64,000 nt of DNA from a virus, in the IMG/VR virus record IMGVR_UViG_3300010371_000028, positions 32,001 through 96,000 of that record, one strand, 5' to 3'. The notes under the pieces are model-generated. The model ran no database searches. It had not been told where the DNA came from and saw nothing but the letters and a program-made list of their open reading frames with translations. Both the position numbers and the translations under genes were made by a program. Shown one piece after another: positions 1 through 64,000 of the stretch (position 1 is its first letter; each line of letters begins with the position of its first letter).

Positions 1-389
1 GCCGGTCCGCTCGGGCCCACGCTTCCGGGGGCTCCGCTGACACCCGGGCTTCCCGGGGAACCGGGGGCGCCGGTCGCGCCTACGCCCGCAGGGCCCTGCG
101 GGCCAGCCGGACCCGACACTGTAATCGTCTCGAGGATCTCGCTGGGCGCCGGCACCACGGGTGTCGCACCGAGATCCTTGATCTGGGCGCGGGCCGAATT
201 CACCGCGCCCGCGAGACCGTCGATCTGCGCGTCCTGCGTTGCTTTCGCCGCACCCAGACCGGAGATCTGCGTCGAGTCCGAATGCAGCATCAGCAGCATG
301 TACACCATGAGCGCGAGCGCGAGCAGCGCGCACAGCATCAGGGCGGAGGAGAACCAGTTCCGGCGAAGCCGTTCGGGCGTGCCCGTCAC
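1..389 (-). CDS. Membrane-anchored collagen-like (Gly-X-Y) protein of the lysis region, truncated at the window edge
   Basis: Not in the ORF track. GTG at 389 overlaps the TAG of the upstream gene, with GGAGG upstream. Manual translation: MTGTPERLRRNWFSSALMLCALLALALMVYMLLML...GPAGPQGPAGVGATGAPGSPGSPG. Confidence 0.75.
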   Translation of the reverse strand, partial: MTGTPERLRRNWFSSALMLCALLALALMVYMLLMLHSDSTQISGLGAAKATQDAQIDGLAGAVNSARAQIKDLGATPVVPAPSEILETITVSGPAGPQGPAGVGATGAPGSPGSPGVSGAPGSVGPSGP

Positions 390-754
390 TACCTACCTCC
401 CTGGTGGGCTGTCGCGTACCAGGCCGTGGCGAGTACCGCGAGGATTGAGGCGATCGCGAGCACGCGCGTCCAGACTCTGTCGCTGCGTTTCTCCACTGCG
501 GCCTTCACTCCGTCGAGGGCCTTGCGCAGTTCTCCGAGAGCGTCCATGGCGATCTTGTGGCGTTCTTCGCAGTGCTCGTCGACCTCGGCGATGTCTTTCT
601 GGAGGTGGCCGTTCTCGCGTTGCCAGGAGTCGACGGAGACGGTGGTCTGGGCGAGGTTGGTCAGCCGGTCGTCGAGTGCTTTCTGGTCGCGCTGGCGGTC
701 ATCGAACTTGCCGAGGATCTCGCGGTTGCTGAGTGGCTCATCGGCCACGATCAC
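389..754 (-). CDS. Coiled-coil protein with C-terminal TM helix (holin-like/lysis-associated)
   Basis: Heptad-like helix followed by VWTRVLAIASILAVLATAWYA; translationally coupled to the collagen-like gene. Confidence 0.6.
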   Translation of the reverse strand: MIVADEPLSNREILGKFDDRQRDQKALDDRLTNLAQTTVSVDSWQRENGHLQKDIAEVDEHCEERHKIAMDALGELRKALDGVKAAVEKRSDRVWTRVLAIASILAVLATAWYATAHQGGR

Positions 755-782
755 CCCCGGGTTGCGCGTTGGTGGTCAAGGG

Positions 783-1088
783 CTAGGCGTCCGGTTTCTG
801 CGCGTCGCGGTGGGCGGCGTGGATGTGCTCGGCAGTGACCAGGTCCGGGACGGCGGGGTGGTGGCGCTTACAAGCCCGGAACGGGGTGCCCTCGACCGGG
901 TGTGAGCCCCACCGCCAGCAGAAGCGGGGGCTCTCGACGTGACAGGTGTGCTTGCGCCAGAACGCGATGAGGGCACCGATGAGGGTGAAGTTGCCGAGGT
1001 CGGAACAGAACCCCGACCAGAACGCCCCCCACCGGTTGCTCGAGTCGGTGATGCCGTACTCGTCCAGCAGGTGCAGGAGCCAGGTCAT
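783..1088 (-). CDS. Small membrane protein with Cys/His-rich C-terminus
   Basis: ATGA overlap at 1085-1088; MTWLLHLL...GNFTLIGALIAFW...CHVESPRFC...CKRHH. Confidence 0.6.
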   Translation of the reverse strand: MTWLLHLLDEYGITDSSNRWGAFWSGFCSDLGNFTLIGALIAFWRKHTCHVESPRFCWRWGSHPVEGTPFRACKRHHPAVPDLVTAEHIHAAHRDAQKPDA

Positions 1089-1594
1089 GCTGAGGCGTCC
1101 GGCAGGAACTCGTACTCCTCGCGGGCGTACTTGTCGAGAAGCCATGCAGGATACGTGATCGCGTGAATGCCGTGGTTCGGAGAACGGTGATGCTTATCGC
1201 AGATGATCATTAAGCCACCCTCCCCTTCGGCGTAGTTGAGGAAGTCCTCGTCAGAGTGCAGATCCGCCTGCGGGAAATCCTTAGCGACCTTCCGCCAGTC
1301 GATCTCGGAGAGACCTGCGAACTCCGCGATGGCGTGGTGCGCCTCGAGTTGCTTCGCGCCTTCGCAGCGGTGTCCTTCTGGCAGCCCCGCCTTGATCTGC
1401 TGGAGGGTGGCGCCGCCAATCCAGCACCCGACGCCGAGTACATGAATCAGCCGGTGCTGCGCATGGTGGAAGATCTTGTAATGGGCGTCTTCCTCGCGCG
1501 GTGCGTGCGGCGGGTAGGCCACCACCTCGTGCAGCGTGCGCCGCTCGAGGTGCGGTGCGTGCGCCGCTACGGGCGAGTTGTCGTGGTCGGTCAC
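1085..1594 (-). CDS. HNH-like/Zn-binding hypothetical protein
   Basis: LEAHH...ICDKHHRSPNHGIH resembles the beta-beta-alpha-metal motif; natural amino-acid composition. Confidence 0.55.
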   Translation of the reverse strand: MTDHDNSPVAAHAPHLERRTLHEVVAYPPHAPREEDAHYKIFHHAQHRLIHVLGVGCWIGGATLQQIKAGLPEGHRCEGAKQLEAHHAIAEFAGLSEIDWRKVAKDFPQADLHSDEDFLNYAEGEGGLMIICDKHHRSPNHGIHAITYPAWLLDKYAREEYEFLPDASA

Positions 1595-1605
1595 TGCAAG
1601 CCTTT

Positions 1606-2112
1606 CTAGACCGTACCGAGGTACGTGACGAACAGTTCCCGGATGAACTGCGTGGCGCCGTTCGCGTTAGGCGGCTCCGGGGTGAACGCTCCCGTCCCGG
1701 AGGTGCGGGTGGCGGAGAACCCGAATGTGTGCAACCCGGTCGAACTGGCGATGAACGTGTTGGCGAGAGGGATCGGCAGCCGGGAGAGGCTGCCGGTCGT
1801 CGTGGATGTCCACTGCGCCTGCGCGACCAGCGTGGACGATGCGGTCGGGTTCGATGCGCTGCCGGAGTCGCGGATCTGGAGCGAGTAGATGTCGTTGGCT
1901 ACGCCGCAGTTGCCGTGCAGTCCGAGCATGGTCGCCTGGTAGCGGCGTCCGGCGGTCAGTTGGCACTGGTAGTACCCGAGGACCGTGTCGAACGTCTCGG
2001 TGGCGCCGCTGGTGGCGGTGCCGGGGAGGGTTGTGGATGCGGGCGCGACCGTCGCGGGGACGGCGAGCGGCCCGGTCAGCGCCATCAGCAGGAGTTCGAG
2101 GTCTGACGCCAC
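1606..2112 (-). CDS. Minor tail/virion protein
   Basis: Thr/Ser/Gly-rich beta-type sequence; RBS before GTG; follows the tail genes. Confidence 0.7.
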   Translation of the reverse strand: MASDLELLLMALTGPLAVPATVAPASTTLPGTATSGATETFDTVLGYYQCQLTAGRRYQATMLGLHGNCGVANDIYSLQIRDSGSASNPTASSTLVAQAQWTSTTTGSLSRLPIPLANTFIASSTGLHTFGFSATRTSGTGAFTPEPPNANGATQFIRELFVTYLGTV

Positions 2113-2122
2113 GTCGGCCCCC

Positions 2123-4405
2123 TTAGGCGAGTTGGACGACGCCGGTGCCCTGGGTGGGCGCGGGCCAGGTACCGGACGCGGTGATCTGCGCGACGGTGGA
2201 GGCTTGCGGGCCGGTGTAGGTGTAGTGCGCGTGGGCGACGTCGAGGTACCAGCGCTGTGCCGAGGGCGGGGTTCCGGAGAGTGTCGCCTGGATCTGGAAG
2301 CCGTAGGCGCCGGCCGGGGCCTGGAGTGTATGTGTCTCCTCGGTCCATGTGGCCGCTGGGACGCTCGTCAGGTTCGCTGACGTGGAGATCGGTGTTCCGC
2401 CGGACACGGCCGTGTACCACGTGATCGACATGGAGAAGTTGGAGGTGGCCGTGTTGGTGAACCATGTCCAGCCGGTGGTGGTGCACCATTGTCCGGGCAT
2501 GCACGGCATGATCTCGGAGGCGGCGATGACGTTCGCGGCGCTGCCTGACGGGGTGATCTGCAGGGCGTACTGGCCTTCGTAGACCTGGGTGGTGGATTGG
2601 GCGCCGGTGCCGCCGGTCACGGTCCATGGGGAGGTCCCGGTCTCGAAGCCCTGGTTCGCGTTGAGCGCGACGGCTTGCCGTGTCGCCTCGCACACGCCGA
2701 GGACGCGCTGGTCCGGTGTCGTCGCGGACACGATCGTGGTGATGCGGGCGCCGTTGTCCGACCATAGGTGCAGCGCGGGTCCGCCGACGGACTGATCGAA
2801 GATCTGGATCGGGACGGCGTTGCCGCCGCCGGCCGACGTCCACGTGTAGGTGCCGCGAGGGCTGGTCAGCGCGGCCGGGTTGCCGGGGAAGACGTTGTGG
2901 TCCTGGTGCATCCGCAGGTAGTCGTTGAGGTCGCCGCCCTGCTGCTGCATGAGGATGTGGTACGTCGCACCGTTCGTCAGGCCCGTGGCGGGCAGCGGCG
3001 CCGAGATGTACGGGGTGAGCGCGATCGGGAAAGTCACGTAGTTGCTCGTGCGCAGTCCGAGAATCAGGACCGTGCCGTTGCCTTGGTCGATCGCCCCGTT
3101 GAAGATCGAGAGGAGGTTGCCGGAGGAGCTCCATGCCGCCGCGGGTCCGGTCGCGCAGACGCCGAGGCCGAAGAGCGTGTCGGTATCGGACGTCACGTAG
3201 ATCATGCTGTTGTTCGAGAAAACGGTGTTGTTCAGGTTGCCGATGGCGACCGGGAGCGACGGTCCGGGCACCCAGGCGCCGAGGGACCCGTCGGAGTGGA
3301 TCGGCGCGTACCACACGGAGGTGACGTTGCCGGCGAGCGCTTCGCCCGCCATCAGGAACAGGAATCCCTGCATGGCTGTCACGAAGCTGAGCTGGGTTGC
3401 CACGGGCATCGGCGTGCCCGCGTTCCAGGCGGTGATCTGCCCGTTCTGCACCTGCGCGTAGGAAACCGTGTTGATCGGGTCGCCGCCGGGGTTCGGGATC
3501 CCTCCGAGCACGTACACGTACCCGTTGTAGGAGCACGTCGCCTGGTTCTGGACGGCGTACGGGAGCGAGGTCTGCGTGGACCACGCCGAGAGTTGGCCTG
3601 TCGTCGGGTCGATCGACGCCGTGTAGACCGCTCCGCTGGGCGTGCCGAAGAAGCTCGTCGAGCCGCCCGCGGTGACGATGACGGGAGCTTGCGTGACCGC
3701 GTCGATGACTGCGCAGGTCTTTCCCGACCCGTCGTTCGTGGTGGGGAACGCGGCCTGTGGGATGGCCTGCGAGAGGGCCGCGGTCGCGCCGGACTGGGTG
3801 TAGGGGATCGTGAACACGGCCGAGAGGGCCGCGCCGGCTGCTACGCCGCCGATCTGGACCATGTAGTTGCCGTAGTACGTGGCCGACGGCGCGGCCGTCG
3901 AGGTCGTGTACGGGTACGGCCAGGGCGTGGTCAGGGACGCCTCCATGATCGTCCCGTTGAACTGGGCGACGGCGAGGGGGTTTCCGGTCAGCTGGGTGCT
4001 GAACGAGGTGCCCTCGGCGATCCCGGACACCGCGGCCAACTGGTAGATCCAGTTCGCGGGGATCCGGGCTTGCTGGAGCACGGTGCCGGGCACGCCCGCA
4101 TTGTCGGCGCACAGCGACACGAGCAGGTCCGCGCCGCCCCCGACGGGCAGCAGCGGGATCTGGACGCGGCCGATCGCGGTCCCTGACATCGTGAACGGCT
4201 GGTCGATGTCCGTGGAGGACAGGTCGCGTTTCCATGCCGAGGCGCCCGAGCCGTTTGGCGTGAGGATCGGGTTGCCCTGGTAGAGCGCGGTGATGCCGTG
4301 CGTGCCGAGGAACTGGTTGACCTGGCCGGCGCCTGCCGTCGCAGAGGCGTCGCCGATGAGCCCGTTGTGCGGTGCCGAGTAGATCGGCGTGGTCGTTGTC
4401 GCCAT
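2123..4405 (-). CDS. Minor tail protein with Kelch/beta-propeller-like repeats and a CBM-like C-terminal domain
   Basis: Repeats such as YNGYVYVLGG and GFLFLMAG; NQGFETGTSPW...EGQYALQITP is carbohydrate-binding-like; RBS AAGGAAGG. Confidence 0.8.
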   Translation of the reverse strand: MATTTTPIYSAPHNGLIGDASATAGAGQVNQFLGTHGITALYQGNPILTPNGSGASAWKRDLSSTDIDQPFTMSGTAIGRVQIPLLPVGGGADLLVSLCADNAGVPGTVLQQARIPANWIYQLAAVSGIAEGTSFSTQLTGNPLAVAQFNGTIMEASLTTPWPYPYTTSTAAPSATYYGNYMVQIGGVAAGAALSAVFTIPYTQSGATAALSQAIPQAAFPTTNDGSGKTCAVIDAVTQAPVIVTAGGSTSFFGTPSGAVYTASIDPTTGQLSAWSTQTSLPYAVQNQATCSYNGYVYVLGGIPNPGGDPINTVSYAQVQNGQITAWNAGTPMPVATQLSFVTAMQGFLFLMAGEALAGNVTSVWYAPIHSDGSLGAWVPGPSLPVAIGNLNNTVFSNNSMIYVTSDTDTLFGLGVCATGPAAAWSSSGNLLSIFNGAIDQGNGTVLILGLRTSNYVTFPIALTPYISAPLPATGLTNGATYHILMQQQGGDLNDYLRMHQDHNVFPGNPAALTSPRGTYTWTSAGGGNAVPIQIFDQSVGGPALHLWSDNGARITTIVSATTPDQRVLGVCEATRQAVALNANQGFETGTSPWTVTGGTGAQSTTQVYEGQYALQITPSGSAANVIAASEIMPCMPGQWCTTTGWTWFTNTATSNFSMSITWYTAVSGGTPISTSANLTSVPAATWTEETHTLQAPAGAYGFQIQATLSGTPPSAQRWYLDVAHAHYTYTGPQASTVAQITASGTWPAPTQGTGVVQLA

Positions 4406-4503
4406 CGGCGCCTTCCTTGTCTGCGGAATCGGCTACCGTCGGTACCAGAGTCGGACTCAGGGGGTTGATCTTCGTGTTGCAGCGTGAAGCCGAGGCCACG
4501 TCG

Positions 4504-5634
4504 GTGATCCGCGTGCGCCCTTCCACGCGTATCGGACGCGCCTACTGGTCGGCCACGCGGCACTTGAACCGGCGAGACCGGCGCATCCTCGGCCTGTGGG
4601 GCAGCGCGCACCTCGGACTGGCGGTACTCGCGTGGATGAGCTCGTGGATAAGTGGCCAGCGCGGCATCTACCACGCGCTACTCGGGATCTACGCGCAGTG
4701 GGACTACGACTGGTACCGCGCTATCGCCGCCCACGGGTACTTCAGCGGCCGGTCCGGAGGCGAGGCGGCGCGGGCGTTCCTGCCCGGGTTCCCGGTCGTC
4801 CTCGCGGCCGTGCACCTGCTCGTGCGCAACTGGGTCGCGTCCGGGCTGCTCGTCTCGCTGGTCGCGGGCGGCGTCGCGCTCGTGTGCATCGGCCGCCTCG
4901 GCGGTGAGCGCGCAGCCCTCTACCTGCTGACCGCACCGGCCGCGATGTACCTGGCGGTCGGCTACTCCGAGTCGCTGTTCCTCGCGCTCGCGCTGCCCGC
5001 GTGGATGGCCGCGCAGCGGCGGGACTGGCCGCTCGCCGCCGTCATTGCGGCCCTCGCGGGGCTCGTCCGCGTCAACGGACTCTTCCTCATCGTCGCCCTG
5101 CTCGTCGCCGCCGCAACGTCCGAACGCGGGAAGCGGCTACGCGCGATTGCGTGGTCGTCGTTCGGGTTCGTCGGCCCGGCCGCCTACGTTGCGTATCTGT
5201 GGGCCGGGACGGGCTCGCCCACCGCCTGGTTCGCGGCCAGCAACGCCGGCTGGGGCCTGCACCTGGTCTCGCCCTGGTCCGCGTGGAAGACCACGTGGGG
5301 AATGGCGTTCGGGCGCGTGCTGCCGCCGGACCGTGCCGCGATGTTCCAGGTCGAGATCGCGTGCATCCTTGCCGCGTGGGCACTCACGCTCGTCCTGCTG
5401 CGTCGCCACGCCTGGGCCGAGGCGACCTACTGCGGGCTCGCGGCTGCCGTGCTCAGCTGCACGACGTACTACCAGGCGGTCCCGCGCGCCGTCCTGATCA
5501 TGTGGCCGCTTTATGTGCTGGTCGCCCGCGCGGCCGAGAAGCGGCCCTGGGTCGGACAGGTGTACCTGTGGGTCTGGGCACCGCTCGCCGTGGTCGTGGC
5601 CGTTTACTTCTTCCTGGGCAAGTGGGCGGTCTAG
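4504..5634 (+). CDS. PIG-V/Mannosyl_trans2-like GT-C membrane mannosyltransferase
   Basis: QWDYDWYRAIAAHGY, AFLPGFP and YSESLF motifs, many TM helices; start uncertain (GTG 4504 or 4513; the ORF-track start at 4372 overlaps the tail gene). Confidence 0.8.
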   Translation: MIRVRPSTRIGRAYWSATRHLNRRDRRILGLWGSAHLGLAVLAWMSSWISGQRGIYHALLGIYAQWDYDWYRAIAAHGYFSGRSGGEAARAFLPGFPVVLAAVHLLVRNWVASGLLVSLVAGGVALVCIGRLGGERAALYLLTAPAAMYLAVGYSESLFLALALPAWMAAQRRDWPLAAVIAALAGLVRVNGLFLIVALLVAAATSERGKRLRAIAWSSFGFVGPAAYVAYLWAGTGSPTAWFAASNAGWGLHLVSPWSAWKTTWGMAFGRVLPPDRAAMFQVEIACILAAWALTLVLLRRHAWAEATYCGLAAAVLSCTTYYQAVPRAVLIMWPLYVLVARAAEKRPWVGQVYLWVWAPLAVVVAVYFFLGKWAV

Positions 5635-6353
5635 GTGACCGACACCAGCGCGCCGCCGGAGTACGAGAGCGACCGCGACGAGGTCATGTAACCGGACGCG
5701 GTCTGCCCGGCCGTGTACTCGGCCAGCGACGTCGGCTCCGCGCCCGACCAGCCCCACGTCGTCCAGCGCGCGCCGGCATCGTCATAGGAGTGCACCAGCG
5801 GCGGCACCGCGGACTGGTCCCACAGGCTGTAGTAGAACCCGTACGACTGCGCCGTCCACGACGTGCCGTTCGTGCTCGTCGAGGCGCCAGTGACCTGGTT
5901 CGACTTGGACCAGGCGTAGAAGTCCGATGCATCCCCCGCGACCGCCACGACGATCCAGTAAGCAGTACCGGATGCCAGTGAGCATGGCAGCGGGACCGAT
6001 ACCGTCGCGGCCGACGCGGGCACCATGGCCGGCGGCAGCGTCGTCGAGACCAGCGCAGTGCCCGTCGGCGCGCTACCGGTGCTCGTCTGGATCGACACGG
6101 TCGTCGTCGCGGGCAGTCCGGTCAGCGCCAGGTAGAGCACGGCCCGGCCGAGCGAGAAGTTCGAGCCTGCCGTGAACGACTGGGCCAAGAAGAGCCCGTT
6201 CGTGGCCGCCGAACCCGACCCGAGCGTCGTCTGGCCGCCCTGCTGAGTCCCGGCGTACAGGTACGTGGCGGCGTGCGAAACGAGGTACTGATCGACGTGC
6301 GCTGCCCTCGGCGGCTGACCGGACGTGGCGGCGATCCAGGCGGGCGCAGCCAT
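5631..6353 (-). CDS. Minor tail protein (paralog of 8065-8817)
   Basis: ATG at 6353 in a TGATG overlap; MAAPAWIAATSGQ...LAQSFT...YDDAGARWTT...SSRSLSY. Confidence 0.8.
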   Translation of the reverse strand: MAAPAWIAATSGQPPRAAHVDQYLVSHAATYLYAGTQQGGQTTLGSGSAATNGLFLAQSFTAGSNFSLGRAVLYLALTGLPATTTVSIQTSTGSAPTGTALVSTTLPPAMVPASAATVSVPLPCSLASGTAYWIVVAVAGDASDFYAWSKSNQVTGASTSTNGTSWTAQSYGFYYSLWDQSAVPPLVHSYDDAGARWTTWGWSGAEPTSLAEYTAGQTASGYMTSSRSLSYSGGALVSVT

Positions 6354-8065
6354 CAGGAAATCCCGACCGTGATCGCCAGCGCGCTCGTCACGTTCGACGA
6401 CGGCGTGATCGATACGGGCACTGCGATAAGCCCGGACCCGTTCGTGGCGAAACGCTTGGTTGCCGCCGCGTTCGGGCCGAGGTTCGCCACCGTGCCGTTC
6501 GCGTTGCTCGCCCGGTACAGCTTCGCCGGGGTCGTCGCGTTCTGCAGGATCCCGACCCAGTACAGGCCCGGCGTGACCGCCGTGGACGAGATCGTCGAAG
6601 TCTGGCCGCCAGTCCCGGCCACGTTCGTGTCGATCGACACGCTCGCCAGCACTGTACCGGCTGCGTTGATCAGCATGATGAAGTTCTCGCCGGCCGTCGG
6701 CGTCGCCGCCGCGGTCCCGACGCCCCAGTAGATCTTCGTGATCGACGTTGCGCGCTGCACGTAGACCGCGGCGAGATAGATGACCCCCGACGTCATCGTG
6801 TCGCCGCTCGACTGCGACGTGAAAGCCGGGTCGTGCGACCACGCCACCATCCCGGACTCGAACGGTGTCGGCAGCCCTACTGTGTGGCCCTGGAAGTCGA
6901 GGGCCGACAGCGACGACTGGAGGCCGTGGAACGCGGTCGAATACCCGGTCTGTCCGCCGACGCGTTCGATGACGTTCGCGCCGCGCAGGATGTTCGTGTT
7001 GGTGGCGTCGTCGATCCACGCCTGCGTGTTGCCGTACAACATGCCGCCGGAGACGACCACGTTCGAGGACGACGCGTTGACCGCGAACCCGTACTGCGGG
7101 CCCGGCACGCTCTGGCCGATGCCCGCGTTGGCCAGGCCGGTCAGCACCGTCGGCTGCGTGATCTCCACGGGGATGGTGGAGCCGGTGCACTGGATACCGG
7201 CGTAGGAGCCGCCGCCCGCGATTCCGTTCGCGCCGTCGCGCCGGTAGTACCCGCCGATGATACTCAACGGCGTGTCACCGGTCGCCGTGATCAGGATTCC
7301 GTTCCTGTTCGAGCCGTCCGTGGAGCAGCCGATCAACTGGCACCCGCCACCGCCCGTGTTGCTACCCGTCCACGTGCCGGAAATCTCGAACCCGTTCCAG
7401 TTCGAGTACTCCGACCGGCAACCAATGAAGACGCTGTTGGATGGCTGCGCGTTGAGCAGGAACCCCGACTTGCTCGACCCGATCGACTCCACGTCGATCC
7501 ACGTCGTGTCCGTCATCCCGCCGGCCGAATACCCGTAGCCGCCGCAGTTGTTGCCCAGGACGCGGGTGAACCGGTGCGAGTAGGAGAACCCGCTGCCGTT
7601 CGACACGGAACTGATGAAGTGGTTCGGCATCGACCGGATCTGCACGTCCTGCACGATCACGCCGTGCACGAACCCCTGCATCTGAAGACCGTCGGTCGTG
7701 CTGCCGGTGATGGCCGAGCCGTCCAGCGTGACGAAGAAAAGGCCCTGCTGGTTCGAGGCCACCGAGTAGCCGCCGGTTGCCTGGTCGACCATCAGGATCA
7801 TCGCCGGGTTCGACGACGAGAACGACGCGAGCGCTTTGATGCAGCAGGTCGTCGAGTCGATGTGCGAGGAATGCGAGCCCCACAGCGTCACCTGCGGCGG
7901 GATGTAGAGGGGGCTGGAGATTCCGTACGTGCCCGGCGGCAGATAGACCACACCCCCGAGAGGCGCGGCGTTCAGGGCGTTCTGGATCGGGAGGGTGTCG
8001 TCCGCGGTACCGTTGCCGACCGCGCCATAGTCCTGCGGCGTGATGAACCCGGCGAGATACGGCAT
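6353..8065 (-). CDS. Tail spike/depolymerase-like protein (pectate_lyase_3 N-terminus, right-handed beta-helix)
   Basis: ATG at 8065 in a TAATG overlap; PQDYGAVGNGTADDTLPIQNAL...VVYLPPGTY; beta-helix-like G/N/S repeats. Confidence 0.8.
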   Translation of the reverse strand: MPYLAGFITPQDYGAVGNGTADDTLPIQNALNAAPLGGVVYLPPGTYGISSPLYIPPQVTLWGSHSSHIDSTTCCIKALASFSSSNPAMILMVDQATGGYSVASNQQGLFFVTLDGSAITGSTTDGLQMQGFVHGVIVQDVQIRSMPNHFISSVSNGSGFSYSHRFTRVLGNNCGGYGYSAGGMTDTTWIDVESIGSSKSGFLLNAQPSNSVFIGCRSEYSNWNGFEISGTWTGSNTGGGGCQLIGCSTDGSNRNGILITATGDTPLSIIGGYYRRDGANGIAGGGSYAGIQCTGSTIPVEITQPTVLTGLANAGIGQSVPGPQYGFAVNASSSNVVVSGGMLYGNTQAWIDDATNTNILRGANVIERVGGQTGYSTAFHGLQSSLSALDFQGHTVGLPTPFESGMVAWSHDPAFTSQSSGDTMTSGVIYLAAVYVQRATSITKIYWGVGTAAATPTAGENFIMLINAAGTVLASVSIDTNVAGTGGQTSTISSTAVTPGLYWVGILQNATTPAKLYRASNANGTVANLGPNAAATKRFATNGSGLIAVPVSITPSSNVTSALAITVGIS

Positions 8066-8817
8066 TAGCCCACCGCCTTCAGCAGCCCGTTGGAGGCGTA
8101 GGTGAGGGTGCGCGAAGAGACGAGTGTCGTCCCGTCCTGTGCGATCGTGTACTCGGTGATTCCGGTCAGCGTCGTGCCGGACCACGTCAGGTTCGTGATG
8201 CGTGCCCCGTCGTCCGCGACGATCGACTGGATCTGCCCGGTGCCGCCCGTGCCGTACACCTGGTACATCAGCCCGTAGGACTGCGGCGTCCACGTGGACC
8301 CGTCGGGCGACGTGGCCGCGCCGGAAGCCTGGTTCGACTGTTGCCACACGTAGTACGCGCTCGGCGAGCCGGCGCCGGTCACCACCAGGCAGTAGATGCT
8401 CGACGGGCTCAGACCGCTCGCCAGCAGGGGTACCGGAAGCCAGAACGCGCCCGCGTACACGTACGGCTCCGCCAGTTGCGCCGAGGCGAGAGGCGCACCC
8501 ACTGGCAGACCAGACGCCGCCGCGAACAGCGACACCGTCAGCGGACTGATCGTCGCAGTGACGGCTGAGCCGCCGACCGTGGAGATCTGGAGCGAGACCT
8601 GGCCGATCGCTGTCTGCGCCGACCCGGTCGTGATGGTCTGCGACAGGTAGCCGGATTGCAGCGACTGGTAGACGGCGGCGCCGGTGGCCTGCTGAGTCTG
8701 GACCGCACCCGGGTTCGTGTAGATCCACTGCGCGTTGTGGCCGCCGAGGAACTGGGTGTTCAGCCCGGAGTCCCCGCGCTTCCCGACGGACGCGGCAAGC
8801 CACGCAGGGGTAGCCAT
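8065..8817 (-). CDS. Minor tail protein (paralog of 5631-6353)
   Basis: MATPAWLAASVG...YLSQTITT...DDGARIT...SSRTLTY; RBS GGGGG. Confidence 0.8.
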   Translation of the reverse strand: MATPAWLAASVGKRGDSGLNTQFLGGHNAQWIYTNPGAVQTQQATGAAVYQSLQSGYLSQTITTGSAQTAIGQVSLQISTVGGSAVTATISPLTVSLFAAASGLPVGAPLASAQLAEPYVYAGAFWLPVPLLASGLSPSSIYCLVVTGAGSPSAYYVWQQSNQASGAATSPDGSTWTPQSYGLMYQVYGTGGTGQIQSIVADDGARITNLTWSGTTLTGITEYTIAQDGTTLVSSRTLTYASNGLLKAVG

Positions 8818-8845
8818 CAGCACCCCCGGGATTCAGCGCGACAGG

Positions 8846-9482
8846 TCACGGCCCGAGCAGCAGCGAGATCTCGAGCAGCAGACTGTCGGTCGTCGGTACG
8901 GTCAGCGTCGGCGAGAAGCTCCAGTGGTCGATCATCGTGCCGCTGTTCGTCGTCGAGGTCGCGCCCGCGAACAGGCCCGCCTCCGCGACCGTCCACGTCG
9001 TGGCCGGCGACGTGAAGTAGAACAGCCAGGTGCAGTAGGCGGGGATCGAGGAGGATGCCGGGTTCGTGCCGCCCGCGCCGACCGTCTGCCGGCCGAGCTC
9101 CGCGAACAGGGAGGTATCCGACTTCACGGGCGTGCCCGTGCCGGAGCCGACCGCGCCGTAGAGAGGCGTGAGATACGTCGGGGACGTCACGCCGAGGTTC
9201 GCGGCCTGGTCCTCCAAGCCCGCCCACACCAGGGCCGCGGCGAGCGCGCCGTACCCGACGGTGCACATGACGTTCTCGCCCGCGCGGTGGCCGGCCACCG
9301 CGTCCGGGCGGCCGGCGATCCGGGCGAGCGCCTCGGCGGGGGCGAGCCCTTGACGCTTAGTCAACTCGAGGTAGTCCGCGAGATCCTTCGGGCTCAGATC
9401 CGGGCTGTCGCGGAGGACGGTCGCGGCAAGCCGGCCTCGTATCGGCAGCGCCTCGCGCACGGCCGGGCTTCCTACTGCCATG
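8846..9482 (-). CDS. Minor tail/baseplate protein
   Basis: ATG at 9482 with GGGGAG RBS; LFAELGRQ...VAEAGLF motif typical of tail-fibre anchor proteins. Confidence 0.7.
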
Positions 9483-9687
9483 CCCACGCTCCCCAGACGT
9501 CCTGACCCCAGCCCGGCGGGGTAGTGACGACAATCCCGGTGGCGGCGTCCGCCCACGCGGTCTGTTCGTCGGCCTCGGCGACGTATCCGAGGCCCGAGGT
9601 GGACGTGTCGGCACTGGAGGAGTTCTGCCCGTTGATTGAGTTGAGCAGATCGACCCAGGTCATCGGACGGTACAGGCCGGAGGTCAT
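9472..9687 (-). CDS. Small tail-associated protein
   Basis: RBS GAGGGG; 71 aa; Trp-rich C-terminus WGQDVWGAWAW. Confidence 0.65.
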   Translation of the reverse strand: MTSGLYRPMTWVDLLNSINGQNSSSADTSTSGLGYVAEADEQTAWADAATGIVVTTPPGWGQDVWGAWAWQ

Positions 9688-9699
9688 CGGCTACGCCCC

Positions 9700-11094
9700 T
9701 CATATCCGGACGGTGGTCAGCGCCATGGTGCGGTAGCCGCCGTCGGCGAACGTGACCGTGTTCGCAACGATCACGAAGGTGTCCATGAGCCCCCAGGTGC
9801 TGTTCTGCGGGTCGTAGAGCAGGCGGTTAGGGTCCGCCACTTCGCAGGACCAGCCGGCCCGCACCCACCCGATCCAGTCGGGGGACGTGTTGAAGGTGAA
9901 CCGCTGGACGACGAACGCGTACTCGGTGCGCATCTGCTGTGCGCGGGCGAGCGCCATCGGGACGGTCGTCAGGCTGCTGTCGGAGACGTACTGGCCGAAG
10001 ATCCCGCCGTTCGGCCCGGCGTACCGGGTGATCGACGCCTGGTCTGAGGCCTGCGCCACCACCGGGACGAGGTAGGTGTACCAGATCTGGATCTGCGTTC
10101 CGGCGGCCGGGACCGTGGCCGCGACCAGGAAGTACTGGCCGATGGAGTTCTGCTCGACGACCCACGGGCCCGTCACGCTCGCACCCTTGTCCGCGACGAC
10201 GACGGTCGTCGAGACGCCGCCGATGTGCAGCACAGGCTGGCCGGTGACGGTGTAACGCAGCGGCCACGCGGTCTGGGTGCCGTCCGCGAGCCACGTGTCG
10301 GTCGGCGGTTTCGACGTCGAGCCGTAGGAGATCGTCTGGTTCGCGCCCTGCACCAGGATCCGGTTCGACAGGGATGTGCCGTCCTGCTGGTTCGCGTTCT
10401 GGCTGTCGAGGAGGATGTGGCCCTCGGTCAGCGACCCTGCGGCGGTCGGGGCGGTGGTGAACGTCACGCCGCTGCTCAGAGCCTCGGTGCCGGGGAAGAA
10501 GTGCAGTTCGAGGTTCTCGTCGACATACCAGCCCCACGGTGTCGTGGAGCCAGCGAGGTTCGCCAGCTGCCGCCATGCCGTCGACAAGGGGTTGAAATTC
10601 AGGACGTAGGAGGCGAGTTGCGGGCCCGGTTCGACGTATCCGCCGTCCGCGACCGTCGCGGCGGTGATCCCGCAGTCGGCCTGCCGGACGAGGCTGACCA
10701 CGATCTGGTCGACGGTCCAGCCGTAGAAGATCCCGTGGACGTCCTTGTTGTCGGCGTACAGGGTGTAGTCGACGCAGGCGAGGTCCCATTCGTTCAACGT
10801 CTTGTTGACGATGACCGCCTGGGTCACGGAGTTCGCCACCCCGGCGAAAAGGCTCGTCGCGGCGGTGTTGTCGTACAGGGAGACCTGCGACATGCCGAGG
10901 ATCGCGATGGTGGGCGTGCCGGCGGCGGCGTAGTCCTCGACGAGCGGCAGGACGGCTGTGTCGCCCTGTCGGCCGAAGTTCTGCGTGACCGTCGTCTGCT
11001 GTTGGGCGCCGGCCCACGTGAGGTGCGTCGTGTAGTCGGTCGGCGAGCCGCCCGGCGGGGTGACGGTCAGGGTCAGGTGTGGGGCAGCGACCAC
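9700..11094 (-). CDS. Tail protein (distal tail/hub-like)
   Basis: 464 aa directly downstream of the tape measure; RBS GAGGTGA. Confidence 0.75.
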   Translation of the reverse strand: MVAAPHLTLTVTPPGGSPTDYTTHLTWAGAQQQTTVTQNFGRQGDTAVLPLVEDYAAAGTPTIAILGMSQVSLYDNTAATSLFAGVANSVTQAVIVNKTLNEWDLACVDYTLYADNKDVHGIFYGWTVDQIVVSLVRQADCGITAATVADGGYVEPGPQLASYVLNFNPLSTAWRQLANLAGSTTPWGWYVDENLELHFFPGTEALSSGVTFTTAPTAAGSLTEGHILLDSQNANQQDGTSLSNRILVQGANQTISYGSTSKPPTDTWLADGTQTAWPLRYTVTGQPVLHIGGVSTTVVVADKGASVTGPWVVEQNSIGQYFLVAATVPAAGTQIQIWYTYLVPVVAQASDQASITRYAGPNGGIFGQYVSDSSLTTVPMALARAQQMRTEYAFVVQRFTFNTSPDWIGWVRAGWSCEVADPNRLLYDPQNSTWGLMDTFVIVANTVTFADGGYRTMALTTVRI

Positions 11095-11098
11095 GCCA

Positions 11099-14000
11099 TC
11101 ACCTCAGCAGTGTCTTGACGCCGCCCTGTGCGCCGATGGAGGTGACGACCCGGCTGCCGACCTTCTGCGCGAACTTGTCGAAGTCGGCATCAGTCATCAG
11201 GGTGTTGCCGCCTTCGATGATGATGGTCGGCCCGCTGGTGGCGGACGTGGTGCCGAGTGACGCGGCGCCGCCGAGGCCCGAGGCGAACGCCTGCCCGAGG
11301 TTCTGCGGGCCCGTCATATCCGCCTTGATCGACGCACTGATGGATCCGAGTTTCGCGTGCAGTGCGGGAACCTGGTCGTCGAACCCGGTGATCAGACCCT
11401 TCATGATCAGCTGGCCGTTGTCGGTCAGCATGACCGCGTCATAGGACGGCGGCCCCTTCCAGGAGATGATGTCGGAGGCGATCCCGCCGAAGAACGACTT
11501 CACGTCACCGAGCGCGGACTTCGCTCCGCTGATCAGGCCGGTCAGGATCGTCTTGCCGATGTCGTAGAGCCACGAGCCCGCGTCCTTGAAGAACCCGATG
11601 ATCCCGTTGTAGATCGTCTTGAAAGCGCCGGTCACGCCCGAAAGCGCGTCCTTGATCGCCTTCTCGAAGCCGCCGAAGATCGAGGAGACGGAACCGACGA
11701 CGGTCTTCTCGATATCGCCGAGGATCGACTTGAAGAACGAGTAGATGTCCTGCCACACGGCGCTCACCGTGGACTTCACATCACCCCACAGCTTGCCCCA
11801 CTTACCCGTCACCAGGTCAGCGAAGAACTGGAAGAACCCCTTGATCAGGTCCAGTGCGACGTTGATAGTGGCGGTGATCCCGGCCCACGCGGCCCGAACG
11901 ATCCCGAGAACGACATCCCACGCCGCCTTGATGATCCCCTCGACGATGTCGAGCTGCGCCCTGACGATCCCCGAGATCACCGACCAGGCCGCCCGTACGA
12001 TGGTGGACACCAGATCCCAGGCCAGTCGGAACGCGCCCTCGATCGCCTGCCAGCCGGCCTTGAGGACCGTCTCCACCAGGCCGAGCTCAACCCTGAAGAT
12101 CCCGACGATGAAATTCCAGGCGGTCTTCGTGAGCGACTCGACAACCCCGAACGCCGTCTCGAACGCCTCGATCATGAAATTCAGTGGCGGCTCGACGACA
12201 TCCTCGACGTCCTGGACCGCGCCCTCGAAGAGCGCGACGATCGTGTCCCAGTTCGAGGAGATCAGCGAGACCAGCTTGCCGCCCGTCGCGTTCCAGATCG
12301 TGACCAGCGACTGCCAGATCGACGACAGGTCGGACGAGATCTTGTCCCACTCTTTGGAGACCGCCGCAGACGCCTGATCCCAGGCGCGCGAGATCGCGGT
12401 CACCACCTTGCCGCCGGTCGCGTCCCAGGCCGCCGAAAGGCCGCCCCAGACCGCCTTCAGGACGCCGACGAAATCGGCCCACACGCCCTCGGCGACCGCC
12501 ACGGCCGTACGGAACGCGCCTGAGACAGCGTCGCCGACGTCCTTGGCCGCGCCCTTCATCCAGTTCCAGACGTCCTTGAGCACGGCCTCGACCTGCCGCC
12601 AGTGCGTTGCGATCTCCAGGACCGCGGCGATCAGCAGCCCGATCGGGCCGAGCAGCACCACCAGGCCGGCGGCGATCTCGTGCACGTGGCCCTTGACGAA
12701 GGCAACGGCGTCGTCGAATGCGGACTTAAGCCAGCTCCAGAAGTCGCCGAGCCACCGCTTGACCGTCGACCAGTGCGTGACGATCAGGACGGCGGCGAGC
12801 GCGAGCGCGGTGACCGCGAGGATCACCGGATTGAACTCGAGGCCCTCGGTGACCTCGCCGAAGGTGACCATGGCGCCGCGGATCAGGTCGATCGCCTTGG
12901 CTGCCAGGATGAACACCGTCACGCCTGTGGCGAGCGCCCCGACGACCAGGAGGATCATCGCGGCCAACGTCTTGTTGTGCTCGATCCAGTTGGCGATCGG
13001 CCCGACGACCTTGAGCACCATGTCGAGGATCTTCGTGACCATCGGCAGCAGCGCCGTGCCCAACTGGATCCCCGCAGCCTCCGCGGTCTGCTTGAGCTCG
13101 GACAACTTTTGGTTCAGGTTCCCCTGGATCTCGGCCCAGCCGTTGACGTTCTGGCCTGCCGTCTTCCCGGCGTCACCCACGGCCTTCACGTTCGACTGGA
13201 ACGTCGCCGTGTTCGCGCCGGTCAGCATCAGCGCCGTGTTCAGGCCGGTCGCGCCGCCGAGCATCTTCGACAGCGCCGCCGTATAGGTCTGCGCGGCGGG
13301 CGAGCCGGAGGTGAGCAGCGAGTTGAAGGAGTGCGCCTTCTCCGCGGTGCCCGCGAACTGCGTCAACAGATGCGCGGAGACCGGGTCGAGGCCCTGAAGA
13401 TCCGTGCGCCACTGCTTCGCCGTCACCGACCCGTTCAGGAAACTCGTGGCGAGCTTCTGCAGGTTCGCCGGCATCGCCGCGATTTCCTGGTTGGCATCGG
13501 ACGCAGCAGCCTTCGCCTGCTGGAACGTCGACATGATGACCTGCCCCGACGGGCCCATATGCTGGGCGATCGCCGAGGTGAGTTCCTCGAGCGTCCCGGT
13601 CAGGCCCTTCTTGCCGAGCTGCTGCGAGACCTGGTTCGCGTTCAGGCCCATCTGCGCCATCTCGTTGATCGCCACGTTGTTGGGGTTCTGGAGCGACCGG
13701 ATCGAGTTCGCCAAGTCCTGGGCAGCCTGCTGCGCGCTCATGCCCTCGCCGGTCATGGTCGCCATGGCGCCGCCGACCTGCTCGAAGGAAAGGCCGGCAG
13801 CCGACGCGATGGGCAGGACGTTCGAGAGCGACGCGGCAAGCGCCTCGGTCGTCGTCTTGCCGTTCTGGACCACCGCGATCAACTGGTCCATCGACGCGGT
13901 CGCTCTGTCGGCGCCGAGCCCGTAGTCCTTCAGGATCGTCGTCAGGGCATTGCTGACAGTCCCCAGGTCGGCGTTCTCGGCCTTCGCGCCCTGCGCCGCC

Positions 14001-15052
14001 GCCGTGAGCACCGTCAGGCCCTTAGCGCCCGTGAACCCGGCGCTGCCGATCATGTACATGCCGTTGGTGAGCTCTTGGATCTCCGTGCCCGTAGACGAAG
14101 CGATGCTCAGAATCCCCGCGCGCACCGCGGCCATCTGCGCCGCAGTCTCGCCGCCGGATGTCTGCAACACGGTCGTGGCCTGCTGGAAGTTCGCAGCCGC
14201 CTTCACCGACTCGTAGCCGATCCCCGCCACCGCCGCAGCCGTAAGACCCGCAGCGACCGTCGCGCCCTTGAGCGCCGCCCCGGACCCGGCCACCGACGTG
14301 TTCGCGGCGTCCTGCGCCGCAGCCATCTCCGCGCTGCGCGTCGTCACCCGCTTCTGCGCGGCGGACAGCGCGTCGAGCGCCGCGACCTGCTCCGCCGACG
14401 CCGCCTTCGCCGCCGTAGCGGCCTCGCGGGCGGCCACGGCCTGCGCCTGGAAGCCGGTGAGAATTTTCGCGTCGGACTCGCCGAACGCCGCGGTCACTGC
14501 GGCGGCGGACTCCTGCGCGGTCGCGGCCAGCGCCTCATAGGACGCCATCTCACGGTCCAGGGCGCCCTGGACCGCGTCCGCAGCGGCCCCGTGGACGGAC
14601 GCGAGCTTCGTCTCGAGATCGGTGATCTTCGCGGCGGAAGCTTCCGCCGCGCTCGCATCCGCAGCAGCGGCGTCCGCGAGCTGCGAATACTTCACGATCA
14701 TCTCGTCCGCGGACGCGCCCAGCGCAGCGGCAGCCGCCTCCTGCGCCGCCGACTCGACCCTCGCCGCGTCAGCCGCCGCCGCCTGCGCGTCACGCACAGC
14801 CCGCGTCGAAGTGAGCAGACGGGCCTGAGCAGCCTCCTGCTCCTGCACGGCGACGGTGTACGCGTTCGCCGCAGCCTCGGCCTTGACCTGCGCGGCTTCC
14901 AACTCCTCGCCGGTCATGCTGGCCTTCGCGGCGGCGTCCGCCGCCTTCTCGCCCAGCCCGTCGAGCTTCCCCGTGATCCCCTCGATGACCTTCGAGGCCT
15001 TGTCGATCGCCTCGAGCATCAACAGGACCGTGACCTCAGAGGACGTCGACAC
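11099..15052 (-). CDS. Phage tail tape measure protein (TP901-family core)
   Basis: About 1317 aa, Ala-rich helical N-terminus, TP901-like core (ADLGTVSNALTTILKDYGL), TM segments, Trp-periodic C-terminal repeats; likely start GTG 15052. Confidence 0.92.
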   Translation of the reverse strand: MSTSSEVTVLLMLEAIDKASKVIEGITGKLDGLGEKAADAAAKASMTGEELEAAQVKAEAAANAYTVAVQEQEAAQARLLTSTRAVRDAQAAAADAARVESAAQEAAAAALGASADEMIVKYSQLADAAAADASAAEASAAKITDLETKLASVHGAAADAVQGALDREMASYEALAATAQESAAAVTAAFGESDAKILTGFQAQAVAAREAATAAKAASAEQVAALDALSAAQKRVTTRSAEMAAAQDAANTSVAGSGAALKGATVAAGLTAAAVAGIGYESVKAAANFQQATTVLQTSGGETAAQMAAVRAGILSIASSTGTEIQELTNGMYMIGSAGFTGAKGLTVLTAAAQGAKAENADLGTVSNALTTILKDYGLGADRATASMDQLIAVVQNGKTTTEALAASLSNVLPIASAAGLSFEQVGGAMATMTGEGMSAQQAAQDLANSIRSLQNPNNVAINEMAQMGLNANQVSQQLGKKGLTGTLEELTSAIAQHMGPSGQVIMSTFQQAKAAASDANQEIAAMPANLQKLATSFLNGSVTAKQWRTDLQGLDPVSAHLLTQFAGTAEKAHSFNSLLTSGSPAAQTYTAALSKMLGGATGLNTALMLTGANTATFQSNVKAVGDAGKTAGQNVNGWAEIQGNLNQKLSELKQTAEAAGIQLGTALLPMVTKILDMVLKVVGPIANWIEHNKTLAAMILLVVGALATGVTVFILAAKAIDLIRGAMVTFGEVTEGLEFNPVILAVTALALAAVLIVTHWSTVKRWLGDFWSWLKSAFDDAVAFVKGHVHEIAAGLVVLLGPIGLLIAAVLEIATHWRQVEAVLKDVWNWMKGAAKDVGDAVSGAFRTAVAVAEGVWADFVGVLKAVWGGLSAAWDATGGKVVTAISRAWDQASAAVSKEWDKISSDLSSIWQSLVTIWNATGGKLVSLISSNWDTIVALFEGAVQDVEDVVEPPLNFMIEAFETAFGVVESLTKTAWNFIVGIFRVELGLVETVLKAGWQAIEGAFRLAWDLVSTIVRAAWSVISGIVRAQLDIVEGIIKAAWDVVLGIVRAAWAGITATINVALDLIKGFFQFFADLVTGKWGKLWGDVKSTVSAVWQDIYSFFKSILGDIEKTVVGSVSSIFGGFEKAIKDALSGVTGAFKTIYNGIIGFFKDAGSWLYDIGKTILTGLISGAKSALGDVKSFFGGIASDIISWKGPPSYDAVMLTDNGQLIMKGLITGFDDQVPALHAKLGSISASIKADMTGPQNLGQAFASGLGGAASLGTTSATSGPTIIIEGGNTLMTDADFDKFAQKVGSRVVTSIGAQGGVKTLLR

Positions 15053-15076
15053 GCAGGCCACCCCCGCCCGTGCGCG

Positions 15077-15298
15077 CTACCTAGTGGCCATCGGGGGCCG
15101 CTCAATCCTCGGAAGCCGGGCGAACGCGGCATCAACCGCCTCAGGGTCCTGACCGCCGCCCGAGGAGCCGCCCTTGGACTTGCGCTCCTCCGCCTCGATC
15201 CGGAAAAAAGTCAGGACGTCCGCGAACTCCAGCGGGTCATACAGGGCGCGCGCCGCCTCCAGCGTCAGCCCAAGTCGCGACCACCAGATCTCCCGCAT
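15077..15298 (-). CDS. Tail assembly chaperone, second (T) ORF
   Basis: Lies between the chaperone and the tape measure in the +1 frame; ATG 15298 has an AGGAG RBS, but the frame is also open back past 15367. Confidence 0.7.
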   Translation of the reverse strand: MREIWWSRLGLTLEAARALYDPLEFADVLTFFRIEAEERKSKGGSSGGGQDPEAVDAAFARLPRIERPPMATR

Positions 15299-15848
15299 CC
15301 AGATCTCCTGGATCAGCGGATGCTCCGACCTCCCGCGCCTCGCCGCCGAACGGCACCTCGTCTCGAAAGTCGGCGTCCTCGGCCGGCGTGCGCTTCTTCG
15401 GCCGCCCCGCCTCGATCCGCTCGAACAGCCGCTCGCGCACCTCACCCGGCAGCACCCGAATCGAAGCGGCGCGCCCCTCGGGATCCTTCAGCGGCAGCGG
15501 CCGACCGTGCTGGTCCGTGAGGTTCCACGTGACAATCGCGGCTTCGAGCACGGCGCGCTTGTACGCGACGGTGTCGAACGACAGCAGCGTCGTCAGGTCC
15601 TCGCCGTCATCCTCGACGGGCTGCCCGTTCGCGAGGGCGGCACGGCGCTTGGCAGCCGCCTCGCGCGCCGTCTTCGCGGCGGAGACCTTCAGGTTCGCGG
15701 ACGCCTTCACGTGCAGCGCGTCCGCACGGTCCCACACATCGCCCGAGAGCGCCGAGCGGATCTCGACCCAGTACTCGGTGCCGTCGTCGGGCCCGAGATC
15801 GGTCACATCGACCTTCTCGGTTCCGGCATAGCGGCTCATGAATCCCAT
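15237..15848 (-). CDS. Tail assembly chaperone (G)
   Basis: Position after the major tail gene; AAIVTWNLTDQHG...P motif typical of actinophage tail chaperones. Confidence 0.8.
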   Translation of the reverse strand: MGFMSRYAGTEKVDVTDLGPDDGTEYWVEIRSALSGDVWDRADALHVKASANLKVSAAKTAREAAAKRRAALANGQPVEDDGEDLTTLLSFDTVAYKRAVLEAAIVTWNLTDQHGRPLPLKDPEGRAASIRVLPGEVRERLFERIEAGRPKKRTPAEDADFRDEVPFGGEAREVGASADPGDLDAGDLVVATWADAGGGARPV

Positions 15849-15911
15849 GGAAACGTCCTTACCGATAGTGGAGCGCCGGGCGCGAGATGCGCAGACGCCG
15901 GTGGTGGATGG

Positions 15912-17141
15912 TCACAACGCCAGGTAGGAGGAGTCGACGATCGTCGCGGAGACCGTGTTGTTCGTGGACTGGTTCAAGAACGCCAGGTAGTTCAGCGACT
16001 CCATGACGATGTCCTCGGGCTTCGGGTCCTCCGAGTCCGTCTTGATGTAGACGTTCGGGCAGGAGAAGGAGGCCGAGCCGCCGTTCGTCGGGTGCGCGAG
16101 CGTGAAGCTCAGGACGCCGTGCCCGCCGTTCAGGGCCTGAGTCCAGTAGCCCCAGGTGGCGTCATCGAAACTCTGCCACACCAGGTCGATCTTCCCCGAC
16201 ACCTCGATCATGCCGGGGGTCAGGAACTGCAGGTTGTGCGACTGGTTGAACGTGTACGTGCTGATCAGGTGGTTGTCGATGTCCATCGTGAAGCCGTTGG
16301 CCTGCGCCACCGTCTGCCCGAACAGCGACAACGTGCCCTCCGCGAACACGTACGGCATCTCGTTGACCACCGCGACCGACGTCGGGGAGTCGAGCACCGC
16401 CGCGGACTGCGCGACCATGTCCGCCGACAGCGCCGCCTCGGCATCCGTCGCCGTCACGTTGATGCTGAGCTTGTTCACCCGCGAGCCCGCGAACAGGATC
16501 GACTGGCCGCCGAGAGTCGCCGGACCACCCAGGCACTTCTCCACCGTGTATGAGGAGAGCGCCACGGCCTGCTGAATCGAGTGCGTGAACGGCGCGGTGA
16601 CGACAGACACGGCGACGCCTGAAGCGTGCGCGTACGTCCACGGCGCATCCACCGTGCCGTTCGTGCCCGTCAACGTCGCGATCTTCCGGCACTCGGTCGT
16701 CGTCGGGGTCGTCGGAGAGTTCACATCCACCTGGACGATCGACCCGATCGCGTAGCCCGTCGCCGACGTCAGCGAGATCGCCGAGGAGTTCGCCGTGACC
16801 GGAGCGGCGAGAGTCGTCGCGGACGTCGGCGACGAGCCCGTCACCCCGTAGCCGGGCTGGGCATCCGGACCGATCGCGCCAGGGATCAGCGTCGCCGCGT
16901 TCGTCGGCCACACCGGGCCCGCCAACGTCCCCGCGTTCTTGAACTGCCCGTTGAGCGGATACGAGTTCTTGTCCCGGTGCCCGAACATCAGCGTCGGGGA
17001 GAACAGGCCCGGGTCGATGTTCATACCGTTGCCGGTCATCGGGAAGTACGTCGTCGCCGACAGCGGCGTCCCGAACACCGCCTCCTTGGCAAGGCCCGTG
17101 GCCGACATGGCCCCGAACTTGGCCGTCACCGCCGTGGTCAT
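15912..17141 (-). CDS. Major tail (tube) protein
   Basis: 409 aa; GLAKEAVFG N-terminus; SYTVEK and EVSGKIDL tube-protein-like segments; synteny. Confidence 0.8.
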   Translation of the reverse strand: MTTAVTAKFGAMSATGLAKEAVFGTPLSATTYFPMTGNGMNIDPGLFSPTLMFGHRDKNSYPLNGQFKNAGTLAGPVWPTNAATLIPGAIGPDAQPGYGVTGSSPTSATTLAAPVTANSSAISLTSATGYAIGSIVQVDVNSPTTPTTTECRKIATLTGTNGTVDAPWTYAHASGVAVSVVTAPFTHSIQQAVALSSYTVEKCLGGPATLGGQSILFAGSRVNKLSINVTATDAEAALSADMVAQSAAVLDSPTSVAVVNEMPYVFAEGTLSLFGQTVAQANGFTMDIDNHLISTYTFNQSHNLQFLTPGMIEVSGKIDLVWQSFDDATWGYWTQALNGGHGVLSFTLAHPTNGGSASFSCPNVYIKTDSEDPKPEDIVMESLNYLAFLNQSTNNTVSATIVDSSYLAL

Positions 17142-17200
17142 GGCGTCGCCGCCTCTCTGCGCTTAGGCATCGGAAAGTGCTCGCCGCATCGCGCAGGCGA

Positions 17201-17230
17201 GAAAGACGAAAGCCCCGCACGCGGCGGGGC
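17201..17230 (-). terminator. Intrinsic terminator-like hairpin
   Basis: Minus strand GCCCCGC-CGCGT-GCGGGGC followed by TTTCGTCTTT. Confidence 0.6.
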
Positions 17231-17254
17231 TGGGGCGGCCGGAAGGCCGGAAGA

Positions 17255-17548
17255 TCAGGACAAGGTGGGGCGCGCGAACAGCGGACGCTCGCCGCGGCAC
17301 ACCTGATCCGCGACCGCCGCAGGCATCGGGTAGGACTCGCCCGGCGTACACAGGCCGACACCGGCGACGAACATCTCGGCCTGCCCGAGGAACACCAGCG
17401 TCTCCGCGGGCCTGCACTCCGAGCCGGCCTCCTCGGCCGGCGCGGGCGTCTCCTCGGCCACCGGCGCCTCCGGGACCGCGACCGCAGCCGCGGAATCGGT
17501 GCCATCGGCAGAGGGCGCGCCATCGCCGGTCTTACGGGAAACAGCCAT
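17255..17548 (-). CDS. Small acidic virion/assembly protein
   Basis: GGAG RBS; Ala/Pro/Glu-rich N-terminus, then a globular C-terminus. Confidence 0.65.
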   Translation of the reverse strand: MAVSRKTGDGAPSADGTDSAAAVAVPEAPVAEETPAPAEEAGSECRPAETLVFLGQAEMFVAGVGLCTPGESYPMPAAVADQVCRGERPLFARPTLS

Positions 17549-17549
17549 C

Positions 17550-17990
17550 TCAGATCTCCTCGAACAGGGCCGCGAGCGACGAGGTCATCTCGGGCAGCAG
17601 GTGGTCGATCGCACGCTGCGGGAACGGGTTCGCCGCCGTGCCCGGGTGGTTCACGTGCAGCGCGAACACGTCATCCCAATGCAGCGCCTTGACGTTCTTC
17701 GGGTAGATCGGGTGCGGCGACGTGCCCTCGATCACGAACCCGGCGTACGGCGCGTCCGACGTCCACGTCATCGACACCCGGCCAGGCGAGACCTCAATCT
17801 CGGGCGCGTGGATCGAATCGCGCAGCCGCCCGGCGTCATCGCCCTGCCCGACCGGCGCCTCACCCGCGAGTTCCGAGGTCACCAGGTGCGCCCACGTCCT
17901 CGCCCACTCGGCCATCGCCGCCATCGGATTGGCGCGCTCGAGCTTCGAGGAATCCCCCGCCATCCCGATCGCAAGGAACGGATCCGACAT
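17550..17990 (-). CDS. HK97 gp10-like tail completion protein
   Basis: APV...GRLRDSI...YAGFVIEGT...HPGTAANPF motif. Confidence 0.8.
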   Translation of the reverse strand: MSDPFLAIGMAGDSSKLERANPMAAMAEWARTWAHLVTSELAGEAPVGQGDDAGRLRDSIHAPEIEVSPGRVSMTWTSDAPYAGFVIEGTSPHPIYPKNVKALHWDDVFALHVNHPGTAANPFPQRAIDHLLPEMTSSLAALFEEI

Positions 17991-18003
17991 CCAGCACCCC
18001 CGG

Positions 18004-18486
18004 TCAGGCCTGGAGGAGTTCCTTCACCTCGAACTGGATCCGCGCGACATACACGTACGTCTGCGACTTGTTCGCTGTGCGGATCGGCGGATAGTCCAAC
18101 GTGAACCGCTCCCCGATGGACATCACCGACGATTTCGCGCCCGTCGTCGGATCGACGATCGGCGTCGGCATCGTCGTCGTCCACATCCTCGTCATCACCG
18201 TGTCCACGATGACCGGGAAGATCTGGTCCAGGTTCGCCGCCGTCGGCGCGGACTGGTAGTGCAGGTACACCTCGACAGTCCAGACCAGGTTCTTGAAACC
18301 CATCCCCCGCGGCATCGACTCGCGCGACGCCTGCATCCGCGCACCCGCGATCACCGCGATCGGGCCGTTGAACGTACCCGGCGCAGGAGGCGTGACGTAT
18401 GCGGTGATCGCCGCGATGCCGTCCCACGGGATCTCGAGACCCTGCAGCAAGCCGTAGCAGTACTGCGTGACCGCGTTCATCGCCAT
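18004..18486 (-). CDS. Tail terminator-like protein
   Basis: Synteny between adaptor and gp10-like gene; 160 aa. Confidence 0.6.
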   Translation of the reverse strand: MAMNAVTQYCYGLLQGLEIPWDGIAAITAYVTPPAPGTFNGPIAVIAGARMQASRESMPRGMGFKNLVWTVEVYLHYQSAPTAANLDQIFPVIVDTVMTRMWTTTMPTPIVDPTTGAKSSVMSIGERFTLDYPPIRTANKSQTYVYVARIQFEVKELLQA

Positions 18487-19419
18487 CTAGATCACGCGCC
18501 GGTAGGGCGCGAGGAGATCCTTGATCTGCGCGGCGAGGTCAGCCACACCCTTGCCGCCGAGCGACGTCGACCCGGAGAGCGTCTGCGCCGTGATCGACTC
18601 CATGCCGGAGTCCAGAACCTGCGACGTCGCAATGAGGATCGTCGCCCACGCGATGTCCTGCGGAAGCGCCGAGAGTACGGTCTCCGCGGAATGGTTGTAC
18701 GCCAGCGGAGCCGACAGCGTCACGATTCCCGGCCCCGCCTGAACGGTGCCACCGGCGGGCAGCGTGACGGGAGCGGTTGCCGTCGCCGTCGCCACGGTCA
18801 CCGTCTCGGTGAACGCCCCGTCGTAGAAAAAGCACGTGGCGCCAGCCATGCCGGTGACGTCATCGACGGCGACCGCCTGGGTTCCGGCAGTCACGTCCGC
18901 GGTCACGCCGGCGTGCGGCCACCCGTTGAGATAGGTGGACTCGAACGTGTAGCCGTTCCGACCTGACGCCCACGAGACGTAGCCTGGCGCGATCAGGACG
19001 GCGCTGCCACCTGCCCCCGATGCGCCTTCGACGACGGGAGACAGTAGCGTGATCGGCGGGTCCTCGAGCGCCATCGCGGTCAACGGGATCGGCGACCACG
19101 ACCGCGGGATCGTCGCCCGGGGCGAGACGCGGCCGGCGAGCAGTTGGGTCACCGGCCACCGCGAGAGCATCGCCCGGCCGACTCCGGACTGATCGACCGT
19201 CATCCGGTAGTCGGGTCCCTGGACCTGTTCGACCGACACGGTGGAGCGCAGCGGCTGGTTGACCTTCGCGTCGGCGATGTTCGAGGCACGCCAGAGGATG
19301 TTGGTCATCTCGGCGGTCTGGGCGGGTGAGAACTGGCTGCCCGCCTGCGGAATGCTGTTCCACGGAACGCCTGTGGGGGCGTTGAGGAGCATCTGTACGG
19401 AGCAGTAGGGGGTGGCCAC
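18487..19419 (-). CDS. Head-tail adaptor/connector-like protein
   Basis: MATPYCSVQML N-terminus, LPQDIAWATILIA C-terminus; RBS GGAGGGAG. Confidence 0.7.
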   Translation of the reverse strand: MATPYCSVQMLLNAPTGVPWNSIPQAGSQFSPAQTAEMTNILWRASNIADAKVNQPLRSTVSVEQVQGPDYRMTVDQSGVGRAMLSRWPVTQLLAGRVSPRATIPRSWSPIPLTAMALEDPPITLLSPVVEGASGAGGSAVLIAPGYVSWASGRNGYTFESTYLNGWPHAGVTADVTAGTQAVAVDDVTGMAGATCFFYDGAFTETVTVATATATAPVTLPAGGTVQAGPGIVTLSAPLAYNHSAETVLSALPQDIAWATILIATSQVLDSGMESITAQTLSGSTSLGGKGVADLAAQIKDLLAPYRRVI

Positions 19420-19471
19420 GTTCGCTCCCTCCGCGGTCTCGGATGGGAATCGCCAGGAGGGGGTGGCGGGG

Positions 19472-19648
19472 TTACCCGCTGCTGGTGCGGATCAGGTCAG
19501 CGCCTTGCGGAGCGCAGTGGTTGCACACCCACTGCTCGCCGTCCCACCCGCCGTGCCGTCCGCAGAACGCTCGCCGGCACTTGTTGCAGAACTCGCACGG
19601 TTTGCCGGATCGGCGCGGACACAGGGCGCATGTCTTGCGGCCCTTCAT
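19472..19648 (-). CDS. 58-aa Cys-rich zinc-finger protein (not in ORF track)
   Basis: Manual translation: MKGRKTCALCPRRSGKPCEFCNKCRRAFCGRHGGWDGEQWVCNHCAPQGADLIRTSSG. Confidence 0.6.
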   Translation of the reverse strand: MKGRKTCALCPRRSGKPCEFCNKCRRAFCGRHGGWDGEQWVCNHCAPQGADLIRTSSG

Positions 19649-19659
19649 GGATGGGCGCC

Positions 19660-20076
19660 CTAAGCCGAGGGCTTCGTTGCGGCAGCCTTGCGGGCCCGGG
19701 TGGCCGACTTCTTAGCCGGCTCGGGGCTCGCCGCGGCAGGGGCGGGAAGCGGAGCCGCCGGCGCGACCGCCGAGGCGACCTGCGCCATGCTCAGTCCTCC
19801 GCCGGCCAGGGCTGCGGCGAGTGCCGCGACCGACTGTGCGGCAACGGCGTCGAAGGTGGACTTCGCCGCCTCGGCGGTCTTCTGCTCCTTGTCCGTAAGC
19901 GGCACCTCGGACGGGACGCCGGCCCACAGCGGGTCCTTCGCCAGGTGCGGCTCGCAGCGCGGGCAGTCGACGGACATGTGCACATCGCCCTGGTCGGGCC
20001 GCTCGTCGTAGTGGTGGCCCGCGCAGGCGCCGCCAGGCGGCACGTAGGTGCGGATTCCGGTCTGTGCGTAACGCAA
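19660..20076 (-). CDS. Hypothetical protein with Zn-binding motif and Ala/Lys-rich tail
   Basis: TTG start 6 nt after AGGAG; CAGHH...CPRC. Confidence 0.7.
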   Translation of the reverse strand: MRYAQTGIRTYVPPGGACAGHHYDERPDQGDVHMSVDCPRCEPHLAKDPLWAGVPSEVPLTDKEQKTAEAAKSTFDAVAAQSVAALAAALAGGGLSMAQVASAVAPAAPLPAPAAASPEPAKKSATRARKAAATKPSA

Positions 20077-20085
20077 AGCTGGCTC

Positions 20086-20388
20086 CTAGGTGGTGTATCC
20101 GGGGGGCGGCAGGATGACGATGGTGACGTCCGGCGGCGTCGCCCCGGCTACTACCGCGGTCAGGCCGGCGTGGAGACGGATGTCGTACGGGAGGGCCACC
20201 TGCGCTGTCGCCGCGATTGCCGCGATCTCGGGGTGCGCGGTGTCGGGCCCGTCGTAGAGGGTGACTGTCGCGCCGCTCTGGCCCGTGTTGATGGTGACGA
20301 GGTGCAGGATGGCGCCGGGGTTGACGTCGAGGTTCTGGGTGCCGGCTGCGTTCAGGTGGAACGCGGCGCCGCCTACGGCCGTGCTGAT
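20086..20388 (-). CDS. Small virion (head decoration-like) protein; start uncertain
   Basis: Natural-looking frame ISTAVGGAAFHLNAAGTQ...GAILHLVTIN...VTLYDG; no ATG/GTG/TTG near the RBS-like CAGGTGG; ATC at 20388 is proposed. Confidence 0.6.
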   Translation of the reverse strand: MSTAVGGAAFHLNAAGTQNLDVNPGAILHLVTINTGQSGATVTLYDGPDTAHPEIAAIAATAQVALPYDIRLHAGLTAVVAGATPPDVTIVILPPPGYTT

Positions 20389-20696
20389 ACGCCACCTGCT
20401 TCCGGGGTCTTGCGGGGCCGGCGCCCGGGCGCGAGCGGTTCCTGGCACTTGGGGCAGTCGGTTTGCCAGGCGTAACCCACGAACGTGCATGCCGGACAGT
20501 GCGTCGAGGACGTCTTGAGGGGCGCGCTGTAGACGGCGCGCGCGATCATTCCGCCGGATTCGTCCGAAGCGCGCATGATCTCTCGGACGTGTTCGGGCCG
20601 GTCCACCGTGAGGCGTCCGGAGCGGGTCGCGTTGTAGCGGGAGCCGTCTTGCATCTGCAACCCGGTGCAGCCGGGGGGGACGCGGAGTTCGGGCAC
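20373..20696 (-). CDS. Hypothetical protein with C-terminal Zn ribbon
   Basis: GTG 20696 after AGGA; CPAC...CPKC. Confidence 0.65.
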   Translation of the reverse strand: MPELRVPPGCTGLQMQDGSRYNATRSGRLTVDRPEHVREIMRASDESGGMIARAVYSAPLKTSSTHCPACTFVGYAWQTDCPKCQEPLAPGRRPRKTPEAGGVSARP

Positions 20697-20777
20697 GAGG
20701 GTTCCTACCGTTCGGGTTCGTTCGCTAGCCGCGTCCGGCCGGGGCTCCCCGGCCGGACGCGGGTGCCGCATGGGCGA

Positions 20778-22583
20778 TCAGCTGTAGGTGCCGCCGTTGC
20801 CGACGGTGGTCTTCTGGATGCCCTGCAGCAGGCCGTTGTACTGGACCGCCGGGGAGAACAGTGCCCCGTACATGAACAGGCTGTAGCGGAAGGTCACGTC
20901 CACGACGGGCCACGAGATGGACAGGTAGTCCTGGACCATCACGTTCTCCCACACGTTGCCGACGTTCGTCCACGGCTGCGGGAGCTTGTAGGACAGCGCC
21001 ATGGCGGTGCCCTGCGGGATGTACGGGTGAACCCGGAGGTTCATCACCTTGCGCGTCACCGGGTTGGTGTACTCGCTGACGGCGACGCCGCCGCGCACAC
21101 CCCCGACCTCGCTCTGGTTGATGAAGAACCGGTAGTTGTTCGGGTTGGCCTGGTTGTTCTGGTTCGCGAGCGAACCGGCCAGCCGGGTCAGGTCGCCGCC
21201 CTCGGCCCACAGGTCGTCCGGGTCGGCGAAGATGCCGTTCGGGCCGTCCCACATGCCGGTGAGCATGTTGTTGATGGCGTTCTCCGACAGGATGTCGCCG
21301 ACGGAGTCGTTGACGTACGAGCCCTGGTAGCCGGACGGGTAGACGGCGGAACCGCCGGACGCCGAGTGGCCGGAGATCGTCGGGATGAAACCCTCGTAGT
21401 CCGTGGTCGCCGAGGTGCCGGTGTCGGCGGTCGGCGGGGTCGCAGTCCCGGTCGGCAGCGCGCCCTGCAGGGTGAAGCGGGTCGCGCCGACGGCCGAGGC
21501 CATCAGGTGGAAGCCGCTGTTGGCCGGGGCGGCCGTGCCGGTGCCGACGTAGACGTTGTAGGCGAGCGCGCCGTTGGACGGGCTGATCAGCACGTCGACC
21601 ACGTTGCCAGCCGACCAGGCGACGGACGCGCTGGAGGAGCCCGCGGTCTCGCCGTAGTAGTTCAGCGCCGTGACGATCACGTACACGTTCGTGGTGACGC
21701 CGGACAGCGCCGTCTCGCCGCTGCCCGCGGCGCGAGCCGTGAGACCGGGCGTTCCCGGGGCCGACAAAGCGATCGAAGTCGCGCCGATCATGGCGCGCTC
21801 CTCGAGGACCATCATCTCCTGCAGCAGCACCAGCGACGCGAGCCCCGCGGCGTCGTCGAACCCCTGACCGGCGAACTGCGCCAGCCAGGAAACCGCCTCG
21901 GTCAGGCCGAAGAACTTGTACGGGACATTGACGTCCACGGCGGTCTGCGACCCGGAGGCGGGCAGCTGGTTGGGCCAGTTGTTGCCCGCGATACCGCCGC
22001 CGGCAGGCAGCTCCGGGATCGAGATGCGGTTGGAGGTCACGCCGAGCTGGCCCGGCAGCGCGCCGGAGATCGAGGTCATGACCTTCGCCCGGTGCACGGT
22101 GCCCTGGCCGGGCACACGCGGGATCAGGTTCCGCAGCGGCGAGTAGACCGGGTAGATCAGCTGCGTCGGCGCCGTCAGGTCGAACGGCACCAGGCCGGTC
22201 GCGTTCGGCGAAGTCAGCGTGATGGACTTGCCCAGTTGCGCGGACAGCTGGTCGTTCAGCTGCGACACGAACTGGTTCATCGCGTAGACCTGCGGGCTGT
22301 TCTGCATCGCCATCGACAGGGCGTTGCCGAACGCCGGCGACAGCGACTTCAGGACGGTCGCCGGGTCGGACAGGCCCTTGCGGATGGCCGACTTGAGCAG
22401 GTGCTCGGCGGCGTAGGCCTGGTCGTCCTCGCTGGCGCCGACACGGCGGCCCTTGACGAGGGCGGGGATGCGGCGGGAGATCGCGTCTCCGTAGCCGCCG
22501 TTGCGAACCTCGCCGAGAACCGACTTCGCAATGACGTCGGTGTTCGCCTCGCTCGAGATCTGCTCGATGGTTGCGCGCGTTAT
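20778..22583 (-). CDS. Major capsid protein
   Basis: Large ORF after the scaffold/protease gene; GLVPFDL...IYPVYSPLRNLIPR motif. The frame is open 90 codons upstream of ATG 22313 to an ATA 6 nt after AAAGGAG. Confidence 0.85.
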   Translation of the reverse strand: MTRATIEQISSEANTDVIAKSVLGEVRNGGYGDAISRRIPALVKGRRVGASEDDQAYAAEHLLKSAIRKGLSDPATVLKSLSPAFGNALSMAMQNSPQVYAMNQFVSQLNDQLSAQLGKSITLTSPNATGLVPFDLTAPTQLIYPVYSPLRNLIPRVPGQGTVHRAKVMTSISGALPGQLGVTSNRISIPELPAGGGIAGNNWPNQLPASGSQTAVDVNVPYKFFGLTEAVSWLAQFAGQGFDDAAGLASLVLLQEMMVLEERAMIGATSIALSAPGTPGLTARAAGSGETALSGVTTNVYVIVTALNYYGETAGSSSASVAWSAGNVVDVLISPSNGALAYNVYVGTGTAAPANSGFHLMASAVGATRFTLQGALPTGTATPPTADTGTSATTDYEGFIPTISGHSASGGSAVYPSGYQGSYVNDSVGDILSENAINNMLTGMWDGPNGIFADPDDLWAEGGDLTRLAGSLANQNNQANPNNYRFFINQSEVGGVRGGVAVSEYTNPVTRKVMNLRVHPYIPQGTAMALSYKLPQPWTNVGNVWENVMVQDYLSISWPVVDVTFRYSLFMYGALFSPAVQYNGLLQGIQKTTVGNGGTYS

Positions 22584-22614
22584 ATGCCACTCCTTTCCGG
22601 GGTGGTCAGGTGCT

Positions 22615-24963
22615 CTAGCTGAGCAGCTTGACCGCCAGCTCGCGGCCGGCAGTCTTCATCAGTTCATCGAGGGCGGGAAGGGCGATCCCCTGGTCGGGGT
22701 CCTTCGCCTGCTTGACGAGCCTCACGAGCCGCTCCGTACGCGCAGCCTCGTCCCCGCCCGCGGGGACCTCCTGGCCGTCGTGCTTCGCCTTGGTGAGACT
22801 GGCCCCGGACCGCGGCGCCATCTGCGCCGGGTCGGGGGACGATTCGAACTCGGCGATCCTCGCCTCGAGGTCGCCGATGGTCTTGGTGAGGTCACCGAAC
22901 TGGTCGGCGACGAGGTCCCGGATCGTGGACTTCAACATCTCCGGGTCGATGAGGGGCCCCGCGGTGGCAGTGGCGGCCGGCGCGGCGGCTTCCTGCGCGG
23001 GGTTCGCGGCGTTGGCCATCTCGGCCTCCTTCGTGACGTGCGGGGTGACGAGGGACGCGGCGTGCGCGGCGTCGACCGGGATCGGCGTGCTCGTCGCGTT
23101 GGTCTTGCCGAACTGCTGCGGGACGGGCGCGCTCGCGGCGGGAGAAACGCCCATCGCGCCGTGCGCGGACTCGCCCATGGCGCACACGCCCGGGTGCTGG
23201 CCGGCGATGTAGTCGTGCATCGCGGCGAGGACGCCCTTGGCCTGCTCGCGGGCCGCGGTCGTGTAGTAGGTGCGCGCGTCCTTGGCCGCCGACCCGGGGG
23301 ACGCGGCTTCGCGCCCGGCCGTGATCAGAGGGCGCTTGAAGTCGTCGGGGTTCGGAACGTGGCTGGCGAGGGGGATGCGCGGCTTCTGGCCGGAGCCCGC
23401 CGTCTGGTTGGCGCGCCCGGCGGACACATACGGCCGTTCGAACTGGCCCGGGGTGATGCTGCCGGGCTTCACGTGCACGTCCGGGTAGTAGTCGGCGAAC
23501 GCCTTGCGGAGATCCGTCATGGCTTCGGCCATCAGGCCCGAGTCGGCGGCCTTCAGGACCGCGGCGAGGCTGTAGGCGTGCGAGAGGCTGGGCAGCGCCA
23601 TGGCCGCGCTGGCGGAGTCGCCGGCGGTCAACGCCGCGGAGATGGAGGCTGCGAACACGTCGGGGTCGGCGATGTGCGCGAGGCCCTTCGATACGGCGGG
23701 GTGAGCGGCGATCACGTCGTCGGCGCGGTATGCGGCGCAGGTGGCGTCGTGCAGCCGGGCCAGGTGGTAGGCGGCCGGTCCCGCAGCGCTCTTGGTGGCG
23801 TGCGCGGCCGGCGAGTCGGTCGCCTCGTCCTTGTCCTGGGCCGCAGCCGCCGTCTGCACGTCCTCGCGCACGTTCTCGAGCGCCTGGGCGACCATCTGGT
23901 CGGCCGGGTGAGTGGTCGCGTCGGGGTCCTTGGCCTGGGCGGCGAGCGCGGCGTCAGCGTCCTGCTCAAGCCGGTCGATGGCGCGTTCGACGTCCGTGTC
24001 GGCGGTAGACGGCTTGGCTGCCTTCTTCATGGCGGTGCCGCACTGGGCGCAGAACTTGTCGCTCTTGCGCATCGGGGCGTCGCATTCCGAGCAGTTGCCG
24101 GCCTTCTGCGCCTGCGCCTTCTCCGCCGAGTCGTCGTCGGAGTCGCCCTCGTCCTCGGCGTCGTCGGGCTCGCTGCCGTCGTCGCCCTCGAACGGCTTGG
24201 CCGCGCCCTTGAACGGCGGCTTGCCCTTCTCAATCTCGTCGCCGGCCTTGGCCGCAGCCGGCTCGCCTGTGGGCTCGGCGTCCTTCTTCGCGTCGTCGTC
24301 CTTCACGTCTTCGCCCTTCCACGAGTCGGGGATCTTCGCTTCGAATTCGGGCCCCTTGCGGCGGGCGATAGCCATGGCACGCTGCTTGATCTTCTCGGGG
24401 TCGCCCTTGATGTCGTGGTTCAGGTTCGGGGCGATGTCCGCGACGTCTTTCGGGGTGACGATCGGGAATGCGCGGTGCTCCGGGTCGGCGAAGTCCTCAG
24501 TCGGGATCTTGTCGCGGTCCACTCCGCCGCCGACGTTCCGATCGAAGTCCCGCTTGGCGACCTCGCGGACCGAAGGCTCTGCGGTGAGTTGCCGCTTGAG
24601 CGCGTTCAGCTTCGCCAGGTCGCGCGGGGAGAACGACACGGACACGTCCGCCGGGAGCTCCACCGTCACCGTCTCGGCCTCGATCGCCTTCGTGGCGCCC
24701 TGCGCGGGCGCTGGCGCGTCCTGGCGGTCCGGTTCGGTCATGACGGCGGCAATATGCCCCTCCTGGGTTTCTGCGGCGGCCACGTTGGCCGCCGGATTGA
24801 TCTCGGCAACGTCAAGGGCCTTCATCATGAGAATGGGGAATCCGTTTGCCGGCGTACCGACACCATCCACGCGAGTCGGGTCGAACTTCTCCAACTCGGT
24901 GATCTTCTCCAGGTCATCGCCGGCCTCCCCCTGGTTTCCGACCCCTGGAAACGCTGCGGCCAT
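22615..24963 (-). CDS. Scaffold/prohead-protease-associated multidomain protein
   Basis: AGGAGG RBS before ATG 24963; RVDGVGTPANGFPILMMK motif, DFADPEHRAFPI segment, double Zn ribbon CSEC...CAQC, acidic linkers. Confidence 0.75.
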   Translation of the reverse strand: MAAAFPGVGNQGEAGDDLEKITELEKFDPTRVDGVGTPANGFPILMMKALDVAEINPAANVAAAETQEGHIAAVMTEPDRQDAPAPAQGATKAIEAETVTVELPADVSVSFSPRDLAKLNALKRQLTAEPSVREVAKRDFDRNVGGGVDRDKIPTEDFADPEHRAFPIVTPKDVADIAPNLNHDIKGDPEKIKQRAMAIARRKGPEFEAKIPDSWKGEDVKDDDAKKDAEPTGEPAAAKAGDEIEKGKPPFKGAAKPFEGDDGSEPDDAEDEGDSDDDSAEKAQAQKAGNCSECDAPMRKSDKFCAQCGTAMKKAAKPSTADTDVERAIDRLEQDADAALAAQAKDPDATTHPADQMVAQALENVREDVQTAAAAQDKDEATDSPAAHATKSAAGPAAYHLARLHDATCAAYRADDVIAAHPAVSKGLAHIADPDVFAASISAALTAGDSASAAMALPSLSHAYSLAAVLKAADSGLMAEAMTDLRKAFADYYPDVHVKPGSITPGQFERPYVSAGRANQTAGSGQKPRIPLASHVPNPDDFKRPLITAGREAASPGSAAKDARTYYTTAAREQAKGVLAAMHDYIAGQHPGVCAMGESAHGAMGVSPAASAPVPQQFGKTNATSTPIPVDAAHAASLVTPHVTKEAEMANAANPAQEAAAPAATATAGPLIDPEMLKSTIRDLVADQFGDLTKTIGDLEARIAEFESSPDPAQMAPRSGASLTKAKHDGQEVPAGGDEAARTERLVRLVKQAKDPDQGIALPALDELMKTAGRELAVKLLS

Positions 24964-25020
24964 CGTGAACCTCCTGGCGATCATTACCCTGAAACAGGGC
25001 GTGGTGGAGTTCGAATTCGG

Positions 25021-25026
25021 TAGAAT
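25021..25026 (+). promoter_or_regulatory. Probable -10 element for a leaderless transcript
   Basis: TAGAAT 5 nt before the GTG at 25032; no SD sequence. Confidence 0.45.
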
Positions 25027-25031
25027 CTGAC

Positions 25032-26516
25032 GTGGCTACCAATGCAGAGAAATCGGCGTTAGCCGAACGGGCTTTCCTGGCACGCCTCGCCGAACTTGGC
25101 GTCATGCCGGACTACGAAAAGTGGGAGGGCACGGGGCGCCCCCACAAGGCAATCTGCCGTGTGGGCCACGAGTGCTATCCGTACCCCTCCGCGATCCGCA
25201 AAGGAATCGGGCCGTGCAGAGCCTGCGCCGGGCAGGACCCGCGCATGGCAGAGGCGGCGTTCCGGAACCGCCTCGCCGAACTGGGAGCCGCCCCCGTCTA
25301 CGACACCTGGCTCGGTGCGCGCAAAGGCCATGCCGTGATCTGCAAGAACGGGCACGCGTGCCATCCGACGCCCGATGCGATCCGCGCAGGAAACGGTCCC
25401 TGCAACACCTGCGCCGGCACGAACAGTGCGGCGGCCGAACGGAACTACAAGGTCCGGCTCGCTGAACTCGGAGCCGCGCCCGCCTGGACCGCCTGGATCG
25501 GCGCCGCGAAGCCTCACAAGGTCATGTGCCCGCAAGGGCACGAATGCTCCCCGATCCCTTCGGGCGTCATGGGAGGCAAAGGCTTATGTCGGACATGCGC
25601 CCGGCTCGACCCGCTGGTAGCCGAAGTCGCATTCCGACGGCGCCTCGACGAACTCGGCGTCGTCGCCGAATGGGCAACGTGGCGCGGCAATCACGCCAAG
25701 TACCAGGCAACCTGCGCTGCCGGGCACGAGTGCTGGCCGCGCCCTGACCACTTGCGGCGAGGCGACGGGCCCTGCCGCGCCTGTGGGAAGTGCGACCCCG
25801 TCGAGGCCGAGGCCCAGACCCGGCGTCGGCTGGAAGCATCCGGCTTCACGCCGGCTTGGGAACAGTGGGTCGGTGCAGGCCGCCCCCACAAAGTAGCCTG
25901 CCCGGCCGGACACGAGTTCCCCATGTACCCGTCCGCGCTGGCGCGGAGAGGGTGTACGTGCCCTCATTGCGCCGGCACGACTCCGGAAGCGATCGAGAGC
26001 GTCTTTAGGGATGCCGTCGTGAGGCAGGGCGCCACCCCAGCGTGGGGCAGTTGGCTAGGGAGCAGCCAGGGCCACAGGGTCATCTGCAAGAACGGGCATG
26101 TGGTCTACCCCAGGCCGAACGGTGTCGGGCAGGGGCGTGGCGTCTGCCGGTTCTGCAAGGGCCGGGCTTGGGACGTCTTCTACGTCGTGGTCAACGACGT
26201 GAAGCGCGAACTGAAATTCGGGATCACGAGCGGCGACCCCCGGGGGCGCCTTGCCGTCCACAGGAACCGCGGCTTCTCGCATGTGGCCCTGATCGCCGCG
26301 ACTCCGCTGGCCCTGAAGATCGAAACCGCGACGAAGAGAGCCCTCCGCGCCGCCGGACACCGGCCCGCCCACGGCAGGGAGTACTTCGGCCTTGACGCCC
26401 TGGAAGAAGTCTTACAGGTGGCGATCAGCTACGGACTCGAAGCCGGGATCAGTCGCGAAGACTGGCCAGGGCGTCCTGGGACGGCTCTCGCCTTACGGCC
26501 GAGCCTTGCATGCTGA
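25032..26516 (+). CDS. Six-repeat Zn-ribbon protein with C-terminal GIY-YIG-like domain (free-standing endonuclease-like)
   Basis: Six ~62-aa repeats (LAELG..P...W.G...H.V.C..GH...P.P......G.C..C), then FYVVV...LKFGITSGDPRGRLAVH...LKIE. Confidence 0.7.
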   Translation: MATNAEKSALAERAFLARLAELGVMPDYEKWEGTGRPHKAICRVGHECYPYPSAIRKGIGPCRACAGQDPRMAEAAFRNRLAELGAAPVYDTWLGARKGHAVICKNGHACHPTPDAIRAGNGPCNTCAGTNSAAAERNYKVRLAELGAAPAWTAWIGAAKPHKVMCPQGHECSPIPSGVMGGKGLCRTCARLDPLVAEVAFRRRLDELGVVAEWATWRGNHAKYQATCAAGHECWPRPDHLRRGDGPCRACGKCDPVEAEAQTRRRLEASGFTPAWEQWVGAGRPHKVACPAGHEFPMYPSALARRGCTCPHCAGTTPEAIESVFRDAVVRQGATPAWGSWLGSSQGHRVICKNGHVVYPRPNGVGQGRGVCRFCKGRAWDVFYVVVNDVKRELKFGITSGDPRGRLAVHRNRGFSHVALIAATPLALKIETATKRALRAAGHRPAHGREYFGLDALEEVLQVAISYGLEAGISREDWPGRPGTALALRPSLAC

Positions 26517-26973
26517 CCCCGCGGATCTTGCCGCTCTTGATGAGTTCCCAGGTCTCCGGGGTCCACTGGATCCCCAGGAGCCAGTCCCCGGACTTGATCG
26601 TCTGCGTTGTGCCGTCGGCTGCGGTCAAGTGCCAGTCGGGGCCGCGATAGACATACGATTCCACAACGTTGCCGCTGCCATCCGTGCCCTGCTGATGCCA
26701 CAGCCCCACCGAGCGCGACTTCAGCATGTAGGACCACGCCGCATCCTCGACCGCCTGCGGGCCTGCGAAGTCGCGGAAGCCGTCCGCGGCCACGCCGGCA
26801 TCCGGCTTGTTCGCTGGATACGCGACGTGCAGGGTGAAGCGGCGATCAGGCTGCGACTTCACGACGCGGGCGGCGATGCCCATGCCGTCCCATACGTCAG
26901 GCTGCGCGTCCTTGACGACTTCGCCGCCGTCGATGACCACGCGCTCGGTGCCGTCTTCGATAGTGACGCGCAG
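26449..26973 (-). CDS. XkdF-like putative serine protease (head maturation)
   Basis: RFTLHVAYPANKPD...DFAGPQAVEDAAW...VGLWH...VVESY...GDWLLG...IKSGKIRGVSMQG; start CTG 26973 or GTG 26940. Confidence 0.8.
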   Translation of the reverse strand: MRVTIEDGTERVVIDGGEVVKDAQPDVWDGMGIAARVVKSQPDRRFTLHVAYPANKPDAGVAADGFRDFAGPQAVEDAAWSYMLKSRSVGLWHQQGTDGSGNVVESYVYRGPDWHLTAADGTTQTIKSGDWLLGIQWTPETWELIKSGKIRGVSMQGSAVRREPSQDALASLRD

Positions 26974-26982
26974 ATGCAGCTC

Positions 26983-27603
26983 CTACCTGGTTTCGAGCCG
27001 GGTCAGCAGTTCGGTCCAGTCCGCGAAGGCGCGGACGTTCGGGTACTGCCGCCAGGATTGAGGGGTCCACGGGCGTATCGGCGTCCACACGTCGACACCG
27101 GGCCGGGCGATGGTGAGCCACTTCGCGGGGTCATCGTCGATCAGGACGGCCGGATTCATGGGCCCTCGGGCGGCGAGCGCCATCGTTTTCGATGTGGGAC
27201 CGTCGAGGATCTGCCCGTCGCGCGGCACCGCGCTGGCGTCGAGCCACTTTTCAGTGGCGGGCGCGGTGGACGCCGGGCGGTCCGAGGCGATGAGGACCCG
27301 ATGTCCGGAAGCGCGCACGGTTCGCAGCGCCGCGATGGCTTCGCGGTCCGGGGCGAGGTTGAGGATCCACGGGTCGCGTGCGGATTGGGCGAGCAGCCAT
27401 CTCTTCTGGTCTGGCTCGAACAGGTTCACGTACGGGTAGGCGCGCATGTCCGAGACAAGATGCGAGGAGCCGAAGCGCGCGTTGACTGCGGTGCAGCCGG
27501 CTTCGACCTCCTGCGCGAGTACGTTGTCGATGTCGCACACCACGAGCGGTCGTGTCGCCTCGGCCGCGAAAACGGCACCGAGATCCACGCGGCCTCCCGT
27601 CAA
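26983..27603 (-). CDS. HAD-superfamily 5'(3')-nucleotidase-like protein
   Basis: CDIDNVL (motif I), IASDR (II), SK (III), LIDDDP (IV). Confidence 0.75.
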   Translation of the reverse strand: MTGGRVDLGAVFAAEATRPLVVCDIDNVLAQEVEAGCTAVNARFGSSHLVSDMRAYPYVNLFEPDQKRWLLAQSARDPWILNLAPDREAIAALRTVRASGHRVLIASDRPASTAPATEKWLDASAVPRDGQILDGPTSKTMALAARGPMNPAVLIDDDPAKWLTIARPGVDVWTPIRPWTPQSWRQYPNVRAFADWTELLTRLETR

Positions 27604-28076
27604 CGGCGGTCGTAGTCGTGCAGGTGCAGCGAGCGCTTGTGCACGTGCGGCCGATAGCCCAGGGTCCGCAGTAGCTGGGACAGGCGGGTATCGAGCCGGT
27701 GCCAGTCCTTGGCCGGGGACCCGTCGCCATCTACATCACCGAGCCGGCCCATGAGACCGGGATGGCGAGTTTTGAGCCTGCCCGCCAGTTTCACGCAGCC
27801 GAGCCCGTCCTGGAGCCACGTGTGCTCGATCCGGTACGGGCTTGTACACCACGGCCGGGCGCAGGCCCCCATGGCGGCGGTAACACCGTCGGCCGGAAGC
27901 ATGTCGTGCTCGATGAGGATCAGGTCACCTGGGCGGTCCCATTCGGCGGCGAGGAGGCGCCAGTAGGCTTCGACGTCTGCGTCGAGTTGGCAGATTCTCG
28001 CACCCTCGGCCTGCGCCCACCTGCGGGTCGCTTCGTGCAGCATGCCGGGTGCTGCCGCAACGATGGCCACCGTCAC
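27600..28076 (-). CDS. Short GT-A-like glycosyltransferase
   Basis: GDLILIEHDML (DxD-like), GLGCVKL, D..LS..L...GY..HVH...H pattern. Confidence 0.6.
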   Translation of the reverse strand: MTVAIVAAAPGMLHEATRRWAQAEGARICQLDADVEAYWRLLAAEWDRPGDLILIEHDMLPADGVTAAMGACARPWCTSPYRIEHTWLQDGLGCVKLAGRLKTRHPGLMGRLGDVDGDGSPAKDWHRLDTRLSQLLRTLGYRPHVHKRSLHLHDYDRR

Positions 28077-31000
28077 ACCATGTCCGATGCGCCGAGCCGG
28101 TACCTGACCACCTCGCTGTCGCCGCGATGGACGGACAGGTGCGTGAAGGTCACGGGCAGCGCCGGCAGCGGATCCGGCAGGCTATCACCAGCATCGACGT
28201 AGGCCCTGGTGACGTGCGGATGCCAATCCGCGTGCTCGCTGGCCGAGAGGTCCGCTAGGTTCGCTCGTAGTTGCTCGGCGCCGGGGAGAGTGACTCCGGC
28301 CCATACGACGGTCTTGCCGTCGCTGGAGTCGGACGGTTCGAAGGTGCCGAGTCCCGAGACGATTCCCGTCAGCGGTCCCGGCGCGGACGCGGCGGCTCGT
28401 GCGGCGCGTGCGCACGCGAGCGCGAACGCGTCGTCGTCGACGTCAGGCCCGAGATATGCGACGGTCACATGGAAGTCGGCGACTCCGCCGGGGACCGGCT
28501 CGATCAGCGCTTCAGGCAGATCCAGCGAGATCATTCCCGATTGCGCGTTAAGACTGTATCCGCGCGCTGCTTTCACCGTGTCCGAGGAGTCCTCGGCGGG
28601 GACGAAACGGCAGGAGCAGCGGCAGTTCGGGCCGCCGAGGCACACGTTTCCTCCGAACCCGCCGTCCCCGGGCCAGCCGGGCAGCGTCTTGAGTGTGAAC
28701 GTCTTGCCCGCCCGGTCGACGCAGGGCCCGCAGTGGTCCTTCGCGTCCCCGAGTTCCCACACGATCGTGTAGGTGGGGTGCGCGTCCATCACGGTTCGGC
28801 CGTAAGCCTGGTTGTACGCCTTGTACAGGGACGCGGCGTACTGGGCGAGACGCGCCCCGATCGCGGCGAGCGACAGTCCCGCGACGACGTCCTGGATCAG
28901 CCCCATGAGGTAGCCGCGCTGCCGTTCGGCTTGCTCGCCGGCATCGTCGTCGAGGTCGTCCTCGTCGATGGGCGGAGTGTCCTCGTAGTCTCCGGACGCG
29001 TCCGTCGTGCCGGCTGCCATCGCCTTCCGGTACCCGGCGGCCATCGCCCGCACTCCGCCGTCGACGGCGTGCGGAAGGGACAGGCCCGCGTTCTTGTGGT
29101 CGCGCACCAGTTGTCCGAGGTGCGCCGCCACGGCTGCGGCAGCCGCTTCCAGGTGTCGTTCGCGCCGTTCCTGCCGCTGCTTGGCGTCGGTGGCGTCCTT
29201 CGCGGCCTTCACTGCGGCGGGCACGCCCTGCGGGAGCATCCGAGCGGCAGCTTCCACGGCTTCGACGGGAAGCGCTTCGGGTCGGAACCGGGCAAGGTCG
29301 CGGCCCTTGCGCAGGTAGCGGCCGAGGATCTCAAGCTCCGCCTTCTGTGCGGCTTGTTCGGCGGCCTGCGCCTCCGCGTCTGCTGCGCCTGCGCTGCCGG
29401 GGGTGTCCGGCAGTCTTTGCGCCGCCTCGTGCGCCGGTGTCGTCAGCGAGTCGTCCGAGACCTGCGCCGACGCGTCCGGTACGGCGCCGGGCACGCCCGG
29501 GGCCTGGGGCTGTTCGCTGGCGATCGCCGAGAGCGGTACCGGGCCGGTGGCGGTGAACACGAGCGGCACCGAGGTCTCGGGCAGCCCGAACGGCGTCCAC
29601 CCGAGTTCGCCGCGGAACTCGTCGATCGTCTGCACGCCGCCCTGGGTCAACTGCACGCCCTGGTCGATCAGCGACTGCCGGTTCTTGCCGCGGTCCGTCA
29701 GGCCCCAGGACCATTCCATGTCCTTCTGCCCGAAGACTTCCCGGATCACGAAGTCGAAGATGACGGTCTTGAGTGCCGCGCACACCGGTTCAACGCGGGT
29801 CTGCGACCCCTTGTCCGAGTTGATCTGGGAGAGTTCCTTGGATTCGGACGGCGACTGCACTGCGGAGACCCGCGGGGTGACGCCGAGGTCCATCGGCGTC
29901 AGGCCGAACGGCATCGCCACCTGGGAGATGATCCACTCATCGAACTGGTCGGCGAGCGCGACCGGCTTCTGCGCCTCGGCTTTCGACCCGGGCGGCAGCA
30001 CCACGATCCGGTGCTTCGCCCCGATGTCCCCGGCCATCGCGTTCAGCGCATCCTGCAACTGCCGGATCTGCTGCGGGGTGGAGATGTCCGGGCCCGGCGT
30101 AATGAACTGCCCGGGAATGGAGCCGTCGGTGAAGTAGTCGTTCTGGAACTGCTGACGCGCCAGACCGATCGAGATCGGGAGGAGCGCCTTCTCCACGAGC
30201 GACTGCCCGTACGGGGTGAACGCGCGCGGCGTCTCCCTCATGTAGATCAGCTGGTCGGCGCGGAAGTCCGCGACGGGCTCGCTGAGTTCTTCGAGGTCGT
30301 CCCCGTTGATGACCGACAGGAGGTCGACGCGGGGTACGCCCCACACGAACTGCTGGTAGCCCACGGCGGACGGCCTCGGCGTCTCGCCGAGCGTCGAGAT
30401 CAGCGGCCTGACGGTGGACCCGTCGATGAGGTTGAGCGCGGCGAGGTCGGAGCCGAACGGGCCGGCGCCCTTCTTGCGCGGCGGCACCAGGTGGATCGCG
30501 ACGGCGTCGAGGACGAACCGGTCTTCGAGCAGCGCGCTCAGCCACGCCCCGAGGGTCGGATACTTGGCGCGGTCGGAGTCGGGGTGGCTGAAGAAGTCGA
30601 GGACGATCGCGCGCCGCTTCTCCCAGTCGGCCCGCAGACTCTCGTCCCCGGCCATGGCGTGCTCGGCCTCAGGCGTGGGAATCACGTCGGGTTCGAGACC
30701 GATGATCTCCGCCTTGCGCTTGTCGACGCAGGAGCGGGCAACCGAGTACATGTCGGCGACGGCGCGCAGCGTCGCGAACGGCGCGAGCTTGAGTCCTTCG
30801 CTGCCCGGCTGCCCGACGGGGAGGTTGTAGCCGGGCTCGTACTGGTATCGGCGGACGTCGGGCCGGTGGGTGTCCTCGCGCGGCGGGTCGATCGGCATGG
30901 CCGTGACTGGCGCCATGGGGCCGAACGCGCCGTTGAGGAACACGGGGGCGGGCCGGGGCAGCGGCGAATACGGCACGGAGGCGCTGTAGCCCTGCCCGTA

Positions 31001-31105
31001 TGACGCGACCAGCGGCGAGAGTCCGCCCTGGCCGGTGCTGCCGCTACTGCCGGCGTTGTTCGCTGCGGCGAGTACGGCTGCCGCGATCGCGTTCCCTTTC
31101 GGCAC
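28073..31105 (-). CDS. Portal protein fused to a MuF-like minor head domain and a C-terminal 2H phosphoesterase
   Basis: Portal core (LVEKALLPI...QQFQNDYFTDGSIPG...QTIDEFRGELG); MuF-like WELGDAKDHCGPC...GPNCRC; two HxT motifs FHVTVAY and HPHVTRAY; likely start GTG 31105. Confidence 0.88.
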   Translation of the reverse strand: MPKGNAIAAAVLAAANNAGSSGSTGQGGLSPLVASYGQGYSASVPYSPLPRPAPVFLNGAFGPMAPVTAMPIDPPREDTHRPDVRRYQYEPGYNLPVGQPGSEGLKLAPFATLRAVADMYSVARSCVDKRKAEIIGLEPDVIPTPEAEHAMAGDESLRADWEKRRAIVLDFFSHPDSDRAKYPTLGAWLSALLEDRFVLDAVAIHLVPPRKKGAGPFGSDLAALNLIDGSTVRPLISTLGETPRPSAVGYQQFVWGVPRVDLLSVINGDDLEELSEPVADFRADQLIYMRETPRAFTPYGQSLVEKALLPISIGLARQQFQNDYFTDGSIPGQFITPGPDISTPQQIRQLQDALNAMAGDIGAKHRIVVLPPGSKAEAQKPVALADQFDEWIISQVAMPFGLTPMDLGVTPRVSAVQSPSESKELSQINSDKGSQTRVEPVCAALKTVIFDFVIREVFGQKDMEWSWGLTDRGKNRQSLIDQGVQLTQGGVQTIDEFRGELGWTPFGLPETSVPLVFTATGPVPLSAIASEQPQAPGVPGAVPDASAQVSDDSLTTPAHEAAQRLPDTPGSAGAADAEAQAAEQAAQKAELEILGRYLRKGRDLARFRPEALPVEAVEAAARMLPQGVPAAVKAAKDATDAKQRQERRERHLEAAAAAVAAHLGQLVRDHKNAGLSLPHAVDGGVRAMAAGYRKAMAAGTTDASGDYEDTPPIDEDDLDDDAGEQAERQRGYLMGLIQDVVAGLSLAAIGARLAQYAASLYKAYNQAYGRTVMDAHPTYTIVWELGDAKDHCGPCVDRAGKTFTLKTLPGWPGDGGFGGNVCLGGPNCRCSCRFVPAEDSSDTVKAARGYSLNAQSGMISLDLPEALIEPVPGGVADFHVTVAYLGPDVDDDAFALACARAARAAASAPGPLTGIVSGLGTFEPSDSSDGKTVVWAGVTLPGAEQLRANLADLSASEHADWHPHVTRAYVDAGDSLPDPLPALPVTFTHLSVHRGDSEVVRYRLGASDMV

Positions 31106-31168
31106 GGCCACCCCCGCCTGTGTGACGTGAACGGCACAAGGATCTGGCGATCGTCGGCTTGCTGCCGG

Positions 31169-31609
31169 TTACGCGGCGGCCGGTTCGTCCTGCCATGCCG
31201 CGGCTTCTTCGAGGTCTTCACGCCAGAGCACCTGGTCTTCGGGCCACTCGCCGTGCCGGAAGTAGGTGACCCGCTGCACTCGCCCGTCAGGGTGGTATTC
31301 GAGTTCGGAGACCGCCGGGCATTTGCGCGAATGAAGGCCGAGGCAGTGCGGGCAGCGCTGCTTGTCGAACACGGTGGTCTTCAACCCGGCGACGCCTGGG
31401 AAGGGCGGGGGCTCGTCGACCACCTGCAGGAGTTGGCGGGCAAGAGCAGGGTCGAGGCGCAGCGCGGCCCGGGCCGAGCCTCGCCGCCGTTCGTCGCGGC
31501 GCGCTATGTAGGCGTTCTTGGCGCGCCTGGCGTGGTGGCGGAGCCGGTGGCCGTGGCGGCCCAGCTTGTCGTAGAGGCTGCCCGGCCAGCCGAGCGGGGC
31601 GCGGATCAC
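31169..31609 (-). CDS. Hypothetical protein with CxxC...H..CP motif
   Basis: QRCPHCLGLHSRKCPAV; between terL and portal. Confidence 0.55.
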   Translation of the reverse strand: MIRAPLGWPGSLYDKLGRHGHRLRHHARRAKNAYIARRDERRRGSARAALRLDPALARQLLQVVDEPPPFPGVAGLKTTVFDKQRCPHCLGLHSRKCPAVSELEYHPDGRVQRVTYFRHGEWPEDQVLWREDLEEAAAWQDEPAAA

Positions 31610-31685
31610 GTCGGTGAACGTCTCGGCCTCCTCGCGCTGTCATGATGGGCGGGTGAGTAGAACTTCGGCCCGCGGCGGCGAACCG

Positions 31686-31877
31686 GTGCCTGAAGAGTTC
31701 GGCGAACTCGCTACGTTCAACGGGCGCATTGCCGACGATTCCGCGGTTGCGCCGGAGTGCGCGGCGCGGATGGCCCTGGTGCAGGGGCGGTTCGACGTGT
31801 GGCTCGCCTCGAAGCTCGAGGGTATGGGCTTCCGGCCCGTGGAGGGCTCCGATGACGTGTGGGTGTTGGAAGCGTGA
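31686..31877 (+). CDS. Small hypothetical protein
   Basis: Natural composition MPEEFGELATFNG...; abuts the convergent minus-strand gene. Confidence 0.4.
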   Translation: MPEEFGELATFNGRIADDSAVAPECAARMALVQGRFDVWLASKLEGMGFRPVEGSDDVWVLEA

Positions 31878-32090
31878 CTACGGTTGTTGGCCGACGTTTG
31901 TCTGCTGCTTGAGCCTGATGCGCTTGTCCAGATCGTTGCGCATCCGCTTGGCGGCCCGCTTGTCCCGTAGGCCGAGGGTGGCCGCGATCGCGCTCCACGG
32001 GATGCCGCGCTGCCAGGCGATTTCGATCACAGCGAGTTTCTGTACGTCCGGGTCGTTCGTGTCGATCGGGCGCAGTTCGGTCTCGGTCAC
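31878..32090 (-). CDS. Small HTH protein
   Basis: GTGA overlap; RGIPWSAIAATLGLRDKRAAK. Confidence 0.65.
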   Translation of the reverse strand: MTETELRPIDTNDPDVQKLAVIEIAWQRGIPWSAIAATLGLRDKRAAKRMRNDLDKRIRLKQQTNVGQQP

Positions 32091-32422
32091 TCCGGCTCTC
32101 CGTGCGGCCAGGGCGGCATCTCGCCGGTGAAGCGGCCCATGCGCATCGCTAGGCCGACCTGAACGAGGCACGCCAGATAGTAGAGGGCTTGCGGTTCGGT
32201 GAAGCCGCCCTCGATGAGCGAGGCGAGCATCTCCGCTTGGGCGATGGCGCCTGGAAGCGTGCCGGAGAACGGATCCGGGGGCATCTCGCCCGCGGGTGGC
32301 GTCTGTGTCCCGCTGCCTGCTTCGATGATCCGCTTGAGGTACGCCTTGCGCTGTTCCGGGTCGAGCGGGGCTTCTCCCCCGCCGCGCAGATTCCGATGCT
32401 CGGGGATGCCGTCCCAGGCCAT
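32087..32422 (-). CDS. Hypothetical protein
   Basis: ATG 32422 after GGAGG; LIEGGFTEPQALY motif. Confidence 0.6.
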   Translation of the reverse strand: MAWDGIPEHRNLRGGGEAPLDPEQRKAYLKRIIEAGSGTQTPPAGEMPPDPFSGTLPGAIAQAEMLASLIEGGFTEPQALYYLACLVQVGLAMRMGRFTGEMPPWPHGEPE

Positions 32423-32442
32423 GCCACCGCCTCCTTCGGCCG

Positions 32443-33921
32443 TCAGTAGGCCGCCGTCCACGGGTTCTCCGGTTCAGCTTCGTCGCCCTTTAGCTGTTCC
32501 TTCTTGGGCGAGTACACGTCCAGCCACGACATGCCGGCGCCTTCGACCTTGCAGGCGTGCAGTGCGTAGACCATCGCGTCGAGCCGGTCCGGGCTTTCGT
32601 CCGAGCCGGGCTCGAACTGGGCCATCTGCTCTTCGAGCTTCTCGAACCGGCCGACGAGGTGGCAACGCTGCTGTTCGTAGAGTGCCGCGATCGGTTCGGC
32701 CCTGAGGTACTTGCCGCGTGTCGCATGCACGGTCTTGTACCCGATGTCGGGCGTCACGCCTTTGATCAGGGTGCCGACGTAGTCGCCGCCGTTGTTGACC
32801 TCGGCGACGACGAAGTTCGCGCGGTAGTCCTCGTATGCGGCGCACACGCGCCTGGCCACTTCGGCGGGGTGCCCGCGGAAGGAGAGGTCGGCGAGGACGT
32901 ACCCGTGCCCGTCGGTGCCTTTGCCCGCGACGACGATGCCGGTCTCGTCGGATTCGTCGCTCGAGGTGACCGCCGGGTCGACGGCGACGACGACGTACAC
33001 GAGCGGGGGGTGCTCGCCGACACGGCAGGCGTCGAGGGTCTCCCACGACCACAGTGCGCCCTCGGGGTCGTCGAGCAGGTCGCCTTCGAGTTCTTGGCGG
33101 GCGAGGCGCGAGGTGAGTCCGCCGGTGACGTCCTGGAGGAACTCGCTGGAGAGGTTGCCGGCGTTCTCGGTGGTTTTGAGGAGCCGGTTGTCGACCTTGG
33201 GGTCGTCGAGGAGCCGGCGCACGAGGTGCTTGGACTTGCGGGCGCTCTTGGGGGTGCCGGTCGCGATGATGAACGCGCCCTCGATGCGGGTGGCCATGCG
33301 GATCGACTCGTCCCACGCGGTTTCCCACTGTTCCCATAGGCCGATCTCGTCGGCGAGGACGCCGCGGAGGTTTTTGCCCTGGAGTCGGATCGCGCCGTTC
33401 TCGGCGCCAGTCGCGTAGAGGCGTCCGCCTGTGTGGAGGGTGAGTTCGCCGAGGGACCGGTTCCAGCTGGCGACGAGTTTTGACTTGCCGGCCTCGACTT
33501 CGACTTTGCTGGTGCCGAGGGCGGCGAGGAGTCCGGATTCGGGGGATTCGATGGCCATGGAGCGGGCGTCGGCGAAGGTGGGTGAGACGAGGCCCCATTC
33601 GCCTTGCCCGGATTCGGCGAAGCGTTCGGCGAAGGCGTGGATCGCGGACCAGCTTTTGCCGGCGCCGCGTCCGCCTCGGTAGTAGGTGATGCGGGTGCCT
33701 GGTTTGGGGGCGCGTTGCGCGTATCTTGCGTGCCGGCCGCGTCCGTTGTGGGGGCTGCCGTCGCAGGCGGGGTCTCCGCACCAGCGCCACGCCTGCATGA
33801 TGGCGCGGGACGCTGCGAGCCGGGCCTCGGCGAGGCGGCGGCGGCTGTCAGAGAGCCACTGGAGGGTCTCCGGCGACGCCGTCACCTCGATGCGCCGCGG
33901 CTTCTTCGGCGAGGCGGGCAA
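32443..33921 (-). CDS. terL: Terminase large subunit
   Basis: Walker A GGRGAGKS, Walker B VLADEIG, nuclease motifs VAVDPAV and SPDRLDAMVYA. Confidence 0.95.
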   Translation of the reverse strand: MPASPKKPRRIEVTASPETLQWLSDSRRRLAEARLAASRAIMQAWRWCGDPACDGSPHNGRGRHARYAQRAPKPGTRITYYRGGRGAGKSWSAIHAFAERFAESGQGEWGLVSPTFADARSMAIESPESGLLAALGTSKVEVEAGKSKLVASWNRSLGELTLHTGGRLYATGAENGAIRLQGKNLRGVLADEIGLWEQWETAWDESIRMATRIEGAFIIATGTPKSARKSKHLVRRLLDDPKVDNRLLKTTENAGNLSSEFLQDVTGGLTSRLARQELEGDLLDDPEGALWSWETLDACRVGEHPPLVYVVVAVDPAVTSSDESDETGIVVAGKGTDGHGYVLADLSFRGHPAEVARRVCAAYEDYRANFVVAEVNNGGDYVGTLIKGVTPDIGYKTVHATRGKYLRAEPIAALYEQQRCHLVGRFEKLEEQMAQFEPGSDESPDRLDAMVYALHACKVEGAGMSWLDVYSPKKEQLKGDEAEPENPWTAAY

Positions 33922-34384
33922 TCTCCCTCTCGTTTTCTTCCGCGAGGGCGCGGGCTACGTCCTCGTCGACGATTTCGACGCGGGAGCGGGCGGCTGGGTA
34001 GTTGTCTCGGAGCCGGTTTTCCATGTCTTCGAGCTTCATCAGCCGGTCGAGGGCCCGCATGTTCGGGTCGCGGTCGATCAGCGGCAGTCCGTCTGGGCCT
34101 TCGGCGACTCGCCCTGCCTGCGTGATCTGGTAGTGCTGGGCTTCGAGGATTTCCTGGGCGATGCGCCGGTAGTCCTGGATGCGGTCGAGGACGACTTGGC
34201 GGGCGGCGGCGGCTTCGAAGGGGTCGACGGCGTTTTCTTTGGCGGCGCGTCGTACGGCTTCGAAGGCGGCTTGGTGGCTGACGCCGAGTTCTGCGCCGAT
34301 CTGCCGGTAGGACATACCGTGGCGGAACATCTCGTACGCGCGGTGGTCGCGTTCGATGGTTTCAGCGGACCTGCGCGGCGGCAT
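33848..34384 (-). CDS. terS: Terminase small subunit (HTH-containing)
   Basis: N-terminal HTH GMSYRQIGAELGVSHQAAF; directly upstream of terL. Confidence 0.75.
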   Translation of the reverse strand: MPPRRSAETIERDHRAYEMFRHGMSYRQIGAELGVSHQAAFEAVRRAAKENAVDPFEAAAARQVVLDRIQDYRRIAQEILEAQHYQITQAGRVAEGPDGLPLIDRDPNMRALDRLMKLEDMENRLRDNYPAARSRVEIVDEDVARALAEENEREIARLAEEAAAHRGDGVAGDPPVAL

Positions 34385-34441
34385 GGGTCACTTCCTTGTC
34401 AACCAATCCATGCGTCAACTTGACGCGTGCCCTCATGCCGG

Positions 34442-34786
34442 TCAGTGTCCGCGTTTGCCTGCGGCGCGTTCGTGGTGGGTGGGCCACGTGATGCGCGGGT
34501 GGGACCAGCCTTGGGGGTGCTGGCCGTACATGTCCTTGATCGCGTCGCGGAGCATGCCCATCCGTGCGTGCATGCTGGCCCCGGAGAGCGGGTCGCCGTC
34601 GATGCGGACGGGTTCCATGTGTCGGCCGGCTTCGGCCATGTCGATGTATGCCTGCCGGAGCGTCTCGTAGGCGTGGCGGATCTGGTCGTGGTCGAGTGTG
34701 TCCACGTCGATGCCGAGTGCTATGAGGCGGGCGCGTCCGCGGGCTTTGGCGCGGCGGCGTTCGGGGGTGTCGGCGTGCACGTTCAT
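34442..34786 (-). CDS. Hypothetical protein
   Basis: ATG 34786 in a TGATG overlap. Confidence 0.6.
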   Translation of the reverse strand: MNVHADTPERRRAKARGRARLIALGIDVDTLDHDQIRHAYETLRQAYIDMAEAGRHMEPVRIDGDPLSGASMHARMGMLRDAIKDMYGQHPQGWSHPRITWPTHHERAAGKRGH

Positions 34787-37206
34787 CACAGCAGGCACAC
34801 CCATGGGGTTTGCGCGTTGAGGGACGCCATCGTGGTGCCGCTGATGGTGAAGGACGCCGGTAGCGCGGTCTGCGCGGTGCCGTAGAGGAACGTTTTGAGC
34901 CAGGGTGCCGCCGTGTTGCTGAGCCCGGCGTTGTACATGGGCGGGAACCCTGCGGTGGTGGACAGCCCCGCGAGGTGGACCGGGGTGGTGGCGTTCGACA
35001 TCAGCAGGATGATGTACGAGTTGCCTGCGACGAGGGTCTGTCCGGCGCCGAATGCGTAGGACTCGAAGCCCTGCGAATTCCAGGTGCCGAGGTCGCCGGT
35101 GACCGCGATCTGCGTCGCGGTCGTCCCGGAGATCGAGTAGAGGCCGATGAGGTTTTGGCCGCTGGTGGGGGTGGCTGCGGAGGACAGGACGCCGACGCCG
35201 ACTTTCGTCACGGCACTGTTGCCCTGCGCGATGATCGTCGTGCCGTAGATGGAGCCGGACACGAGGTTGTTGCTGACCGTCGCCATCTGCGGCGGGAAGT
35301 TGTATTCGAGCAGGCCGCGTGTGGCCGGGGTGTCCCATGCGTATTCGCCGAGGCTGGCGCGTGCGCCGATGGCTGTGGTGGCGCCGGTTCCGCCGGAGCC
35401 GATAGCGAGTGTGGCGCTGAGTCCCGCTGCGGTTCCGGTGGTGTTCTGGTTAAGGGTCGGGATGTCCGCGGCCTGGATCGTGGCGAGTGTCGCGTTGGTG
35501 CCGTCGGACCTCAGGTAGGCGCCGGCGGACTGCGCCCCCGTCAGCGCATTGATCGCGGCCTGGCGGCTGGCCTGGCCGGTGCCGCCGGAAGTGACCGCGA
35601 GAGTAGCCGAGAGCCCCGCCGCGGTACCGCTGGTGGACTGGTTCAGTGTCGGAACATCGCCCACTTGGATCGCGGTGAGCGCGACGTGCGTCCCGTTGCC
35701 GCGCAGGTAGCTCCCGGAGGTGACGCCGCCTGCGAGCGCGTCGAGGGCGGCCTGCGCGCTCGTCTGCCCGGTCCCACCTGAGGCGACGGCAAGGGTCGAG
35801 GACAGTCCTGCGGCGGTCCCGGTCGTCGACTGGTTGAGAGTGGGCACGTCAGCGGCCTGGATCGCGGCCAGGGTCGTGTTCGTGCCGTCCGAGCGCAGGT
35901 ACCGGCCCGCGGTCTGAGCGCCGGCCAGAACGGTCAGCGCGGCCTGCTGCGTGCCCTGTCCGGTGCCGCCCTGGCTGATCGGGAGCGGTGCGGCCAGGTG
36001 CGTCCCGGTGACGGTCGGACTCGGGTAGGTCGAGCCGAGGTCGCCGCCCGCAGTTCCGGACGGCGGGAGGCTGGCAGGCAGTTGACTAACGGTGGCGAAA
36101 TCGGTGCCCGCCGTGCCCGCGGCGCCGCCGGTGATTTTGCTGCCGCCCATGGCGATGGCGCCGGACATCGTGCCGCCGGCCAGCGGCAAGTAGGTCGCGG
36201 CGGCGTTCGCCTCTGCTGCGGTGATCGCGTTGGACTGGGCTGTCGCTGCCGCACCGGCCGGGTCGAACACGGAAGTGTTCTGTGTCGCCGCGGAGCCTAG
36301 GCCGAGGTGGCCGCGGGCCGCGGCGTTGTCGGTCAGGTCGCTGAGGTTGTCCGCGGCGGTGAGCTTCGTGGCCTCGGCAGCTTCGGCGCGGGCGGTTTCG
36401 GTGGCGACGGCGTTGGTGGCGAACGTCTCGGCGTTCGTTTGGGCGGTCGCCGCTGAGCCGGCGCCGTCGAAAGCTGATGTGGACGCGGTGGCGGCCGTGC
36501 CGAGGCCCAGGTTCGCGCGCGCGGTCGCCGCGTTCACCAGGTCGCTGAGGTTGTTCGCGGCGGCCAGGAGGTTCGCGGCTTGCGCGGCGGTCAGGTGCCC
36601 GGATGCGTCGAGGGTCGCGACACCGGATGCGGCGCCTTCGGCCGAGGCGGGGATCGCGGAGACGTCGGCGGCGTGGAGCACGACGATGCCGGTCTGCCCG
36701 TTGACGGAGTCGACTGCTCCGCCGCCTCCGCCGCCGGTGGCGTTGATGGTGACGTCGACTCGGCCGGCGGACGGGTTGTCGGCTGCGGTGACGGTGACGT
36801 TCGTCCCGGCGATGAGGTTGATTTCGGGGCGTACCCCGGCGACGGTGCCGTTGGCGGCGACTTGCACGCCGGTGATGCCGGGCGCGTCCGGGGTCGGCGG
36901 CGGAGTGACGAGGAGGCTGGAGAGTTCGTACGGACCGCCGGTGGCGGGCACGACGATGGTAGAGACCGCGCCGCGGCCTTCGGTGACCGTGTAGTACGTG
37001 TTCGTCGGGGTGATCGCCGAGTTCGGCGTCAGGGTCGCGCTCCACGCGCCGGTCTGGCTGGCGGAGGTCTGATACGTCTGGACGATCTCGCCGCTGCCCG
37101 TGTAGCCGGGGGTCGAGGCGCTGGAGGTGACGAGCGCGATGTGGATTGTGGCGGACGGGATCGGGTTCGAGCCGGCGTCGAGCGCGACTCCTTGGACCTC
37201 GGTCAT
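34786..37206 (-). CDS. Fibre-like virion protein with internal repeats
   Basis: NNLSDL..AA.AR..LGLG.AAT fibre repeats, three 64-aa GGTGQ repeats, beta-sandwich-like C-terminus. Confidence 0.8.
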   Translation of the reverse strand: MTEVQGVALDAGSNPIPSATIHIALVTSSASTPGYTGSGEIVQTYQTSASQTGAWSATLTPNSAITPTNTYYTVTEGRGAVSTIVVPATGGPYELSSLLVTPPPTPDAPGITGVQVAANGTVAGVRPEINLIAGTNVTVTAADNPSAGRVDVTINATGGGGGGAVDSVNGQTGIVVLHAADVSAIPASAEGAASGVATLDASGHLTAAQAANLLAAANNLSDLVNAATARANLGLGTAATASTSAFDGAGSAATAQTNAETFATNAVATETARAEAAEATKLTAADNLSDLTDNAAARGHLGLGSAATQNTSVFDPAGAAATAQSNAITAAEANAAATYLPLAGGTMSGAIAMGGSKITGGAAGTAGTDFATVSQLPASLPPSGTAGGDLGSTYPSPTVTGTHLAAPLPISQGGTGQGTQQAALTVLAGAQTAGRYLRSDGTNTTLAAIQAADVPTLNQSTTGTAAGLSSTLAVASGGTGQTSAQAALDALAGGVTSGSYLRGNGTHVALTAIQVGDVPTLNQSTSGTAAGLSATLAVTSGGTGQASRQAAINALTGAQSAGAYLRSDGTNATLATIQAADIPTLNQNTTGTAAGLSATLAIGSGGTGATTAIGARASLGEYAWDTPATRGLLEYNFPPQMATVSNNLVSGSIYGTTIIAQGNSAVTKVGVGVLSSAATPTSGQNLIGLYSISGTTATQIAVTGDLGTWNSQGFESYAFGAGQTLVAGNSYIILLMSNATTPVHLAGLSTTAGFPPMYNAGLSNTAAPWLKTFLYGTAQTALPASFTISGTTMASLNAQTPWVCLL
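35386..35985 (-). repeat. Three tandem 192-nt (64-aa) coding repeats plus a partial fourth
   Basis: GGTG motif recurs near 35962, 35770, 35578 and 35386; YLR..GT and D.PTLNQ.T.GTAAGLS conserved. Confidence 0.85.
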
Positions 37207-37221
37207 GTTCGCCCCCTCGGC

Positions 37222-44530: not shown

Positions 44531-46549
44531 TCAGGCGGCGCGGCCGTTGTCGGGCGCCCAGAAGCCCGGGTCGACGCCGGGCGTGGCCCACACACCGTGG
44601 GTGATCTTCACTACGTGGCCGGAGGCGCGGTCGCGCTTGAGGGCCTGGGACACGGTGGAGTTCTTGAGTCCGAGTGCGGTGACGATTTGGCCGGAGGTCA
44701 CGGGTACGCCGCGGCGGGCGAGGTAGGCGCGGATCGCCTCGCGGGCGCGCTGGGTGTCGAGGGCGTCGTTGTGCCGTGCGGCAGCGGGCGAGCTGACCGG
44801 AGCCGGCACGGTGCCGGGCGCGGTGTCGCCGGCTTCCTCCGCGTCCTCCTGGGTCGCCGCAATCGCCTCCAGGTGCGCGGTGGTACCGGCGGAGGCCCAG
44901 TCGTAGACGACGTTCTCGTCTGCGCAGAACGTCCGGAACAGCGCCGGCTTGACCGCGCCGAGGATGTAGCCGAGACCGAAGGTCGGCGACTCGTCCGAGA
45001 ACATCTTCGGAAGCTTGCGCGGGTCGCCGGGCAGATCCGGGAACGCCCCGGCGGTAATCGCCTCGGTGGTACGCAGGCACACGATCGACATCGCGGCAAG
45101 CAGCGGGCGGATCGTGAAGGAGTTGCCGAGTTCGGCGATCGAGGGCACCTGGGTCACCAGGCGCAGCCGGATCCCGCACTTGCGGCCCATCTTCAAAATG
45201 AACTCGACCATCCGCTTGATCTGCTGGTCGGCCAGCAGCGCGGGCGCTTCCTCGAGCGTGATCGAGAGCAGGGGCATCGCGGCGGTCGGGGTGAAGTAGC
45301 TCACGCCCTTGCGCTGCCTGCCCTTCGAGTCGGTCCAGATCCGCGCGGACAGTTCCTTGTTGCGCGCGAGCATCTCCCGGTAGGCGTCTTGAATGAGGGC
45401 GCGTGACTCGCCCAGGTTGCGGGCGAAGCGGTCGACCTGGTCCTGCCAGTCCGGCAGCGACTGGCCTTCCTGCGGGTCGCAGATCTGCGAGACGATCAGG
45501 TGGTTGCCGTCGGCGTCGAGGGCGTGTCGCTCGTTGATCAGGGCGTAGTCGATGTACCGGGACTTGCCGGCGCCCGACGCGCCGCACACGATCTCATGCC
45601 AGGCGCCTGAGCCGGGCTGCCAGAACCGGATCTGGGCCGGGGACAGGTCCGCGCAGCGCCCGACGGTGGCGACGCCGGTCGTGATGTCGATGGTGGGGCC
45701 GGGGAACGGGACGAGTTCCTCGAGCGGGTTGCGGTGGAAGATCGTGAGGATGCCCTGGTCTTCGCGTTGGTTCGTGACGGGTTCGACCTGGATGTTGAAA
45801 ATGGAGGTGCCGCGGGTCGCGGCCATGCGCTTGCGGGCCGCCTCCAGGTTGTCGATGGTGTGCTTGTCGCCGTTGAGTTGGATGTGCAGGCGGGTACGGT
45901 GCGCGCTCGCGTCGACCTCCCCGAGCAGGCGCGCGCCGGTGAGGGGTCCGGATTCGGAGGCGAACTTGCCGAGGAACCAGGCGGTCACCTCGGCGCGCTG
46001 CGCGGCGAACTCGTCGACCGGTTCGGGCTCGACCTGCGGCGACGGTAGGCGCCTGGCTCGGCGGCGCCGCACGAGGTGCCGGGCGGACCAGGTGCCGGAG
46101 GTCGCGGCGGTCACGGCGGTAAGCGCATCGAGGGCGAAGACGCTCGCCGGCCCGGTCGCGCACGCGATCACCAGCCATGCGAGGGACAGCGCGTACGCGC
46201 CGGCGTAGTAGGCGCGGCGGGTTGCAGAGGCGGCGGCGATCCGGCTGGACTCGCTGTTCGCGCGGGCGTAGAGCACCACCCCCGCGAGGATCACTGCGGC
46301 CCAGAGCAGCGGCCAGCCGACCACAGTGCCGTCGACCAGCCCGGCCGTCGTCTCAAGCCCGGCCGCGCCGAGCGCGGGCGCGAACTCGGCCGGGTGGTGC
46401 ACTGCGGCAATCACGCCGCGCTTGGCGAGGCGGACGGCGGCGATGGCCGCGTCGTCGAGCATTTCCCCGGCCTTGTCGGTGGCGCGCTCGCTGAGCGTGG
46501 CACGCCGGGCCTTGCTGCCGGGGGGCAGGTAGCCGTCGCGGTCGGTCAT
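44531..46549 (-). CDS. FtsK/SpoIIIE-family DNA translocase (TraB/TraSA-like)
   Basis: N-terminal TM helices, Walker A CGASGAGKS, Walker B SITLEE, GRKCGIRLRL..Q.P, C-terminal winged helix; ATG 46549 after GGAGG. Confidence 0.85.
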   Translation of the reverse strand: MTDRDGYLPPGSKARRATLSERATDKAGEMLDDAAIAAVRLAKRGVIAAVHHPAEFAPALGAAGLETTAGLVDGTVVGWPLLWAAVILAGVVLYARANSESSRIAAASATRRAYYAGAYALSLAWLVIACATGPASVFALDALTAVTAATSGTWSARHLVRRRRARRLPSPQVEPEPVDEFAAQRAEVTAWFLGKFASESGPLTGARLLGEVDASAHRTRLHIQLNGDKHTIDNLEAARKRMAATRGTSIFNIQVEPVTNQREDQGILTIFHRNPLEELVPFPGPTIDITTGVATVGRCADLSPAQIRFWQPGSGAWHEIVCGASGAGKSRYIDYALINERHALDADGNHLIVSQICDPQEGQSLPDWQDQVDRFARNLGESRALIQDAYREMLARNKELSARIWTDSKGRQRKGVSYFTPTAAMPLLSITLEEAPALLADQQIKRMVEFILKMGRKCGIRLRLVTQVPSIAELGNSFTIRPLLAAMSIVCLRTTEAITAGAFPDLPGDPRKLPKMFSDESPTFGLGYILGAVKPALFRTFCADENVVYDWASAGTTAHLEAIAATQEDAEEAGDTAPGTVPAPVSSPAAARHNDALDTQRAREAIRAYLARRGVPVTSGQIVTALGLKNSTVSQALKRDRASGHVVKITHGVWATPGVDPGFWAPDNGRAA

Positions 46550-46581
46550 CGCCGCCTCCTTCTCTTCTCGTCGTGAACGGG

Positions 46582-47730
46582 TCAGTCGCCGGCGGGAAGC
46601 GCGCCGACGGTGACGGTGGGCAGTGCCATGTTCTGGGTGCTGGCGACGCCGTAGAACTGGCCGTCGGCACCGCCGTGGCCGGTGGCCATCGCGGCCTCGG
46701 CATGCGGCATCTGGTGGGTGTTGACGGTGTCGAGCGCGGCGACGGCGGCCTCGTGGTAGCCGGACGCTGCGGTGGACATGTTCGCGGCGATCGCGGCGAG
46801 GTCCTGGCATCCGGCGGCGAACGCGTTCGCGAGTTCCTGGTACGCGCCGCCGGCTTCGTGGAGCCGGTGGTATGCAGCGGAGGTTTCCGCGTCCACGTTC
46901 AGGACCGCCATGGTGGCGATCGCCATCTCGACGGCGCCGGTCTCGTCCTCGATGCGCCGGGCGGTCTCGCCGGCGAATTCGGCGGCGGCGATCGTGGAGG
47001 CGGAGGCGGCGAGGGCGTCCTCGGATTCCATTCCGGCGAATGCGGCGGCCTGGCCGGTGAACCCGACGAGGGATTCGAGGTCGGTGATGTCGGCGGACGG
47101 CATCGGGGGGTACTCCTTCAGCGGGGGAACGAGGGTGAGGTGGCGCGGGCCCGGCGTGGGCGCGCCGTCGAGGTCGTGGTCGAGAGGTTCGGCGACGGCG
47201 TAGGTGTCGTCACCCGGGTCATCGGTGTCGTCGACGAGTTCGGCGTCGGTCCAGTCGATGACCCCGGACTCGGGTCCGGAGCTGGGCGGGGCCGTGGCGG
47301 TCGGCCGGTCCGGACTCGGGCCCGGTTCCGGGGCTGTGGCGCGCGGAGTCGGCTCGACGGCGTCCGGGCCGGTCATGTCCGGGCGGCTGCGAGCGGTACG
47401 GCGCGTATACGCCAGGCCGGCGCTGCGCCCTCCGGCGCGCCCGGCCCGGTAGACGCGCACGCCGCTGACCCAGCCGGCGACTGACGCGGCGGTGCCGTCA
47501 CGACGCGCAGCCCTGGCGCGGCGTACGGCCCGGCGCCCCAACCTGTGGCCGCGGGCGAACGGGGCGCTGCCGTCGGCCCCGGTCAAGTCCGTGTCCGGCG
47601 ATCCCGGGCCGGGTGTTGCCGTGGCGGGCGCGGGGTGGGCGGGGCGCAGGCTGGCGCGGACGCCGGAGAACGCACCCGCGCCCAGCGTGACCATGTAGTA
47701 GCCGAAGATGGCGTCGAAAAGATCCGGCAT
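46582..47730 (-). CDS. Transfer-module protein: membrane anchor, Pro-rich linker, helical C-terminal domain
   Basis: GGGGAG RBS; in-frame internal ATG at 47103 with a strong GAAGGAG RBS (MPSADITDLESL...). Confidence 0.7.
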   Translation of the reverse strand: MPDLFDAIFGYYMVTLGAGAFSGVRASLRPAHPAPATATPGPGSPDTDLTGADGSAPFARGHRLGRRAVRRARAARRDGTAASVAGWVSGVRVYRAGRAGGRSAGLAYTRRTARSRPDMTGPDAVEPTPRATAPEPGPSPDRPTATAPPSSGPESGVIDWTDAELVDDTDDPGDDTYAVAEPLDHDLDGAPTPGPRHLTLVPPLKEYPPMPSADITDLESLVGFTGQAAAFAGMESEDALAASASTIAAAEFAGETARRIEDETGAVEMAIATMAVLNVDAETSAAYHRLHEAGGAYQELANAFAAGCQDLAAIAANMSTAASGYHEAAVAALDTVNTHQMPHAEAAMATGHGGADGQFYGVASTQNMALPTVTVGALPAGD

Positions 47731-47739
47731 CGTCTCCCC

Positions 47740-48321
47740 CTACACCAGGTGTTGGACGAGCGGGACGATGTGGCTGGCCATGCCCGCGTACACCCAGGAG
47801 GCGCCCTCGCCGAAGTAGCCCGGCACGAGGGTGAAAACCATCGGGCCGAGGAACATCAGCACGTCCGCGCCGCCCTGGTGGGCCTTGCCCTCGAGGACGT
47901 CGCCGAGCAGGTGCAGGCCCTTGTGCAGCGCGATCAGCGCGATGAGCGCGACGCCGACGTTCGTGACGTCCTGGCCGATCACGGGCAGGTGCCGGGTGCC
48001 GGCCTCGATCAGGCGCGAGACCCACAGCACGAACGAGCCGATGAACGTGCCGGACGCGGCGACCCCGGCAACGCCGAACAGCAGGAACGAGCACCAGGCC
48101 AGGGCGGTGCGGACGTGCCGGAGGGTCTTGACGGCGCCGCCGGAGCGCTGCACGAGGCTGCGGCGCTCGATCGACGCGGTGATGCTGGGGGTGCGGCGGC
48201 GCAGGAACAGGGCGAAGATCAGGCACAGGACGGTCACCCCGAGCAGGGACATGCTCGCCTGCGTGCGGGTGAGCGCGGACTGGGCGAGGGGGGCCGCCGC
48301 GGTGACGGCGATGTGGTTCAT
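47740..48321 (-). CDS. Multi-TM membrane protein (Spd-like)
   Basis: ATG 48321 after GAAGGAG; four to five hydrophobic helices. Confidence 0.75.
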   Translation of the reverse strand: MNHIAVTAAAPLAQSALTRTQASMSLLGVTVLCLIFALFLRRRTPSITASIERRSLVQRSGGAVKTLRHVRTALAWCSFLLFGVAGVAASGTFIGSFVLWVSRLIEAGTRHLPVIGQDVTNVGVALIALIALHKGLHLLGDVLEGKAHQGGADVLMFLGPMVFTLVPGYFGEGASWVYAGMASHIVPLVQHLV

Positions 48322-48346
48322 GGGGGCTCCTTCGGGGGTTTGAATT

Positions 48347-48640
48347 TCACTGGTTGGTCGGGCTGGTTTTCTGCTGTTCTTGCAGGTCGCAGGCGTGACT
48401 GTCCTGCAGGGTGCCGTGAATTTCACGCGTGAAATCGGGCGCGCCGGCCTTGCGTCCGGGGCACTGGCGGCGGTCTAGGAGGGCCACGAGCGCGCCGGCC
48501 GCGGCGATGGTGGCCGGCGCGCCCTCGATGGCTCGGATCCGGTCGAGGTGCGCCATGAACAGGGCGTGCAGGCGCCTCTCGGACCGAGCCGCGGCAACCG
48601 CTTTGCCACGGAGGTCAGGGGAACTGATCGTGGCCGTCAC
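48347..48640 (-). CDS. Small hypothetical protein
   Basis: GTG 48640 after GGAAGGG; MTATISSPDLRGK... Confidence 0.55.
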   Translation of the reverse strand: MTATISSPDLRGKAVAAARSERRLHALFMAHLDRIRAIEGAPATIAAAGALVALLDRRQCPGRKAGAPDFTREIHGTLQDSHACDLQEQQKTSPTNQ

Positions 48641-48660
48641 GGTCGGCGTCCCTTCCAGCC

Positions 48661-49397
48661 GTGTCGTGTCGGCGTGGCGGGTGACTGGCGCGACGGCGAC
48701 GGGGTGACGCCACGGGTCCGGCGACACGTGCCACCGGCCGACGACACGACTCGCGGTTCTGACACGCCTCGGCATTGCGCCGGGGGTGTCGCGTGCCACG
48801 TGCCGCAGGTGGCGTGTCCGGGTGCCCGTGTCGTTCGTCATGCGACACGCTCCTTGTCGGTCGTGTCGTCGCCACCCGTGGCGCTCGCGGCGTTCTGCCG
48901 GTCGCGGCTGCGGGTCTTGCGTACGAGAACGTCGTCGACCTTCACGCCGACGACCCCGAGCGCTTTGACGATCTGGGAGGCGGCGCGGCCGGGCAGGAGC
49001 TGGTCTGCGTTGCGGATCGCGTCGGCCTTCGACATCTCCGGCCATGCGCTCACTGTCTCGGTCAGCTGTGCCACATCGGCGTCGAGGTTCTGCATGGGCA
49101 GGTTCGACACGACACGTGCCGGACGGGGACGTGTCGCCACGGTGGGCTTGGGTGTGGCGGCCGGCGGGACCGTGGCACGGGCAGGCGTGTCCGTGTCGTC
49201 GGTTGTGTCGTTGCCGCGTGTCGTGTCGGCGGGAGCCACCGTGTCGGGTGTCGTGTCGCCGGCCGTGGCAGTGGCGCAGGGCGCCGTGGCGTGGCGCGTG
49301 TCGGTCGGCGTGCCGCCGTGTCGGGGTGTCGCCGTGTCGGCCACGCGTGCCATCCAGGGCGATGGGGTGTCGAGGGTCGCGAGATCCGATGCGTGTC
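48661..49397. repeat. Dense field of GTGTC/GACAC (CGTGTCG-like) short repeats; clt/parS-like candidate
   Basis: About 27 copies counted by hand in two clusters (48661-48867, 49106-49397), both orientations, several reading frames. Confidence 0.75.
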
Positions 49398-50193
49398 GGA
49401 CGGCTGCGATCTCTTGGATCAGCCGGTCGGTGCGAACCCTGTCGTGCGCTGCGCCCGAGACGCGCACGGCGGCGCGCAGCTTCCGGTTGACGCGCCGGCG
49501 CCGCTTGCCGGCGAGGAGCCAGCCGTTGATCGACGCGAGCCGGTCGGCCAGTTCTACGGCGTCGTCGAAGGCGTTGTTCTGCTGGATCTCCAGCGCGGTC
49601 TGGTCGGCCGCGGTGACGCCGAGCGCGGCGAGGAACCGCTGCTGCGCACTCTGCTTGATCTTGGCAAAAACACCGTCGGCGTCCTTGCCTTCGGCGGCGC
49701 GGCGGGCGCGCCGCTCGGGGACCATGCTGCGTTCCCACAGCCACGCGGCCACGAGCGGCGCGCCGAGGCGCACGAGGGCTTCCTGCGGAGAGGTGGCCTC
49801 GGTCGCCGACATGAACCCTGAGGCGCATGTGAGGACCCAGACGGCGAGCCCGTCGGCGCCGGCGTGGCCTTCGCGGGCGACGGCTGCGCGGGCACGGAGC
49901 GCGGATGCGAGCACCGCGATCTCCATGAACGCGAACAGGACGGCTTGGATCCAGACCGGCAGGTGCATGGTGCGGGTGAAGAAGTGCCACATGCCGGTCG
50001 CGGCGACGGAGGAGGCCATGGCGGCGGCCACGACGGTGAGGGTGTCGGCGGCCTTCTTCCCGCGCAGGGAGCGGGTGGCACGCCAGGCGAGGATCGCGGC
50101 TGCGATCACAGCGGCGCCCGACGCGGTAGCGAGCACCGGTACGGGGACCGAGTGGACGAGGTCGCCGAGCCGTTCGGTGGGTGTTGCGGTCAT
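48838..50193 (-). CDS. DUF2637/SpdA-like membrane protein with C-terminal HTH-like domain
   Basis: Four N-terminal TM helices (VAATGMWHF...FMEIAVLASAL...GAPLVAAWLW), coiled region, repeat linker, MSKADAIR C-terminus; GAAGGAGG RBS. Confidence 0.75.
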   Translation of the reverse strand: MTATPTERLGDLVHSVPVPVLATASGAAVIAAAILAWRATRSLRGKKAADTLTVVAAAMASSVAATGMWHFFTRTMHLPVWIQAVLFAFMEIAVLASALRARAAVAREGHAGADGLAVWVLTCASGFMSATEATSPQEALVRLGAPLVAAWLWERSMVPERRARRAAEGKDADGVFAKIKQSAQQRFLAALGVTAADQTALEIQQNNAFDDAVELADRLASINGWLLAGKRRRRVNRKLRAAVRVSGAAHDRVRTDRLIQEIAAVRHASDLATLDTPSPWMARVADTATPRHGGTPTDTRHATAPCATATAGDTTPDTVAPADTTRGNDTTDDTDTPARATVPPAATPKPTVATRPRPARVVSNLPMQNLDADVAQLTETVSAWPEMSKADAIRNADQLLPGRAASQIVKALGVVGVKVDDVLVRKTRSRDRQNAASATGGDDTTDKERVA

Positions 50194-50282
50194 GGGTCTC
50201 GCCTCCTTCAGTTGGCGTCGGGCGTATCAGGGCTCAGTGTATAACCCGTCATACGTCTTTCGGGGGTGGATATGATCCGGGC

Positions 50283-50633
50283 GTGGAGCGTGAGGAGATT
50301 GAGCGCGCCGCGGAGGCGCTACTCGCCGTCTCCCGCGCCGATGAGCGGGAGCGCGCGGAGTTCGTACGGGCTTTGAAGCAACGCGCCGAGGCGATCGCAG
50401 ATGACCGTGAGCGTCTCGATAAGACTCATTCGCTGGTTCGGTTGATGTTGGACGCGATCCCGGCGCTCTCGATGGTGCGTCATCTCGCGCTGGATCGTCT
50501 GCGTGCGCAGGCGGAGGCCGAGGGGGATCCGGAGCGCTGGTCGCACGGAGTGGTGGCGAAGCGATTTGGGATCACGCGGGCGAGCGCGCAGACGATCGCG
50601 AAAGGGCCGCGCGGAAAGGCTCCCAAGGGTTAG
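50283..50633 (+). CDS. Divergent HTH regulator of the transfer operon (putative)
   Basis: GTG 6 nt after TATGAT (leaderless); C-terminal SHGVVAKRFGITRASAQTIAKG. Confidence 0.7.
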   Translation: MEREEIERAAEALLAVSRADERERAEFVRALKQRAEAIADDRERLDKTHSLVRLMLDAIPALSMVRHLALDRLRAQAEAEGDPERWSHGVVAKRFGITRASAQTIAKGPRGKAPKG

Positions 50634-50749
50634 AGCATCACGCGGGACTGTGATTGCGAGCATCGTGTTCGCCTCCTCGGCGTGGTCGTGGTCGGTCGTT
50701 TGGTCGGTGGCGTCGTGGCTTGCCTTGCGGTGCGCTTCGGCGGGTCGGG

Positions 50750-50920
50750 TCAGAGGCGGAAGCTGGCGCCGTTGCGGCTCTTACGTCGCCGCCCGGTCTT
50801 GGTGCGTCCGGTGAGCGGGATCGCTTTCCAGGCGCGGAATCGGCCGGCGCGTTCGGCGATGTCGAGGTCGACGCCGCGGCCGGGGCGCCAGTTGAGGCTG
50901 ATTCTGGGGAGCGGGCTCAT
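50750..50920 (-). CDS. Small basic protein (DUF4236-like)
   Basis: Manual translation: MSPLPRISLNWRPGRGVDLDIAERAGRFRAWKAIPLTGRTK... Confidence 0.5.
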   Translation of the reverse strand: MSPLPRISLNWRPGRGVDLDIAERAGRFRAWKAIPLTGRTKTGRRRKSRNGASFRL

Positions 50921-50921
50921 G

Positions 50922-51065
50922 TCAGCGCCGCCGGCCGTTGTCGCGGGCGGTGGGCATGTCGCTGTCGTTCTCGGCGGGTGCCGGGGCGGCCTCGACCTCG
51001 ATCCAGCCTTCGATGTTGTCGCTGTCGGTGGGTGTCTCGGCCGGGGCGGTGGTGTCGGTGGTCAT
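50922..51065 (-). CDS. Small acidic protein
   Basis: AGGAG RBS; MTTDTTAPAETPTDSDNIEGW. Confidence 0.5.
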   Translation of the reverse strand: MTTDTTAPAETPTDSDNIEGWIEVEAAPAPAENDSDMPTARDNGRRR

Positions 51066-51090
51066 GCGGGTCTCCTGTCGGCGTGGGTGG

Positions 51091-51339
51091 TTAGGCGTGC
51101 GGTCGCAGGTTGGTCGGCGCCCGGTTCTCGCGGATTTCGGCGATCCGGTCGGCGACGGCTTCGAGGAGGTCGGCGTAGTCGCTGCTGTCGAGCGTGATGG
51201 ACTCGGGCCAGACCTCGATGTGGGTGCCGACGCGGTCGACGTCGGCGATGGTGGCGTGGGTGCCTTCCTGCGCGATGACGCGGCGGGCGAGGTCGGTGAC
51301 GAGCGCCGGGTCGGGCCGGTGCGGGCTGCGAGTCGGCAT
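51091..51339 (-). CDS. Hypothetical protein
   Basis: ATG 51339, natural composition. Confidence 0.55.
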   Translation of the reverse strand: MPTRSPHRPDPALVTDLARRVIAQEGTHATIADVDRVGTHIEVWPESITLDSSDYADLLEAVADRIAEIRENRAPTNLRPHA

Positions 51340-51341
51340 GG

Positions 51342-51542
51342 CTACTCGGTCCACTGGCGCACGTTGAAGTGGGCGCCCTCGTCGAGCAGCCCGGCGATGT
51401 GCTTGACGGCGAGCATCTCCTCGCCGTCGCGGAAGTGCTTGGGCTCGCCCTTCGGGGTGCCGATGTTCTCGGCGGTGTCGGGCTGTTCCCAGTCGTACTC
51501 GCTGGCGTCGCCGTCGAACTCGGTGATGATGATGCGTGCCAC
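51342..51542 (-). CDS. Hypothetical protein
   Basis: AGGAG RBS. Confidence 0.65.
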   Translation of the reverse strand: MARIIITEFDGDASEYDWEQPDTAENIGTPKGEPKHFRDGEEMLAVKHIAGLLDEGAHFNVRQWTE

Positions 51543-51551
51543 GGGGGTCTC

Positions 51552-51752
51552 CTAGAGGCTCGGGAAGGACGGGATGTCGCCGTTTGTGGCGCGGGCGGAC
51601 GCCTCGTATTGGGCGCCGATCGTGCAACGGGAGTCGCTGTTGTCGCCTCCGCACTCTCTGCAGGACGCGTCGTGCTTGGCGAGGGCGAGGCTGGCGTACT
51701 CGCCGGCGGTCAGGTCGAACGAGACGCGCGGCGGCGGGATCACGTCGCGCAT
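51552..51752 (-). CDS. Small Zn-binding protein
   Basis: HDASCREC...CTIG; TGATG coupling. Confidence 0.6.
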   Translation of the reverse strand: MRDVIPPPRVSFDLTAGEYASLALAKHDASCRECGGDNSDSRCTIGAQYEASARATNGDIPSFPSL

Positions 51753-52189
51753 CAGCGGTCTCCGATCGGGAAGCGGGCGGTGACGCGCTTGTGCCCGGAG
51801 TCGCGGCGTACCGCGAGGACGGCGCCCATCGCGGCGATGATGGCCAGGCCCCGGCCGGACTCGGTCTCGAGGTCGAACGCGAGCGCCGGGTCGGGGCGCG
51901 GGATCAGCTGCTCGGGGTGGGAGTCGGTGACGGAGACGATGAGCGCGGTCGCGGTCAACGTGAGGGTGAACCGGTCTGCGCCGCCGGCGTGCCGCAGGGC
52001 GTTGGTGGCGAGTTCGGACGCGGCGAGGATCGCGGCTTCGGCGATGGACGCGGGGGCGTGTTGCCGGACGAGGTCGCGGGCTTCGCCGGGTGCGGCGGGC
52101 GCGGCGATGGAGTAGCGGTGGCTGGCGGGCTGTACGGAGCCGCCTGCAATTGCCGATGGCGTTTGCACGAAGGGCACGAACATCAGCAT
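51752..52189 (-). CDS. RsbW-like ATP-binding protein (HATPase_c_2)
   Basis: LAASELATNALRH, VSVTDS, ESGRGLAII, KRVTARF motifs. Confidence 0.85.
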   Translation of the reverse strand: MLMFVPFVQTPSAIAGGSVQPASHRYSIAAPAAPGEARDLVRQHAPASIAEAAILAASELATNALRHAGGADRFTLTLTATALIVSVTDSHPEQLIPRPDPALAFDLETESGRGLAIIAAMGAVLAVRRDSGHKRVTARFPIGDR

Positions 52190-52494
52190 GAACCGCCTTC
52201 GCGCATCGCGGTACCGGTCTTGGGCGCGGCGCCCCTGCGGCCCTCGATGACCTCGACTTTGTCGGCGGGAACGAGTCCGACGGTGGCGGGCTGCTGGGTG
52301 GCGGCGTCGAACCGGACGGGGATCGCGCCCGAGTATTCGACGGTGCCGTGCCCGTACGGGGTGCGGACGCGGGTGCCGGCGGGGATGGGCTGGGCTTCGA
52401 GGCGGGCGTATTCGAGGACGAGGGCGCGGCGGGTGGTCCGGTCGGTGTTCTCGGACAGGATCTTCGTGAGGATCGTGGACTGGCGCGCGTTCAC
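52183..52494 (-). CDS. Hypothetical protein
   Basis: GTGA overlap; IPAGTRVRTPYGHGTV. Confidence 0.6.
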   Translation of the reverse strand: MNARQSTILTKILSENTDRTTRRALVLEYARLEAQPIPAGTRVRTPYGHGTVEYSGAIPVRFDAATQQPATVGLVPADKVEVIEGRRGAAPKTGTAMREGGSC

Positions 52495-52763
52495 GGCCGG
52501 TGCCCGTCGGTCTCGGGACGCAGGATCGCGATGCGGGCGTCGGCGACGATCGACCAGGGGCGGGTGTCGCCGGGGTCGTCGATCGGCGCGACGATCAGGT
52601 TGGCGATGGAGGCGTGGTGCTCGTTCTCGACCAGGACGGGCGCCGCGACCGCGCACCAGGTGCCGGAGAGCGCGACGATGTCGCCGATGCGGAGGCGGGC
52701 GGCCTTCGCCTGGGTCATGTGCAGGCCGGCGAGGGTCGGCGCGGGCACGGTCAGGGTGGTCAT
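52491..52763 (-). CDS. Hypothetical protein
   Basis: ATGA overlap; AARLRIGDIV. Confidence 0.6.
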   Translation of the reverse strand: MTTLTVPAPTLAGLHMTQAKAARLRIGDIVALSGTWCAVAAPVLVENEHHASIANLIVAPIDDPGDTRPWSIVADARIAILRPETDGHRP

Positions 52764-53104
52764 CGTGCCGCTCCCGTCTCGTTCGGGACGAGCCACAGGC
52801 CGGCGCCGCCGTGCAGGATCACCTGGTCGTACTCGGGCAGCGGCACCGACTGGTACACCTCGACGCGCAGGCCGTCGATCACGGCCTCGGTCGACCAGGT
52901 GCCCATCCACACGCCCGCCTGGATCTCGTGCGGGGCGTGCTCCTCGACCTCGGCGTGCAGGGCGTTCGCCCAGGCGCGGATGTCGGCCGGGTTGTTCCCG
53001 GCGAGCGTGAACGCGACGGTCGCGGGGGCTGTCGGTCCGTAGGCCGGGGTGAGCGTTACGGACAGGACCGGCGGGAGGCCCGCGATGTCCAGGTCGCGGA
53101 TCAT
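52760..53104 (-). CDS. Hypothetical protein
   Basis: ATGA overlaps on both sides. Confidence 0.65.
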   Translation of the reverse strand: MIRDLDIAGLPPVLSVTLTPAYGPTAPATVAFTLAGNNPADIRAWANALHAEVEEHAPHEIQAGVWMGTWSTEAVIDGLRVEVYQSVPLPEYDQVILHGGAGLWLVPNETGAAR

Positions 53105-53328
53105 GCGGTCACCGGCTCTCCGGCGTTCGCCCGGGTCGCGGTGACGGCGCGCACGATGTTCGGCAGTGCCGCCGTGAGCCCGAGCTCGATGTGCGCAAGG
53201 AGCAGCGCCAGGTAGTAGCCGGGGTCGGCGGCGGCGTTCTGGATCCGCCGGATCACGCGCTCGGCGTGCTCGTACTCGGCGTCGGACGGGACGCGCGCGG
53301 CGGCCTCGGCCTGGTCTACGCTGGACAT
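53101..53328 (-). CDS. Hypothetical protein
   Basis: GAAGGAG RBS. Confidence 0.65.
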   Translation of the reverse strand: MSSVDQAEAAARVPSDAEYEHAERVIRRIQNAAADPGYYLALLLAHIELGLTAALPNIVRAVTATRANAGEPVTA

Positions 53329-53402
53329 GTTCGCTCCTTCTGCTGCTCGCTAGAGGTTCGGACCCCGCCCGGTCGCTGTTGCTGCAGCGTCCGGGCTTTT
53401 AC

Positions 53403-53481
53403 GTGCCCTGCCGGGAATCGAACCCGGGCCCCGACGCCTCCGGAGCGACTGGGTGCGGGCCAGACTGATCCCGCAGCCGCA
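53403..53481 (-). ncRNA. Degenerate tRNA-like cloverleaf (CGG in the anticodon-like loop)
   Basis: Canonical T arm CCGGG-TTCGATT-CCCGG; D-like arm CGGG-ATCAGTCTGG-CCCG; extended anticodon-like arm with loop TCCGGAG; imperfect acceptor TGCGGCTG/CAGGGCA. Confidence 0.45.
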
Positions 53482-53586
53482 TGGAGTGCGTTCGCGACGT
53501 TCGCCAGAACGAGGGCTTGCTGGTGGTGCTGGTTGGTGCCGGGCCCCGTCCGTGGACGGTCGCGCACGGGGCCCGGCGGTCTGTGG

Positions 53587-53817
53587 TTACGCGGCGGCCG
53601 GGACGACCAGGCGACTGCGGATGTACGGGGCGTAGGAGGAGTGGGGAATGCGGTAGCCGCGCCGCGTGCCGATGCGAATGACGCCCTGGATCTCGCCATT
53701 CGCGATGGCGGCGTAGATGGTTGCCGGCTCGACGCGGACCTTCGCCGCGAACTCGCCGACCGTGTAGAAGCCGTCCGTGTCGGACGGCCCTAGTGCCGTG
53801 TTCTCTGCGAGGTCCAT
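53587..53817 (-). CDS. Excisionase-like HTH_17 protein
   Basis: FYTVGEFAAKVRVEPATIYAAI..GEI.G.IRIG...YRIP; probably leaderless from ATG 53817. Confidence 0.8.
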   Translation of the reverse strand: MDLAENTALGPSDTDGFYTVGEFAAKVRVEPATIYAAIANGEIQGVIRIGTRRGYRIPHSSYAPYIRSRLVVPAAA

Positions 53818-53823
53818 GACTTC

Positions 53824-53852
53824 AGTCTGGGCCACATCTTTTACTATGTCAA
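53824..53852 (-). promoter_or_regulatory. Sigma70-type promoter of the early-left operon
   Basis: TTGACA (53852-53847), 17 nt, CAGACT, 6 nt, then ATG 53817. Confidence 0.6.
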
Positions 53853-53856
53853 GCTA

Positions 53857-53870
53857 CCTCTTATAGTAGG
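53857..53870. promoter_or_regulatory. Putative GntR operator
   Basis: CCTCTTATAGTAGG resembles the palindromes at 54714 and 54735. Confidence 0.55.
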
Positions 53871-53885
53871 CTGTAGCTCATGGAA

Positions 53886-53916
53886 ACAGAAGAGCCCCGG
53901 CCGTAGCCGGGGCTCT
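53886..53916 (-). terminator. Intrinsic terminator after the GntR gene
   Basis: 11-bp stem AGAGCCCCGGC/GCCGGGGCTCT, TACG loop, followed by TCTGTTT. Confidence 0.75.
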
Positions 53917-53933
53917 GGGATCAACCGCGCAGG

Positions 53934-54686
53934 TTAGGAGGTGAATGACCATTGCATGACGTACGCCTCCCCGAGCAACACCATGTCGTTGACCTCGACG
54001 ACACGCCCTTCGGCGGTCGCAGCCGTACGCCGGATCGCCGCAACGGGCTGACCCACGTCGAGATGCAGCAGTTTGCGCTCGCCAGGCCGCGGCATCCGCA
54101 CGCGCACCTGCTCAACGAACTTCACCGGCTCATGGCCGAGGTCACGAAGCCGTGCGTACGTCCCACCCGGTCCGGAGTCTGGCCGCTCAATCGGGCTTCC
54201 CGCAACCAAATCGGCCGGAAGGTAGGAGATCGCACTCTGGACGCGACGCCCTTCCACCGCGTAGACACGCTCGCGGGTCAGGACACGCCTCACGCCGAGG
54301 AGAGCCTCGATCTCGGGTGGCGCGTCAATGGTCGAGACCTCAATCGACTCCACCGACATGGGGCGCAAACCCAGGTCGGCCGACCAGATGGCATGGCCGG
54401 CACCCCACTGCTCCGCAGACAGGCGTGTCGTTGCGTCCCGCAGTATCGGCTTGAAGTCGCGCACGAATGCTCCCTTGCCTCGCTCGATCCGAATGAGGCC
54501 CTCGCCGCGCAGGAGGTTCAACGCGGCGCGTGCCGTCGGTTGCGAGTACCCGAACTCACTCACCAGGGCGTTCTCGCCCGGGACCTGGGCGCCGGGTGCG
54601 AGTTCGCCGCTCTCGATCTTCGCGCGCAGGGCTGCCGCAATCTCATCGCGCTTCGACATGCCCGAGTCGCTGGTGTCCTTCGCCAC
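53934..54686 (-). CDS. GntR-family (HutC/UTRA) transcriptional repressor, KorSA/TraR-like
   Basis: IAAALRAKIESGELAPGAQVPGENAL...SQPTARAAL..L..EGLI....GKGAFV plus UTRA domain; GTG 54686 after AAGAGGAG. Confidence 0.92.
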   Translation of the reverse strand: MAKDTSDSGMSKRDEIAAALRAKIESGELAPGAQVPGENALVSEFGYSQPTARAALNLLRGEGLIRIERGKGAFVRDFKPILRDATTRLSAEQWGAGHAIWSADLGLRPMSVESIEVSTIDAPPEIEALLGVRRVLTRERVYAVEGRRVQSAISYLPADLVAGSPIERPDSGPGGTYARLRDLGHEPVKFVEQVRVRMPRPGERKLLHLDVGQPVAAIRRTAATAEGRVVEVNDMVLLGEAYVMQWSFTS

Positions 54687-54713
54687 GGCTCTCCTCTTGC
54701 TGTTTCGCGCCTT

Positions 54714-54748
54714 CCTCTTGTAAGAGGTGGCGAACTTCTTGCTAGAGG
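54714..54748. promoter_or_regulatory. Tandem putative GntR operators
   Basis: CCTCTTGTAAGAGG (54714-54727) and CTTCTTGCTAGAGG (54735-54748) upstream of the GntR start. Confidence 0.6.
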
Positions 54749-54836
54749 TTATCCCCGAACGGCGCCGTACGGCATCTTCGGGCGTCCCTTGCTGCGGCAA
54801 TCGGACGTCTGGAGGACGTTGCTGGGCTCGCGAGAT

Positions 54837-55133
54837 CTATGCCGCGCGCGGGTGTCCGTGATCGTCCGCAACGTGCGCCGCCAAGTCGGCCTTGACGTTC
54901 TGCACGACCTGCTGCACGTCGCCGATCCTCGACGTCAAGCGCGCCTCGGCCTGTACGAGGTCCGACCGGACGCCAGCGACATCGGCCTTCACGCCGGAGA
55001 TCTCGGTAGCCAGGTGCGCGAACGACGTGGTCATGGCCTCAGCGAGCGCCTGCTGACCTTCGGCAAGCCGCTGGATCGCAGCCATGATCTGGTAGTTCGA
55101 GGGCTCGGGCTCGAAGCCGGGCACGTCCGTCAT
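54837..55133 (-). CDS. Small coiled-coil protein
   Basis: MTDVPGFEPEPSNYQIMAAIQRL...heptads. Confidence 0.65.
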   Translation of the reverse strand: MTDVPGFEPEPSNYQIMAAIQRLAEGQQALAEAMTTSFAHLATEISGVKADVAGVRSDLVQAEARLTSRIGDVQQVVQNVKADLAAHVADDHGHPRAA

Positions 55134-55198
55134 GTCACCAAGGTACCCGCTGACGCTGATCGACAGCAGGAGTACGCCACCATGCGCCTGCACCGGGA

Positions 55199-56206
55199 GT
55201 GCCCGTGATCGAGGTGCGGCGTATGCCGCGCAACACCACGGCCGGGTTCGAGCGGATCCCCAACCGGGCGATTCGCAGCGTGGAGTTGTCGCTCTCCGCC
55301 GTCGGACTGCTCGCGCGGCTGCTGGCCGACGGGGAGCAGTACGACTCCATCGACGACATTGCCGCGGCCTACAACCCTGCCGCGCCCGGTCAGAAAACTC
55401 CGTACGGCTTTGGCCGAGACGTCTACCGGAAGGCCGCCCTCGAGCTCGAGGCCGCCGGCTACCTGGTTCGCACCGAGGAAAAGGGCGCTGGTAACCGCAC
55501 GCGGTCGCTGGCCAGGGCGATTCCTGAAAAGACGCAGATCGGAGCCGCGACGGACAGTCCGTCGCGGGAACGACGTGGGCAAACGGGTATCGGCGCAGAT
55601 CAGGCCCGGGACGGACAGTCCGTCGCGGGGATGACCTGGGAAAACGAGGCATACGAGCACGTCGAGCCCAGGACGGACAGTCCGTCCCGGCGCTCACCTG
55701 CGGAAACGACCCTTCCTGCACGTCAGTCCCGCGACGGACAGTCCGTCGCGGACTATATACAGACCTCTTTTCAGACCTCAGACCTCCTCCTCCACAGCGG
55801 CGACCAGGACAGCAACGTTCAGATCGGCAAGGAACAGGAGGAGGTGGACGGCGGTGCGTTCCAACCTCACCCCGACGCGCTCGCCGTCATCGCCGCCGTC
55901 GACCTCGGCGGCAAGCCGCTCGTCCCGAAGTCCCGCGATGAAGCCGAACTCACCCTGACGGCAAAGCTCGCCGAGGGCTGGACCGTGGCCGCCCTGACGC
56001 ACGCCTTCGAGGGCTGCACCGAAGGCGCCAGAAACCCGCCCGGCGCGTTCATGAGCCGCGTACGCGGACTTGGACCGCCCCCGCGCCCCGCAACCACCCG
56101 CGCTTCGCCGCGATGCCCCGAATGCAACGGCAGCGGCCTAATCGAAAACGACCTCGGCGACCCCGCCCCCTGCCCCACCTGCAAAACACCAAGGAGCAAC
56201 CCGTGA
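55199..56206 (+). CDS. Phage replication initiator-like protein
   Basis: GFERIPN..IRSVELSLSAVGLLARL N-terminus, internal iterons, C-terminal CPEC...CPTC; GTGA-coupled to DnaB; start uncertain (possibly ATG 55223). Confidence 0.75.
   Translation: MPVIEVRRMPRNTTAGFERIPNRAIRSVELSLSAVGLLARLLADGEQYDSIDDIAAAYNPAAPGQKTPYGFGRDVYRKAALELEAAGYLVRTEEKGAGNRTRSLARAIPEKTQIGAATDSPSRERRGQTGIGADQARDGQSVAGMTWENEAYEHVEPRTDSPSRRSPAETTLPARQSRDGQSVADYIQTSFQTSDLLLHSGDQDSNVQIGKEQEEVDGGAFQPHPDALAVIAAVDLGGKPLVPKSRDEAELTLTAKLAEGWTVAALTHAFEGCTEGARNPPGAFMSRVRGLGPPPRPATTRASPRCPECNGSGLIENDLGDPAPCPTCKTPRSNP
55549..55747. repeat. Four palindromic iterons GACGGAC-A-GTCCGTC (putative origin)
   Basis: Copies at 55549, 55610, 55672 and 55733; spacing 61, 62, 61 bp. 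Confidence 0.85.
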
Positions 56207-57522
56207 ACGACCGCACTCCCCCGCACGACGAACACGCCGAGATGGCCGTTCTCGGCGGCATGCTCATGTCCCGCACCGCGATCGAGGAAGTCACCGGGAT
56301 GCTCGCCGCATCCTCGTTCTACCTGCCCAAGCACGAACACGTCTACGACGCGATCACCGCCGTCGAGTCCCGGGACGAACCCGTGGACGCCGTCACCGTC
56401 GCCGCGGAACTCACCCGCCGCGGCGAACTCGCCAAGATCGGCGGGCCCGTCTACCTGCACGACCTCATGGGGTCCGTCCCCACCGCGGCCAATGCCGGCT
56501 ACTACGCCGAGATCGTCCGCGAGCACGCCGTACGCCGACGCCTCATCGAGATCGGCACCCGGTACGTCCAGATGGGCTACGACACCACCGACCACGCCGA
56601 CATCCCCGAAATGATCGACCGGGCGCAGGCCATGGCCATGACACTCGAGCACATCGACTACGAAGAAGAAGACCTCCTCCTCGCTGACGCCTACGTCGAA
56701 GTCCTCGAATCCGTCGAACACGGCACCTCGCAAGGACTGCCCACCGGGCTGCGCGACTTCGACGCGTTGACCGGCGGACTGCACCCGGGACAACTCATCG
56801 TCGTCGCAGCCCGCCCCGCCCTCGGCAAATCGGTCCTCGCCGAGAACTGGGTGCGCCACACCGCGATCGCCACCGGCCGCCCGGCCGCGATGTTCTCCCT
56901 CGAGATGTCCCGCTTCGAAGTCGCCAAGCGCGCCATCGCCGCCGAAGCCGCCGTCCCCCTCCACCACCTCGCCCACGGGCGCATGGAGGAATCCGACTGG
57001 GACCGGGTCAAGCAGCGCACCCACACCATCCCCGCCGCGCCCCTGTACGTGGACGAGAACCCCACCCTCACGATCACCTCGATCCGCTCCAAGGCGCGCC
57101 GGCTGCGCCGCAAGCACGGCATCGAACTCCTCGCCGTCGACTACCTCCAACTCATGGAGGGCGAGGCCAAGCGGCGCGGTGGCGAGAACCGGCAGCAGGA
57201 CGTCTCCGCGATCTCCCGCGGCCTGAAGCTGCTCGCCAAGGAACTGCAGATCCCCGTCATTGCCGTCGCGCAGCTCAACCGGGGGCCCGAGTCCCGAGCG
57301 GACAAGAAGCCCGCCATGAGCGACCTGCGCGAATCCGGCTCCATCGAGCAGGACGCGGACACCGTCGTCCTGATCCACCGGGAAGACGCCTACGAGAAGG
57401 AAGGACCGCGAGCAGGCGAAGCAGACCTCATCGTTGCCAAACACCGAGGCGGCCCGACCGCAACGCTGACCGTCGCGTTCCAGGGGCACTACGCCAGATT
57501 CAAGGACATGGGGCGCGGCTGA
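56203..57522 (+). CDS. dnaB: Replicative DNA helicase
   Basis: PPHDEHAEMAVLG, AARPALGKS, FSLEM, VDYLQL, QLNRG, SDLRESGSIEQDAD, VAKHRGG. Confidence 0.97.
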   Translation: MNDRTPPHDEHAEMAVLGGMLMSRTAIEEVTGMLAASSFYLPKHEHVYDAITAVESRDEPVDAVTVAAELTRRGELAKIGGPVYLHDLMGSVPTAANAGYYAEIVREHAVRRRLIEIGTRYVQMGYDTTDHADIPEMIDRAQAMAMTLEHIDYEEEDLLLADAYVEVLESVEHGTSQGLPTGLRDFDALTGGLHPGQLIVVAARPALGKSVLAENWVRHTAIATGRPAAMFSLEMSRFEVAKRAIAAEAAVPLHHLAHGRMEESDWDRVKQRTHTIPAAPLYVDENPTLTITSIRSKARRLRRKHGIELLAVDYLQLMEGEAKRRGGENRQQDVSAISRGLKLLAKELQIPVIAVAQLNRGPESRADKKPAMSDLRESGSIEQDADTVVLIHREDAYEKEGPRAGEADLIVAKHRGGPTATLTVAFQGHYARFKDMGRG

Positions 57523-57572
57523 TTCCCGCCGAACCACCACGTCAGAACCCCGATCCGAAGGAGTATCCGAAC

Positions 57573-57623
57573 ATGACCGACACGATCCCGTACATGCACT
57601 GGGCAGAGGACGGCCCGCAGTGA
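57573..57623 (+). CDS. 16-aa peptide MTDTIPYMHWAEDGPQ
   Basis: AAGGAG RBS; GTGA overlap with the next gene. Confidence 0.45.
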   Translation: MTDTIPYMHWAEDGPQ

Positions 57624-58042
57624 TCGCCCGACGAATCCCGGCCGCGCTCCTCGCCGCCGCGCTCACCTGCCCCCTGCTCGCGGCCTGCGGGCCCACCGGC
57701 TACGGCACGGACTGCGGAATGGCCAGCGAGAGCCTCACGATCGACACGCACGTCATGGTTGGGCGCGCCACCGCGACCTGTTCCCCGCCACCCGAGACGC
57801 ACCTGTTCACCCTGCAACTCGTCTACGTTCTGGGCGCCGAATCCGAGATCGAAGCCACCCGGCAGAGTGACGCACTACCGGGCCCTACCGGCGTTACGCT
57901 GACGGTGCGGCACCTATGCCTGCCGGGCACCTGGATCCTGCGGATATCCGCAGCCGGGCGGTCTTCGGACGGCACGCCCTACAGCTTCTCCGAATCGAAG
58001 ACGTACGCGGGAGTGAGCGTCGATGAGTGTAAGAACCGCTAG
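57620..58042 (+). CDS. Putative lipoprotein
   Basis: Basic N-terminus, hydrophobic stretch, lipobox-like LLAAC. Confidence 0.7.
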   Translation: MIARRIPAALLAAALTCPLLAACGPTGYGTDCGMASESLTIDTHVMVGRATATCSPPPETHLFTLQLVYVLGAESEIEATRQSDALPGPTGVTLTVRHLCLPGTWILRISAAGRSSDGTPYSFSESKTYAGVSVDECKNR

Positions 58043-58418
58043 GTATGTCGCCATCATCGCGCCCGATGCCGGCGACCCGGGGACGCTGCGCTACGACATC
58101 CGCCGCCTCGTGCCCGCACGGGAAGCCGAGGTCCTGCTGGGTCCGCTCGCGCGCCGTGGCGCGGCACAGTTCCCGGACGGCCGCGACCTGCCGATGCCGT
58201 TCGCGGATCTCACCACTCCCCCATGCGACCGCGCCATCGCCAGGCGGATCGCCATGGAGTGGATCGGCGCGCACGACCCGGGCGCGTTCCACCTCGAGGT
58301 CGACTGGCACGACGAACCGATCGTCCCGACCCGTGAGTCCGCGGGCGTGGGCGGGCGCTACGCCGAGCGCGGACGCGGGAGCCTGTGGCGCCGCTGGCTC
58401 GCCGGCCTCACGAGCTAG
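58023..58418 (+). CDS. Hypothetical protein
   Basis: Natural composition; overlaps the end of the lipoprotein gene. Confidence 0.55.
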   Translation: MSVRTARYVAIIAPDAGDPGTLRYDIRRLVPAREAEVLLGPLARRGAAQFPDGRDLPMPFADLTTPPCDRAIARRIAMEWIGAHDPGAFHLEVDWHDEPIVPTRESAGVGGRYAERGRGSLWRRWLAGLTS

Positions 58419-58445
58419 GCACGAAGGGAAACCCGCGGCGGCGCG

Positions 58446-58814
58446 CTACAGGTCCAGCAGCCTGCGCCCGATCTCCACGGCGGCCGTGAGCGCACCGGAC
58501 TCCACATCGGCACGCAACCGTTCGGAACGCTCCTGGCTGATCCTGCCCGCCGGATGCCCGTTCGCCAGCAGCACGACCCGCGCCGCCTCGAGTGCGTACG
58601 CCCACGAGTCCGCGCCGTACGGGCGCGTCATGAGTACCAGCTTGTACAGGAGCCCGGCCGCGTACACGGTCGTCGGCTCTTCTGTATCGGCGACCGCGCC
58701 AGCGAGGTGCGCGAGGATCCCCTCTGGTTCGGGCCCGGCCTTCACCCCGAGGTTGCGGGCGATTGCCTCGAGTTCCCTTGCGGAGGGCAGCCAGCGTGCG
58801 GGTCGGTCAGGCAC
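58446..58814 (-). CDS. Degenerate Doc/Fic-like protein
   Basis: YAAGLLYKLV..RPYGADSWAYA....V.L.ANG pattern aligns with Doc, but the HPFxDGNxR motif is altered. Confidence 0.5.
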   Translation of the reverse strand: MPDRPARWLPSARELEAIARNLGVKAGPEPEGILAHLAGAVADTEEPTTVYAAGLLYKLVLMTRPYGADSWAYALEAARVVLLANGHPAGRISQERSERLRADVESGALTAAVEIGRRLLDL

Positions 58815-59016
58815 CGTGGAAGCCGGAGGCTTCGAGGACGGGCCGGTCGATCTCGACGACGATCCGGGAGACGACGTCGGCGAGCTGGTCCGGGTGGTTG
58901 CGGCGGACGTGGTCGATCGCGGCCTCGGTCAGCGCAGCCTGGAGGGCGGAGCGCCCGTCCTGGTCCTGGGCGACCTCGGCGACGAGCGCGGGGACGTCGA
59001 AAGTCACGGCGGTCAT
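58807..59016 (-). CDS. Small antitoxin-like partner
   Basis: 69 aa, overlaps the Doc-like gene; bicistron antisense to the operon. Confidence 0.5.
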   Translation of the reverse strand: MTAVTFDVPALVAEVAQDQDGRSALQAALTEAAIDHVRRNHPDQLADVVSRIVVEIDRPVLEASGFHGA

Positions 59017-59149
59017 GTCCACAACGTACCCGCCATACGCCGCCGCGGACACGCAGGCGGACCCGACTGTTACCGAAACGGACGCTGGCGCAGGTCCGGC
59101 GAATGAGAAGAAACCGCACGTCAAAGCCTATTTTCTGGGAGGATTAGCT

Positions 59150-59425
59150 ATGCCTGAGTTTGCCGTTGCGCCACCCGAACCGGCCGTGGTCGACCGCATC
59201 GCGCGTGCGGCGATCGAGAACGCGATCTGGCTGCTGAAGGAACTCCCGCTCGACCTCACCGGCCCGCTCAAGGCCGAGATCGCCGAGCATGGACGTCCCG
59301 CCTGTGATCCGCACGCGCTGATGGGCGCCGTCTGGCAGCGCATCAAGAACTCCGAGATCACTTACCGGCTTCCGGCGCAGACCGGCGAGGCCGAGCCGTG
59401 CGCTGGGACGGGGGCCAAGCCGTGA
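59150..59425 (+). CDS. Hypothetical protein
   Basis: GGGAGG RBS. Confidence 0.65.
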   Translation: MPEFAVAPPEPAVVDRIARAAIENAIWLLKELPLDLTGPLKAEIAEHGRPACDPHALMGAVWQRIKNSEITYRLPAQTGEAEPCAGTGAKP

Positions 59426-59706
59426 CCGAGCAGATCCCTCTGACGCTGGTCGTCAGCCCCGACCAGCCCGCCGTGGAAACCACGGTCTCGCCCGCGTGGC
59501 TCTACGAGCACTACCGGCTCACGATCCTCGCGGCGGAAGGCTCGTATCCCGACAAGATCCGTCGCGTGCAGGCCGGCGTGGCGCTTGCCCGGGAGCGTGG
59601 CGAGTTCACCCCGGCCCAGTGTGATGACCTTGACCGGCTCGCGGCCAGGGCGCTCCACGCGACGCTGCACCCGGAGGAGGTGCGGAACGATGACGGCGAC
59701 TGGTGA
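59422..59706 (+). CDS. Hypothetical protein
   Basis: GTGA overlap. Confidence 0.6.
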   Translation: MTEQIPLTLVVSPDQPAVETTVSPAWLYEHYRLTILAAEGSYPDKIRRVQAGVALARERGEFTPAQCDDLDRLAARALHATLHPEEVRNDDGDW

Positions 59707-60022
59707 GGTTGTCGGCACCCGCTACCGCCTCCGTCAGTCCGAGGTTGAGGCCGTGCGCCTGTCCGATGCGACGTTCGGCCGGCTCATCCGCGCGATCCCG
59801 CTCGAGTGGTTCTACGGGGCGCACAACGGCGACGGCAGCGAGCCGATGCAGATCCTGATCCGGATCTACCCGGGCGCGTCCGACTGCGTGAAGGCCGTCG
59901 AGGGCGACTGGGTCACCCGCGACGCCCACCGGGAGTGGTGGAGCGCCTATTCGCCCGAGGAGTTCGCCGAACGGTACGCGGTCGTCCTGCTCGACGCCGA
60001 CGGGGTCGAGGTGGAGTCGTGA
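59690..60022 (+). CDS. Conserved phage protein (R....VEAV....GDWV....FAERY family)
   Basis: GGAGG RBS; RYRLRQSEVEAVRL...AVEGDWV...PEEFAERY. Confidence 0.7.
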   Translation: MTATGEVVGTRYRLRQSEVEAVRLSDATFGRLIRAIPLEWFYGAHNGDGSEPMQILIRIYPGASDCVKAVEGDWVTRDAHREWWSAYSPEEFAERYAVVLLDADGVEVES

Positions 60023-60264
60023 CCGCGCTCCGCTTCGAGGACGCCGACGTCGACGAACTGCGCCGCCGTATCGACGGCGCGCTCATGGACCTGCACTTCC
60101 TGCGTGGCCTGGTCTGTGACCGGCCGTATGACGTTGCCCGGGTCACGGCCGCAATCGAGACGCTGAAGAACGGTGCGCCGGGGATCGAAGCTGGCGACGC
60201 CGCGGCGGCCGTTGTCGCATGGAAGGCCGCGCACCCCGACGACGAGGAAGGCGGCACGCGATGA
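60019..60264 (+). CDS. Hypothetical protein
   Basis: GTGA and ATGA overlaps. Confidence 0.6.
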   Translation: MTALRFEDADVDELRRRIDGALMDLHFLRGLVCDRPYDVARVTAAIETLKNGAPGIEAGDAAAAVVAWKAAHPDDEEGGTR

Positions 60265-60812
60265 CCGACATCGCGCAGTTCCCGACCGGCAGGACCGCCT
60301 CAGGCCGCCGCTGGGGCAAAGCAGGGGTCCGGCCGAGTCCCGACGAGATCGAGGCCGCCGAGCGGGACCGGCGCGCGCGCAACACGGCCCACTGGCGGGC
60401 CCTGACCGACGCGCACGCGGCCTGGGAAGCCGGCCGGGTCGTCCCCTGGCTCATCACGATCGCGCTCGACGCCAAGCGCCTGTACGGGCCCGAAGTCGAC
60501 GAGGCCTGCGGCGTCGCGGAACCAGGTGTGGACATGTGGGAGGAAGGAACCCTCTACCCGACCTTCGAGCAGCTCTGCGCGCTGGCCAAGCTGACCGGGA
60601 AGACGCCCGGGTACTTCATGAACCGCAAGGGTGTCGTCGGCTTCAAGCCGTCCGACACGACGATGCGGTTCCACGTCCGCGTGGACGACGAGAAGGAACC
60701 GGTGATGGCGTTCAAGCCCGAAGCGATTGCCGCAGCGGTCGCGGGCGACGGGGCATGCCCGACGTGCTGGGTGACCGGGCGGACCCGCGAGGCGGAAGGC
60801 GGCACGTCATGA
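60261..60812 (+). CDS. XRE-like HTH protein
   Basis: VDMWEEGTLYPTFEQLCALAKLTG.....F. Confidence 0.65.
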   Translation: MTDIAQFPTGRTASGRRWGKAGVRPSPDEIEAAERDRRARNTAHWRALTDAHAAWEAGRVVPWLITIALDAKRLYGPEVDEACGVAEPGVDMWEEGTLYPTFEQLCALAKLTGKTPGYFMNRKGVVGFKPSDTTMRFHVRVDDEKEPVMAFKPEAIAAAVAGDGACPTCWVTGRTREAEGGTS

Positions 60813-61651
60813 CCACCTATCAGGTCGCGGGCTGGACGCCGCTCGAAGCCCACCTGCCGGCCGAGCTCGGCCGGATCCCGATGGGGTCGCTCATCGCGTT
60901 CGACTACAAGCCCTACCGGCTCATCGAGGTCCGTGAGCGGCCGTTCGACTTGTGGCCCGAGAACATCCAGGCCGAGTACGCCCGGATGGGCGGCAGGGAC
61001 CCGGAGACGTGGTGGGCGCGCGTCCAGTCCATCCGGCTCCAGCCCGACGGGCAGGCATCGGGCGCGAAGGACCGCAGCCGGCTCGTACGGGCCTGCTACA
61101 GCTTCCACGTCCTGCCGGAGCACTACGCGGTCTGCCACCGCTGCGGGGACCTCCCGCCGTGCCGCGAGAGGGTCATGGACCGGCAGGTCGCCGAAGCGAC
61201 CGCCGTGATGGAGCAGGCGATGGCGATCCGGCCCGGGGACTGTCACGCCTGCGGGAAGCCCGTCAATGCCCGCCACAAGGCCATCGTCTTTCCCGGACCG
61301 AACCTGATCCGCCCGGACCTGCCTGACGGCACCGTGGTCTTCCACGGCCGCCACGGCGAGTGCGTCAACCGCGCCTACCGCTACGACGAGCAGTGGGCTG
61401 CGGCGAAGGCCGGCCGACGCCGCCGGTTCGAGTGCGCCGGACGGCAGGTGCAGCACGCCGACGGGACGCTCGAATGCACCGAGGGCGCCGGATGCCCGGA
61501 AGCGAACGGGCCTACCGGCTGGACTGTGCACCACCAGGCGTATACCTGGCACCGGCCCGGCATAGCGACCGGCGACGGCGCATGCTGGTGCACGACGGGC
61601 GACCTGACTGCGCGGATCGAGCAGCAGATGCGGGACGGGAAGACGATATGA
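60809..61651 (+). CDS. Multi-Zn-finger hypothetical protein
   Basis: ATGA overlap; CHRC, CHAC and several C/H clusters. Confidence 0.7.
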   Translation: MTTYQVAGWTPLEAHLPAELGRIPMGSLIAFDYKPYRLIEVRERPFDLWPENIQAEYARMGGRDPETWWARVQSIRLQPDGQASGAKDRSRLVRACYSFHVLPEHYAVCHRCGDLPPCRERVMDRQVAEATAVMEQAMAIRPGDCHACGKPVNARHKAIVFPGPNLIRPDLPDGTVVFHGRHGECVNRAYRYDEQWAAAKAGRRRRFECAGRQVQHADGTLECTEGAGCPEANGPTGWTVHHQAYTWHRPGIATGDGACWCTTGDLTARIEQQMRDGKTI

Positions 61652-61758
61652 GCGGCGCGGGATCGGCCGGGACGCCCCACGCGCCCCGGCCACCGTCCCC
61701 ACTACGTCTATGTCGAGACTGACCAACGGCGTGCCCGCGCTCACCGCCCGTTACTGGC

Positions 61759-61944
61759 CTATTCCTCTGGGATCTCGTCGAGCGCCCGCATCTGGGCCTC
61801 GAACTCAGCCCGGAGCGCAAGCGCCCGCTTCCTGAGCCGCCGGCTACGCCCGTCGACCCGCAACTCGACACGCATGCCGTCCATCATCGCCCTCGCCCGG
61901 ACCATCCACGCCTCGATCGCGTCGAGCTTCGCCTCGTCGTCCAT
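61759..61944 (-). CDS. Small helical protein
   Basis: GGGAGG RBS. Confidence 0.55.
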   Translation of the reverse strand: MDDEAKLDAIEAWMVRARAMMDGMRVELRVDGRSRRLRKRALALRAEFEAQMRALDEIPEE

Positions 61945-62020
61945 ACAGCCCCTCCCGTTCCCCTGGGAAGGGTGAGGCTAGTCCGGCATGGCGAGGCTGG
62001 CTAGGCCTGTGCTGTTCGCG

Positions 62021-64000: not shown

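Follow-up and report, generated by a model that had tools for sequence, protein, structure and literature searches.

A sole phage portal protein extended through a MuF-like domain into a LigT-like 2H phosphoesterase, a candidate head-packaged effector

We analysed a window of 64,000 nucleotides (positions 32,001 to 96,000 of the 133-kb viral record IMGVR_UViG_3300010371_000028) from a large, high-GC phage, and found that the only portal gene detected in the record encodes a protein (P0001) that runs, from N to C terminus, through a portal core, an Ala/Pro-rich linker, a divergent MuF/gp7-like domain with a Cys cluster and a C-terminal 2H phosphoesterase. On balance we lean towards the view that the extensions make this portal a "polyvalent" head-packaged effector, with a 2H domain that would serve the phage when its genome enters the cell or shortly afterwards. 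Fusions of 2H to MuF or portal domains have been described before (Iyer et al. 2017 J Bacteriol PMC5512222 Fig 5B; 2022 Viruses PMC9503650 section 3.4.5), and their packaging, injection and destruction of immune nucleotides were predicted in the same papers (PMC5512222, "The 2H phosphoesterase domain"; PMC9503650 section 3.4.5). Neither this kind of fusion nor the idea of a packaged effector is therefore new, the packaged 2H having stood in the literature as a prediction since 2017. What is new here is the exchange of 2H cargo independently of the portal, the LigT-like fold, and the presence of a homologous 2H active-site peptide in the published proteomics of Gordonia phage GMA2.

A previous sequence-only reading of this DNA had recognized an open reading frame of about 1010 amino acids with a portal core, an Ala/Pro linker, a Cys motif and two HxT motifs. 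Pfam and PHROG matches and the translation agree with that description and give a length of 1012 amino acids. The frame opens with GTG and is uninterrupted; another GTG lies in frame at 31105, where the sequence-only reading placed the start, and has the better-placed SD-like GGCGGGGG. The parts of the gene are as follows.

28073..31111, minus strand: whole ORF, portal / MuF-like / 2H fusion (1012 amino acids plus stop)
29522..30934, minus strand: portal core, residues about 60-530 (PF04860 and phrog_2662; segment present in 120 of the 120 homologues listed)
29360..29521, minus strand: low-complexity Ala/Pro/Gln-rich linker, residues about 531-584 (from the translation; identity to close relatives dips)
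28577..29359, minus strand: MuF/SPP1-gp7-like head-morphogenesis region, residues 585-845 (AF2, BFVD, hhalign, PF04233 matches in the family)
28616..28732, minus strand: Cys cluster C794-x2-C797 ... C824 ... C830-x-C832 (alignments; MuF C-terminal "HPxCRC"-type motif)
28088..28540, minus strand: 2H phosphoesterase, residues about 858-1008, LigT/ThpR-like fold (PF13563; AF2 pLDDT 93; Foldseek and VIA matches)
28463..28471, minus strand: first catalytic motif H881-V-T883 (FHVTVAYLG), invariant in alignments A1 and A3
28208..28216, minus strand: second catalytic motif H966-V-T968 (HPHVTRAY), H and T invariant in A1; in A3 H invariant and T at least 90% conserved

The sequence-only reading had itself pointed to a frameshift artefact as a possible source of the fusion. 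That portal, MuF and 2H are separate genes joined by an error of assembly or reading frame can in practice be dismissed. A split form does exist, in a contig where a 718-aa portal, a 591-aa protein and a 188-aa 2H protein are separate genes, but the same continuous architecture, at 40-85% identity, is seen again in dozens of contigs that are independent and come from different sources, and a fusion kept across so many contigs is not an artefact. The frame is also open throughout, with a GC3 (0.87) that is typical for genes of this DNA and uniform along its length.

The portal core matches Pfam Phage_portal (PF04860) over residues 280-501 (E 6.8e-10, with 39.1 bits exactly at the cut-off) and the PHROG portal family phrog_2662 over residues 83-673 (E 3e-41). 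The 133-kb record has no second PF04860 match and, by that measure, no second portal gene; profile, terminase neighbour and single copy together identify the protein as a phage portal (PF04860 / HK97-SPP1-type). The Ala/Pro/Gln-rich stretch that follows is a candidate flexible tether or cleavage zone. Beyond it lies a helical part with a small beta module rich in Cys. Modelled by AF2 (pLDDT 93), residues 585-850 retrieved "phage head morphogenesis / minor capsid" proteins from BFVD, a MuF-like fold in the place expected of one, right after the portal. PF04233 (MuF) gave nothing at E<=1 with P0001; 4 of 43 family members match it (best E 3.7e-6, 28.1 bits against a cut-off of 29.6), and hhalign against the Pfam-positive P0073-type domain gave E 1e-4 and 56% probability over a span that includes the Cys motifs. 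Across the family, DHC794GPC797 and GGPNC830RC832 hardly vary, and in P0073 the counterpart of the cluster is the GHPSCRC motif, which falls within that protein's PF04233 match. The Cys motifs named in the sequence-only reading (DHCGPC, GPNCRC) are present; the assignment of residues 585-845 to MuF is supported only indirectly, through weak profile evidence together with matches of the modelled fold. A search of the 133-kb record yielded no MuF gene separate from this one.

At the C-terminus, PF13563 matched residues 881-992 (E 1.6e-7 with the whole protein, 1.1e-8 with the domain alone), and two H-x-T/S motifs in a pseudo-symmetric alpha+beta fold place the domain in the 2H phosphoesterase superfamily. 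None of 26 homologues departs from the H-x-T pairs or from H995-R996, a sign of selection for activity. A PDB sequence search with the domain returned nothing relevant, the best matches being at chance level (E about 1). The nearest folds are those of RNA 2',3'-cyclic phosphodiesterases (ThpR/LigT), and the motif context H-x-T-x-x-Y-L-G is likewise LigT-like. The ThpR/LigT equivalog TIGR02258 matched weakly (E 1.4e-4, 21.8 bits against a cut-off of 65.7); with a score so far below the cut-off we rejected the domain as a ThpR orthologue, although this is structurally still its nearest clade. Compared with the ThpR/LigT enzymes (E. coli LigT 5ldi/4qak, Deinococcus drCPDase 5h7e, Thermus TT0787 1iuh), the P0001 domain has the extra invariant motifs SGMISLDLP, DLSASEH and VHRG and is encoded in a predicted virion protein, whereas those enzymes are free and cytoplasmic. 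With Acb1 (phage FBB1, 7t26, PF23474) it has in common the 2H fold, phage origin, small size and two catalytic histidines, and Acb1 would be its functional analogue if the sequence-only reading, which saw an enzyme against immune messengers, were right. Membership of the Acb1 family was rejected on profile scores, as neither the isolated domain nor whole P0001 matched PF23474 at E<=1 in searches where HMMER filters may hide very weak matches. The structural comparison with Acb1 and LigT that the same reading had proposed came out nearer to LigT/ThpR, with Acb1 about 5 Z units lower (15% identity over 125 residues) and at ranks 47-48 in BFVD. As modelled, the fold is LigT-like and not Acb1-like; likeness of fold does not tell the substrate.

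The homologues show a variable C-terminus on a shared portal. Among the 120 listed, the C-terminal cargo is 2H, as in P0001, in 35, NUDIX in about 30 and ParB in 11, with ADP-ribosyltransferase, Zeta and Hint domains as well, and a NUDIX domain is co-fused in 18 of the 35 that bear 2H. Identities of portal and 2H are discordant across homologues (Spearman 0.41): relative to P0001, the portal of P0003 is 97% identical and its 2H domain 60%, whereas for P0062 the figures are 44% and 72%. Over residues 640-720, a breakpoint zone, identity to P0003 drops from some 95% to some 60%, and insertions are concentrated at residues 845-856, the MuF-2H junction, which in P0001 is the shortest in its clade and in its closest relatives holds an insert of roughly 445 amino acids containing NUDIX. 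The 2H subfamily occurs in varied domain orders (portal-MuF-2H, portal-2H-MuF, 2H-MuF and tandem 2H) and is fused to Arr-type ADP-ribosyltransferase, NUDIX, GNAT and Zeta domains, most commonly to ADP-ribosyltransferase and NUDIX. Self-cleaving Hint modules are found in relatives at the same position as cargo. These comparisons show that the 2H cargo is swapped independently of portal ancestry. With a constant packaging module and recombining cargo, the family behaves as a polymorphic or "polyvalent" effector system does. The enzyme can evidently fulfil its role without being packaged, since some close 2H homologues stand alone as genes of early or replication regions; others have a gene of their own in a head module, next to genes for ADP-ribosyltransferases. 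Against isolated phages, TBLASTN gave only remote portal matches (<=31% identity), no 2H match at E 1e-5 and no close cultured relative, and a 2H motif-pattern scan of species-representative genomes yielded no confirmed relatives.

The resemblance to the published polyvalent systems (PMC5512222, PMC9503650) extends to 2H together with MuF or portal in a terminase-portal head module, the lack of an RNA ligase partner, cargo that alternates with NUDIX, ADP-ribosyltransferase, ParB and Zeta, and a predicted role in head packaging and counter-defence. P0001 differs from them in its specific order of portal, MuF-like domain and 2H within the sole portal of a phage of roughly 133 kb and high GC, with a MuF too divergent for Pfam. 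MuF polymorphic toxins (Jamet et al. 2017 BMC Biol PMC5576092) likewise have a MuF domain followed by variable C-terminal enzymes exchanged by recombination. That study finds the toxins to be far commoner in Firmicutes and the temperate phages of Firmicutes, and in the text covered by the search it places muf genes downstream of portal genes and makes no mention of 2H or NUDIX cargo. In P0001, by contrast, MuF is inside the portal gene, there is no evident immunity gene, and instead of a classical toxin the cargo is a phosphodiesterase.

Evidence from virions comes from GMA2, whose Orf10 was found in purified particles by mass spectrometry, with a peptide from residues 825-846 (PMC4524720 Table S5) that spans its second HxT motif. 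Like P0001, Orf10 is a large protein with a C-terminal 2H domain, and its gene directly follows the portal gene; unlike P0001, that gene is separate from the portal and has an ADP-ribosyltransferase-like region before the 2H domain. The homology is remote (about 23% identity between the 2H domains), Orf10 belonging to phrog_2659, which the 2H domain of P0001 matches at E 1.6e-6. By analogy, this peptide supports packaging of 2H-type cargo. Orf10 shows a weak match to PF23474 (E 7.9e-4). It is annotated as "RNA ligase" or "putative structural protein".

Around the fusion gene, three neighbours bear on its function.

32443..33921, minus strand: large terminase, two genes upstream of the portal, same operon (Terminase_6N/6C and PHROG terminase families)
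26983..27603, minus strand: HAD-type phosphatase (DIDNV motif), two genes downstream of the portal (NT5C-like; "polynucleotide kinase" PHROG)
26449..26940, minus strand: XkdF-type serine protease (Peptidase_S78_2), same operon (PF14550, E 5.8e-15)

The protease gene, which is syntenic in the P0004 contig, encodes a candidate head-protein processing enzyme. No NUDIX, Tad2-like, Arr-type ADP-ribosyltransferase or ADPrib_exo_Tox gene was detected in the 133-kb record, and TBLASTN with all homologues as queries found no cargo modules in the window outside the fusion ORF.

In other phages the C-terminus of the portal faces the capsid interior and the MuF/gp7-like domain is a separate, portal-binding minor head protein, the model being SPP1 gp7, which is bound non-covalently. 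In P0001 the portal core would assemble the DNA-entry vertex, and the C-terminus would run through the flexible linker into the MuF/gp7-like domain and end in a 2H domain of LigT/ThpR type that is predicted to be catalytically intact. With the enzyme at that end of the portal, every virion would enclose it, in up to 12 copies if unprocessed. The reaction would most likely be metal-independent and use the two histidines on a 2',3'-cyclic, 2'-5' or 3'-5' phosphodiester of a nucleotide, oligonucleotide or RNA end. Since a portal subunit stays in the capsid, delivery needs proteolytic release, and the enzyme would act at or soon after genome entry, probably once freed by a head protease. The sequence-only claim of a packaged effector has support at the level of the family (swappable cargo, Hint modules in relatives, virion mass spectrometry of the remote GMA2 homologue), whereas cleavage, release from the portal, ejection and the substrate are what we infer for P0001. 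As to substrate, a defence or alarm nucleotide is our tentative first choice, RNA 2',3'-cyclic-phosphate ends or RNase action is nearly as likely, an ADP-ribose-derived cyclic phosphate is unlikely, and other substrates take the remaining weight.

Most known anti-defence proteins need expression first, and an enzyme preloaded in the capsid would act before host signalling builds up. The fullest form of the packaged-effector reading, which we regard as rather unlikely, is that the head protease cuts the 2H domain from portal-MuF and that it travels with the DNA to destroy cyclic-oligonucleotide or other phosphodiester immune messengers, or RNA-derived precursors of them, before phage transcription. 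If true, it would be the first demonstrated virion-delivered anti-signalling enzyme, and the alternating NUDIX, ADP-ribosyltransferase, ParB and 2H cargo would be a catalogue of pre-loaded counter-defences. The family also offers a natural test series, in which related actinophages load one and the same portal-MuF chassis with 2H, NUDIX, ADP-ribosyltransferase, ParB or Zeta cargo, and the question is within reach because some relatives (GMA2; Arthrobacter phages Sonali and Mufasa8) can be cultured.

Other accounts of the 2H domain divide over what it cleaves and where it works. That it is an Acb1-like nuclease which, on entry and ahead of phage expression, destroys cyclic-oligonucleotide messengers such as those of CBASS or type III CRISPR is doubtful. 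Already proposed in print (PMC5512222, PMC9503650), this account gains from the split-gene relative, where the gene next after the free 2H is weakly Tad2-like (anti-Thoeris sponge), and from the 18 of 35 2H-bearing relatives, among the 120 listed, that also carry the nucleotide-cleaving NUDIX; it loses on the lower structural rank of Acb1, the absence of a PF23474 match, the LigT-like motif context, and the fact that the commonest fusion partners are ADP-ribosyltransferases and not other anti-signalling modules. Packaging machinery is a known trigger of abortive-infection sensors, and the domain might instead work late in the producing cell, where fusion to the portal, itself made in abundance, would co-express and co-localise a cyclic-phosphodiesterase with that machinery, packaging being a by-product. 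The free-standing homologues in early or replication regions or head modules imply an activity useful inside the infected cell, the portal tether speaks against ejection, and a producing-cell role has been raised for head-linked ADP-ribosyltransferases (Iyer et al. 2022, PMC9503650 section 3.7.1). We nevertheless consider it distinctly unlikely, because portal or MuF has repeatedly been chosen as carrier, in several domain orders, Hint modules occupy the same position in relatives, and the 2H peptide in GMA2 virions points to packaging as the selected trait.

Less probable again is RNA end-healing, in which the 2H domain would open the 2',3'-cyclic phosphate ends produced by anticodon nucleases and other defence RNases of the host, and the HAD phosphatase would strip the phosphate, leaving the RNA rejoinable. 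The nearest folds and the weak TIGR02258 match fit such a role, as does the match of the HAD protein, two genes downstream, to a "polynucleotide kinase" PHROG. Against it, no RNA ligase (PF09414, PF09511) or RtcB was found in the 133-kb record, a negative that is weak for PF09511, which left control genomes without matches too. A 2'-phosphate product is not known to be an RtcB substrate. Iyer et al. 2017 (PMC5512222) report that 2H domains of this class never associate with RNA ligases. The likeness of the HAD protein to NT5C nucleotidases is at least equal to its likeness to Pnkp.

P0001, the portal, MuF-like and 2H fusion, lies in a minus-strand head operon of a linear IMG/VR virus record of 132,777 bp, whose completeness CheckV estimates at 89%. 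The operon runs in the order large terminase, two small genes, P0001, a 158-aa protein, a HAD phosphatase and an XkdF-type serine protease, and the features of the window discussed here are as follows.

Features of the window (coordinates, strand, description)
41100-41171, minus: tRNA-Gly (CCC), found by ARAGORN; anticodon at position 32
32443-33921, minus: large terminase, first in the operon order
28073-31111, minus: P0001, single open frame of 1012 aa from GTG at 31111 to the stop at 28073-28075
27600-28076, minus: 158-aa protein without family match
26983-27603, minus: HAD phosphatase with a DIDNV motif; weak NT5C match and a 'polynucleotide kinase' PHROG
25032-26516, plus: 494-aa gene; PHROG 'endonuclease' and 'HNH endonuclease' (E about 1e-20), no Pfam match
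22615-24984, minus: 789-aa large head-module protein, downstream; weak zinc-ribbon match
20778-22655, minus: 625-aa large head-module protein, downstream; phrog_13692 (unknown function), E 1e-68

An in-frame GTG at 31105, which shortens P0001 by two residues and was the start chosen in the sequence-only reading, has a GGCGGGGG stretch 6-8 nt upstream of it and could be the real start. The GC3 of the gene (0.87) matches that of other genes of the same sequence (69% G+C). Pfam assigns residues 280-501 to Phage_portal (E 6.8e-10) and 881-992 to the 2H family 2_5_RNA_ligase2 (E 1.6e-7); in PHROGs, residues 83-673 match portal phrog_2662 (E 3e-41) and 873-996 match phrog_14859 and phrog_2659, both 2H-containing and labelled 'RNA ligase'. 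The anatomy proposed from sequence was read correctly, and the feature is genuine and well-formed. Both HxT motifs (H881-V-T883 and H966-V-T968) and both Cys motifs (C794-x2-C797 and C830-x-C832) are present.

Among 5.8 billion proteins searched, 361 were homologous to P0001, and we mapped four segments of the protein onto the best 120. All 120 contain the portal core, 105 contain the helical segment (585-720), 97 contain the Cys-rich segment (721-845) and 35 contain the 2H domain. P0001 shares the portal-MuF-2H order with its relatives P0002 (85% identity) and P0003 (77% identity), and in ten others (P0004-P0013) a NUDIX-containing insert, about 445 aa long in P0004, separates the CRC motif from the 2H domain. 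Since many independent contigs carry the fusion, a frameshift artefact is ruled out. There is also a split version, in which consecutive genes encode a portal of 718 aa, a protein of 591 aa and a 2H protein of 188 aa (P0133 contig, ENA ERZ26871208). P0001 is the sole portal match across its whole record and must thus be the working portal; no separate MuF gene was detected in the 132,777 bp. The contig of P0004, a 78%-identical relative (NCBI assembly GCA_037025005.1, contig JBAIIG010000247.1), has a similar layout, in which the portal fusion is followed by small genes and these by the S78_2 protease and a Zn-ribbon protein. What comes after the protease on this contig is a DZR protein of 893 aa, in synteny with the downstream head module of the window. 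In the window, the position of the HAD phosphatase and 158-aa genes between portal fusion and head protease is unusual. The 494-aa gene is antisense within the operon, with the protease on one side and the next head gene on the other; it is probably a homing-type endonuclease insertion.

The middle domain of P0001 has no match to PF04233, and the support for calling it MuF-like is indirect. In the homologue P0073 (portal 40% and 2H 68% identical to P0001), residues 803-907 match this family above cut-off, and its GHPSCRC aligns to GGPNCRC of P0001. P0087, another homologue, scores 28.1 bits, near threshold, inside the region matched by P0001 721-845 (E 3e-30), and 4 of 43 family members match PF04233 at E<=0.01. 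When the two domain types were compared profile to profile, the probability was 56% (E 1e-4) over 55 columns across the Cys motifs. As modelled by AF2 (pLDDT 93.4), residues 585-850 resemble, at TM 0.4-0.54, BFVD proteins labelled 'phage head morphogenesis domain', 'minor capsid protein' and 'capsid morphogenesis protein', as well as toxin-bearing proteins (Zeta toxin domain, CDI toxin-like); no solved structures resembling the model were found. On modelled fold and context, we accept the domain as divergent MuF/gp7-like.

In an alignment of 26 homologues, both HxT motifs and G888, D893, S958, Y971, H995 and R996 are invariant; H881, H966 and T883 also never vary across a further 44 proteins, all multidomain, in which T968 is nearly invariant.

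Fold-comparison figures for the 2H domain of P0001
Deinococcus drCPDase: 15.4
Thermus TT0787: 15.0
E. coli LigT/ThpR: 14.1-14.2 (rmsd 2.5 A over 144 residues, 22-25% identity)
Usb1: 13-13.8
Plant CPDase: 11.9
AKAP18: 11.5
Rotavirus VP3: 11.1-11.5
MHV ns2: 10.6
Acb1: 10.4
Penguinpox cGAMP PDE: 10.0-10.1

Foldseek ranked these neighbours in the same order. The top BFVD matches are actinophage proteins of 180-1100 aa labelled 'RNA ligase', 'putative structural protein' or 'capsid morphogenesis protein', and Acb1 appears only at ranks 47-48. The Acb1 Pfam family does not match the domain, whose score is also far under the ThpR equivalog cut-off (21.8 bits against 65.7). Within the 2H superfamily it thus forms a phage clade of its own, with LigT as nearest neighbour. 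The link to Acb1 drawn from sequence was an over-reading.

Portal and 2H identities are weakly correlated (Spearman 0.41, 34 portal+2H proteins). P0003 is 97% identical to P0001 in the portal and 60% in the 2H domain, identity dropping from about 95% to about 60% across residues 640-720; for the homologue P0062 the values are 44% and 72%. The junction 845-856 is an insertion hot spot, and Hint self-cleaving domains occupy the cargo position in relatives such as P0016. Among 1.84 billion representatives, a profile search picked out 2,843 2H relatives, 164 of them at E<=1e-30; among 139 new representatives, 18 have <=300 aa and seven carry two tandem 2H copies. Domain orders include portal-MuF-2H, portal-2H-MuF and 2H-MuF. 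In 44 representatives scanned that lack a portal or MuF signal, the commonest partner was an Arr-type (rifampin) ADP-ribosyltransferase (12), followed by NUDIX (10), GNAT (4) and ADPrib_exo_Tox (3), with single cases of Zeta toxin, ParB, GDSL lipase, ART, PARP and ART-PolyVal. The best-scoring relatives, P0156-P0162 (1275-2372 aa), each have two tandem 2H copies, and P0156 also a NUDIX domain. Judged by its domain architectures, the family bears a polymorphic or polyvalent effector signature; MuF polymorphic toxins were defined by Jamet et al. 2017 (PMC5576092).

Evidence on packaging comes from Gordonia phage GMA2, in which the portal gene Orf9 (phrog_776, E 2e-118) directly precedes Orf10.

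L003 7981-10632: GMA2 Orf10 (883 aa), annotated 'putative structural protein' only

Orf10 is the prototype of phrog_2659, also matched by the P0001 2H domain, and has, besides a stretch resembling ADP-ribosyltransferases, a 2H domain at its C-terminus (HLT at 756, HIT at 836); it shows a weak Pfam Acb1 match (E 7.9e-4). Dyson et al. 2015 (PMC4524720, Table S5) identified Orf10 in purified virions by mass spectrometry at 29.4% coverage. Ten placed peptides span residues 142 to 846, and because peptide 825-846 covers the second HxT motif, a 2H domain homologous to that of P0001 is physically present in virions of this cultured actinophage. These data, which bear on virion content rather than on host ejection or on P0001 directly, support 2H packaging generally.

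The idea that such a domain acts as a virion-delivered anti-defence enzyme, as the sequence-only reading proposed, is not new but a rediscovery of a published computational prediction. Iyer et al. (PMC5512222) proposed 2H as a Usb1-like RNase or a degrader of 2'-5' oligoadenylate or defence-made cyclic nucleotides. Iyer et al. 2022 (PMC9503650, section 3.4.5) took 2H fusions to suggest head packaging and injection, countering SMODS, cyclic-mononucleotide and CRISPR signalling, and noted MuF, portal and capsid protease each fused to NudE-like NUDIX domains. P0001 joins this computationally described class; our literature search turned up no experimental study of a 2H domain linked to portal or MuF.

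Up to 12 copies of the MuF-like and 2H parts of P0001 would be enclosed in the head. This follows from the portal C-terminus being directed into the capsid, from portals being dodecamers and from SPP1 gp7 being a portal-binding minor head protein. Exit of the 2H domain would require cleavage from the portal, with linker 531-584 a plausible target and the nearby-encoded XkdF-type protease a candidate. The modelled LigT-like geometry favours 2',3'-cyclic phosphodiesters as predicted substrate. No ligase genes were found in the record, which is evidence against RNA repair of the classical kind. The associated ADP-ribosyltransferase and NUDIX domains point to the NAD/ADP-ribose conflict network. 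On the P0133 contig, the split 2H gene is followed by one whose 92-aa product weakly matches Pfam Tad2-like (anti-Thoeris sponge). Free-standing 2H homologues in an early/replication region show that the predicted activity would also be of use through plain expression in an infected cell.
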